From contig PTKO01000003.1 of assembly GCA_002937775.1 (NCBI GenBank), positions 1-50,192 on the forward strand: a stretch of DNA of 50,192 bases, given 5' to 3'. The notes under the pieces were generated by a model. The model was given only the letters and a program-made list of their open reading frames with translations. It was not told the origin of the DNA and did not search any database. Position numbers and translations under genes: made by a program. The DNA comes from Alphaproteobacteria bacterium MarineAlpha6_Bin4 (GTDB lineage: Bacteria; Pseudomonadota; Alphaproteobacteria; GCA-002720895). Below are positions 1 to 50,192 of the stretch, piece after piece. Each line of letters opens with the position of its first letter. The first letter of the stretch is position 1.

Positions 1-1182
1 GAAAACCCTTGGGATTTAGCCTTCACAAAAGCCGGCGATATGTTTTACACTGAAAAATGTAAAGGTCTTTCAGTTAAGACTAAATCCGGTTCTGTAAATG
101 CATTGTACGGAATGAAAGATTCTTCAGGCTACAATAGTACTGGAAGTGATCTTTTTTGTTCTGGTCAAGCTGGCATGATGGGGGTTACTTTAGATCCTAA
201 GTTTAAAAATAACCGTAGGATCTATGTTGCATCAACTTCCAGCAAATATCATGGCTCTGGTTGTAAGGACAACTTCGATAAATGTGATGGTGGTATTATC
301 ATGAGATTTACTGTAAGTAAAGACATGAAGAGTGTTTCTGATCGTACCGATATTGTAAAAGATATACAATATAAGCCATTTAAGTCTGACCATCCATTTG
401 GAGGACCTGGCGCTCATAATGGTAACAGATTACGTTTCGGACCTGATGGTTACCTTTGGGCAACAACAGGAGATCGTCACAGAGGAGATGTTCCTCAATC
501 ACCAACACTACTTGGTGGTAATGTTCTTCGAATTGACACAGATGGCAAAGCTCATCCTGGAAATAAACCTCCAAAAGGCTTTGATAAGCGTATGTATACC
601 TATGGACATAGAAATGTTCAAGGTATAGATTTTCGTCCTAGCGATGGACGAGCTTTTACTGCTGAGCATGGACCATGGCATAACGATGAAATAACTGCTT
701 TGGTCAATGGTGGTAATGGAGGATGGGACCCTCGTCCAAATATTGCTGGTCGTGGTGATTGTCCTGATGAATATTGTGGATACATGCCTAACCAAAAAGA
801 AGGTATGCTTCCAGCTGCTCGTGCTGAAGCCGGTACACCAATGAGTGATACTCGTTTTAAAGACTTAATGTCTCCAGCATGGAACAACAATGGTATTTCT
901 CAGGGAACAGGCTCTGCTGCTTTCTTAAAAGGAAGTAACTGGGGTTACTGGGAAGGACGATTGGCTGTTGGAATCATGGGCATTGGTTTCGGCGGAACAC
1001 CATCTGGTATGAGAATTGACGTAATTGATATTGCTAAAGATGGCAAGTCAATTAAAAGTGTAATTCATATACCGACTGGCTTAACAAAGAGATTTAGAGG
1101 TTTAAGACTTGGACCAGACAATGCTCTTTATGCTGCAGTTGATGAAGGTGAAATCTTCAAAATTACAGCAACTACCAAATAA
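1..1182 (+). CDS. PQQ-dependent sugar dehydrogenase (soluble glucose/aldose dehydrogenase, 6-bladed propeller); 5' end lies outside the window
   Basis: Frame is open from base 1 (ENPWDLAF). Family motifs HNGNRLRFGPDGYLW, YGHRNVQG, EHGPWHNDEI and RFRGLRLGPDNALY are present. Confidence 0.88.
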   Translation, partial: ENPWDLAFTKAGDMFYTEKCKGLSVKTKSGSVNALYGMKDSSGYNSTGSDLFCSGQAGMMGVTLDPKFKNNRRIYVASTSSKYHGSGCKDNFDKCDGGIIMRFTVSKDMKSVSDRTDIVKDIQYKPFKSDHPFGGPGAHNGNRLRFGPDGYLWATTGDRHRGDVPQSPTLLGGNVLRIDTDGKAHPGNKPPKGFDKRMYTYGHRNVQGIDFRPSDGRAFTAEHGPWHNDEITALVNGGNGGWDPRPNIAGRGDCPDEYCGYMPNQKEGMLPAARAEAGTPMSDTRFKDLMSPAWNNNGISQGTGSAAFLKGSNWGYWEGRLAVGIMGIGFGGTPSGMRIDVIDIAKDGKSIKSVIHIPTGLTKRFRGLRLGPDNALYAAVDEGEIFKITATTK

Positions 1183-1189
1183 TTGATTT

Positions 1190-1219
1190 ACTCGCGCCAT
1201 GATAGTGGCGCGAGTTTAT
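1190..1219 (+). terminator. Intrinsic terminator-like hairpin
   Basis: Perfect 10-bp stem ACTCGCGCCA/TGGCGCGAGT with a 6-nt loop, 7 nt after the stop codon; the T-tail is short. Confidence 0.75.
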
Positions 1220-1245
1220 CTATCTTTAATAATTCTTAAAAATTT

Positions 1246-1266
1246 AAATATGGCAAAAATATGGCA
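1246..1266 (+). promoter_or_regulatory. Direct repeat AAATATGGCA x2 (11-bp period), candidate activator site
   Basis: Exact 10-mer at 1246 and 1257, upstream of TATAAT at 1296-1301. Confidence 0.4.
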
Positions 1267-1312
1267 TTTTTTATGTGGACAAAGCCATTTTTTTTTATAA
1301 TGATCTTAAAAG

Positions 1313-1333
1313 TACTGATAATTATTTTCAGTA
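1313..1333. promoter_or_regulatory. Near-perfect 21-bp palindrome, candidate operator
   Basis: TACTGATAAT-T-ATTTTCAGTA (9 of 10 pairs), between TATAAT (1296-1301) and the SD GGGAGGT (1347-1353). Confidence 0.4.
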
Positions 1334-1360
1334 TATTATTAATCTCGGGAGGTTATATAT

Positions 1361-3052
1361 ATGACTTCGATCAAAAAAACTCTAAGTGTTGCTACAGTTT
1401 TAGCTACAATCTCTGGTTTTGCATTTGCTACTAGTGCTGGAGAATACGCTAAACTTCCAGGTAAAAATTGGCTTGGATACGGTGGTGATGCTGGACAACA
1501 AAGATACCATCCAAGTACTGGTATCAATGTCAAAAATGCTAAGAATCTAAATGTAAAATGGATTCATCAGCATGGTGAAAAACTGGGTTCACATGAAACA
1601 ACTCCAGTTATAGAAGACGGCATTATGTATTACACAACTCCTTACAATCATGTATTTGCAGTTGATGCAAAAACAGGTAAAGAGTTATGGCAATACACTC
1701 ACAAAAACAAACCAGCTATTTATTGTTGTGGTCCTAATAGTAGAGGTGTGGCTTTATTAAAAGATAAAGTTGTATTTGCTACTTTGGATGCAATGTTAGT
1801 TGCTTTGGACAAAAAAACAGGAGCTCTTGCATGGGAACATCAAATAGCTGACAACGAAGCTGGCTATTCTCAAACTCATACACCTGCTGTTTATAAAGAT
1901 AAAATAATCATGGGTATGTCTGGTGCTGAATACGGTATCCGTGGTTTTATATCTGCATACAACATCGATGACGGTAAATTAGCATGGAAATGGTATACTG
2001 TTCCATCTCCATCTTACACTAATCCTGACGGCCTTAAAGGCTGGGAAGGTGACTTTGTAAATGTTACTGACCCTGGAGTTGGTGACGAACCGTTAAACCG
2101 TGACATCGCTGCAGAAAAAGCTGCTATTAAATCAGGTAAATATGATGATGCCTGGAAAGTTGGTGGTGCATCTGCGTGGATGACAGGATCTGTTGATCAT
2201 TCTGATGGATCTGTTTATTTCACAACTGGAAATCCATCTCCTGACTTAGATGGAACTATTAGACCTGGTGATAACAGATGGTCTGATGCTCTAGTTAAAA
2301 TCAATGCTGATAGTGGAAAGCTAATTTGGGCTTACCAATATATCAGACACGATGTATGGGATCTTGACTCTGTTTCTCCTCCAATCCTAGCGGATGTAAA
2401 GGACGAAGGTGGCAAGATGATCAAAGGTGTTATTCATGGTGGAAAAACTGGATGGACTTATGTTCATGCAGCATCTGACGGACGTTTAATCCGTAGATCT
2501 AAAGAGATGATTCCTCATGAAAATCTTTTTGCTTTACCTACTAGCGAGGGAACAAGAATGCTTCCTGGTGCTAATGGTGGAGTTGAATGGTCACCTGGTG
2601 CTTTTAGCCCAAAAACACGTCTAGTCTATTATGTTAATCTTCACCAACCTATGAATTATATAACTCATAGCGCTGGTTATCAAAAAGGTAAACTATGGCT
2701 AGGTTCTGCTTTTGTTGCTATTCCTGGTGAAAAACAGTGGGGCAGAATATCTGCTGTTAACGTAGACACTGCTAAAATCGAATGGGAAGTTGATACTGAC
2801 GAACCAATGATCGGTGGTGGCTGTGTGACTGGTGGAGACGTTTTCTTTGCTGGAGAAGCTAATGGCTACTTCAGAGCTTATAACGCTAAAACCGGTAAAA
2901 AACTATGGGAGTTCCAAACTGGAGCTGGAGCTAATGCTGCTTGTGCTTTATACGAGCTAGGCGGTAAACTTCACGTTGCAGTTGCTTCTGGTGGAAATGC
3001 ACAAATTAATGCACCACGTGGGGACAATCTTATCGTTTTTACAGTAGACTAA
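1361..3052 (+). CDS. Periplasmic PQQ-dependent alcohol dehydrogenase (methanol/ethanol family), probably lanthanide-dependent
   Basis: Signal peptide, vicinal CC (YCCGPNSRG), GAEYG Glu, TGNPSP Asn, HDVWDLDS with DxD, tryptophan-docking repeats (TGKELW, TGKKLWEF) and a strong SD. Confidence 0.92.
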   Translation: MTSIKKTLSVATVLATISGFAFATSAGEYAKLPGKNWLGYGGDAGQQRYHPSTGINVKNAKNLNVKWIHQHGEKLGSHETTPVIEDGIMYYTTPYNHVFAVDAKTGKELWQYTHKNKPAIYCCGPNSRGVALLKDKVVFATLDAMLVALDKKTGALAWEHQIADNEAGYSQTHTPAVYKDKIIMGMSGAEYGIRGFISAYNIDDGKLAWKWYTVPSPSYTNPDGLKGWEGDFVNVTDPGVGDEPLNRDIAAEKAAIKSGKYDDAWKVGGASAWMTGSVDHSDGSVYFTTGNPSPDLDGTIRPGDNRWSDALVKINADSGKLIWAYQYIRHDVWDLDSVSPPILADVKDEGGKMIKGVIHGGKTGWTYVHAASDGRLIRRSKEMIPHENLFALPTSEGTRMLPGANGGVEWSPGAFSPKTRLVYYVNLHQPMNYITHSAGYQKGKLWLGSAFVAIPGEKQWGRISAVNVDTAKIEWEVDTDEPMIGGGCVTGGDVFFAGEANGYFRAYNAKTGKKLWEFQTGAGANAACALYELGGKLHVAVASGGNAQINAPRGDNLIVFTVD

Positions 3053-3070
3053 TAATTAAAGTCTAGATAT

Positions 3071-3113
3071 TATGGGGCATCTTTTTTTTTTAAAAAGGTG
3101 CCCTATATTTTTT
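3071..3113 (+). terminator. Intrinsic terminator/attenuator between the dehydrogenase and the cupredoxin
   Basis: Stem TATGGGGCATCTTTTT/AAAAAGGTGCCCTATA (two G-U pairs) followed by a T-run. Confidence 0.7.
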
Positions 3114-3127
3114 AAATTAGGTATTAA

Positions 3128-3724
3128 ATGTTTTTAAAAAAATTATTAATTTCATTATTTGGTTTAATTTTATTATTTGTATTTAATCCAATTAATGCAG
3201 AGCATCATGGAGCTGGCGAAAAAATTACACCTTCATGGATGGTTGTTGATAGCGAAAATAAATTTGTTACATTTACTTTAACTTCAGCATATAACGGAAA
3301 TAATGGTTCATGGAATTATAATGGTTTTTATAATGGTTCTGCAAATTTAATTGTACCTCAAGGATGGAATGTTAATTTGAAATTTGTTAATCCAGATGGC
3401 AATTATAGACATAGTATAGCTGTGATTAAAATGTGGGATGGTGATAATGTCCCGCAAGAAGCAGATGACTCATTAGTTGCTATTGCAAGAGCTTATAGTT
3501 TATCACCGGCACAAGGGTGCCTTTCTTGCAAGGAAGATGTAAAATTTAAAGCAAAAAATAGAGATGATTATACAATTGGTAAATATTCTGTATTTTGTGG
3601 TGTTCCAGGACATGGAGGATCTGGAATGTGGTTAGGGTTTTCAGTTAAAGACGGAATAGATGCTCCTTTTGTTTTGTTTGATAAATCTGCAATGGATGAA
3701 GGATATGCAAAGCCGCTACTTTAG
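3128..3724 (+). CDS. Secreted sulfocyanin/rusticyanin-like type-1 (blue) copper protein
   Basis: Signal peptide, NYNG and LIVPQGWNV segments typical of sulfocyanin-like proteins, upstream His (YRHS) and C-x4-H-x4-M loop (CGVPGHGGSGM). Confidence 0.82.
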   Translation: MFLKKLLISLFGLILLFVFNPINAEHHGAGEKITPSWMVVDSENKFVTFTLTSAYNGNNGSWNYNGFYNGSANLIVPQGWNVNLKFVNPDGNYRHSIAVIKMWDGDNVPQEADDSLVAIARAYSLSPAQGCLSCKEDVKFKAKNRDDYTIGKYSVFCGVPGHGGSGMWLGFSVKDGIDAPFVLFDKSAMDEGYAKPLL

Positions 3725-4349
3725 TTTTTTTCTTTTAATTATTTTCTTCTTTTTTAATAGTAATAAATCTTTTTCGGAAGATGAGTTTCCTTCTTTAGAT
3801 CTTAATAAAGATCAAAATAAGATTGTTCAAAATGCTTTAACAAGTTGTAAAGATGTTAATTTTGAAAATTTGTTAAATTCCAGAAAAGAAAAGCTAGGAG
3901 TAAGTGAACCAGATAAAACTATTAATAAAAAAAAACAATTAGATAATTCTTTAGGCATTGAAGTTAGCAGATCTATTGAAACAATTTACACTCCCAAACA
4001 GTCATTAGACAATGTAAATAAAATTTTATCATCTATAAAAGATGATCGTCTATATCCTGCTATTAAGTATTATATAATTAAAGACTTTGCTTTTTATGAA
4101 AGTGGTTTATGCAAATCATTAAAAAGTCACTTTGACACCTACAAAGTTTACAAAGAGTTTTATTTAAAAACTAAAAATAAAGAATTAGACCCAATTTATG
4201 AAAATGAAAATAATTTAAATTTTTTTTACAAAAATTCTTCTGCTGCACGAAAAAGATTGCTACTTGCTATTCAATCAAAAAAAAGACTTTTAGAGAAAGA
4301 ACAGTTTCTTTTAAAGAATCTTAGAATTTTTGCAGAAACTTATATTTAA
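3705..4349 (+). CDS. Hypothetical secreted protein
   Basis: Long ORF. ATG 3705 follows GAAGGA and precedes a hydrophobic signal-like segment; overlaps the cupredoxin stop. No recognised domain. Confidence 0.65.
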   Translation: MQSRYFSFFLLIIFFFFNSNKSFSEDEFPSLDLNKDQNKIVQNALTSCKDVNFENLLNSRKEKLGVSEPDKTINKKKQLDNSLGIEVSRSIETIYTPKQSLDNVNKILSSIKDDRLYPAIKYYIIKDFAFYESGLCKSLKSHFDTYKVYKEFYLKTKNKELDPIYENENNLNFFYKNSSAARKRLLLAIQSKKRLLEKEQFLLKNLRIFAETYI

Positions 4350-4696
4350 TGTTTTGGATCTAAACCGGAGTGCTCAATAATATATTTTGTCAGTGGTTCT
4401 AAATCATCCAAAAGTCTAATCGTGGTATTTTTATAGTGTGCAGTATCCAATTTATCTTCATATGTTTTTATTTCATGGTACATATCAATAGCTTTAACTA
4501 ATTTTTTTCTTACTTTTAATAAATCTTCTAAACTTTTAAAATGTCCTTTTGATCCAATTGCAAAAGCATCCTCAGCATCACTCACTAACATTCCTGCTTT
4601 CTTAATTCTTTCATCTAAATCATCAGCATATATGTGGCCAGAATTAATAAAAGAAAAAATAAATAAAAGTATTGAGATTTTTAAAAGTTTAAGCAT
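4346..4696 (-). CDS. Hypothetical secreted helical protein
   Basis: 116-aa ORF with a signal peptide ending IYA|DD. Confidence 0.65.
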   Translation of the reverse strand: MLKLLKISILLFIFSFINSGHIYADDLDERIKKAGMLVSDAEDAFAIGSKGHFKSLEDLLKVRKKLVKAIDMYHEIKTYEDKLDTAHYKNTTIRLLDDLEPLTKYIIEHSGLDPKH

Positions 4697-4729
4697 CTTA
4701 AATAAGATTATAACTTTAAAAAAATAATT

Positions 4730-5296
4730 ATGAAAAATTTTTTTTATATTTTTTTGTTCACTTTTATTCCATTAATCATTTTTGCCAATGAGTTAGATGA
4801 AGAACTAATTGATAAAAAGTTTAATCAAATAAAAACTTCAGAGTTTTGTAATACTAGTGAATGGAGTGAAATTCAAAGAAAAGATTTTGTTAAGGCTTTT
4901 GTTTTAGGCCGGTATTGGGAGATTGAAGAAGCAAATGAATCAGAAAAAATAGATCAGCAAAGCTTTGATAAATTTTTTAACGAAATTTGTCAAAACGAAG
5001 GTTTGTTAATTAAAAATATTGAGAACTTAATTTTAAAAAATAATATTAAAAGATTTTATTACACGGGACATGATTGGATTAAATTAGATATTCAAAGAAA
5101 AAAAATATTTATTAAGGGGTATAATTCAGGGATCAAATCAAATAATGATGAAAAAAAAAGAATGGTAGTAAAATATAATGTTCTATTTTCCAGATTATCA
5201 GATTATTATTTCTACACTAATCATAGAGATGAAACAGTAGATCTATCAATCAAAACTATAGTTGACCAGATTTTTGGACATTTGTATGTAGATTAA
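4730..5296 (+). CDS. Hypothetical secreted protein with an internal duplicated motif
   Basis: Signal peptide IFA|NE. Two similar segments: W..IQRKDFVKAF..G and W....IQRKKIFIKGY..G. Confidence 0.65.
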   Translation: MKNFFYIFLFTFIPLIIFANELDEELIDKKFNQIKTSEFCNTSEWSEIQRKDFVKAFVLGRYWEIEEANESEKIDQQSFDKFFNEICQNEGLLIKNIENLILKNNIKRFYYTGHDWIKLDIQRKKIFIKGYNSGIKSNNDEKKRMVVKYNVLFSRLSDYYFYTNHRDETVDLSIKTIVDQIFGHLYVD

Positions 5297-6534
5297 TTAG
5301 GTAACTTTAAATCTTTAATAATTAAATAACCCAGAATAAAAAAAATAATTATACTTACAAAACCTGCTTTTTGATTATTAAAAGTAGTTGTCAATAAAGC
5401 TACAAAATAGGGGCCTAGAAAGGCAGTTATTTTTCCTGACAACCCGTATATTCCAAACATCTTTGATTGATCATTTATTTTTGATAATCTAGCCATACAT
5501 GACCTACTAGTAGATTGCAATCCTCCAATAAAAAGACCTATGCCAATTCCTAATATCCAAAAAAGAATTTTATTATTTGTAATTAAAATAAATGAGCAAA
5601 TGGATATTAAAGATATAAGGCAAGTTTTTATAATTATCCTTGGTCCAAATTTATCATCAAAAAAAGCAAAAATTACAGAACCAAATCCAGCCGAAATATT
5701 TAAAGCAATTCCAAATAAAATTATTTCACTAAATTCCATATTATATAATGTCGCAGCATAAATTCCCCCAAATGCAAACAAAGTATTTAATCCATCAGTG
5801 TAAAGCATTCTTGAAATTAAAAATTTTAGCGTAGTATTTTCTATTGATAAAAATGTTTTCTTTATATTTGCTATTAAATTAATTCTTTTTATTTTTATTT
5901 TTTTTTCTTTTATAAAAATAAAACTTGGGATACTAAAAATTAAAAACCACAATCCTATAAATGGACCAATAATTCTTACATGTTCAAATTTTTCTTTATC
6001 CAACCCAAATACAGGTTTTTCAGGGTTAATAAAAAGCAAAAAACAAATAATAAGTGAAACAATGCCCCCTATATATCCCAAAGACCAGGCGATGCCTGAT
6101 ATTTTGCCAATATTATTTTTATCTGATACTTTTTTTAATAATGCATTATAAAAAACAGTTGATATTTCGAAGAATACATTACCGAGCCCAATGATTATTA
6201 AAATAAAAAGAATTATATTTTTATTAGTGTCAGCAAACCATAGAAGAAATGCAAACAAACACGTTAAACAGGATGAAATAATTAAAAAAACTTTTCTTCT
6301 TTTTATAATATCTGAATAAATCCCAATAATTGGAGCTAAAAATGCTAATGCTAAACCTGATATTGACAACATATAACCCCATAATGAAGTTCCTATAATT
6401 TCATTTGGGGCTACATTTTTTACAAAATATGTAGAAAAAATAAAAGTAATAATAACTGTAGGCCAAGCTGAGTTCGCCCAATCTAGTAAAGACCAACTAC
6501 AAAGTTCTTTGTTAATTTTCCTTTTGATAAACAA
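5293..6534 (-). CDS. MFS transporter, UMF1/Atg22-like family
   Basis: About 12 hydrophobic segments; WSLLDWANSAW, FYNALL, SRMLYTDGLNT and FGIYGLSGK motifs. TTG start is uncertain. Confidence 0.85.
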   Translation of the reverse strand: MFIKRKINKELCSWSLLDWANSAWPTVIITFIFSTYFVKNVAPNEIIGTSLWGYMLSISGLALAFLAPIIGIYSDIIKRRKVFLIISSCLTCLFAFLLWFADTNKNIILFILIIIGLGNVFFEISTVFYNALLKKVSDKNNIGKISGIAWSLGYIGGIVSLIICFLLFINPEKPVFGLDKEKFEHVRIIGPFIGLWFLIFSIPSFIFIKEKKIKIKRINLIANIKKTFLSIENTTLKFLISRMLYTDGLNTLFAFGGIYAATLYNMEFSEIILFGIALNISAGFGSVIFAFFDDKFGPRIIIKTCLISLISICSFILITNNKILFWILGIGIGLFIGGLQSTSRSCMARLSKINDQSKMFGIYGLSGKITAFLGPYFVALLTTTFNNQKAGFVSIIIFFILGYLIIKDLKLPN

Positions 6535-6540
6535 TTTTAG

Positions 6541-6616
6541 TGGTGCCGGCTAGAGGAGTCGAACCCCTGACCCACTGATTACAAATCAGTTGCTCTACCA
6601 ACTGAGCTAAGCCGGC
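6541..6616 (-). tRNA. tRNA-Thr(UGU)
   Basis: Reverse complement folds to a cloverleaf GCCGGCT...TT-TGT-AA...GGTTCGACTCC...GCCGGCA-CCA. Confidence 0.96.
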
Positions 6617-6685
6617 ATATTAAATATTTAAAATAATAAAAAAAATCTTATTATAAAGTAAAAAATTTATTTTATTAATAGTTTA

Positions 6686-7105
6686 ATGTTACATGAACAA
6701 TTAAAAGATTTCCAAAATAATAAAAACGTTAGCAATAAAGCTTTTGGAATACAATTATCTTTAATTCTACTTATTGTATTTTTAATACGTTTTTATTTTG
6801 ATCATTTTGGTTTACTGGAGATTATATTAATTTCTTTAACAGCTATTATTATAATTATTGCTTATATAAACCCATCTTTATTAAACTTTCTAAGAATTAT
6901 TTTTTTTAATTTAGCTAAATTACTTGCTAGATTTTTTAACCCGATAATAATGTTAGTTTTTTATGTTATAATAATGCTTCCTTTTGGGATTTTTTTAAAA
7001 ATTTTTCAATACGACCCATTGAAAGAAAAAATAAATAAAAATTTAAAAACATATTGGATTTATTCAAAAAAAGTTAATAAAAGATTTTTTAGACAACAAT
7101 TTTAG
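6686..7105 (+). CDS. SxtJ-family membrane protein
   Basis: N-terminal SNKAFG, three hydrophobic segments and C-terminal DPL...TYW...FFRQQF; adjacent to a carbamoyltransferase. Confidence 0.8.
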   Translation: MLHEQLKDFQNNKNVSNKAFGIQLSLILLIVFLIRFYFDHFGLLEIILISLTAIIIIIAYINPSLLNFLRIIFFNLAKLLARFFNPIIMLVFYVIIMLPFGIFLKIFQYDPLKEKINKNLKTYWIYSKKVNKRFFRQQF

Positions 7106-7109
7106 TATT

Positions 7110-7259
7110 ATGAATTTTATAATTGAGATTTTTAATTTTTTAAAGGTTAGAAAAAAATTTTGGCTTTTACCAATAATTATAATATTAATTTTTTTCGGTG
7201 CTCTGCTTTTTTTTACATCTGGAACAGCTGTAGCTCCTTTGATATATACAATTTTCTAA
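7110..7259 (+). CDS. 49-aa SxtK/DUF5989-family membrane peptide (not in the ORF track)
   Basis: Translates to MNFIIEIFNFLKVRKKFWLLPIIIILIFFGALLFFTSGTAVAPLIYTIF, with RKK.WL.P and AP.IYT.F signatures. Confidence 0.88.
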   Translation: MNFIIEIFNFLKVRKKFWLLPIIIILIFFGALLFFTSGTAVAPLIYTIF

Positions 7260-7263
7260 ATCA

Positions 7264-9054
7264 GTGAATATTATAGGAATATCCTGTTTTTATCATGATA
7301 GCGCTGCTGCTTTAATAAAAGATGGCAATGTTATTTCAGCTGTTCAAGAAGAAAGATTTACAAGAATTAAGCATGATGCAAGTTTTCCTATTAACTCCAT
7401 TAAGTACTGCTTAAAATCAAGTAATTTAAAACTTTCTAATATTGATGCAATAGTTTTTTATGAAAAACCATTTATTAAATTTGAAAGATTGTTGGAAACA
7501 TATTTGCAGAAAGTACCATTTGGTTTTCAATCATTTAAATTAGCAATTCCCTTGTGGATTAAGGAAAAGCTTTTTCAAAGACAGTTAATATTAAGATTTT
7601 TAAAATCTATAGACTCAAGTAAATCTCTTAAAAATAAAATTTTTTTTACAGACCACCACCACAGCCATGCTGCAAGTGCTTTTTATCCATCTTCATTTAA
7701 GGAAGCAATTGTTTTAACAATGGATGGGGTAGGTGAATGGGCAACTACAACTGTTTATATAGGAAAAAAAAATACTTTAGAATTAAAAAAAGAAATTAAT
7801 TTTCCACATTCGTTAGGCCTACTTTATTCAGCATTTACATATTTTTTAGGTTTTAAAGTAAATGATGGTGAATATAAAATAATGGGTTTAGCCCCATATG
7901 GTGAACCAAAATATAAGAATTTAATTAAGAATTATTTAATTGATATTAAAAAAGACGGTTCTTTTAAACTAAATCAAAAATATTTTAATTATTCAACAGG
8001 CTTAACAATGACAAATAAAAATTTTAGCAATCTCTTTAATATGGAGGTAAGAAAGGAAACCGATAAGCTTTCACAAAAGCATATGGATATTGCATCATCA
8101 ATTCAATCTGTTTTGGAAGAGGTAGTTTTACTTTTAACAAAAAATTTACGTAGCGAATATGGAATAGAGAATTTATGTCTTGCAGGAGGAGTTGCTTTAA
8201 ATTGCGTTGCTAATGGTAAAATCTTAAATAAATCATATTTTAAGAATTTATGGATTCAACCAGCTGCTGGAGATGCAGGAGGGGCTTTAGGAGCTGCTTT
8301 AGCTATTTATTATGAATATTTTAAAAAAAAAAGAAGAATTAATTACAAAACAGATTTAATGCAAAACTCTTATTTAGGTCCTTCTTATAGTAATTCAGAA
8401 ATAAAAAAATTTTTAGACAAAAATAAAATTAAATATAAATATAAAAATGAAGGTGAATTAATTTCAATAACAGCCAGTTTGTTAGCTAAAGGAAAAATAT
8501 TAGGATGGTTTCAGGATAAAATGGAATTTGGGCCTAGAGCATTAGGAAACAGATCAATTATTGCTGATCCAAGATCAGATAAAATGCAAAAAAATTTAAA
8601 TTTAAAGATTAAATTCAGAGAAAGCTTTAGACCTTTCGCCCCTATTGTTCTTAAAGAAAAAGTTTCAAGTTGGTTTAACTTGAGTTGTGATAGCCCCTAT
8701 ATGTTATTAGTTTCTAATATTAAAGATTCAAAAAAAATAAAAATTAAAGAAAATAATTATAAAGGGATTAAAAAACTTTATTTAAAAAGATCTATAATAC
8801 CAGCGGTCACTCATGTTGATTATTCTGCAAGAATTCAAACATTAACAAAAGAAAATAATTTAATTTATAAATTACTAAAAAAGTTTTATAAAATTACTAA
8901 ATGCCCAGTGTTAGTTAATACTAGTTTTAATGTTAAAGATGAGCCAATTGTTTGTTCATACAGGGACGCCTATAACTGTTTTACAAATACAGGTTTAGAT
9001 GCATTAATCTTAGGAAATTATATTATTGATAATAAAAAAGTGAAATTGAATTAA
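7264..9054 (+). CDS. O-carbamoyltransferase (NodU/CmcH/TobZ/SxtI family)
   Basis: GISCFYHDSAA, QEERFTRIKHD, HHHSHAASAF, GGVALNCVANG, EFGPRALGNRS and NTSFNV motifs; GTG start. Confidence 0.95.
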   Translation: MNIIGISCFYHDSAAALIKDGNVISAVQEERFTRIKHDASFPINSIKYCLKSSNLKLSNIDAIVFYEKPFIKFERLLETYLQKVPFGFQSFKLAIPLWIKEKLFQRQLILRFLKSIDSSKSLKNKIFFTDHHHSHAASAFYPSSFKEAIVLTMDGVGEWATTTVYIGKKNTLELKKEINFPHSLGLLYSAFTYFLGFKVNDGEYKIMGLAPYGEPKYKNLIKNYLIDIKKDGSFKLNQKYFNYSTGLTMTNKNFSNLFNMEVRKETDKLSQKHMDIASSIQSVLEEVVLLLTKNLRSEYGIENLCLAGGVALNCVANGKILNKSYFKNLWIQPAAGDAGGALGAALAIYYEYFKKKRRINYKTDLMQNSYLGPSYSNSEIKKFLDKNKIKYKYKNEGELISITASLLAKGKILGWFQDKMEFGPRALGNRSIIADPRSDKMQKNLNLKIKFRESFRPFAPIVLKEKVSSWFNLSCDSPYMLLVSNIKDSKKIKIKENNYKGIKKLYLKRSIIPAVTHVDYSARIQTLTKENNLIYKLLKKFYKITKCPVLVNTSFNVKDEPIVCSYRDAYNCFTNTGLDALILGNYIIDNKKVKLN

Positions 9055-9087
9055 ATTTAAACTATATTAAATTAAATTTATTTAATT

Positions 9088-9173
9088 GGAGGGGTGGCCG
9101 AGTGGTTAAAGGCGGCAGTCTGTAAAACTGTTGACTTATGTCTACGTTGGTTCGAATCCAACCCCCTCCACCA
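9088..9173 (+). tRNA. tRNA-Tyr(GUA)
   Basis: Cloverleaf with CT-GTA-AA loop, long variable arm and encoded CCA. Confidence 0.96.
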
Positions 9174-9176
9174 TAA

Positions 9177-9250
9177 GCGGGTGTAGCTTAATGGTAGAGC
9201 CTCTGGTTTCCAACCAGATGACGAGGGTTCGATTCCCTTCACCCGCTCCA
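9177..9250 (+). tRNA. tRNA-Gly(UCC)
   Basis: GCGGGTG acceptor stem, TT-TCC-AA loop, U73 and CCA. Confidence 0.96.
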
Positions 9251-9334
9251 ATTTTTTTTATTTTTTTTATTTGATTTAAAATAAAATTTGTTTAATTTAT
9301 CTTTAAATTTAATAGAATATTTAATAAATAGAAT

Positions 9335-10618
9335 ATGGCAGAAAAAGAAAAATTTGATAGGTCGAAACCGCATTGTAACGTTGGTACAATTGGCCATGTT
9401 GATCATGGTAAAACCACTCTTACAGCAGCAATAACAAAAGTGTTATCTGAAAGTGGTGGAGCAGATTTTACTGCATATGACCAAATAGATAAAGCGCCAG
9501 AAGAAAAAGAAAGAGGTATAACTATAGCAACTGCTCATGTTGAATATACTACCGAAAAAAGACATTATGCCCACGTAGATTGCCCAGGGCACGCGGATTA
9601 TGTTAAAAACATGATTACTGGAGCCGCTCAAATGGATGGAGCTATTTTAGTTATTAGTGGTACAGATGGTCCAATGCCGCAAACTCGTGAACATATATTA
9701 TTAGCAAGACAAGTTGGGGTGCCTGCAATCGTTGTTTATATAAACAAAGTTGATCAAGTAAAAGACAAAGAAATGCTCGATCTTGTTGTTGAAGAAACAA
9801 GAGAGCTGTTGTCATCATATGATTTTCCAGGAGATAAAATTCCAATAATTCAAGGTTCAGCTTTAGCAGCCGTTGAAGGAAAAGATGATGAGGTTGGAAA
9901 GAATTCGATTCTAGAATTAATGAAAGCTATAGATGAACATATACCACAACCAGATAGACCAAAAGACAAACCTTTTCTAATGCCGGTTGAAGATGTTTTT
10001 TCAATTTCAGGAAGAGGAACTGTAGTTACGGGTAGAGTAGAACAAGGAATTATTAATGTAAATGAAGAAGTAGAAATTGTTGGCATGAAAGAAACTCAAA
10101 AAACCACGGTTACCGGAGTTGAAATGTTTAGGAAATTACTTGATACAGGAGAAGCTGGAGATAACATAGGTGCTCTTTTACGAGGAACAGAAAAAGATCA
10201 AGTAGAAAGAGGACAAGTGCTATGCAAACCAGGTTCTATCAAACCACATACTAGTTTTAAGTGTGAAGTTTATGTCTTAAAAAAAGAAGAAGGCGGAAGA
10301 CACACTCCTTTCTTTACAAATTACAGACCACAATTCTATTTTAGAACTACTGATGTAACTGGTACAGCGTATTTGCCAGACAAAGTAGAAATGGTTATGC
10401 CAGGAGATAATGTCACAATGGAAGTTGATCTATTATCACCAATTGCAATGGACAAAGGACAGAGATTTGCTATTAGAGAAGGCGGTAAAACTGTCGGCTC
10501 TGGCGTAGTAAGTGAAGTTATTGAAGGTACTCCAAAAAGAGAACCAGCAAAAAATACAAAACCAGCTAAAGAAAAAGGTGGAGATCAAGCGCCACCAAAA
10601 GCTGATGCAAAATCTTAA
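9335..10618 (+). CDS. tuf: Elongation factor Tu with a 30-aa C-terminal extension
   Basis: [20 protein letters not shown] and [14 protein letters not shown] motifs; continues past the usual end (VVSEVIE). Confidence 0.99.
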
Positions 10619-10703
10619 ATCAAAAATAAAAAGAATTCTTAATTATTTTTTCGTTATTTTTTAATATTTATTTACTATGTTACTTAATATATATATTTTT
10701 TTT

Positions 10704-10779
10704 AGGAGTGTAGCTCAATTGGTAGAGCGCCGGTCTCCAAAACCGGAGGTTGCGGGTTCAAGTCCCTCCACTCCTGCCA
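10704..10779 (+). tRNA. tRNA-Trp(CCA)
   Basis: Cloverleaf with CT-CCA-AA loop and G73-CCA, in the conserved position before secE. Confidence 0.96.
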
Positions 10780-10793
10780 TTATTTAGAATGTT

Positions 10794-10976
10794 ATGTTAA
10801 AAAAAATTAATGATTTTATAAATGAAACTAAATCAGAAGTTTCTAAGGTTACTTGGCCAAAAAAAAAAGAAACATTAATGACATCTTTAGCAATTCTTTT
10901 TATGGTGATTTTAGCTGCCTTATTTTTTCTATTTATTGATTGGATTTTTTCTACATTAATTAAATTTATTTTTTAA
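10794..10976 (+). CDS. secE: Preprotein translocase subunit SecE
   Basis: EVSKVTWP motif plus one TM helix; synteny. Confidence 0.95.
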   Translation: MLKKINDFINETKSEVSKVTWPKKKETLMTSLAILFMVILAALFFLFIDWIFSTLIKFIF

Positions 10977-10980
10977 AAAA

Positions 10981-11814
10981 ATGGTTGAAGATAAAAAAAA
11001 TAATGATAATAAAGAAGAATTAAAAACATCTTCAGATCAAAATGATATGGATATACAAGAACAAAAAATAGATAAAAATAATGAATTTGATGAAAAAAAA
11101 GAAGTTTCTGACAATCAAATAAAAGAAGACCAAGCTGAGAAATTAGAAGAAAATCAAACTGAGAAATTAGAAGAAAATAAAACTGAAAAATTAGAAGAAA
11201 ATCAAACTGAAAAATTAGAAGAAAATCAAACTGAAAAATTAGAAGATAACCAAGAAAATAAAGTTGATGATGAAAAAGATGATCCAAATGCCAAATGGTA
11301 TGTTGTTGGCATCGCTTCAAGTTTTGAAGAAAAAGCAGTACAGACAATAAAGGATAATGCTAGAAAAGCATCTTTAAGCCATTTCTTTTTCGACTTTCAA
11401 ATTCCAAAACAAGAGGTAGTAGAAATAAAAAGAGGAAAAAAAATTAATACTGAAAAAAATTTTTTTCCAGGTTATATGTTAATAAAAATGATAATGAATA
11501 ATGATACATGGCAATTAGTTAAAAATTCAAATAAAGTTTCAGGATTTACTGGAAATGATCACAAACCAATTCCTTTACCTCAGAATGAAGCAATGAAAAT
11601 GTTGAAAAAAGCTGATGATAGTATTGAGTATATTGCGCCTAAATATGTATATGAAGTTGGTCAACAAGTTAAAGTCATAGAAGGACCTTTTGCATCATTT
11701 AATGGAATGGTAGAGGAGGTTGATGAAGAAAGAGGTAGATTAAAAATATCTGTTTCTATCTTTGGAAGATCTACTCCAGTAGAATTAGAATATACACAAG
11801 TGGAAAAAATTTAA
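10981..11814 (+). CDS. nusG: Transcription factor NusG with an acidic N-terminal extension of about 100 aa
   Basis: [21 protein letters not shown] and [11 protein letters not shown] motifs. Confidence 0.97.
11131..11250 (+). repeat. In-frame tandem repeat, 5 x 24 nt (QTEKLEEN)
   Basis: Consensus CAAACTGAAAAATTAGAAGAAAAT with 0-2 substitutions per copy. Confidence 0.95.
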
Positions 11815-11834
11815 TATTTTTATTTTATAAAGTT

Positions 11835-12395
11835 ATGGCAAAAGAAATTGATGGTTATTTAAAATTACAAATTCCTGCGGGTCAGGCAAACCCAGCACCT
11901 CCTGTTGGCCCAGCAATTGGGCAAAGAGGTTTAAATATTATGGAATTTTGTAAAGCTTTTAATGCTAAAACTCAGAAAGAGAAACCAGGCATGCCTATAC
12001 CTTGCGTTGTTACAGTGTATAAAGATAAAACTTTTCAGATAAAAGTTAAAAAACCACCAGCATCTCATTTTTTAAAAGAAGCAGCAAATTTAACAAAAGC
12101 AAGTAGGAATCCAGGAAGAGAAACAATATGCCAAATTCCTATGACAATAATAAAAGAAATAGCAGAAAAAAAAATGGATGATTTGAACGCTGATAATATT
12201 GATCAAGCTGCAAAAATTATTGCAGGCACAGCAAGATCAATGGGATATAAAGTAATAGATTCTGGTAAATTGTCAGTGGATGAAAAGATTAAAAAAGCTA
12301 CTTTAATTAAACCAACTCCAACTGAAGAAAAATCAGAAGATAAAACTGCTTCCCCATCCGAAAATACAGAAAAAAAAGAAGATGAAAAAAAATAA
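11835..12395 (+). CDS. rplK: 50S ribosomal protein L11 with a 44-aa C-terminal tail
   Basis: [18 protein letters not shown] and GTARSMG motifs. Confidence 0.98.
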
Positions 12396-12413
12396 TTTTT
12401 TTTTAATAAATAA

Positions 12414-13061
12414 ATGACATCATCTGAAAAAGGAGAAATAATTAGACCGTTTGGACCATCAATCGGAAAATTCAATATACCAAAAAGCATAATTAAAACA
12501 TTAAATGATTATGTTGATAACATAATCATAGATAAAAAAAAAAGTGAAAAATTGAATAAAGGAAAATATCTTGCTGGTAATGTTACCCAAGAATTTAGAT
12601 TAGAACAGGGAATAATGAAAAAAAGTGGTTGGGCTGAATTTTTAACTCAAAGTACTGGCTCGTGGATTTATAATAGTTGTGGAAAAAAAATTAGTAAATT
12701 AAGAATTTTAGACTCTTGGGTTGTTAGGCAATTTGAAAATGAATACAACCCTATTCATTGGCATGATGGTCATATTTCTGGAGCCGGATTTTTAAAAGTA
12801 CCAAGTAATTTTGGAAAAACAGTGCAAGAAAAAAAAAATACTAATAAAAATGGCCAATTACAATTAATACATGGATCAAATATGTTTTTAGGTCCATCAA
12901 CTTTAAGCATTATACCAAAAGTAGGAGAATTTTATTTTTTTCCAAATTATTTAATGCATACTGTTTATCCTTTTGTTAATACTAAGGAAGAAAGAAGATC
13001 TATTTCTTTTAATGCATTTATTGATGATGATATTTATAATGTGTATTCTGAAAAAATATAA
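12414..13061 (+). CDS. Putative 2-oxoglutarate/Fe(II) oxygenase (TIGR02466-like)
   Basis: SWVV..EYNPIHWH (HxH), FFPNYLMHTVYPF (distal His) and ERRSISFN (2OG-binding Arg). Confidence 0.85.
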   Translation: MTSSEKGEIIRPFGPSIGKFNIPKSIIKTLNDYVDNIIIDKKKSEKLNKGKYLAGNVTQEFRLEQGIMKKSGWAEFLTQSTGSWIYNSCGKKISKLRILDSWVVRQFENEYNPIHWHDGHISGAGFLKVPSNFGKTVQEKKNTNKNGQLQLIHGSNMFLGPSTLSIIPKVGEFYFFPNYLMHTVYPFVNTKEERRSISFNAFIDDDIYNVYSEKI

Positions 13062-13074
13062 TTAGTATTGAAAT

Positions 13075-13764
13075 ATGTCTATAAAAAGAAGCAAAAGATA
13101 CAAAGAAAATAAAGAAAATATTTCTAAAATTAAGACAGCATCTATAAATGATGCAATAAAAGCTTTTAAGGGCAATAAGACTGTAAAGTTTGACGAAACA
13201 TTGGATATTTCTGTAATGTTAAATAAGGAAAAAAATAAAGGCGAAGGTTTATCAAGAGGCTTTGCGCAATTACCTAATGGAACTGGAAAAAAAATAAAAG
13301 TAGCAGTTTTTGCTATAGGAGAAAAAGCAAAAGAAGCAAAAGAAGCAGGTGCCGACATTGTTGGTAATGAAGATTTAATAAAAGAAATTAAAGATGGAAA
13401 AATTAATTTTGATGTTGCTGTTTCCACCCCTGAGATGATGAAAAATATTGCAGTTATAGGAGAAAAATTAGGACCATTGGGTATTATGCCTAATCCAAAA
13501 ACTGGAACAGTAACAGATAATATAACTAAGACAATAAAGAATATTAAAGGTGGGCAAATTCAATTTAGATCAGAAAAAAATGCCATAGTACAGGCTGGTA
13601 TAGGAAAAATAAGTTTTACTGAAGAAAATCTAATTTCAAATTTCAAAGAATTTATTGTCGCTGTTAACAAATCAAAGCCTGATACTATTAAAGGAAAATT
13701 CATAAATAAAGTTTATTTAAGCACATCAATGGGGCCAAGCATTAAGATAGAAAATATTAAATAA
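13075..13764 (+). CDS. rplA: 50S ribosomal protein L1
   Basis: KFDETLD, LGP.GIMPNPKTGTV and STSMGPS motifs. Confidence 0.97.
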   Translation: MSIKRSKRYKENKENISKIKTASINDAIKAFKGNKTVKFDETLDISVMLNKEKNKGEGLSRGFAQLPNGTGKKIKVAVFAIGEKAKEAKEAGADIVGNEDLIKEIKDGKINFDVAVSTPEMMKNIAVIGEKLGPLGIMPNPKTGTVTDNITKTIKNIKGGQIQFRSEKNAIVQAGIGKISFTEENLISNFKEFIVAVNKSKPDTIKGKFINKVYLSTSMGPSIKIENIK

Positions 13765-13808
13765 TTTTCTTGATTAATGTTTTTTTTTTATTACTAATAT
13801 TTAGAAGA

Positions 13809-13857
13809 TTCAGAGATTGTAGGTGTTTTATTAAAAAACTTAATTTCCTACATGAGG
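13809..13857 (+). promoter_or_regulatory. L10 leader (autoregulatory RNA)
   Basis: AGAGAT-TGTAGG...TTAAT..CCTACA-TGAGG: TGTAGG/CCTACA stem with internal UUAA and flanking GA pairs, directly upstream of rplJ. Confidence 0.8.
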
Positions 13858-13863
13858 ATTAAC

Positions 13864-14535
13864 ATGAAAAAAGAGCAAAAAAAACAATTCGTAAAAGATT
13901 TTAAAGATATTTTAAATAATGTTGGGATATTAGTTGTAACACATTATTCTGGTCTAAAAACCACTCAAACAGATGAACTCAGATTAAAAATAAAAGAGGC
14001 TGGCGGAAAATTTTTAATAGTAAAAAACTCTCTAATGAAAATCATTTTAAAAGACAATAAAAATAAAGAATTTAAATCTTTATTTAATGGTCCAGTAGCA
14101 CTTGCATATTCAGAAGACGAGGTATCAGCGGCCAAAGTTGCGGTTAATTTTTCAAAAGATAATGATAAATTATTAATACTTGGTGGTTTGTCCAATGACA
14201 AATTTTTAGAAAAACAAGATGTATTAGAAATTGCTTTATTGCCATCTCTTGATGAAATAAGAGCTAGGTTAGTTTCTTTAATTCAAACTCCAGCTAAAAA
14301 TATTGCTTATGCCCTTAAATTTTCTGCAAACAAATTAGCAAGAGTCTTTAATGAATATTCAAAGTTAGATATACCTGAAGAAAAAACAGAAACAGAAGCA
14401 AAAACTGAAGAAAAAACAGAAACAGAAGCAAAAACTGAAGAAAAAACAGAAACAGAAGCAAAAACTGAAGAAAAAACAGAAACAGAAGCAAAAACAGATG
14501 ACAAGCAAGAAAGTAAGGAGTCTTCAGATAATTAA
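13864..14535 (+). CDS. rplJ: 50S ribosomal protein L10 with a repeat-containing C-terminal tail
   Basis: HYSGL, VKNSL, FNGPVA and LPSLDEIRA motifs; ATG 13864 follows GAGG. Confidence 0.97.
   Translation: MKKEQKKQFVKDFKDILNNVGILVVTHYSGLKTTQTDELRLKIKEAGGKFLIVKNSLMKIILKDNKNKEFKSLFNGPVALAYSEDEVSAAKVAVNFSKDNDKLLILGGLSNDKFLEKQDVLEIALLPSLDEIRARLVSLIQTPAKNIAYALKFSANKLARVFNEYSKLDIPEEKTETEAKTEEKTETEAKTEEKTETEAKTEEKTETEAKTDDKQESKESSDN
14377..14496 (+). repeat. In-frame tandem repeat, 4 x 30 nt (EEKTETEAKT)
   Basis: GAAGAAAAAACAGAAACAGAAGCAAAAACT, identical copies except the very last base. Confidence 0.97.
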
Positions 14536-14596
14536 AATTATTTAAAAATAATGTTGAAAAATATAAAAATATTGTTAATTTTATTGAGGTAAGCAT

Positions 14597-14989
14597 ATGT
14601 CTAGTGATACTCTAAATAAAATTGTTGAAGATTTATCTAAATTAACTGTTAAAGAAGCAGCGGAATTAAGCAAATTGCTTGAAGAAAAATGGGGCGTTGA
14701 AGCAAATGCACCAGTTGCAGCAGTTGCTGCTGCACCTGCAGCAGGCGGAGATGGTGCTGGTGAAGAAGATGCCGGCGGAGGTGTTGTTAGCATAGAACTA
14801 GTAGCTGCTGGTGATAAAAAAATTGATGTTATTAAAGAAGTTAGATCAATAACAGAACTTGGTTTAAAAGAAGCAAAAGATTTAGTAGAAAGCGCACCTA
14901 AACCTCTTAAAGAGGGTGTTAAAAAAGAAGAAGCCGAAGAGATTAAAAAAAAGTTAGAAGCTGTTGGAGCTAAAGTAGAATTAAAATAG
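14597..14989 (+). CDS. rplL: 50S ribosomal protein L7/L12
   Basis: LEEKWGV, Ala-rich hinge, KIDVIKEVR and [11 protein letters not shown]. Confidence 0.98.
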
Positions 14990-15029
14990 TTTTTTACTGT
15001 TAAATAATAAGCTCCATATTAAAATATAT

Positions 15030-18000
15030 ATGGATACTAATTTATTAGCCCGAAAACGTTTCAGAAAAAGATTTGGAAACATCCCAGAAATTTTAGATAT
15101 TCCAAACTTAATTGAAGTGCAAAAAAATTCATACGAAGAGTTTTTGCAAAGATTTGTAGAACCAAATAAAAGAGAAGATATTGGTTTGCAACAAGTTTTA
15201 AAAGAAATATTTCCAATAAATGATTATGCCGGCAAAGCAACTTTAGAATTTATTAAATATCATCTTGAAACACCTAAATATGATGTAGACGAATGTAAAC
15301 AAAGAGGTTTTACATATGCCTCATCTCTTAAGGTAACACTAAGAATATTAAGATATGAAATAGATGAAGAAAATCCTGATGAAAGATCATTTAGAGATTC
15401 AGTTGACGATGAAGTTTATTTAGGCGACATACCTTTAATGACAGACAGAGGAACGTTTGTATTTAATGGAATTGAAAGAGTAGTAGTTTCACAAATGCAC
15501 AGATCTCCTGGTGTTTTTTTTGATCATGATAATGGAAAAGGTCATCCATCAGGAAAGTTATTGTACTCAGCTAGAATTATACCTATGAGAGGGTCATGGA
15601 TTGATTTTGAATTTGATGTTAAAGACATAATGTATGTTAGAATTGATAGAAAAAAAAAGATGTTAGCCAGCACTTTTTTTATGGCGTTAGAAAAGGAACA
15701 AGATAATAAAGAAAAAAAAGCAAAACCTCAAAGCAGAAGTCCTCAAGATATTCTTAATTATTTTTATTCTAGCATAGAACTTTCTGTTACAGAAAAAGGC
15801 TGGACGACTTCTTTTGATGAAACTTTTTTTAAAGGTAAAAGAATAACCTTTGATTTAGTTGATTCAAAAAATAAAACAGTTAAACAAAAATCCGGTTCAA
15901 AATTATCTTTAGAAGAAGCAAAAAAATTAAAACAGGAGGGATTAAATGAACTTTTTCTAAGTGATGAAACTATAATTGGAAAATATTTAGCTGAAGATAT
16001 CATTAATGAAAAAACAGGAGAAATATTTTTTGAAGCTGGTGACGAAATAACTGAAAAAGATTTATCTAGTTTAAAAGAAAAAAATATAAAAATAATAAAG
16101 ATTTTAGATATTGACCATGTAAATATTGGCGCTGCCCTAAGAAATACAGTACATACAGATTTAAATTTAAATAGAGAAGAATCTTTAATAGATATATACA
16201 AAAATTTAAGACCGGGAGAACCTCCAACTTTACAAGCTGCAGAAAATCTTTTTCAAAATTATTTTTTTAATGCTGAAAAATATGATTTATCAAAAGTTGG
16301 AAGATATAAATTAAATAGTAGATCAGAATTAAATATTAATGAAGACAGCAATATACTTACCCCTAATGATATATTAGAAATTGCAAAACATCTTTTATTC
16401 TTGAATGATACAAAAGGTAAAAAAGATGATATAGATCATCTAGGTAATAGAAGAGTAAGATCTGTCGGAGAACTAATAGAAAATCAGTATAGAATTGGAT
16501 TGGTTAGAATGGAAAGAGCTATTAAAGAAAGAATGTCTTCAATTGATATTTTTACTGCAACGGCCCAAGACCTTATTAATTCAAAACCTGCAGTTTCAAT
16601 ACTTAGAGAATTTTTTGGGACTTCACAATTGTCACAATTTATGGATCAAACAAATCCATTATCAGAAATAACACACAAAAGAAGGGTTTCTTCTCTAGGA
16701 CCTGGAGGATTAACGAGAGAAAGAGCAGGCTTTGAAGTTAGAGATGTTCATCCAACACACTATGGCAGAATATGTCCTGTTGAAACGCCTGAAGGGCCAA
16801 ATATTGGATTAATTAATTCCTTAGCAACATATTCTAAAATAAATAACTATGGACTGATTGAGAGTCCTTATAGAAAAGTGGAAAACCAAAAAGTTACTGA
16901 AGAAATAGTTTTTTTAGCCGCTGATGAAGAACAAAAATTTACAATTGCTCAAGCTAATACGAGAATTGATGAAAATGGTAAAATAGTTGATCAACTAGTA
17001 AGTGCGAGACAAGGAGGGGAATTTTTAATTGCAAATCCATCAAAGATTGATTTTATGGATGTTTCTCCAAAACAGTTAGTTTCTGTAGCTAGTGCTTTAA
17101 TACCATTTCTAGAAAATGACGACGCTAATAGAGCTTTGATGGGTTCTAATATGATGAGACAAGCTGTTCCATTATTAAGACCTGATGCGCCTTTTGTTGG
17201 AACAGGAATGGAAGAATCTGTTGGTAAAGATTCAGGAGTAACTGTTGTCGCAAAAAGAGGAGGAAATGTTAATAGTGTAGATTCCGGTAGAATAGTTGTA
17301 AGCGCTACCAATCCATCACAAAACCAATCTGGTGTTGATATATATAATTTAAAAAAATTTCAGAGATCAAACCAAAGCACATGTATTAATCAAGTTCCAT
17401 TAGTTAAGAAAGGTGATTTAATTAAAGCTGGGGAAATTATAGCAGATGGTCCTGCTACTTCTAAAGGAGAACTTGCTTTGGGTAAGAATATTTTAGTAGC
17501 TTTCATGCCTTGGCAAGGTTACAACTTTGAAGACGCAATAATTATGTCAGAGCAAGTAGTAAGAGGAGATAAGTTTACCTCTGTTCATATTGAAGAACAT
17601 GAAATAATGGCTAGAGATACAAAGCTGGGGCAAGAAGAAATAACAAGAGATATTCCAAATGTTGGCGATGAAGCATTAAAAAATCTTGATGAAGCAGGCA
17701 TTATATATATAGGAGCAGAAGTAAAAGCAGGAGATATTCTTGTAGGAAAAATTACTCCAAAAGCGCATTCAACTGTTTCCCCTGAAGAAAAACTTTTAAG
17801 ATCCATTTTTGGTGAAAAATCAACTGATGTTAGTGACACATCTTTAAGAGTTCCTCCTGGAGAATCTGGAACAGTTGTTGAGGTAAGAGTTTTTAATAGA
17901 AGAGGAGTTGAGAAAGACGAAAGATCACTAGCAATTGAAAGATCAGAAATAGAAATACTTGCTAAAGATAGAGACGATGAGAGAACGATTTTAGAGGAAT

Positions 18001-19160
18001 CATTTTCACAGATTTTGGAAAAACAATTAGTTGATAATATGATACTAAAAGGTGTTAAAAATTTAAAAAAAAATCAAAAAATTACATCTAATGATATTAA
18101 AGATTTACCAGTAAAAGATCTAAGAAAAATTATTTTAAAGGATAAAAAACAACAAGATGTTATCCAAAATTTAAATAAAAATTTTGATAATGATTTAAAA
18201 GATTTAGAAAATAGATTTCAAGAAAAAGTTGAAAAATTACAATTAGGAGATGAACTTCCACCAGGTGTTATGAGAAAAGCGGTTGTTTATGTGGCAGTTA
18301 AGAGAAAATTACAGGCTGGTGATAAAATGGCAGGACGCCATGGTAATAAAGGCTGTATTTCTAAAATTGTTCCAGTAGAAGACATGCCGCATTTAGAAGA
18401 TGGCAGACCAATAGATATTTTGTTAAATCCTTTAGGAGTGCCGTCCAGAATGAATGTTGGCCAAATACTTGAAACACATTTAGGCTGGGCTTGTGCTGGT
18501 TTAGGCAAAAAGATTAGTGGATTAATTAATGCTTATCTAAAAAATAATGAAAAAAAAGAACTAGAAGAAAATTTAGCTAATTTATATGAAGCAAAAAATG
18601 TTGAAAAAATTATTAATAATAAAAAAGAATTAATAGATTACCAAGCGGAGATAAAGAATGGAATATCTATATCCACCCCGGTTTTTGATGGCGCAAAAGA
18701 AAGTGACATAAATAATTTTTTTGAGAAATCAAATTTAAGTACATCTGGACAAGTAAAACTACAAGATGGAAGAACAGGAGAACACTTTGATAGAGAAATA
18801 ACTGTTGGATATATATATATGTTAAAATTACATCATTTAGCTGATGAAAAACTACACGCAAGATCTATTGGTCCTTATAGTCTTGTTACTCAACAACCTT
18901 TAGGTGGAAAAGCGCAATTTGGCGGTCAAAGAGTAGGCGAAATGGAAGTTTGGGCGTTGGAAGCTTACGGGGCGTCTTATTGTTTGCAAGAAATGTTGAC
19001 TGTAAAATCTGACGATGTTGCTGGAAGAACAAAAGTTTACGAAGCTATTGTAAGAGGTCAAAGTGATTTTCAGTCTGGAATACCAGAATCTTTTAATGTT
19101 TTAGTCAAAGAACTAAGATCTTTGGCTTTAGATGTACAATTAAAAAATGCAGAGGTTTAA
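15030..19160 (+). CDS. rpoB: RNA polymerase subunit beta
   Basis: [27 protein letters not shown] and [12 protein letters not shown]. Confidence 0.99.
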
Positions 19161-19166
19161 ATTGTT

Positions 19167-22100
19167 ATGAGTTTATTTAAAAAAAGTTTTGAAACTTCTA
19201 AAAGGTCTTCAGCAGAAGTAACTGAATTCGACAGTATTGGTATTTCTATTTCAAGTCCAGATAAAATTAGATCTTGGTCATTTGGAGAGATTAGAAAACC
19301 AGAAACAATAAATTATAGAACTTTTAAACCTGAAAAAGACGGGCTTTTTTGTGGAAGAGTTTTTGGTCCAACAAAAGATTACGAATGTATTTGTGGAAAA
19401 TACAAAGGGATGAAATACAAAGGTATAATTTGTGAAAAATGTGGTACCGAAGTTACTTTATCAAAAGTAAGAAGAGAAAGAATGGCCCATATTGAACTTG
19501 CGTCTCCGGTTGCACATATTTGGTTTTTCAAATCACTCCCAAGTAGAATAGGAACTTTGTTAGATATAACACTGAAATCTTTAGAAAAGATTTTGTATTT
19601 TGAGGAATATATCGTCATTGAACCTGGTTTAACAGATATAAAAAAGAATGAGTTAATAACTGAAGAAAAGTACCAAGAATTAATAGAAAAATACGGAGAA
19701 GGTAAATTTGAAGTTGGTATTGGAGCTGAAATTATAAAAAAAATGTTAAGTAATTTAAAAATTGATAAAGAGATGAAAGAAGTTCAGGTTAATATTGAAT
19801 CAACAAAATCTGATATAACAAAATTAAAGCTTCTAAAAAGATTGCAATTATTAAATGCTTTCCATAAGTCAAAAGTAAAAGCTGACTGGATGATTTTAGA
19901 GGTGCTTCCAGTAATTCCACCTGATCTTAGGCCACTAGTTCCCTTAGATGGTGGACGCTTTGCTACCTCAGATTTAAATGACTTGTATAGAAGAGTTTTA
20001 AATAGAAATAACAGATTAAGAAGACTAATTGAATTAAATGCACCTGATATAATAATAAAAAATGAAAAAAGAATGTTACAAGAAGCTGTAGACGCGCTTT
20101 TTGATAATGGAAGAAGAGGAAGGGCTATTTTAGGATCAAATAAAAGACCTCTAAAATCTTTATCTGAAATGTTGAAAGGAAAGCAAGGTAGATTTAGACA
20201 AAATTTACTTGGAAAAAGAGTCGATTATTCAGGAAGATCAGTTATTGTGCCAGGGCCTCATTTATTATTACATCAGTGCGGAATACCAAAAAAAATGGCC
20301 ATAGAACTTTTTAAACCATTTATTTATTCTAAACTAGAGCAGTATGGTTTATCTAATACAATAAAAACAGCTAAAAAATTAGTAGAAAAAGAAAGACCTG
20401 AAGTTTGGGATGTTTTAGAAGAAGTTATTAAAGAGCATCCAGTTTTGCTAAATCGTGCACCAACTCTACATAGATTAGGAATTCAAGCTTTTGAACCCAT
20501 GCTAATTGAAGGTAAGGCAATTCAATTACATCCACTTGTTTGTACAGCATTTAATGCGGACTTTGATGGTGACCAAATGGCTGTGCATGTACCGCTTTCT
20601 CTAGAAGCTCAATTAGAAGCTCGCGTACTAATTATGTCAACAAATAATATTTTAAGTCCTTCTAGTGGCAAGCCTATAATTGTGCCAACACAAGATATGG
20701 TTCTAGGGATTTACTATTTAAGTTTAATGTTTGAAAATGATATTGGTACAGGGATGGCTTTTGTCGATGTAGCTGAAGTAGAACACGCTTTATTAGCTAA
20801 AAAAATTACATTACATTCAAAAATAAAATGTAGGTATAAATTTATTAACGATGATAAAAAAGAAGAAACATCAGTAGCTGAAACAACCGCAGGGAGAATG
20901 TTGATTTATGAAATTTTACCAAAGCATGAAAAAATAAAACTATCATTAATAAATAAAATTTTAACAAAAAAAGAAGTTAGTAATGTTATAGACACTATTT
21001 ACAGACATTGCGGTCAAACTGAAACTGTAAAATTTTGTGACAAAATTATGGTTTTAGGTTTTGAACATGCATGCAGAGCAGGAATTTCTTTTGGAAAAGA
21101 TGATCTAATTATACCAAAAGAAAAGGAACAATTTGTCGGCGAAGCTGAAAAAGATATTAAAAACTATGATCAACAATATTTAAACGGAATTATTACAAAA
21201 AAAGAAAAATACAACAAAACCATTGATACTTGGTCGCAATGCACGGACTCTGTTGCAACAGCTATGACGGATGAAATTGAAAAAACAAGGAACACAAATA
21301 AAATTAATTCAGTTTTTATGATGTCAGACTCTGGTGCTAGAGGATCAGCCGCGCAATTGAAACAATTGTCTGGTATGAGAGGTTTGATGGCAAAGCCAAC
21401 AGGTGAAATTATTGAAACACCAATTACATCAAACTTTAAAGAAGGATTAACAGTGCTTGAGTACTTTAATTCTACTCACGGAGCAAGAAAAGGTCTGGCT
21501 GATACAGCTTTAAAAACTGCTAATTCAGGATATTTAACAAGAAGATTGGTGGATTCATCTCAAGATGTTGTTGTTGTGGAAGAAGACTGCAAAACAGAAC
21601 TCAACATAGAAGTTTCTGCTGTAATTAGAAACGGTTCAATTATTGCATCTTTAGGAGAAAGAATTCTTGGGAGAACAATAGCTGAAGATTTATTTTCAGT
21701 TGAAAAAAATAGTAAAAAAAAGATTTTATCTAAAGGAGATCTTTTGGATGAAAAATCTTTAAAACTAATTCATGAAGCAAATATAGAAACGGTTAAAGTA
21801 AGGTCCCCATTATTCTGTGAAACAATAGATGGTATTTGCCAAAAATGTTATGGAAGAGATCTGGCTAGAGGAATAGTAGTTAACATGGGAGAAGCTGTAG
21901 GTATACAAGCAGCGCAATCTATAGGGGAACCAGGAACACAGTTAACTATGAGAACTTTTCATATAGGTGGTGCAGCTACCCAAGCTACAGTACAATCAAA
22001 TATTGTTTCTAATTACAATGCAAAAATTAAATTGGTAAATAACGTTACTGTTAAAAATAGTGAAGGGCAATTAATAGTAATGAGTAGAAATTGTAAGGTA

Positions 22101-23354
22101 AACTTTCTTGATGCAAAAACAAATAAAGAAAAATCTTCTAATTTTATCCCATACGGCGCTAAGCTATTTATCGCGGATGGGAAAAGTGTAAAACCAGAAG
22201 ATGTTGTTGCTACATGGGATCCATATACCATACCTATAATTTCAGAAAAAAATGGAATTGTAGATTACGAAGATATTCTTGATGGTTTTTCATCAAGAGA
22301 AACCGTAGACGCATCTACAGGAATTTCTCATAGGTCTATAATTGATTGGAAACTGAATCCAAAGAGTAAAGACTTAAAACCACAAATTAAATTAATTGAT
22401 AATAAAGGAAATACTGTAAAAACAACAAAAAATAAAGAAGCTAGATATTATTTGCCTATAGAGGCTGTTTTGAGCGTACCAAACGGAACAACTATTTCTG
22501 CTGGAACAGTAATAGCAAGAATTCCAAGAGAAACATCAAAATCTAAAGATATTACCGGTGGACTTCCAAGGGTAGCGGATTTATTTGAAGCAAGAAAACC
22601 AAAAGATCATGGAATACTTAATGCTTTTGATGGAACTGTTAAATGGGGAAAAGACTATAAAGCAAAAAGAGCAATTGTTGTCGAACCAATTGATAAAAAG
22701 AAGGAAGAAAAAATATATTTTGTCCCTAAGGGAAGACATGTGAATGTTAATGAAGGAGATGTAATAAATAAAGGAGATTTGATTGTAGATGGGCAACCGA
22801 CTCCTCATGATATTTTAGAAGTTTTGGGGAATGTTGCTTTTGCAAATTTTATGATTAATGAAATACAAGATGTTTATAGATTGCAGGGAGTACAGCTTAA
22901 TGATAAACACATTGAAGTAATATTAAGACAAATGCTTAAAAATGTAAGCATTACCGAGTCTGGAGACTCAACTTTTTTACCAGGCGAAACTGTTTTTAGA
23001 GATGTATTTGAAGAAACAAATAAAAAATTAAAAAAAGATGGTAAAAAGATAGCAAAAGGAAAAATCATGCTTCAAGGAATAACTAAAGCATCGCTCCAAA
23101 CAAAATCTTTTATTTCAGCAGCTTCATTTCAAGAAACTACTAGAGTTTTAACTGATGCATCGGTAAAAAATAAAATTGATAGATTGAAAGGTCTTAAAGA
23201 AAACGTTATTGTTGGTAGGCTAATACCTGCAGGAACAGGAAATAAAGTAAAACAATACAAAAAGACTGCTGTTGAAAAAGATAAGGAAATTCTTGCTATA
23301 GTAGAGAAAAAGTCATTAAAAAAGCCTAAAATTACTGAAAAAAAAGCTAATTAA
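19167..23354 (+). CDS. rpoC: RNA polymerase subunit beta'
   Basis: NADFDGDQM catalytic motif and zinc-binding cysteines. Confidence 0.99.
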
Positions 23355-23381
23355 AATTAATTAATTATTGTTTTTTTTTAG

Positions 23382-23409
23382 TTGATTACATAAGTTAAAT
23401 ACATATTAT
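23382..23409 (+). promoter_or_regulatory. Candidate sigma70 promoter for rpsL
   Basis: TTGATT-N16-TATTAT in the rpoC-rpsL gap; the AT-rich background weakens this call. Confidence 0.4.
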
Positions 23410-23447
23410 CTCCACACAGGATTTATTAATTATTAATTTTTAAAAAA

Positions 23448-23819
23448 ATGCCGACTATAAGTCAATTAGTTAGAAAAGGGAGAAAAAAGATAATGTCTAG
23501 GAATAAAGTTCCAGCATTAAAAAGATCTCCACAAAAAAAAGGTGTTTGTACAAGAGTTTATACAACCACTCCCAAAAAACCTAATTCAGCATTAAGAAAA
23601 GTAGCTAGAGTAAAATTAAGCAACGGATTTGAAGTTACCAGCTATATTCCTGGTGAAGGTCATAATTTACAAGAGCATTCAGTTGTTATGATTAGAGGTG
23701 GAAGAGTCAAGGATTTACCTGGTGTCAGATATCATATTTTAAGAGGCAATGCTGATACCGAAGGTGTTGGAGATAGAAAGCAAAGAAGATCTCTTTATGG
23801 TACAAAAAAGCCAAAATAA
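23448..23819 (+). CDS. rpsL: 30S ribosomal protein S12
   Basis: [11 protein letters not shown] and GRVKDLPGV. Confidence 0.99.
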
Positions 23820-23833
23820 TTTAAATAAATATT

Positions 23834-24304
23834 ATGTCTAGAAGAAAGAAAATAAATAAAAGAGATTTAGAATTAGACCCAAAGTATAAAGACTCAACTA
23901 TCTCAAAGTTTGTTAACATAATAATGCTTGATGGAAAAAAGACTAAAGCAGAAAAGATTTTATACACTATTTTAAATAAAATTTCGCAAGAAAAAAAAAC
24001 TGATGCTATAAAATTTTTCCATGATGTGCTGAATAATGTAAAACCAAGAGTAGAGGTTAGATCTAGAAGAGTCGGCGGTGCAACATATCAAGTTCCAATG
24101 GAAGTTAAGGTGGATAGATCTCAAGCTTTGGCAATAAGATGGATAATAGACGCAGCAAGAAAAAGAGGTGGAAAAAACATGGAAATGAAATTATATCAAG
24201 AATTCTTAGATGCTCATCAAAATAAAGGGGGAGCTGTTAAAAAAAGAGAGGACACTCATAAAATGGCGGATGCCAATAAAGCTTTTGCTCATTTTAGATG
24301 GTAA
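23834..24304 (+). CDS. rpsG: 30S ribosomal protein S7
   Basis: SRRVGGATYQVP and ANKAFAHFRW. Confidence 0.99.
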   Translation: MSRRKKINKRDLELDPKYKDSTISKFVNIIMLDGKKTKAEKILYTILNKISQEKKTDAIKFFHDVLNNVKPRVEVRSRRVGGATYQVPMEVKVDRSQALAIRWIIDAARKRGGKNMEMKLYQEFLDAHQNKGGAVKKREDTHKMADANKAFAHFRW

Positions 24305-24315
24305 TAATTTAACTT

Positions 24316-26421
24316 ATGGCTAGAACAACAGAAATAAATAAATATAGAAACATTGGTATATGTGCTCATATCGACGCTGGTAAAACTACAACCACGGAAA
24401 GAATTTTATATTATACTGGAAAGTCACATAAAATTGGAGAAGTCCATGATGGTAACGCAACCATGGATTGGATGGAACAAGAACAGGAAAGAGGTATAAC
24501 AATTACTTCGGCAGCAACAACTTGTTATTGGAATGATCATAGAATTAATATTATCGACACACCTGGACATGTAGATTTTACTATTGAAGTTGAAAGATCA
24601 CTTAAAGTTTTAGATGGTGCAGTTTGTTGTTTTGATGGAGTTGCAGGTGTAGAACCGCAATCAGAAACAGTCTGGCGACAAGCTGATAGATATAAAGTAC
24701 CAAGGCTTTGCTTCGTAAATAAAATGGATCGTATGGGCGCAGATTTTGATAAATGTGTTGAAATGTTTAAAGATAGACTAAATGTAAAACCAGCTGTAAC
24801 ACAATTACCAATAGGTTCAGAGGAAAATTTTAAAGGAGTTATAGACTTAGTTAAAAATAAGGCTATTACTTGGAAAGAAGAAAAGCTTGGAGCAGAGTTT
24901 GAAATAGTTGATATACCTGAAGAATTTAAAGAAAAATCTGAAAAAGCCCGTAACGAATTAATTGAATTAGTTGTAGAACAAGACAATGAAATTATGGAAA
25001 AATATTTAAATGGAGATATTCCTACGGAAGATGAAATAAAAAAATGCATAAGAAAAGGAACAGTAGCTTTTAGTTTCGTTCCAGTATTATGCGGTAGTGC
25101 ATTTAAAAATAAAGGAGTACAACCATTGCTTGATGCAGTTGTGGATTATTTACCAGCTCCTAACGAAGTATTACCAGCTAAAGGAGTTGATCCAAAAGAT
25201 GAAAAGGAAGAGATTTCAAGACAATCTAATGACGATGAACCATTTTCTGCTATTGCATTTAAAATTGCCACTGATGAATTTGTTGGAACTTTGACATTTT
25301 GTCGTATATATTCTGGAAAAATTAATCAAGGCGATAACATATTACTGTCAGTTAAAGGAAAGACACAAAGATTAGGAAGAATGTTATTAATGCACAGTAA
25401 TAACAGAGAGGATATTAGTGAAGCATATGCTGGAGATATAGTTGCTATAACTGGTTTAAAAGGTGCAACAACAGGAGAGACTATCTGTGATCCAAATAAT
25501 CCAATTGTTTTAGAAAAAATGGATTTTCCTGATCCTGTAATTGAAGTTGCGGTCGAACCAAAGACAAAAGGAGACCAAGACAAAATGGGAGAAGCACTTG
25601 TCAAGTTAGCTGCGGAAGATCCTTCTTTTAGAGTCACTCAGGATGAAGAAAGTGGACAAACTATTATTAAGGGAATGGGAGAGCTTCATTTAGATATTAT
25701 TGTTGACAGAATGAAAAGAGAATTTAAAGTCGAAGCAAATGTTGGTGCGCCACAAGTTGCTTATAGAGAAACTATAAATCAAACCGGCGAAGTAGATCAT
25801 ACTTTAAAAAAACAATCTGGTGGTGCAGGTCAATATGCAAGAGTAAAAATTGTTTTTGAAAAAGGTGAATCAGGTAGCGGTTTTGTTTTTGAAGATACTA
25901 TTAAAGGTGGAGCAATTCCAAAGGAATATATACCTGGTGTTGAGAAAGGTTTAACATTAGCTAATGAAACCGGCATTCTTGCAGGATATCCTGTCATTGA
26001 TTATAAAGCTATACTAGTTGATGGCGACTTTCATGATGTTGATTCAAACGTAATGACATTTGAATTAGCAGCTAAAGGTGCATTTAGAGAAGGAATGGCA
26101 AAATCTAGCCCAGTATTATTAGAACCAGTAATGGATGTAGAGGTTGTTACGCCAGAAGAGTATATGGGAGATATAATTGGTGATTTAAATTCAAGAAGAG
26201 GACAGGTAGGAGCAATGGAAGATAGAAGTAATGCAAAAGTATTTAAAGCAAAGGTTCCACTAGCTAATATGTTTGGATATGTTAATAATTTACGTTCAAT
26301 GAGTCAGGGAAGAGCACAATTTACAATGCAATTTGACCACTATGCAGAAGTTCCACAAAATGTTGCGGAAGAAATAAAATCTGGTAAGACTACTAGTGCT
26401 GAAGGAGATAAAAATGGCTAA
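24316..26421 (+). CDS. fusA: Elongation factor G
   Basis: [17 protein letters not shown] and GMGELHL. Confidence 0.99.
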
Positions 26422-26722
26422 ACAAAATATAAGAATTAGACTAAAAGCATACGATCATAAATTACTTGATAAATCAACGGTAGAAATCGTTAATACAGCA
26501 AAAAAAACGGGTGCAAAAATAATAGGTCCTATACCACTACCAACAAAAAAAAATAAATATACAGTTTTAAGATCACCCCATGTAGATAAAAAATCAAGAG
26601 AGCAATTTGAAATGAGAACTCACAAACGTTTAATAGATATTGTTAACCCAACTCCACAAACAGTTGATGCTTTAATGAATCTTGATATATCATCAGGAGT
26701 AAATGTTGAGATAAAAACATAA
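26414..26722 (+). CDS. rpsJ: 30S ribosomal protein S10
   Basis: IRIRLKAYD and [13 protein letters not shown]; ATG 26414 follows GAAGGAG and overlaps the fusA stop. Confidence 0.98.
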
Positions 26723-26732
26723 TAGGTAAAAT

Positions 26733-27494
26733 ATGAGAACTGGATTAATTGCAAAAAAATTAGGTATGACAAGGTTTTTTAGAGAAGATGGTACGAATGT
26801 ACCTGTAACTTTATTAGGTATAGAAAAAAACTATGTTACAAGAATTAAAGATGATCCTTCAAAAAATTTAAAATATATACAAATAGCTTCTGGGGATATT
26901 AAAGTTAAAAAGATAAAAAAACCTATAAGAAATTATTTTTCAAAATTAAAAATAGAACCAAAAAGAAAAATTTTAGAATTTAAAACATCGAATGAACAAA
27001 ACCTAAATGTTGGTGATCAAATAGAAGCAAATTTTTTTAAAGTTGGTCAGTATGTTGATGTTATTGGAAAATCAATTGGAAAAGGTTTTGCTGGACCTAT
27101 GAAAAGACATAATTTTTCTGGCCTTAGAGCTTCACATGGGGTTTCCATATCTCATAGAAGCCACGGATCGACTGGACAATGTCAAGATCCAGGCAGAACG
27201 TTTAAAGGAAAAAAAATGGCAGGGCATATGGGTAATAATAAAGTAACAATGCATAATTTAGAAGTTGTTCAAATTATAGATGAAGATGGACTTATATTAA
27301 TAAAAGGTGCAGTACCTGGATCAAAAGGTACATTGTTAATAATTAGAGATGCAATAAAACCAAAATCATTATTAGTAAAAGTTAAAAAAGAAGAAGTTGT
27401 TGAAACGCAATCAAAAAAAGATAAATCAGATGATAACAAACCTGAAGGTGAAGAAAAAAAAGCCGAAAACAAACCTAAAGAGGATAAAAAATAG
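26733..27494 (+). CDS. rplC: 50S ribosomal protein L3 (charged C-terminal tail)
   Basis: GKGFAG, SHRSHGSTGQCQDPG and KGAVPG. Confidence 0.98.
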   Translation: MRTGLIAKKLGMTRFFREDGTNVPVTLLGIEKNYVTRIKDDPSKNLKYIQIASGDIKVKKIKKPIRNYFSKLKIEPKRKILEFKTSNEQNLNVGDQIEANFFKVGQYVDVIGKSIGKGFAGPMKRHNFSGLRASHGVSISHRSHGSTGQCQDPGRTFKGKKMAGHMGNNKVTMHNLEVVQIIDEDGLILIKGAVPGSKGTLLIIRDAIKPKSLLVKVKKEEVVETQSKKDKSDDNKPEGEEKKAENKPKEDKK

Positions 27495-27496
27495 AA

Positions 27497-28123
27497 ATGA
27501 AACACGATATAATTAATTTAGATTCAAAAAAAGTTGGAACTATTGAATTAAATAAAAATATTTTTTCTTTACCTATAAGAAAAGATATTTTAAAAGATGT
27601 TGTTGATTGGCAATTAGCTAATAGAAGACAGGGAACACATAAAGTAAAACAACGATCTGAAATTATTGGTACTACTGCCAAAGCATTTAAGCAAAAAGGA
27701 ACAGGGAGAGCAAGAAGGGGAAATCAAAAGACAAATATTTTAAGAGGTGGTGGAGTTACACATGGGCCAGTACTAAGAGAGCATAAAAAAAAATTACCAA
27801 AAAAAATAAGAAAATTAGGTCTAAAAACAGCTTTATCTTTTAAAGAAAAAGAAAAAAAAATAATAATTGTAGATAATTTTTCTATACAAAAAGTTTCTAC
27901 GAAGGAAGTATCAAAAAAATTGGAAAAGTTAAAAATTAAATCAGCTTTAATTATAGACAGCAGTGCTAATAAAAATGATAAAAGTTTAAAAAAATCTATT
28001 TTAAATATTAACAATGTTATTGTTTTGCCTGTAGTTGGCATGAATGTTTATGACATTTTAAAATTTAATAATTTAATTATTTCTAAAGACGCTTTGGATG
28101 AGGTAGAAAAAAAACTAGTATGA
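27497..28123 (+). CDS. rplD: 50S ribosomal protein L4
   Basis: [10 protein letters not shown] and RGGGVTHGP. Confidence 0.98.
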
Positions 28124-28452
28124 TTTTTAAAAAAAAGGAAGAAAAGAATAAAAATAAAAAAATTTCATTACATACATATGATGTAATAAAGAAGCCAGTA
28201 ATTACAGAAAAAGGTACTTTGTTATCAAGTAATTCTCAAATAGTTTTTAATGTTGCTATCGATGCTAATAAAAAACATATTAAGAATGCTGTTGAAAAAC
28301 TATTTGATGTTAATGTTAAAAAAATTAACATTATTGTCTCTAAAGGAAAAACAAAAAGATTTAAAGGAAAATTAGGAAAAAGGAAGGATTATAAAAAAGC
28401 TATAATTTCTTTAGAAAAAGGACAAAAGATTGATATAACAACTGGAATTTAA
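28120..28452 (+). CDS. rplW: 50S ribosomal protein L23
   Basis: [14 protein letters not shown] and KKAIISL. Confidence 0.97.
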
Positions 28453-28457
28453 AAATA

Positions 28458-29279
28458 ATGAAAAATTTTAGACCATATACATCAACTAGGAGACATTCAG
28501 TTTTAGCTGAAAAAAGCCATTTATGGAAAGGTTCCTCAGAAAAATCATTAACAAAAAAACATATATCTAAAGCAGGAAGAAATAACTCTGGAAGAATAAC
28601 ATCAAGGCACAGAGGAGGCGGTCATAAAAAAAAATATAGAATTATAGATTTCAAAAGAACAAAATTCGATACACCAGCAACAGTTGTTCGTATTGAATAT
28701 GACCCAATTAGAACAGCTCACATAGCTTTAATTGAATATGAAGATAAAGATAAATCTTATATTTTAGCTGCAGAAAAGATGAAAGTAGGGGATAAAGTTC
28801 AATCAGGAGAAAAAGTAGATGTTAGAATTGGTAATTGTATGCCAATTAAAAATATACCAGTAGGTACTGTTATACATAATGTTGAAATTAAACCTGGAAA
28901 AGGCGGACAAATTGCTAGATCTGCTGGTTCATCAGTCAATTTGTTAGCTATCGATTCAGGGAAAGCAATAATTAAACTTAATTCAGGTGAGATCAAAAAT
29001 GTAAATGAAAATTGCTTTGCTACCGTTGGTACTGTTTCTAATTTAGAAAACAAAAATATTAAAATAGGAAGCGCCGGAAGAAAAAGATGGTTAGGGTTTA
29101 GACCTAAAGTTAGAGGCGTAGCCATGAACCCTATAGATCATCCACATGGAGGTGGAGAAGGTAGAACATCTGGCGGAAGACACCCGTCTACTCCATGGGG
29201 TAAACCAACAAAAGGCTATAAAACTAGAAAAAATAAAAAAACAGATAGATCAATAGTAAGATCAAGGAGAAAAAAATAG
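28458..29279 (+). CDS. rplB: 50S ribosomal protein L2
   Basis: [17 protein letters not shown]. Confidence 0.99.
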
Positions 29280-29282
29280 ATT

Positions 29283-29672
29283 ATGACAAGATCAACTTGG
29301 AAAGGGCCATTTTATGAAGAATATCTGTTAAAAAAAGCAGATGATGTTCGTAAGTCAGGAAAAACAAATCAGGTTATAAAAATTTGGACACGAAGGTCAA
29401 CAATTCTTCCTGAATTTGTTGGTTTAACGTTCGGTGTATATAATGGAAATAAGTTTATACCTGTAAGTGTTAATGAAAATATGGTTGGTCATAAATTTGG
29501 AGAATTTTCGCCTACTAGAACTTTTAATTCACATTCAGCAGTAAGTAAAACTGAAACAAAACCAAGTTCTGCCCCACCTCCAGGCGCTACTGGAGCAACA
29601 CCAGATAAAGTAGCTTCAGAAAAAAAAGTTGAAGAGAAACCCGCTCCAGAAAAAAAAGAGGAAAAAAAATAA
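29283..29672 (+). CDS. rpsS: 30S ribosomal protein S19 with a C-terminal tail of about 40 aa
   Basis: RRSTILP and [13 protein letters not shown]. Confidence 0.98.
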
Positions 29673-30149
29673 ATGGTAAAAGAAAAAGTAAATATAGATA
29701 AAAAAGAAAATAAAGAAAACAAAACTATAAATAAAGATGTCCAAAAAAAAGATACAGATTTTGCTAAAGTTTATTTAAAGTCGGTAAGAATAAGTCCAAA
29801 AAAATTAAATATTATTATTTCTCCTATTAGAGGGTTAAATGTAGAAAAAGCTTTAAATTATTTATCTTTTTCACAAAAACGTATATCTATACAAATAAAA
29901 AAAGCTATTCAATCTGGAATAGCAAATGCTGAAAATAATCACCAATTAGATGTTGACAAGTTGTACATTCACGAAGCTTCTGTTGGAAGAGGAATTGTAA
30001 TGAAAAGATTTAGACCAAGAGCAAAAGGCAGAGGTGTAAAGATTTTAAAACCCTTTAGTAATTTAACAATAAAATTAAAAGAACAAATCGAAAAGAAAAT
30101 TATTAAAGAAAAGAATAACAATGAAAAAGTTAATGAGGCAAGCACATAA
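29673..30149 (+). CDS. rplV: 50S ribosomal protein L22 (extended at both ends)
   Basis: RISPKK, ANAENN and [10 protein letters not shown]. Confidence 0.97.
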
Positions 30150-30823
30150 TGGGGCAAAAAGTTAATCCTACAGGTTTAAGATTAGGAATAAACAGAACAT
30201 GGGATTCTAGATGGTATTCTGATGAAAAATACAGTGAATTTTTAGAAAATGATTTAAAAATTAGAGACTATATAGATAAAGAGTTAAAAAAAGCCGGCAT
30301 ATCTAAAGTTGTAATAGAAAGATCATCAAAAAAGATAATTATTGCTATACATGCTTCAAGACCAGGAATTATTATAGGAAAAAAAGGATCTGATATAGAA
30401 AAATTAAAAAAAACATTATCTAAAATAAGTGGTTCAGAGATAAATTTAAATATTGTCGAAACAAAAAAACCTGAATTAGATGCTAAAGTTGTTGCTGATA
30501 ATATAGCTATGCAAATAGAAAATAGAGCTGCTACAAAAAGAGTTATGAAAAGAGCTGTCCAGTCTGCATTGAAACTTGGTGCGAAAGGTATAAGAGTTTG
30601 TGTAGGAGGAAGAATTGGTGGAGCTGAAATTGCTAGAGTAGAATGGTTTAAAGAAGGAAGAGTTCCCCTACATACTTTACGTGCAAAGATTGATTACGCA
30701 GTAGCAACTGCTAAAACAACCTACGGAACATGCGGGGTTAAAGTCTGGTTATATAAAGGGGAGAAAATTTCCAATGCTAATGATATTAATTCAAATAATA
30801 AAAATAATTTAAAAGAAAAATAA
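30149..30823 (+). CDS. rpsC: 30S ribosomal protein S3
   Basis: [13 protein letters not shown] and [10 protein letters not shown]. Confidence 0.99.
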
Positions 30824-30824
30824 A

Positions 30825-31238
30825 ATGTTATTACCACAAAAAACAAAATATAGAAAGCAACATAAAGGAAGAATTCACGGGAAACCTTTGGCAGGGTCTA
30901 AATTAAACTTTGGTAGTTATGGTTTAAAAGCAAAAACTCCAGGTAGAATTACTGCTAGACAAATAGAGGCAGCAAGAAGAGCTATTACTAGAGAAATGCA
31001 AAGAGAAGGCAGAGTATGGATAAGAATTTTTCCAGATGTCCCAGTAAGTAAAAAACCAGCAGAAGTAAGAATGGGAAAAGGTAAAGGAAGTGTTGAATAT
31101 TGGGTCTGTAGAATACATCCAGGTAGAATAATCTTTGAAGTTGATGGCGTTAATGACATTATTGCTAAAAAAGCATTGATGTTAGGTGCAGCTAAGTTAC
31201 CAATTAAGTCTTTTTTTGTTAAAAGAATGGGTTCTTAA
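30825..31238 (+). CDS. rplP: 50S ribosomal protein L16
   Basis: [12 protein letters not shown]. Confidence 0.99.
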
Positions 31239-31454
31239 ATGAAGTATAGTGAAATTAAAAAAAAAACTAATGATGAAATAGATGATCTTTTGAAAAATCT
31301 TAAAAAAGAGAACTATAATTTAAGATTTCAAAAAAAAAATGGTCAGTTAGAAAAAACTGGAAGAATAAGACAAGTTAAAAAAGATATAGCTAGATTAAAA
31401 ACAAAAATTAATGAGGAAATTTTAGAAAAAGAAAATGCCAAAAAGAATACTTAA
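31239..31454 (+). CDS. rpmC: 50S ribosomal protein L29
   Basis: NLRFQ..GQL and KKDIAR.KT; synteny. Confidence 0.95.
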   Translation: MKYSEIKKKTNDEIDDLLKNLKKENYNLRFQKKNGQLEKTGRIRQVKKDIARLKTKINEEILEKENAKKNT

Positions 31455-31689
31455 AGGAAAAGTAATAAAAAATAAAAATGATAAAACTATCATTGTTGAT
31501 GTTGAATCAACTTATATGCATAAAAAATATAAAAAATTTTTAAAAAAAAATAAGAAGTTTGCAGTTCATGATGAAGAAAATATTGGAAAAATTGGAGATA
31601 TTGTAAAAATTATTGAAAGTAAACCTATTTCAAAAACAAAAAGATTTATTATATTTGATGAAAAAAAAAAATTAAAGGCAAGTAAATGA
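31435..31689 (+). CDS. rpsQ: 30S ribosomal protein S17
   Basis: DKTI.V, HDE and PISKTK. Confidence 0.96.
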
Positions 31690-32054
31690 TAATAACAGAA
31701 ACAAAATTAAATGTTGCCGATAACTCTGGTGCTAAATTAGTCCAATGTATTAAAGTTTTAGGTGGATCAAAAAGAAGAAGTGCAAATATAGGTGATGTAA
31801 TAGTTGTTTCTGTAAAAGAAGCAATTCCAAATGGAAAGGTTAAAATTGGGGAAGTATCTCGAGCTGTAGTTGTAAGAACAAAAAAAGGAGTTAACAGAAA
31901 TGATGGCTCTACTATTAGATTTGATAAAAACTCAGCTGTTTTATTGACTAAGGAAGGCGAACCAGTTGGTACAAGAATTTTTGGTCCAGTAACAAGAGAA
32001 TTAAGATCAAAAAGATTTACTAAAATAATTTCTCTAGCACCAGAAGTATTATAA
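31686..32054 (+). CDS. rplN: 50S ribosomal protein L14
   Basis: [16 protein letters not shown] and SLAPEVL. Confidence 0.99.
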
Positions 32055-32056
32055 AT

Positions 32057-32380
32057 ATGGTAATAAAAATTAAATTAAAAAAAGGAGACAATGTGTTGGT
32101 ATTATCTGGTAAAGATAAAGGAAAATCAGGTTCAATAGTGTCTATTTTTCCAAGAATAAATAAAGCAATTGTTAAAGGAGTTAATATAGTTAAAAAACAT
32201 CAAAAACCATCTAAGCAAAGTGGTGGAGGTATTGTAGAAAAAGAATTACCATTAAATATTTCAAATTTAGCTTTTTTGTCTTTAAAAGATGGAAAAAAAA
32301 CTAAAATTGGTTATAAATTTGAAAATAAAAAAAAAATTAGATTTGAAAAAAGAACAGGGGAGATAATAAAAAATGGCTAG
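32057..32380 (+). CDS. rplX: 50S ribosomal protein L24
   Basis: KKGDNV.VLSGKDKGK KOW motif. Confidence 0.98.
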   Translation: MVIKIKLKKGDNVLVLSGKDKGKSGSIVSIFPRINKAIVKGVNIVKKHQKPSKQSGGGIVEKELPLNISNLAFLSLKDGKKTKIGYKFENKKKIRFEKRTGEIIKNG

Positions 32381-32912
32381 ATTATTTGATGAATATAAAA
32401 AGAACATAAAACCAAATTTAATGAAGGAATTAGGTTTAAAAAATATTTTTTCTGTACCAGAAATAGAAAAAGTTGTTATAAATATGGGTTTGGGACTAGA
32501 AGCAAATGATAAAAAAAAATTGGATGCAGCTATAGAAGATTTAAAAAAAATTTCAGGCCAAATGCCCATTATAACAAAGTCAAAAAAAGCTATAGCTAAT
32601 TTTAAAACGAAAAAAGATATGCCAATTGGTTGCAAGGTAACTTTAAGAAGAAAAGTAATGTACGAATTTATTGACAGATTGATTAATATTGCATTACCTA
32701 GATCCAAGGATTTTGGTGGACTATCTCCAAAAAACTTTGATGGTTTAGGAAATTATACATTTGGAGTTAAAGAACATATTATTTTTCCAGAGATTGATTA
32801 CGATAAAATAGATAAGGTAAAAGGTATGGATATAACTATAGTAACTTCAACAAGCAAGAACAATGAGGCAAAGAGTTTATTAAAAGCATTTAATTTTCCA
32901 ATTAATAATTAA
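32373..32912 (+). CDS. rplE: 50S ribosomal protein L5
   Basis: GCKVTLR, FDGLGNY, IFPEI and GMDI. Confidence 0.98.
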   Translation: MARLFDEYKKNIKPNLMKELGLKNIFSVPEIEKVVINMGLGLEANDKKKLDAAIEDLKKISGQMPIITKSKKAIANFKTKKDMPIGCKVTLRRKVMYEFIDRLINIALPRSKDFGGLSPKNFDGLGNYTFGVKEHIIFPEIDYDKIDKVKGMDITIVTSTSKNNEAKSLLKAFNFPINN

Positions 32913-32916
32913 AAAT

Positions 32917-33222
32917 ATGACAAGACTTAGTTTAATACAAAGAAATTTAAAAAGAGAAAGATTGGTTAATAAATATAGCAAGAAAAGAATGGCTTTAAAA
33001 AAAATAATTAAAAATAAGAAAACAAGTCCGGAGCAAAGAATTGATGCTATTAATAAGCTATCTAAGTTACCAAAAAACAGCATGCCTTGTAGATTAAGAA
33101 ATAGATGTGTTTTAACAGGAAGACCAAGGGGAATATATAAAAAGTTTAGATTATCAAGAATAGCTTTTAGGGAGTTGGCTAGTGAGGGCAAGTTGCCTGG
33201 CATAACAAAATCTAGCTGGTAA
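32917..33222 (+). CDS. rpsN: 30S ribosomal protein S14 (long, zinc-independent type)
   Basis: 101 aa; RNRCVLTGRPRG and LPGITKSSW. Confidence 0.98.
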   Translation: MTRLSLIQRNLKRERLVNKYSKKRMALKKIIKNKKTSPEQRIDAINKLSKLPKNSMPCRLRNRCVLTGRPRGIYKKFRLSRIAFRELASEGKLPGITKSSW

Positions 33223-33226
33223 TAAC

Positions 33227-33625
33227 ATGACAGTTTCAGACACTATATCAGATATGTTAACTACAATAAGAAATGGACTTATATTATCAAAAGATTATGT
33301 TTATACTCCATCTTCAAAACTCAAATTAAATATATTAAAAATAATGCAAGAAGAAGGTTTTATTAAGACTTTTAAAGAAGAAGATGTGAGAAAAGGAATT
33401 AAAAAGATAAAAATTAATTTATCTTATGTTAACGGAGAACCTTCAATAAAACTTATTTCTAGAGTTTCTAAGCCAGGGCGAAGAGTTTATTCCAAGCTTA
33501 AAAATCTTCCTTCATATTTTAAAGGATATGGTATAACAATTGTGTCAACATCTAAAGGAATAATGACTGACAAAAAAGCTAGAACCTCAAATTTAAGTGG
33601 TGAAATTTTATGTCAAATATTTTAA
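33227..33625 (+). CDS. rpsH: 30S ribosomal protein S8
   Basis: SDMLTTIRN, SKPGRRVY and STSKG. Confidence 0.98.
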   Translation: MTVSDTISDMLTTIRNGLILSKDYVYTPSSKLKLNILKIMQEEGFIKTFKEEDVRKGIKKIKINLSYVNGEPSIKLISRVSKPGRRVYSKLKNLPSYFKGYGITIVSTSKGIMTDKKARTSNLSGEILCQIF

Positions 33626-33642
33626 ATTTTTAATTATTTTTT

Positions 33643-34176
33643 ATGTCTAGAACAGGAAATATACCAATAGAAATACCGGAAGGAGTGGATGTATCGCTAA
33701 ATGAAAGAAATGTTATTGTTAAAGATAAATCTGGGGAAAAGAAATTTAAATTTTCTCAGAAACTTGAAGTTACTATTGAAAACAAACAAATACTGATAAA
33801 ACCAAAGATAGTTAATAAAAAAACTAAAATGATTTGGGGAACAACAAGAAGCATATTAAATAGTATTATTTTAGGATGTATTAATGATTTTAAAAAAACT
33901 TTAAAACTTGTAGGGACTGGCTATAGAGCACAATTACAGGGAAAGATTTTAAAAATTAGCGCTGGTTATAGCCATGACATAGATTATCAAATACCAGAGG
34001 GTATTAATATTAAATGTCAAGATGCTAACACTATAGAAGTTTCTGGTTCGAACAAAACATTAGTTGGCCAGGTTGCAGCGAATATAAGATCTTATAGAAA
34101 ACCTGAGCCATATAAAGGTAAAGGAATTAAGTATGAAGATGAATATATTTTTAGAAAAGAAGGAAAGAAAAAATAA
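33643..34176 (+). CDS. rplF: 50S ribosomal protein L6
   Basis: GTGYRA and RKPEPYKGKG. Confidence 0.98.
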   Translation: MSRTGNIPIEIPEGVDVSLNERNVIVKDKSGEKKFKFSQKLEVTIENKQILIKPKIVNKKTKMIWGTTRSILNSIILGCINDFKKTLKLVGTGYRAQLQGKILKISAGYSHDIDYQIPEGINIKCQDANTIEVSGSNKTLVGQVAANIRSYRKPEPYKGKGIKYEDEYIFRKEGKKK

Positions 34177-34179
34177 TAA

Positions 34180-34545
34180 ATGAATACAAAAAACAAAGAT
34201 AAAAAAAAATTAAAAGAAAGAAGAACAAGAGAAAAAATAAAAAAAATTTCTTATGGTCGATATAGATTATCAGTCTATAGATCATCTAATAATATTTATG
34301 CTCAAATAATAGATGATTCAAAAGGTTTAACTTTAGTTTCATTGTCAACTATAGATAAAAAAATAAAATCTAAGTTAAAATCTACTGGAAATAAAGATGC
34401 AGCAAGTGAAATTGGAAAAAATTTAGCAGAAATTGCAAAGGAAAAAGGTATAAAAAAAGTGGTTTTTGACAGAGGAAGATATCTTTATCATGGAAGAATA
34501 AAAGCTTTAGCAGATGGTGCAAGAGAAGGAGGTTTAGAATTCTAA
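34180..34545 (+). CDS. rplR: 50S ribosomal protein L18
   Basis: RLSVYRS, FDRG..YHGR and AREGGLEF. Confidence 0.98.
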
Positions 34546-34546
34546 A

Positions 34547-35098
34547 ATGGAAGTTAATTTTAAAAGAAATCAAAAAACTAACAGCGATAATTTAATTGAA
34601 AAAGTAGTATATGTAAATAGAGTTTCAAAAGTAGTTAAAGGTGGAAGAAGATTTGGTACAGCAGCTTTAGTTGTAGTTGGTAATGGAAAAGGTAAAGCTG
34701 GATATGGAAATGGTAAAGCAAAAGAATTCCCTGAGTCTATAAAAAAAGCTACAGATAAAGCAAAAAATAGTATGAAATATTTTCCTTTAAAAAAAAATAG
34801 AACTTTCTTTTATGATGTTCAGGGCACACATGGTTCAGGAAAAGTTTTACTTAGGGCCGCACCACCAGGAACAGGTATTATCGCAGGAGGTCCAATTCGA
34901 TCTGTTTTTGAAGCGCTTGGCGTCCAAGATGTTGTTGCTAAATCTATTGGAACAACAAACCCACATAATATGGTTAGAGCTACTTTCGATGCATTAAGCC
35001 AACTAGATGACATAAAAAAGATTGCAGAAAGAAGAGGAAAAAAAGTAACAGATTTATATTTTAAAAAGAAAATAGATGAAAAACAAAATAAAAAGTAG
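34547..35098 (+). CDS. rpsE: 30S ribosomal protein S5
   Basis: [12 protein letters not shown] and GTGIIAGG. Confidence 0.98.
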
Positions 35099-35276
35099 TA
35101 AGAGTATTAAAATAACTCAGATTAAAAGTACTATTGGAAAAAATAGTATTCAAAAAAAACATTTACTTTCACTAGGATTAAAAAAAATTGGATCAACAAA
35201 AGAAATTGTTATGACAAAACCTATTGAAGGACTTGTTAATAAAATTAAACATTTAATTTTAATAGAAAAAGGATGA
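35076..35276 (+). CDS. rpmD: 50S ribosomal protein L30
   Basis: [15 protein letters not shown] and KIKHL; lies between rpsE and rplO. Confidence 0.9.
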
Positions 35277-35280
35277 TTTC

Positions 35281-35814
35281 ATGCTTAATAATTTAATTAA
35301 TATAAAAAAAAAAAAAATATCAAAAAAAAGGTTAGGTAGAGGTATTGGTTCAGGTAAAGGAAAGACTTCAGGTAGAGGTCACAAGGGACAAAAATCTAGG
35401 TCAGGAGTTTCAATAAAAGGTTTTGAAGGCGGTCAAATGCCTTTATATAGAAGATTACCAAAAAGAGGATTTACAAGTATTTTTAGAAAAAATTTTAATG
35501 CTTTTAATTTAATTCAAATACAAAGCTTAATTGATAAAAAAAAAATTAGTTCTAAGGATGAAATTTCAACTGATTTTTTATTAAAAAAAAGAATTATAAA
35601 AAAAAAATTAAATGGAATAAAAATTTTGGGTAAAGGTGAAATTAAAACTAAGCTTATTATAAACGCAGAAAAAGCAAGTAAAAATGCTATAAAAAAAATT
35701 GAAAAATCTGGAGGCACGATAAACCTAATTAAACAAACTAAGAAAAAAAATAATAAAGATATTATTGATGATAAAAAAAAAGATATAAAAGATAAAAATA
35801 AAATTAAAGAATAA
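35281..35814 (+). CDS. rplO: 50S ribosomal protein L15
   Basis: GRGIGSGKGKT and FEGGQMPLYRRLPKRGF. Confidence 0.98.
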   Translation: MLNNLINIKKKKISKKRLGRGIGSGKGKTSGRGHKGQKSRSGVSIKGFEGGQMPLYRRLPKRGFTSIFRKNFNAFNLIQIQSLIDKKKISSKDEISTDFLLKKRIIKKKLNGIKILGKGEIKTKLIINAEKASKNAIKKIEKSGGTINLIKQTKKKNNKDIIDDKKKDIKDKNKIKE

Positions 35815-37151
35815 TGTCTTCTTCAGAAATTAATCCAGAAGCAAACATAGGTGCTTTCAGTAAAGCGAAAGATTTACAAAAAAAAATTTTATTTGTTTTA
35901 TTCTGTTTAATTGTTTATAGACTTGGAACTTTTATACCTATACCAGGTATAAATTCAGAAATTTTTAAGGAAATTTTTGCCCAAAATGCTGGAGGTTTAT
36001 TGGGAATGTTTGACATGTTTGTAGGTGGTGCAGTGCAAAGAATGAGTATTTTTGCCCTAGGTGTCATGCCTTACATTTCCGCATCAATTATAATGTCTTT
36101 ATTGACACATGTTAATCCATCATTATCTCAGTTAAAAAAAGATGGTGGTGAAATGGGTAGACAAAAAATAAACCAATATACAAGATATGGAACAGTTTTA
36201 TTAGCAACATTTCAAGGCTATGGATTGTCAGTAGGTTTAGAAAATATGGGTGGAGTTGGAGGTTCTGCAGTTATTGATCCTGGCTTGTTTTTTAGACTAA
36301 GTACAGTAATTACTATTATAGGCGGTACCGTGTTTTTACTTTGGTTAGGAGAACAAATAACACAGCGAGGAATTGGTAACGGTATATCTTTAATAATATT
36401 TGCTGGGATAGTTGCGAATCTTCCATCTGCAATAGCCGGGACTTTTGAATTAGTTAGAACTGGCGCGCTTTCTCCTTTTTTTATAATAGCATTAATATTT
36501 TTTGTATTTTTAGTATTTATATTTATAGTTTTTATGGAAAGAGCACAAAGGAGAATTTTTGTGCAGTACCCTAAAAGACAAATTGGAAATAAAATGTACG
36601 GTGGAGAAGGTAGCCACATGCCATTAAAATTAAATATGTCTGGTGTTATACCTGCGATTTTTGCTTCATCAGTTCTTCTTTTACCTTTGACTTTAAGTGG
36701 ATTAACAGGTGGTCGCGGCCCAGGCTTCATTAATTTTTTAAGTACCTATCTTGCCCATGGTAAACCATTGTATTTAATTTTATATTTATCATTAATAATT
36801 TTTTTCTGTTTTTTTTACACATCAATTGTTTTTAATCCTAAAGAAACTGCTGATAATCTAAAAAAGAATGGAGGATTTGTTCCTGGAATAAGACCAGGAG
36901 ATAATACTGCTGAATATTTTGATTATGTTCTTACTCGCCTAACCCTTGTTGGAGCTATTTACCTCGGCTTAGTTTGTATTATACCAGAATTATTAATATC
37001 TAAATTTTCTGTACCATTTTATTTTGGTGGAACAAGTCTTCTTATAGTTGTTGTTGTTATGATGGATACAATTGGTCAAATACAATCACATCTTTTTGCA
37101 CATCAATATAAAGATTTATTGAATAAATCTGATTTTAAGGGTGGCTTGTAA
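35814..37151 (+). CDS. secY: Preprotein translocase subunit SecY
   Basis: SIFALGVMPYISASII, GIGNGISL, PGIRPG and GGTSLLI. Confidence 0.99.
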   Translation: MSSSEINPEANIGAFSKAKDLQKKILFVLFCLIVYRLGTFIPIPGINSEIFKEIFAQNAGGLLGMFDMFVGGAVQRMSIFALGVMPYISASIIMSLLTHVNPSLSQLKKDGGEMGRQKINQYTRYGTVLLATFQGYGLSVGLENMGGVGGSAVIDPGLFFRLSTVITIIGGTVFLLWLGEQITQRGIGNGISLIIFAGIVANLPSAIAGTFELVRTGALSPFFIIALIFFVFLVFIFIVFMERAQRRIFVQYPKRQIGNKMYGGEGSHMPLKLNMSGVIPAIFASSVLLLPLTLSGLTGGRGPGFINFLSTYLAHGKPLYLILYLSLIIFFCFFYTSIVFNPKETADNLKKNGGFVPGIRPGDNTAEYFDYVLTRLTLVGAIYLGLVCIIPELLISKFSVPFYFGGTSLLIVVVVMMDTIGQIQSHLFAHQYKDLLNKSDFKGGL

Positions 37152-37152
37152 A

Positions 37153-37716
37153 ATGATAATAATTCTTTTGGGTCCTCCGGGAGCCGGAAAAGGTACGCAA
37201 GCAAAAATGATATGTAAAAAAAAAAAATTATTCCATTTTTCAACAGGAGAAATTTTAAGAAATGAAGTCGAAAAAAAAACTAAAATTGGAGAAAAAATAG
37301 ATCAAATTATTAATGAAGGCAGACTTGTAAGCGATGATATTATTATAAGTATAGTTGAAAAAATTATATCTGAAGAATTTTCAAAAAATGATGGTATTTT
37401 ATTTGACGGATTCCCAAGAAATTTAGATCAAGCAAATGCATTTGAAGAATTATTAAATAAAGTAGGTAAAAAAATTGATTGTGTACTACACATTACAATT
37501 GATAAAGACGAAGTTGTTGAAAGAATTAAAAAAAGAGGACTAGAAGAAAATAGAAAAGATGATAATTCAGAAATTTTGAAATCACGTATAGAAGTATATC
37601 TCAAAGAAACTAGCCCATTAATAAATTTATATAAAAAAAAGAATATTTTAGAAAAAATTGATGGTATGAAATCAATTGAAAATGTAAATAATGATATAAA
37701 TAAAATTTTAAATTAG
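37153..37716 (+). CDS. adk: Adenylate kinase (short-LID type)
   Basis: GPPGAGKGTQA, FDGFPR and RKDD; likely ATG at 37153. Confidence 0.97.
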   Translation: MIIILLGPPGAGKGTQAKMICKKKKLFHFSTGEILRNEVEKKTKIGEKIDQIINEGRLVSDDIIISIVEKIISEEFSKNDGILFDGFPRNLDQANAFEELLNKVGKKIDCVLHITIDKDEVVERIKKRGLEENRKDDNSEILKSRIEVYLKETSPLINLYKKKNILEKIDGMKSIENVNNDINKILN

Positions 37717-37744
37717 GAAAAAAAAATAAATATGTTAGTTTGTA

Positions 37745-37772
37745 TTGACTTAAAATTATTAATTAGTATAAT
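37745..37772 (+). promoter_or_regulatory. Sigma70 promoter for the alpha operon
   Basis: TTGACT-N16-TATAAT, 25 nt upstream of rpsM. Confidence 0.6.
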
Positions 37773-37797
37773 TCGTTTTATTTTTTAAGGTAATCAA

Positions 37798-38175
37798 TTG
37801 GCTCGAATTTCAGGCGTAAATCTACCAACTAATAAGCGTGTTAAAGTTGCACTAAGATATATATATGGTATTGGCCAAACTACAGCTAACAAAATTTGCA
37901 AAGATGTTGGAATTGATGATGAAAAAAGAGTAAGTAAATTAACTGACGAAGAAGTTTTAAAAATAAGAGAGTACATAGAAGGCAAGTATAAAGTTGAAGG
38001 TGATTTAAGAAGCGATGTTTCTCTTAATATAAAAAGATTAACAGACTTAGGAACTTATAGAGGACTTAGACACAGAAAAAAACTTCCTGTAAGAGGACAA
38101 AGAACACATACCAATGCTAGAACTAGAAAAGGCAAAGGTGTTGCAATTGCAAACAAGAAGAAAGTGACAGCGTAA
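37798..38175 (+). CDS. rpsM: 30S ribosomal protein S13 (TTG start)
   Basis: ARISGV, IYGIG and [17 protein letters not shown]. Confidence 0.98.
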
Positions 38176-38179
38176 AAAT

Positions 38180-38647
38180 ATGGCTATAGAAGAAAAAGAT
38201 AAAATTAAAACAAAAGATGAATCTTCGATTGATGAATCTAAAGATGATAAATCAAAATTAAAAACTAAAAAAAGATTTTTAAAAAAAAAGGTTAAAAAAA
38301 ATGTCCCAAATGCAATTGCGCATGTTAATGCAACTTTTAATAACACAGTAATTAATATTACTGACGTTAACGGAAATACTTTATCGTGGTCTTCGTCTGG
38401 AGTTAAAGGTTTTAAAGGTTCAAGAAAATCCACTCCATATGCAGCTCAAACTGCTGCTGCTGATGCCGGAGAAAAAGCAAAAAACCATGGTGTTAAATCA
38501 TTAGAAATTTTTATTAAAGGACCTGGGGCGGGTAGAGAGTCAGCGGTAAGAGCTCTCCAATCTGTTGGACTAACAATTACTTCTATAAAAGATGTTACTC
38601 CATTACCACATAATGGGTGCAGACCCCCTAAAAGAAGAAGAGTTTAA
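38180..38647 (+). CDS. rpsK: 30S ribosomal protein S11 (charged N-terminal extension)
   Basis: TFNNT, KSTPYAA and [18 protein letters not shown]. Confidence 0.98.
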
Positions 38648-38672
38648 TTTTATTTAAGAAAGGATAAAAAAA

Positions 38673-39737
38673 ATGACTAAAAAAGAAGAAGAAAAAAAAG
38701 ATTTAAAAAAAGCTGAGCCGTTTGCATTTAAAAACTGGACAGAATTAATAAAACCAACAAAAATCGATGTAAATAAAGAAGAAAAAACAAATGTTGGTTC
38801 AGTAGTAATAGAACCTCTTGAAAGAGGTTTTGGATTAACTATTGGAAATTCTTTGAGAAGAATTTTATTGTCATCTCTTCAAGGTGCAGCTGTTACCTCT
38901 GTGCAAATAGATGGAGTTCTTCACGAATTTACTTCAGTACCAGGAATGATTGAAGATGTTACCGAATTTATTTTAAATATTAAATCTCTAGCTTTGAAAT
39001 TAAATAGTGATCAACCTAAAAAAATGATGCTCAAAGTAAATGGGCCAGGAGAAGTTAAAGCATCTCAGATAGAAGCATCAAGTGAAATAGAGATTATTAA
39101 TAAAGACTTGATTTTATGTAATCTTAATAAATCCGCTAAACTTAATCTTGAATTTACTGTTCAAAACGGAAAGGGCTACGTTCCTGCCGAACATCAAAAG
39201 AAAGAAGATAAAGAAATTGGATTAATTTTAGTTGATTCAATTTTTTCACCAGTTAAGAAAGTATCTTATAAAATTGAAAATTCCAGAGTTGGCCAAGTAA
39301 CAGATTTTGATAAACTTACTTTAAATGTTGAAACAAATGGCGCAATGGAACCAGAAGACGCAGTAGCAATGGCAGCAAGAATACTACAAGAACAATTACA
39401 GTATTTTATTAATTTTGAAGAACCTGAAATTGATGATAAGTCTAAAGAAGAAGAAGCAGAAATCAAATTTAATAGAAATTTATTACGTAAAGTTGATGAG
39501 CTAGAATTATCTGTTAGATCAGCAAACTGTTTAAGAAACGATAATATTGTTTATATTGGAGATTTAGTTCAAAAGTCTGAGAATGATATGCTTAGAACAC
39601 CAAATTTTGGTAGAAAATCCTTAAATGAAATTAGAGAAGTTTTAATGCAAATGGGTTTAAATCTTGGTATGGACATAACAGATTGGCCACCAGAAAATAT
39701 AGAGGAATTATCAAAAAATTTAGATGATAATTTATAA
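38673..39737 (+). CDS. rpoA: RNA polymerase subunit alpha
   Basis: [25 protein letters not shown] and [10 protein letters not shown]. Confidence 0.99.
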
Positions 39738-39742
39738 TTATA

Positions 39743-40291
39743 ATGAGACATAAAATTTCTAAATATAAACTTAATAGAACAACATCTCATAGAAAGGCAT
39801 TATTAAATAATATGGCTCTAGCTTTAATAAAACATGAACAAATTAATACAACTTTAATTAAAGCTAAGAATCTAAGACCATTTGTTGAAAAAATTATTAC
39901 GCTTGCAAAAAATGGGAGTCTTGCTTCTAGAAAAAAAACTTTTTCTATATTAAAAAATAAAAAAATTACTGACAAACTGTTCAATATTATTGCAAAAAGA
40001 TATCAAAGTAGAAATGGTGGTTATATAAGAATACTAAAAAATGGTTTCAGATATGGTGATATGGCACCTTTAGCAGTTATCGAATTAGTCGATAGAGATG
40101 AAAAAGCTAAAGGTTTGGATTCAGGACCACCTCAAAAGAGTAAAAAAGTTGAAGAAGGAGAACCAACTGATAAGGCGGTTGAAAGTGAACAAAAAACTAC
40201 TTCAAATAGTGATAAACAAGAAGTTTCAGAAAAGGAACTAAAAGAAAATGAAGAAATTGCAAAAAAATTAGAAAAGAATAAGGATAAATAA
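39743..40291 (+). CDS. rplQ: 50S ribosomal protein L17 with a C-terminal tail of about 50 aa
   Basis: [19 protein letters not shown] and GD.AP. Confidence 0.98.
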
Positions 40292-40474
40292 ATGGCAAGA
40301 TCATATGAAGTAAAAAGATTATTAAGTACAGCTGGAACTGGCCACTCTTATGTAATTAAAAGAGGCACAAAAGGTGAAAAGAAAACAAAATTAGAAGTAA
40401 AAAAATTTGACCCGATTATAAAAAAGCACGTTTTATTTAAAGAATCTAAATTACCAAATCCAAAAAAACAATAA
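40292..40474 (+). CDS. rpmG: 50S ribosomal protein L33 (Cys-free type)
   Basis: STAGTGHSY and KKFDPIIKKHVLFKE. Confidence 0.92.
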   Translation: MARSYEVKRLLSTAGTGHSYVIKRGTKGEKKTKLEVKKFDPIIKKHVLFKESKLPNPKKQ

Positions 40475-40475
40475 A

Positions 40476-41423
40476 TTGAAATTTTTAATTGGTTCATCTG
40501 ATTCAGGACAAAGATTAGATAAATTTATTAAAAGAAAAGTTTTTAAGTTTACACAAAGTCTTTTAGAAAAATTTTCTAGAAAGGGAATAATTAAATTAAA
40601 TGGTAAGAAGACTAAATTATCTTATAAAGTAAAAATAGGAGATACCATTATTATACCTAACTTAGAAATAGAAAAAAAAGAAGAAAAAAAAATATTAAAA
40701 CATGGATTAAAGGAATTAACAAAAAAAATAATTAAAAATATTTTATTTAAAGATAGTGAAAAAATAATAATTAATAAACCTTCAGGGCTTGCTGTACATA
40801 GTGGTTCTAAAATCTTATTAAGCTTAAATGATGTATTAAAAGATTTAAGATTTGGTGTTAATGAAGATCCAAGGATTGTACATAGAATTGATAAGCAAAC
40901 AAGCGGCCTTTTAATTCTTGCAAGGAATTATAAAGCAACTGTTGAATTAACAAATCAATTTAAAGAAAAAAAAATTAATAAATTCTATTTAGCAATTTTA
41001 AATGGTGTGCCAAAAAAAAATAGTGGGGAAATAACAAATAAAATAAGAGTTAAAAAACAAAAAGATGCACTAACTAAATATTTTGTACTTAACAAAATTA
41101 ATAAATACTCATTAATTCTTATAAAACCTGAGACAGGAAGAAAAAGACAAATCAGAGAACATTTTTTTAATATAGACTGCCCAATAATAGGCGATAAAAA
41201 ATATTATAAAAAATTGGATAAAAATATAAACATTGATTCCAGAAAATTGTATTTACATGCTTACAAATTAAGTATTATAAAGAAAAATGGAAAAACTCAA
41301 AATTTTACAGCACCAATTCCTGATCATATAAAAAAATTTTGTTATTTATATAAAATTATAATTAATAAAAATGATATAAATAAATTAATTATTTCTAATA
41401 TTTTAAAAGGTGCAAAAAATTAA
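40476..41423 (+). CDS. RluA-family pseudouridine synthase with S4 domain (RluC-like)
   Basis: QRLDKF S4 domain, INKPSGLAVH, VHRIDKQTSG (catalytic Asp), PIIGD and LHA; TTG start. Confidence 0.92.
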   Translation: MKFLIGSSDSGQRLDKFIKRKVFKFTQSLLEKFSRKGIIKLNGKKTKLSYKVKIGDTIIIPNLEIEKKEEKKILKHGLKELTKKIIKNILFKDSEKIIINKPSGLAVHSGSKILLSLNDVLKDLRFGVNEDPRIVHRIDKQTSGLLILARNYKATVELTNQFKEKKINKFYLAILNGVPKKNSGEITNKIRVKKQKDALTKYFVLNKINKYSLILIKPETGRKRQIREHFFNIDCPIIGDKKYYKKLDKNINIDSRKLYLHAYKLSIIKKNGKTQNFTAPIPDHIKKFCYLYKIIINKNDINKLIISNILKGAKN

Positions 41424-41481
41424 AAAATTAGTAGAATTACTTGAAAACATACTTAAGTAAACTCTTTATTTTTATATTCTT

Positions 41482-43014
41482 ATGAAAGATATAATCAAAA
41501 TATTAGAAGAAAAAAGAAAGCAAGCTCAAAAGGGTGGTGGAAAGAAAAGAGTAGAAACCCAGCATAAAAAAGGAAAATTAACAGCAAGAGAAAGAATAAA
41601 TCTTTTGTTAGATAAAGATACATTTGAAGAATGGGATATGTTTGTTGAGCATAGATCTACAGATTTTGGTATGGCTAACAATAAAGTTCCTGGAGATGGA
41701 GTGGTAACAGGACATGGAGCAATCAATGGAAGACAAGTTTTCGTTTTTAGCCAAGATTTCACTGTTTTTGGTGGCTCTTTGTCTGAAGCGCATGCTAATA
41801 AAATTGTAAAAATTATGAAGAAAGCTATGCAAGTTGGAGCGCCAGTAATTGGTTTAAATGACTCAGGCGGTGCAAGAATACAAGAAGGCGTCGACTCTCT
41901 TGCAGCATACGCAAAAGTTTTTGAACAAAATGTTTTGGCCTCAGGAGTTATTCCACAAATATCTGTCATTATGGGACCATGCGCTGGAGGAGCTGTTTAT
42001 TCTCCTGCAATGACTGATTTTATTTTTATGGTAAATAAAACTTCGTACATGTTTGTAACTGGTCCTGATGTTGTTAAAACTGTAACACATGAAAACGTTA
42101 CGCATGAAGAATTAGGTGGGGCCTCAACTCACACAACAAAATCAAGCGTTGCTGACGGATCATTTAAAAATGACATTGTTGCTTTAAAAGAAGTAAGAAG
42201 ATTATTCGATTTTATACCATTGTCTTTTAGAGAAAAACCTCCTCTTATGAAGAAAACAGATAAACAAGATAGAAGCGAAAAGTCTTTAAATACAATAGTT
42301 CCAAAAAATCCAAACAAACCATATGATATGAAAGAAGTAATTAATAAAATAATCGACAATGAAGATTTCTTCGAAATTCAAGAAGCTTACGCCAAAAATA
42401 TAATAACTGGTTTTGCTCGTATGGATGGACAACCTGTTGGAATTGTAGCCAATCAACCACTGGTTCTTGCAGGATGTTTGGATATAGATTCATCTAGAAA
42501 AGCTGCAAGATTTGTACGATTTTGTGATTGTTTTAATATTCCTATTATTACTTTTGTTGATGTTCCAGGATTTCTACCTGGTACTAAACAAGAATATGGT
42601 GGAATTATAAAACATGGTTCTAAATTATTATTTGCTTATACTGAAGCAACAGTTCCTAAAATAACTATTATCACTAGAAAGGCCTACGGTGGTGCGTATG
42701 ATGTTATGAGTTCTAAACATTTAAGAGGAGATGTAAATTATGCCTGGCCCACTGCTGAAATTGCAGTAATGGGTCCAAAAGGAGCTGTTGAAATAATTTT
42801 TCGTGATGATTTAAAAAATAAAAAGAAAATTGCTGAAAGAACAGAGGAATATAGAGAGAAATTTGCTAATCCTTTTATTGCTGGATCTAGAGGTTTTATA
42901 GATGATGTAATTAGACCAGCCGGCACAAGAGCTAGAATTTGCAAAGCCTTAAAAATGTTAAAAAATAAATTTTTAAAAAATCCTCCAAAAAAACATAATA
43001 ATATTCCCCTTTAA
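41482..43014 (+). CDS. pccB: Propionyl-CoA carboxylase beta (carboxyltransferase) subunit
   Basis: [31 protein letters not shown] and [11 protein letters not shown]. Confidence 0.92.
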
Positions 43015-43019
43015 ATATA

Positions 43020-44996
43020 ATGATTAAAAAAATTCTCATTGCAAATAGGGGGGAGATTGCATGCAGGGTAATTAAAACTGCAAGGAAAATGGGGATTAAA
43101 ACTGTTGCTGTTTACTCTGAAGCTGATGAATATTCTAAGCATGTTTTAGAAGCAGATGAGTCATTATTAATAGGTCCTGCTTCAGCATCTGAAAGTTATC
43201 TTTCAATAGAAAAAATAATTAACGCTGCAAAGGAAGCTGGAGCTGATGCAATTCATCCAGGCTATGGTTTTTTATCGGAAAACGCTCGTTTTGTCCAAAG
43301 ACTATTAAAGGAAAAAATAAAATTTATCGGACCAAATGTAAAAGCTATCAAAATTATGGGAGATAAAATTCAATCAAAGAATCTAGCTATTAAGGCAAAA
43401 GTAAATACCATTCCTGGTTTTAATGATGTAATAAAAGATTACAAACATGCATCTGTTATTGCTAATGATATTGGTTTTCCATTAATGATAAAAGCTTCTG
43501 CTGGAGGTGGTGGAAAAGGAATGAGAATTGTAAAAAATAAAAATGAAGTAAAAGATGCGTTTCAATTAGCCTCAAATGAAGCAAAATCAAGTTTTGGCGA
43601 TGATAGGGTTTTTATAGAAAAATATATTGAAAAACCTAGACATATAGAAATACAAGTTTTAGCAGATATCTATGGAAATGTAATACATTTAGGTGAAAGA
43701 GAATGTTCAATACAAAGAAGACATCAAAAAATCATTGAGGAAGCCCCCAGTTCAGTTGTTTCAAAAAAATTACGAAATGAAATGGGAGAACAAGCAAAAG
43801 ATCTAGCAAAAGCAGTTGAATATCAATCAGCAGGTACAGTTGAATTTATTGTTGACCAAGAAAATAACTTTTATTTTTTAGAAATGAATACAAGATTGCA
43901 AGTTGAGCATCCGGTAACAGAAGAAATTACGGGATTTGATTTAGTGGAACAAATGATAAGAGTGGCCGATGAAAAAAGATTAAAAATTAAACAAGAAGAT
44001 GTCAAAATTGATGGATGGGCTATGGAAGCTCGCATATATTCAGAGGACCCTATAAGAAACTTTCTTCCATCTGTAGGAAGAGTTAAGAAATATATTGAAC
44101 CAGTAGGTGAAAAAAATGTTCGGTTAGATTCTGGAATTATTGACGGATCAGAAGTAAGTATTAATTACGACCCTATGCTTGCAAAATTAATAGTTAAAGG
44201 AAAAAATAGAGATCAATGCATAAAAAAAATTGTAAATGCTTTAAATTCTTTTTACTTAAGAGGCTTTAATAACAATATTAAATTTTTAATTTCAATTTTT
44301 AATTCTAAAAATTTCTGCAAAGGAGATATACACACAGGTCTTTTAGATCAAGAATACAAAGATGGCTATAATTACCCTAAACCTTCTAATAAATTTCTAA
44401 AAAAAATATTTGTACCTGTTGCAGCGTATATTGGTTACAGATATCTAAAGAATGAAAATGTTAGAAATATTCATCAAGAAGAAGATAGATACATTTTAAA
44501 TTTAAATAATAAACAATACGCAATAAAAATTAATGAAGGAAAAAAAGGTATAATTAAAATAATTTATAAGAATTCATCATTTAAACTTAAAAGTTCTTGG
44601 AAAATAAATGATGCAATTATAGATATCCAAATTAATAAAAAAAAATATTTATTACAGTTTGATAAATTCCAAAATCATTTATCTATCACATATTTAGATT
44701 ATTCAGGTGAGTTTGTTTTTTATGATAAAGAAACAGCAAAATTTGACAAATATATGCTTGAAGAGGAAGTTGTTGATCTATCCAAATTTCTGTTAGCACC
44801 TATGCCAGGAAAAATTGTTTCTATAAATGTAAAAGATGGACAAAAAGTTAAATCTGGAGAAAATTTATTAGTTCTTGAAGCAATGAAAATGGAAAATTTG
44901 ATAACTGCCTCTAAAGATGCAAAAATAAAAAAAATTAGCGTTAAGCCCAATGACGCAGTTGAAGTAGATCAGATATTAATAGAATTTGATGAATAA
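43020..44996 (+). CDS. pccA: Propionyl-CoA carboxylase alpha subunit (biotin carboxylase + BCCP)
   Basis: IANRGEIA, GGGGKGMR, EMNTRLQVEHP and EAMKM biotinylation site; adjacent to pccB. Confidence 0.88.
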   Translation: MIKKILIANRGEIACRVIKTARKMGIKTVAVYSEADEYSKHVLEADESLLIGPASASESYLSIEKIINAAKEAGADAIHPGYGFLSENARFVQRLLKEKIKFIGPNVKAIKIMGDKIQSKNLAIKAKVNTIPGFNDVIKDYKHASVIANDIGFPLMIKASAGGGGKGMRIVKNKNEVKDAFQLASNEAKSSFGDDRVFIEKYIEKPRHIEIQVLADIYGNVIHLGERECSIQRRHQKIIEEAPSSVVSKKLRNEMGEQAKDLAKAVEYQSAGTVEFIVDQENNFYFLEMNTRLQVEHPVTEEITGFDLVEQMIRVADEKRLKIKQEDVKIDGWAMEARIYSEDPIRNFLPSVGRVKKYIEPVGEKNVRLDSGIIDGSEVSINYDPMLAKLIVKGKNRDQCIKKIVNALNSFYLRGFNNNIKFLISIFNSKNFCKGDIHTGLLDQEYKDGYNYPKPSNKFLKKIFVPVAAYIGYRYLKNENVRNIHQEEDRYILNLNNKQYAIKINEGKKGIIKIIYKNSSFKLKSSWKINDAIIDIQINKKKYLLQFDKFQNHLSITYLDYSGEFVFYDKETAKFDKYMLEEEVVDLSKFLLAPMPGKIVSINVKDGQKVKSGENLLVLEAMKMENLITASKDAKIKKISVKPNDAVEVDQILIEFDE

Positions 44997-45297
44997 AAAA
45001 GGATCTATTAAAGTTGTTCATTTATTTATAGTCGGGAAAGTTCAACAGGTTGGCTACAGATATTGGTTTAAACATGAAGGTGAAGATAACAAATTAAAAG
45101 GTTGGGTAAGAAATACAAATAACAATAGAGTTGAAGCTGAAATTACAGGAGATAAAAAAAGTATAAATTTCATGATAAAAAGATGCTGGAAGGGCCCGAT
45201 AATAGCAAAGGTTGAAAATATTATTGTTAAGAATATTAATAAGGTTTCATTGATAGAAGAAAATCTTAAAGGCATAAAAATTCTTGAAACAACATAA
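44989..45297 (+). CDS. Acylphosphatase
   Basis: GKVQQVGYR, GWVRN..VE and GP..AKV. Confidence 0.9.
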   Translation: MNKKGSIKVVHLFIVGKVQQVGYRYWFKHEGEDNKLKGWVRNTNNNRVEAEITGDKKSINFMIKRCWKGPIIAKVENIIVKNINKVSLIEENLKGIKILETT

Positions 45298-45354
45298 AAT
45301 TATCTTTATCTTCTAATCAATTTTATAAATTTCGTTATTTTTTTTAAAAATTAT

Positions 45355-45441
45355 GCGGCCGTGGCGGAATTGGTAGACGCGCAGCGTTGAGGGCGCTGTG
45401 GGAGTAATCCTGTGGAAGTTCAAGTCTTCTCGGCCGCACCA
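45355..45441 (+). tRNA. tRNA-Leu(GAG)
   Basis: GGCGGAATTGGTAGACGC D-arm, CAGCG-TT-GAG-GG-CGCTG anticodon arm, long variable arm and A73-CCA. Confidence 0.96.
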
Positions 45442-45502
45442 AATTTTTAATTGAAAACAAGGTTTTGTAAACAATATTTAAGGATATTTTTTAATTTTTA
45501 TT

Positions 45503-46912
45503 ATGTTAGTTTCTTTAAAAAAAATATTTAATAAAAAGCATGATTACGAACGAATTAAAAAGGAAATTACACCTGTTCCTTCAAAATTTATTCATGCATT
45601 AATGGACTCAATAAATTTGGGCTTAATAGATAAAGCCCAAGCATTATTATCTGATATAAGCACAGGTGAAATTGCAAATATAATTGAGCAGTTAGACTCA
45701 AATAATAGAAAAAAACTAATTTTCTTCCTTGGTTCTTCAATACAACCAGAAATAATTTTAGAATTAGATAAGGATATAAGAAAAGAAATAATATCTGTAG
45801 TTGGTGAACACACTTTTCTTGATGTTGTTTCAAAATTAGACACAGATGATTTAATAGAAATTTTAGAAGAATTAGAAGACGATAAAAGAGGGCAATATCT
45901 TAAATTACTTCCAAAAAAGAGCCAAAGAGAGTTAGTTAAAAAAGGACTTAAATTTCCTGAAGATACAGCAGGCCGTATAATGTCTACAAACGTTGTTACA
46001 ATTTCTGCATCATGGTCTATTGGAAGAACATTGAAATTTTTACGTAACAAAAAAGATTTGTTGCCTGATGATATTTATGAAGTTTATATTTTAGATAGTA
46101 AAAAAAAGCCTATTGGCACATTAAATCTAAACAAAATAGTTAGATCTAGTAGCGCAACTATTGTTAAGGATATTATGAATACACAGTTTAAAACTATTCC
46201 TATAAATACCGATCAAGAAGAAATAGCTTTAGGATTTAAACAAAATAATTTAATTGCTGCCCCAGTTGTAGATAAGTCTGGTAAAATAGTTGGACAAATA
46301 AACTCAGATGACATAATTGATATTATTGAAGAAGAAGCAGAAGAAGATTTATTGAGATTAAGCGGTGTTCAATCAGGCGATACATTTAGTGCGGTGCTAC
46401 AAACCATTAAATCAAGATTTAGTTGGCTGCTAATAAATTTGTTTACAGCAATAGCGGCATCATTTGTTATTGGTATATTTGAAGATTCATTAAAACAAGT
46501 TGTAGCCTTGGCAATTTTAATGCCAATCGTTGCATCTATGGGAGGAAATGCTGGAACTCAAACTTTAACAGTAGCGGTTCGTTCACTTGCATTAAGAGAA
46601 ATTACAAGGGCAAACGCATTACGTGTTATCGGAAAAGAGTTTGCGGTAGGAGCTATCAACGGGTTAATTTTTGCAGCTATTATAGGAGTTGTAGCATCAT
46701 ACTGGTTTGAAATGCCGTTATTAGGATTTGTTATTGCCGCTGCAATGATATTAAATCTTATAATTGCATGTTTATCAGGAATTTTAATACCACTAATTTT
46801 AGATAAAACAGGTATTGATCCTGCTATAGCATCTACAGTAGTATTAACTACAATAACTGATGTGTTTGGTTTTTTTACATTTTTAGGTTTAGGTTCTATA
46901 TATCTTTTGTAA
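45503..46912 (+). CDS. mgtE: Magnesium transporter MgtE
   Basis: N domain, CBS pair (EDTAGRIM), MGGNAGTQ and DPAIAS..TTITD. Confidence 0.96.
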   Translation: MLVSLKKIFNKKHDYERIKKEITPVPSKFIHALMDSINLGLIDKAQALLSDISTGEIANIIEQLDSNNRKKLIFFLGSSIQPEIILELDKDIRKEIISVVGEHTFLDVVSKLDTDDLIEILEELEDDKRGQYLKLLPKKSQRELVKKGLKFPEDTAGRIMSTNVVTISASWSIGRTLKFLRNKKDLLPDDIYEVYILDSKKKPIGTLNLNKIVRSSSATIVKDIMNTQFKTIPINTDQEEIALGFKQNNLIAAPVVDKSGKIVGQINSDDIIDIIEEEAEEDLLRLSGVQSGDTFSAVLQTIKSRFSWLLINLFTAIAASFVIGIFEDSLKQVVALAILMPIVASMGGNAGTQTLTVAVRSLALREITRANALRVIGKEFAVGAINGLIFAAIIGVVASYWFEMPLLGFVIAAAMILNLIIACLSGILIPLILDKTGIDPAIASTVVLTTITDVFGFFTFLGLGSIYLL

Positions 46913-46921
46913 AATATCTTT

Positions 46922-49198
46922 ATGTTACTAAGCTCAAATTTAGGATATCCCAGAATTGGACAAAATAGAGAATTAAAGTGGCTTCTTGAATCTTTTTGGA
47001 AAAAAAAAATAAATGAATCAGAGCTACTTTTAAATATTTCAAATATTAAAAAAAATAATTGGATAAAACAAAAAAAAGCTGGTCTTAATTTTATACCATC
47101 AAATGACTTTTCATTATATGACCATGTTTTAGATATGTGTTTAACAGTAGATGCGATACCAGATAGATTTAAAAAACTTAAAAATAAAAAAAATAAACTC
47201 GACCTTTATTTTGGTATGGCAAGGGGCTATCAAAATAAAAAAATAGATATTAAAGCTATGGAAATGACCAAATGGTTTGATACTAATTATCATTATATTG
47301 TCCCAGAGCTTAAACAAAATCAAAAGTTTAATTTAGCATTCTCAAAAGTTATTGATGAATTTATTGAAGCAAAAAATTTCGGTATTATAACAAGACCTGT
47401 TATTTTAGGGCCCTTATCCTTTTTATATTTAGCTAAATCTACATCAAAAAAATTTAATAAGTTAAGTTTATTAGTCAACTTACTGCAAGTTTATAAATTA
47501 ATATTTAAATCACTAAAAAATTTTGGCGCAGAGTGGATACAAGTTGACGAACCAATTTTATCTTTAGACTTAAATAATGAATATAAAAAAAAATTTATAT
47601 CGACATACAAAACATTAAGCAAAAACTCACCCAATATCTTATTAACGTCTTATTTTTCATCTGCTTATACAAACTATAATATTTTGAAAAAACTTAATGT
47701 TAAAGGTGTTCATTTTGATTTAGTTAATACTGACAAAAAAGATTTAAACAAAATTCTATTAAATTTTCCTAAAAATAAGTTTTTTTCAGCAGGCATTATT
47801 AATGGTAGAAATATATGGAAAAATAATTTAGCAAAATCCTTAGAAATTATTAAAAAGATTAAAAAAAAAGTAGGTGATGATAAATTAATAATTTCTTCTT
47901 CCTGTTCTCTTTTGCATAGCCCAGTAGATTTAAATAAAGAAGAAGATTTAAATCCTATAATTAAAGATTGGCTAGCATTTGCGGACCAAAAATTAAAAGA
48001 AATAGTTTTTATACAAAAAAGTTTTAATTCAGATTTGTTAAAAAATAGTGACTATTTTATCGATAACAAATCCTCTATAAAAAAAAGAGAAAACTCAAAA
48101 CTCATACATAATAAAAAAGTTAAAAGTAGAATTAAATCTATTACACCAAAAATGTTAAAAAGAAATAATAGTTATTTAATAAGAAGAATGGTTCAAAGCG
48201 AATTAAATCTTCCTTTATTTCCTACTACAACAATAGGATCGTTCCCACAAACTTCAGAGGTGAGAAAATTTAGACTTAAATATAAAAGAAAAGAAATAAG
48301 TAAAAAAACTTATGAAAATTTTTTAAAAAAGGAAACAAAAAAAGCAATAAAATTTCAAGAAAATATCGATATTGATGTAATTGTACATGGAGAATTTGAA
48401 AGAAATGATATGGTTGAATACTTTGGTGAAAAACTCAATGGTTTTATTTTCACTAAATTTGGATGGGTGCAAAGTTATGGCTCTAGATGTGTGAAACCAC
48501 CAATAATATTTGGCGATATTAGTCGTGCTCAACCAATGACTGTTTTTTGGTCAAAATTTGCTCAATCATCGACAAAAAAAATTGTAAAAGGTATGCTTAC
48601 AGGACCAGTTACAATACTGCAGTGGTCTTTTGTAAGAGATGACCAACCAAGAGAAACAACATGTAAACAAATTGCTTTGTCTTTATTAGACGAGGTATTA
48701 GATTTAGAAAAAAATAATTTAAAAGTAATACAAATTGACGAACCAGCATTAAGAGAAGGTCTCCCATTAAGGAAAAGTGATTGGAATTCATATTTAAAAT
48801 GGGCAATAGACTCATTTAAAATTGCTTCATCATCAGTAAAAGATGAAACGCAAATCCATACGCATATGTGCTACTGTGAATTTGATGACATTTTAGATTC
48901 AATTGAAAAATTAGACGCTGATGTAATATCTATTGAAACATCAAGATCAAATATGGAGCTTTTGGATTCATTCAAAAACTATAAATATCCTAATTCAATT
49001 GGACCTGGTGTATATGATATTCACTCGCCAAGAGTACCAACAATCTCAGAGATGAAGATTTTATTAAAAAAAGCACAAAAATTTATTGAAAAAGAAAAAA
49101 TTTGGGTAAACCCAGACTGTGGCTTAAAAACTAGAGGCTGGTCTGAGGTTAAAAAAGCGTTAAAATCCATGACAACTGTAGCAAAATCTTTGAGATAA
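46922..49198 (+). CDS. metE: Cobalamin-independent methionine synthase
   Basis: LGYPRIG, MTKWFDTNYHY, HGEFERNDMVEYF, HTHMCY and WVNPDCGLKTR. Confidence 0.98.
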   Translation: MLLSSNLGYPRIGQNRELKWLLESFWKKKINESELLLNISNIKKNNWIKQKKAGLNFIPSNDFSLYDHVLDMCLTVDAIPDRFKKLKNKKNKLDLYFGMARGYQNKKIDIKAMEMTKWFDTNYHYIVPELKQNQKFNLAFSKVIDEFIEAKNFGIITRPVILGPLSFLYLAKSTSKKFNKLSLLVNLLQVYKLIFKSLKNFGAEWIQVDEPILSLDLNNEYKKKFISTYKTLSKNSPNILLTSYFSSAYTNYNILKKLNVKGVHFDLVNTDKKDLNKILLNFPKNKFFSAGIINGRNIWKNNLAKSLEIIKKIKKKVGDDKLIISSSCSLLHSPVDLNKEEDLNPIIKDWLAFADQKLKEIVFIQKSFNSDLLKNSDYFIDNKSSIKKRENSKLIHNKKVKSRIKSITPKMLKRNNSYLIRRMVQSELNLPLFPTTTIGSFPQTSEVRKFRLKYKRKEISKKTYENFLKKETKKAIKFQENIDIDVIVHGEFERNDMVEYFGEKLNGFIFTKFGWVQSYGSRCVKPPIIFGDISRAQPMTVFWSKFAQSSTKKIVKGMLTGPVTILQWSFVRDDQPRETTCKQIALSLLDEVLDLEKNNLKVIQIDEPALREGLPLRKSDWNSYLKWAIDSFKIASSSVKDETQIHTHMCYCEFDDILDSIEKLDADVISIETSRSNMELLDSFKNYKYPNSIGPGVYDIHSPRVPTISEMKILLKKAQKFIEKEKIWVNPDCGLKTRGWSEVKKALKSMTTVAKSLR

Positions 49199-49276
49199 CT
49201 ACTATATATAGTATACAATTTCTACTTGATTAAATCATATAGTATGGTATTATTTTAACTATTCTATATGTAGTAG
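49199..49276 (+). promoter_or_regulatory. Three NrdR-box-like sites (31-bp period) overlapping an extended -10 sigma70 promoter
   Basis: ctaCTATATATAGtat (49199), ttaAATCATATAGtat (49230, degenerate) and attCTATATGTAGtag (49261). TTGATT at 49226, N16 spacer, TGn-TATTAT at 49248. Confidence 0.6.
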
Positions 49277-49279
49277 ATT

Positions 49280-49603
49280 ATGTGGTCAAAAGAAGAAATA
49301 GATATATTAACCAAATTATGGAACAGAGGAGAACCTGCAAGAATTATAGCTTTGCAATTAAGAACAACAAGAAATGCTGTAATTGGTAAGGCGAATAGAT
49401 TAGGTTTACCTAAACACCCAAGTAGAATTGAAGATAATGATGAAGAAATATATGAAATAAATAGTAATATAGAGGAAATTTATAAACCCAAAATATGCTC
49501 ACACTCTAACTGTAGCATGACCGCTCAACCTGGACGCGAATATTGTGCATTTCATTGCAGACTTATAATCGAAGAACAAAAAAAACAAAAACAAGCAAGT
49601 TAA
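49280..49603 (+). CDS. GcrA-family cell-cycle regulator (short variant)
   Basis: MW..E.I..L.KLW..G..A..IA..L..TRNAVIGKA.RLGL N-terminal domain; C-terminal YC..H. Confidence 0.82.
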   Translation: MWSKEEIDILTKLWNRGEPARIIALQLRTTRNAVIGKANRLGLPKHPSRIEDNDEEIYEINSNIEEIYKPKICSHSNCSMTAQPGREYCAFHCRLIIEEQKKQKQAS

Positions 49604-49633
49604 ATTTTCCATTTTCTTTAGTAGAATATTTTT

Positions 49634-50161
49634 ATGCTTATAGATAAAGATAAATCATCACTATTAATAATTGATGTTCAAGAAAAATTGTTTTCTGTTA
49701 TGCCCAAACCTCATACATTTATAAATAATATAGTAAAACTTCAGAAAGCTGCAAAAATTCTAAAAATAAAAAATTATTGTTCAGAACAGTACCCTAATGG
49801 TTTAGGAAAAACTATAGATAAAATAAATGAAAATTTTTTTGAATTGACAAAAAAGTTTGAGAAAGTGGAATTTTCAGTACAGCTTAGTAAAATTTCTGAT
49901 TTAACATCTCAATATATTGTTTGTGGTATTGAAGCACATGTTTGTGTTTTACAAACCGCAATGAATTTAGCGAAAAATAATAATGTTTATGTTGTTCAAG
50001 ATGCTATTAGCTCAAGATATGAAAAAGATTACTTAACTGCACTTAGCAGACTTGATAAACATCCTAATATCCATATAGTAAGTTGCGAAATGGTTTTGTT
50101 TGAATGGTTAAGAACATCTGCCCATCCTAAATTTAAAACTATCTCACAACTTATAAAATAA
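49634..50161 (+). CDS. Isochorismatase-family cysteine hydrolase
   Basis: IIDVQEKL, SEQYPNGLGKT, K.EFS, GIEAHVCVLQT and EMVLFEW. Confidence 0.92.
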   Translation: MLIDKDKSSLLIIDVQEKLFSVMPKPHTFINNIVKLQKAAKILKIKNYCSEQYPNGLGKTIDKINENFFELTKKFEKVEFSVQLSKISDLTSQYIVCGIEAHVCVLQTAMNLAKNNNVYVVQDAISSRYEKDYLTALSRLDKHPNIHIVSCEMVLFEWLRTSAHPKFKTISQLIK

Positions 50162-50192
50162 TTTAAATATCGTAATACAAAAAGAATTCATG

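What the first reader, a model, noticed from the sequence alone, without database searches (positions are those of the whole stretch)
1..3724. Candidate periplasmic oxidation module: lanthanide-type PQQ dehydrogenase wired to a blue copper protein instead of a cytochrome c
Seen: two PQQ enzymes of different folds in tandem, followed by a secreted sulfocyanin-like cupredoxin. I found no CxxCH cytochrome and no XoxJ/MxaJ-like gene in the flanking ORFs. The dehydrogenase has all metal ligands plus WDLDS. Known: the second Asp in WDxD marks lanthanide enzymes (XoxF, ExaF/PedH) versus Ala/Ser in MxaF/PedE, and those systems normally use cytochromes c (XoxG, ExaB/PedF). Inference: a rare-earth + PQQ + copper, heme-free entry into respiration, which would spare iron in an oligotroph. 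A long insertion (…EPLNRDIAAEKAAIK…) suggests a clade other than canonical XoxF/PedH, so the substrate is unknown.
Basis: partly seen in the sequence, partly recalled or inferred. Interest (0 to 1): 0.78.

Follow-up and report, generated by a model that had tools for sequence, protein, structure and literature searches.

The report
PQQ alcohol dehydrogenase paired with cupredoxin
A marine bacterium carries a periplasmic PQQ alcohol dehydrogenase with a lanthanide-type metal site whose conserved gene partner is a blue copper protein in the place where related enzymes carry a two-haem cytochrome c, so electrons probably leave this enzyme through copper.

Summary
The three genes are real. They are a soluble glucose/sorbosone-type PQQ dehydrogenase (1-1182, cut by the contig start), a 563-aa PQQ alcohol dehydrogenase (1361-3052) with the metal ligands E190, N291, D334 and D336, and a 198-aa SoxE-type cupredoxin (3128-3724) with a complete type-1 copper site.

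The copper wiring is well supported. In 19 of 73 related loci with downstream DNA the same cupredoxin follows the dehydrogenase. In the sister clade, 29 loci carry a ~200-aa dihaem cytochrome c in that slot. Natural dehydrogenase-cupredoxin fusion proteins also exist.

- A monohaem cytochrome c gene lies just upstream of the first dehydrogenase, on the adjoining contig. That pair is a separate cassette, absent in a 95%-identical sister genome.
- Congeners also carry xoxF-xoxG-xoxJ with pqqBCDE, so "haem-free" and "iron-sparing" are not supported.

New here: a conserved ~197-aa secreted helical protein of no known family sits upstream of the dehydrogenase in 13 loci.

Lanthanide use, substrate and electron transfer remain untested. 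This scan already noted dehydrogenase-cupredoxin pairs and fusions on other DNA (soil bacteria). I found no paper that describes them.

The parts
1..1182 (+). Soluble glucose/sorbosone-type PQQ dehydrogenase (GSDH family), 5' end cut by the contig start. The full length in congener G001 is 434 aa with a signal peptide. It belongs to a separate two-gene cassette with a monohaem cytochrome c gene that lies on contig C15 of the same assembly.
   Evidence: PF07995 1.6e-49. TIGR03606 94 bits, below the 434 cut-off. 97% identical 434-aa ORF in G001 preceded by a 114-aa CxxCH protein. The end of C15 aligns just upstream of the window start.
1190..1215 (+). Terminator-like hairpin after the GSDH gene (11 pairs, 7 G-C, then a T-rich tail). 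It separates the GSDH unit from the alcohol dehydrogenase unit.
   Evidence: Pattern scan; sequence read. Function not tested.
1361..3052 (+). Periplasmic type-I PQQ alcohol dehydrogenase, 563 aa, with a Sec-type signal peptide read by eye, the lanthanide-type W-D-L-D motif and a clade-specific insertion. A member of its clade is named 'type 9' by one database source.
3071..3107 (+). Conserved hairpin followed by a T run, between the dehydrogenase and cupredoxin genes. It may be an attenuator or a 3' stabiliser of the dehydrogenase mRNA.
   Evidence: Scan. Conserved in G000, G003, G007 and G008, with a G-U to A-U change in G008. Function not tested.
3128..3724 (+). Secreted SoxE-type cupredoxin, 198 aa, with type-1 copper ligands H95, C157, H162 and M167. 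It is the proposed one-electron acceptor of the dehydrogenase.
   Evidence: PF06525 59 bits against a cut-off of 21. Ligands align with those of rusticyanin (ligand numbering of rusticyanin recalled). H95, C157 and H162 are invariant and M167 nearly so in 19 sequences. AF2 model pLDDT 86.7 and best solved fold rusticyanin. Synteny and fusions.

Best explanation
The unit is a periplasmic alcohol-oxidising module made of the PQQ dehydrogenase (1361-3052) and its own blue copper electron acceptor (3128-3724). In the alphaproteobacterial branch there is a third gene, for a ~197-aa secreted helical protein, which here lies on the adjoining contig.

Proposed mechanism, all steps inferred:
1. The enzyme oxidises an alcohol (identity unknown) at a PQQ/metal centre that has the lanthanide-type ligand set.
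2. Reduced PQQ is re-oxidised in two one-electron steps by the type-1 copper of the cupredoxin. This is the role a dihaem cytochrome c plays in the sister clade and cytochromes cL/c550 play for XoxF/PedH.
3. The reduced cupredoxin passes electrons on to the haem-copper oxidase, directly or through a cytochrome c, which feeds the proton-motive force.

The neighbouring GSDH gene, with its own cytochrome c gene, is a second, independent dehydrogenase-carrier cassette that landed next to this module.

Shown: gene identities, ligand sets, conserved adjacency, slot replacement, fusions. Inferred: electron transfer, metal and substrate.
For: (1) Adjacency. Of 79 related loci, 73 have DNA downstream of the dehydrogenase. 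In 19 a SoxE cupredoxin follows directly on the same strand, and in 1 it lies 603 nt away on the other strand. SoxE is rare: one copy in this genome, and it rings in 1 of 14 control genomes.

(2) Same-slot swap. In 29 loci the gene in that position is a ~190-225-aa protein with two CxxCH motifs (PF00034 and PF13442). In 2 more, a fasciclin gene comes first.

(3) Tree (87 rows). The partners sort by clade. A 22-row clade (support 100) holds 12 cupredoxin-partnered rows including the window. Its 36-row sister clade (support 100) holds 29+2 cytochrome-partnered rows and no cupredoxin.

(4) Fusions. An exhaustive search with the cupredoxin gave proteins that are PQQ dehydrogenase plus a C-terminal SoxE domain: P0203 (752 aa), P0240 (741 aa), and the shorter P0188 and P0222, whose PQQ matches start part-way into the Pfam model. 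P0203 and P0240 are 39-40% identical to the window enzyme along its length and share the insertion and a W-D-Y-D motif. P0206 fuses SoxE with COX2 and cytochrome c, which fits delivery to the oxidase.

(5) Within the family, the cupredoxin is adjacent in all 4 genomes where the 3' end of the dehydrogenase and downstream DNA are assembled: G000, G003, G007 and G008.

(6) Copper ligands are conserved and both proteins have signal peptides.

(7) Thermodynamics. Passages in PMC6315138 give PQQ domains about 90-100 mV and cupredoxins 150-680 mV.

(8) PQQ supply. pqqBCDE occurs in congeners; PqqC was found in 5 of 11 family genomes.

(9) Contigs 99-100% identical to the dehydrogenase occur in 4 of 4 marine RNA libraries laid, out of 24 listed. 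Presence in an RNA library does not prove transcription.
Against: - There is no biochemical evidence of any kind.
- A terminator-like hairpin lies between the two genes, so they may not be made in equal amounts or on one transcript.
- 4 rows of the 22-row clade lack the cupredoxin downstream: L021 (which has a P460-like protein with one CxxCH there), L023, L026 and L027. A 14-row Gemmatimonadaceae clade has no recognised partner within 6 kb.
- PqqC was not found in this genome itself, which is 69% complete.
- The lanthanide-type Asp is invariant in the whole clade, so it predicts the metal but does not distinguish this enzyme.
- The organism has cytochromes c that could also accept electrons.
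Confidence: 0.68

Rival explanations
1. The physiological first acceptor is a c-type cytochrome encoded elsewhere: the monohaem cytochrome c just upstream of the GSDH, XoxG, or the second cytochrome c. The cupredoxin would act further down the chain or in parallel, as a general periplasmic carrier to the oxidase.
For: The genome has two cytochrome c genes, one about 1.5 kb upstream of the dehydrogenase. Congeners have xoxG. The SoxE-COX2-cytochrome c fusion P0206 ties this cupredoxin type to the oxidase end of the chain. A hairpin separates the two genes.
Against: The upstream cytochrome travels with the GSDH. Both are absent in G003 while the dehydrogenase-cupredoxin pair remains. Direct fusions of PQQ dehydrogenase to the SoxE domain exist with no haem domain detected by Pfam. 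The cupredoxin occupies the exact slot of the sister clade's dihaem cytochrome.
Confidence: 0.12
2. One reading: cytochrome-free GSDH, alcohol dehydrogenase and cupredoxin form one rare-earth, PQQ and copper pathway that spares iron in an oligotroph.
For: The genes lie in a row on one strand. GSDH genes also occur near relatives of the dehydrogenase in 2 of 79 loci, L054 and L063. The genome is small and AT-rich.
Against: A cytochrome c gene directly precedes the GSDH. The GSDH-cytochrome cassette is variably present and is followed by a terminator-like hairpin. The cupredoxin-partnered clade is mostly from non-marine, high-GC lineages by record title. xoxG and a haem-copper oxidase are present.
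Confidence: 0.06
3. The cupredoxin-like protein is not a redox carrier for the enzyme. It would be a metal-handling or maturation factor, for example for copper or lanthanide, or the pairing would be a hitch-hiking neighbourhood without functional coupling.
For: A cupredoxin-domain protein (LutC) is annotated in lanthanide transport clusters in Table S5 of PMC12542740. No interaction evidence was obtained.
Against: The full type-1 copper ligand set is conserved. The pair is conserved across several phyla by record title while the other neighbours vary. Fusions exist. The slot is exchanged with a cytochrome, which is a redox carrier.
Confidence: 0.08
4. The dehydrogenase uses Ca2+, or is inactive in this organism for want of PQQ, despite the Asp signature.
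For: PqqC was not found in this 69%-complete genome. The motif is a clade-wide default. No member of the clade that I could find in print has been assayed.
Against: All four ligands including the extra Asp are invariant. The best solved relative is the lanthanide enzyme PedH. Congeners carry pqqBCDE beside xoxF.
Confidence: 0.06

Closest known systems
PedH / ExaF-type lanthanide-dependent quinoprotein ethanol dehydrogenases (PDB 6zcv, 6zcw)
   Same: Best solved relatives (E 5.5e-82, aligned over residues 41-549). Same propeller domain, vicinal Cys pair, Glu/Asn/Asp ligands and extra Asp (W-D-F-D against W-D-L-D).
   Different: PedH lacks residues opposite part of the window enzyme's 228-245 region. 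The partner here is a cupredoxin, not cytochrome c550 (the PedF partner is recalled). The TIGR03075 score is below the cut-off.
XoxF-XoxG-XoxJ methanol dehydrogenase system
   Same: Periplasmic, PQQ-dependent, lanthanide-type Asp. Congeners of this organism carry a full xoxF-xoxG-xoxJ-pqqBCDE island.
   Different: About 33% identity to that XoxF, separated from it by the longest branches of the tree. No XoxG- or XoxJ-like neighbour; a cupredoxin and a family-less helical protein instead.
Sister clade: the same enzyme type with a ~200-aa dihaem cytochrome c (weakly PdsA-like)
   Same: 49-53% identity, same insertion and motif, and a partner gene in the same position and of similar size.
   Different: The partner is a dihaem c-type cytochrome (PF00034 and PF13442; NF049874 PdsA 59-72 bits, below the 330 cut-off).
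Type II quinohaemoprotein alcohol dehydrogenase with azurin
   Same: A PQQ alcohol dehydrogenase whose natural acceptor is a blue copper protein (passage in PMC8348568).
   Different: There the electron passes first through the enzyme's own C-terminal haem c domain. Here no haem domain is present, and in the fused relatives the cupredoxin itself takes the C-terminal place.
Methylamine dehydrogenase with amicyanin (recalled, not checked here)
   Same: A periplasmic quinoprotein dehydrogenase with a dedicated, co-encoded cupredoxin as obligatory first acceptor.
   Different: Different cofactor (TTQ), different enzyme fold, and a different cupredoxin subfamily.
Sulfocyanin (SoxE) and rusticyanin
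   Same: The Pfam SoxE domain matches above threshold. Rusticyanin is the nearest solved fold, and its copper ligands align.
   Different: The equivalog models are far below their cut-offs: TIGR03094 47.9 against 168.4, TIGR03095 21.7 against 146.7. TM-score is only 0.43-0.56. Bacterial, and partnered with a PQQ enzyme rather than an archaeal oxidase supercomplex or iron oxidation.

Membership tests
Type I PQQ alcohol dehydrogenase (quinoprotein, methanol/ethanol superfamily) | PQQ beta-propeller domain along the whole protein | tested here: met
   PF01011 265.7 bits against a cut-off of 26.7. Aligned to PedH over residues 41-549.
Type I PQQ alcohol dehydrogenase (quinoprotein, methanol/ethanol superfamily) | Vicinal Cys-Cys and the Glu/Asn/Asp metal ligands | tested here: met
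   C122-C123, E190, N291 and D334 are invariant in A1 and align with the corresponding residues of PedH.
NCBIfam TIGR03075 (PQQ dehydrogenase, methanol/ethanol family) | Score at or above the curated cut-off of 480 bits | tested here: not met
   432.3 bits and 424.3 bits on the genome. The congener XoxF scores 631.9.
Lanthanide-dependent PQQ dehydrogenases | Extra Asp two residues after the catalytic Asp (D-x-D) | tested here: met
   W333-D334-L335-D336, with D336 invariant in 18 of 18 sequences. The meaning of the motif is stated in PMC11996626 (passage).
Lanthanide-dependent PQQ dehydrogenases | Activity that depends on La/Ce/Nd and not on Ca | not testable with these tools
   Needs an enzyme assay.
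XoxF | Clusters with XoxF and is linked to xoxG (cytochrome cL) and xoxJ | tested here: not met
   33% identity to the congener XoxF, which stands apart as outgroup in the tree. No XoxG or XoxJ match among the neighbours.
PedH/ExaF | Clusters with PedH or ExaF and is linked to cytochrome c550 | tested here: inconclusive
   PedH is the best solved hit, but no PedH sequence could be put in the tree. No c550-type neighbour was found.
'Type 9' PQQ alcohol dehydrogenase (classification of Keltjens et al. 2014, paper not held) | Clusters with sequences that carry this label | tested here: inconclusive
   P0120, named 'pqq-dependent alcohol dehydrogenase type 9' by a source, lies inside the same 22-row clade. 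That is one label only, and the defining paper was not read.
Sulfocyanin (TIGR03094 equivalog) | Score at or above 168.4 bits | tested here: not met
   47.9 bits. Only the broader Pfam SoxE domain is met.
Type-1 (blue) copper proteins | His, Cys, His and Met ligand set in cupredoxin spacing | tested here: met
   H95 and C157-x4-H162-x4-M167. H95, C157 and H162 are invariant and M167 is at 90% or more, with Gln in L029. They align with the rusticyanin ligands.
Soluble glucose/sorbosone dehydrogenase (PF07995) | GSDH domain above the gathering score | tested here: met
   169.5 bits against a cut-off of 25. The narrower TIGR03606 is not met, 94 against 434.55.

The most novel reading that the evidence does not exclude
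This is a distinct, widespread class of PQQ alcohol dehydrogenase in which PQQ hands electrons straight to type-1 copper with no haem in the first step. It occurs as separate genes and as natural fusion proteins. In Alphaproteobacteria it comes with a dedicated, family-less helical periplasmic protein (N-terminal DWPC and C-terminal LCxR cysteines, plus a conserved acidic D-D-A-x-D-E stretch). That protein would take the accessory role XoxJ has elsewhere, perhaps loading the lanthanide or PQQ, or docking the carrier.
Probability: 0.35. Interest if true: 0.75.

Novelty: new variant of a known kind. Interest (0 to 1): 0.6.

Why it matters
PQQ alcohol and methanol dehydrogenases are textbook cytochrome-c-linked enzymes. 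A conserved copper-linked branch would add a second way for alcohol-derived electrons to enter respiration.

Its features give clean test objects: an in-place swap with a dihaem cytochrome, natural fusions, and a new accessory protein. The fusion proteins should be blue and self-reducing on adding substrate.

The window's enzyme also matters ecologically. Near-identical sequence turns up in marine RNA libraries of many studies. Its congeners carry the same kind of xoxF and pqq island as the small-genome marine methylotrophs now thought to dominate surface-ocean methanol oxidation. A second, copper-linked lanthanide-type dehydrogenase of unknown substrate in such cells would bear on marine carbon, copper and rare-earth budgets.

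Tried and rejected
- Complex prediction of dehydrogenase (residues 30-563) with cupredoxin (28-198), both with alignments. No verdict: scores 0.01, 0.40 and 0.07 against a mark of 0.32. It counts neither way.
- Co-transcription from RNA-library contigs. In the 4 runs laid, no listed contig bridges 3049-3175, and the cupredoxin is covered only by fragments in 2 of 4 runs: X1, 153 nt identical; X2, 247 nt with 22 differences. Contigs cannot show absence or rank genes, so nothing is concluded.
- A more sensitive profile of 19 cupredoxins over all ORFs of the 79 loci found the same 20 loci and no hidden ones.
- Search for further conserved neighbours. 45 flanking ORFs scanned against Pfam gave varied, unrelated families (RraA-like, sugar transferase, EamA, porin, DUF218, TonB receptor and others). 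There is no substrate clue.
- Recent horizontal transfer as the reason for the GC jump (36-40% against 26%). The excess is at codon positions 1 and 2. GC3 is 22-24% for the two dehydrogenases and 16% for the cupredoxin, against 15-18% for other genes. This is mostly amino-acid composition, so there is no clear sign of recent transfer.
- The helical protein has no Pfam or NCBIfam match. The Atlas holds only 'hypothetical protein' clusters for it, database names are all 'hypothetical', and no solved fold matches at E 0.001 or better.
- Named reference sequences (PedH, XoxF1-5, MxaF) could not be put in the tree.
- Literature. Searches found no paper that describes a PQQ dehydrogenase-cupredoxin gene pair or fusion. 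Only listings were seen for most papers. Keltjens 2014 and Huang 2019 are not held, and they may bear on the 'type 9' label and on any assays.

Full report
WHAT IS THERE

The window is the first 50,192 bases of contig C23 of an 855-kb assembly. The assembly has 43 contigs, about 26% GC, and is 69% complete.

Three genes lie on the + strand at the reported place.
- 1-1182 is the 3' part (393 aa) of a glucose/sorbosone-type soluble PQQ dehydrogenase: PF07995 at 1.6e-49, and TIGR03606 below its cut-off.
- 1361-3052 encodes a 563-aa PQQ alcohol dehydrogenase: PF01011 at 1.3e-78, and TIGR03075 at 432 bits against a cut-off of 480.
- 3128-3724 encodes a 198-aa cupredoxin of the SoxE domain family: PF06525 at 4.3e-16. 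The sulfocyanin and rusticyanin equivalog models are far below their cut-offs.

Both complete proteins begin with a hydrophobic signal-like segment (read by eye; helix 2-18 in the model). A terminator-like hairpin follows the first gene (1190-1215), and a second one lies between the dehydrogenase and cupredoxin genes (3071-3107). The second hairpin is conserved in four genomes of the family.

THE DEHYDROGENASE

The best solved relatives are the lanthanide enzyme PedH (6zcv at 5.5e-82, 6zcw). They score ahead of quinohaemoprotein dehydrogenases, XoxF and MxaF.

In an alignment of 18 clade members, the vicinal C122-C123, E190, N291, D334 and the lanthanide-type D336 (W-D-L-D) are invariant. PedH has a gap in the stretch just before that region.

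The large protein database holds many 57-66% identical relatives. One is named 'pqq-dependent alcohol dehydrogenase type 9' by its source. I could not read the paper that defines this type. I found no assay of any member in the papers I could search.

The metal is therefore predicted from the motif only.

THE PARTNER

I fetched 79 loci that encode relatives of the enzyme and looked at the gene directly downstream. Six loci end in or just after the dehydrogenase gene. The other 73 sort as follows.

| Downstream partner | Loci |
|---|---|
| SoxE cupredoxin directly downstream, same strand | 19 |
| SoxE cupredoxin 603 nt downstream, other strand | 1 |
| ~190-225-aa protein with two CxxCH motifs (PF00034, PF13442; weakly like the dihaem shuttle PdsA) | 29 |
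| Fasciclin gene followed by such dihaem cytochromes | 2 |
| None of these | 22 |

I built a tree of 87 rows: the window, 74 of the 79 loci, 6 database proteins and 6 outgroups. Five loci with dehydrogenase ORFs under 500 aa were left out. The method was quick IQ-TREE. The partners sort by clade.
- The window sits with its 95%-identical relative L017 in a 22-row clade (support 100). That clade holds 12 cupredoxin-partnered rows, 6 rows without genomic context and 4 rows with other neighbours.
- The sister clade of 36 rows (support 100) holds the 29+2 cytochrome-partnered rows and 5 others, two of which are loci without downstream DNA. It holds no cupredoxin.
- Deeper branches, from records titled Gemmatimonadota, Rokubacteria or Methylomirabilota, again carry the cupredoxin (7 rows). 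A 14-row Gemmatimonadaceae clade has no recognised partner.

With outgroup rooting this pattern favours the cupredoxin as the older partner. However, the basal forks are unresolved, so I do not claim a direction.

FUSIONS

An exhaustive search with the cupredoxin gave 522 proteins at E 0.001 or better. Of the 150 best hits listed, I scanned 12 of the longer ones against Pfam.
- Four are PQQ dehydrogenase plus a C-terminal SoxE domain: P0203 (752 aa), P0240 (741 aa), and the shorter P0188 and P0222, whose PQQ matches start part-way into the Pfam model.
- P0203 and P0240 are 39-40% identical to the window enzyme over its whole length. They share the insertion and a W-D-Y-D motif.
[quoted passage not shown] This fits a carrier that ends at the oxidase.
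- The idea to look for fusions came from earlier notes of this scan on soil bacteria. The fusions reported here were found and checked independently.

THE CUPREDOXIN ITSELF

H95, C157 and H162 are invariant and M167 nearly so in 19 sequences. One Methylomarinum-titled member has Gln at the Met position. These residues align with the copper ligands of rusticyanin (ligand numbering recalled).

The AF2 model is confident (pLDDT 86.7). Its nearest solved fold is rusticyanin (E 2.9e-7, TM 0.43-0.56), followed by CuA domains. It is the only SoxE-type gene found in the genome.

The window starts inside the first gene. In congeners G001 and G006 the order is pgk, a 197-aa ORF, a 114-aa ORF with a signal peptide and one CxxCH (a monohaem cytochrome c), then the 434-aa GSDH, and then the contig ends.

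In this assembly, contig C15 ends with the same pgk, the 197-aa ORF and the cytochrome c gene. By alignment to G001, it stops about 154 nt before window base 1. So the real order here is:

197-aa ORF | cytochrome c | GSDH | hairpin | alcohol dehydrogenase | hairpin | cupredoxin.

In G003, whose dehydrogenase is 95% identical, the cytochrome c and the GSDH are both absent, and the 197-aa ORF directly precedes the dehydrogenase. The GSDH with its cytochrome is therefore a separate, variably present cassette.

A published table for a marine TMED127/Methylaequorales single-cell genome lists a 434-aa 'gdh' preceded by a ~103-aa 'cytochrome c3'. Both are among the most transcribed genes there, and they sit in a different neighbourhood (PMC12542740, results section and Table S5 part 121). 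The match to the window's cassette rests on length and gene order, not on a sequence comparison.

A THIRD MEMBER OF THE MODULE

The 197-aa ORF is not a bystander. Homologues were detected by BLASTP at E 1e-9 to 1e-19 against the G003 protein, and then by a profile search. They lie directly upstream of the dehydrogenase on the same strand, 31-173 nt away, in 13 loci: L017, L019-L024, L026, L028 and L030-L033.
- All 13 are members or near relatives of the 22-row clade. The profile found none in the other loci.
- Three of them (L021, L023, L026) are loci that lack the cupredoxin.
- The protein has a signal peptide, two conserved cysteines (C33, nearly invariant, in D-W-P-C; C176, invariant, in L-C-x-R) and an acidic stretch before the second one.
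- Its model is all-helical with a long hairpin (pLDDT 87.4).
- It has no Pfam or NCBIfam family, no named relatives and no solved fold match.
- Its role is unknown. An accessory role, such as cofactor or metal loading or docking, is a guess.

CONTEXT IN THE ORGANISM

- The genome encodes two small cytochromes c and an A-type haem-copper oxidase subunit I.
- PqqC was not found in it. It is present in 5 of 11 family genomes.
- In G003, pqqBCDE sits next to a canonical xoxF (632 bits), a methanol-type cytochrome c and a MoxJ-like binding protein.
- Orthologues of the window enzyme (92% identity or more) were seen in 6 of 10 other family genomes, all incomplete.
- The cupredoxin was seen in 5 of 10. 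It is adjacent in each of the 4 genomes where that stretch is assembled.

These cells thus seem to run a normal cytochrome-linked XoxF as well as this copper-linked second enzyme. That speaks against a haem-free or iron-sparing reading. The gene set resembles what PMC12542740 describes for TMED127/Methylaequorales, but I did not test membership.

EXPRESSION

24 marine or aquatic RNA-library runs from 19 studies hold 23-37% of the sampled words of bases 1-3800. I laid 4 of them, from 4 studies. All hold contigs 99-100% identical to parts of the dehydrogenase gene, and two hold cupredoxin fragments. These are assembled contigs in RNA libraries. They show presence, not transcript structure or level.

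MECHANISM AND CONFIDENCE

The most likely reading (0.68) is that the cupredoxin is the dedicated one-electron acceptor of the dehydrogenase and passes electrons toward the oxidase.

Redox values quoted in PMC6315138 make the step downhill: PQQ domains about 90-100 mV, cupredoxins 150-680 mV.

Known analogues:
- the type II quinohaemoprotein dehydrogenase, whose natural acceptor is azurin (PMC8348568 passage);
- methylamine dehydrogenase with amicyanin (recalled);
- a hypothesis for marine archaea that lack cytochrome c (PMC7300363 passage).

What differs here is a haem-less type-I enzyme with a SoxE-type partner, exchanged in place with a dihaem cytochrome in the sister clade.

NOVELTY

The searches found no paper that describes this pair or the fusions. 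Two key papers are not held. This scan has noted dehydrogenase-cupredoxin pairs and fusions before on other DNA, so the window is a further member, a marine and probably expressed one, of an apparently undescribed variant.

Noticed in passing
Contig C15 of the same assembly (L106:3912-4505 +), just upstream of window base 1: A 197-aa secreted, all-helical protein with two conserved cysteines (DWPC ... LCxR) and an acidic stretch. It has no known family or fold match. It is conserved directly upstream of the dehydrogenase in 13 related loci.
   Followed up: yes
L106:4638-5003 + (end of C15) and window 1-1182: A monohaem cytochrome c gene plus a 434-aa GSDH form a two-gene cassette. It is present in G000, G001 and G006 and absent in G003. 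By length and gene order it looks like the highly transcribed 'cytochrome c3' plus 'gdh' pair of a TMED127 genome in PMC12542740, Table S5.
   Followed up: partly
Window base 1 / end of C15: The assembly breaks in this region in several genomes of the family. Contigs of G001, G005, G006, G007, G008, G009 and G010 start or end inside or next to these genes. This fits strain-level presence or absence of the cassette.
   Followed up: partly
Window 3660-4349 (+), 4346-4696 (-), 4730-5296 (+): Three AT-rich ORFs with signal-like N-termini and no family match. ORFs of the same size and order occur downstream of the cupredoxin in G003 and G007. The first overlaps the cupredoxin stop by 65 nt if its first ATG is used.
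   Followed up: partly
Window 5293-6534 (-): An Atg22-like MFS transporter is kept near the pair in G003 and G007 as well. No link to the dehydrogenase was tested.
   Followed up: no
P0206 (790 aa, database protein): [quoted passage not shown]
   Followed up: partly
P0189 (472 aa) and L055:2395-3888: An ABC-transporter substrate-binding domain (PF04392) fused to a SoxE cupredoxin. In L055 it lies directly downstream of a relative of the dehydrogenase, in a record titled Methylomirabilota.
   Followed up: no
L063:5701-9639 and L054: In two cytochrome-partnered relatives a GSDH-family gene lies nearby. In L063 it directly follows the dihaem cytochrome. GSDH and this enzyme type therefore co-occur in more than one lineage.
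   Followed up: partly
Window 1-3724 against the rest: GC is 32-41% in the three genes against about 24-31% elsewhere. The excess is at codon positions 1 and 2. GC3 is only slightly raised in the two dehydrogenases.
   Followed up: yes
L016 (G003:C17): Congener island: pqqBCDE, a MoxJ-like protein, a methanol-type cytochrome c, xoxF, a CXXCW protein, a SoxH-like metallohydrolase, a pentapeptide-repeat protein and a SoxYZ-like carrier.
   Followed up: partly
Window 9335-40291: A long same-strand run of ORFs whose sizes suggest the tuf-rpoBC-ribosomal protein region (1376-aa and 1395-aa ORFs). Not checked against any family library.
   Followed up: no
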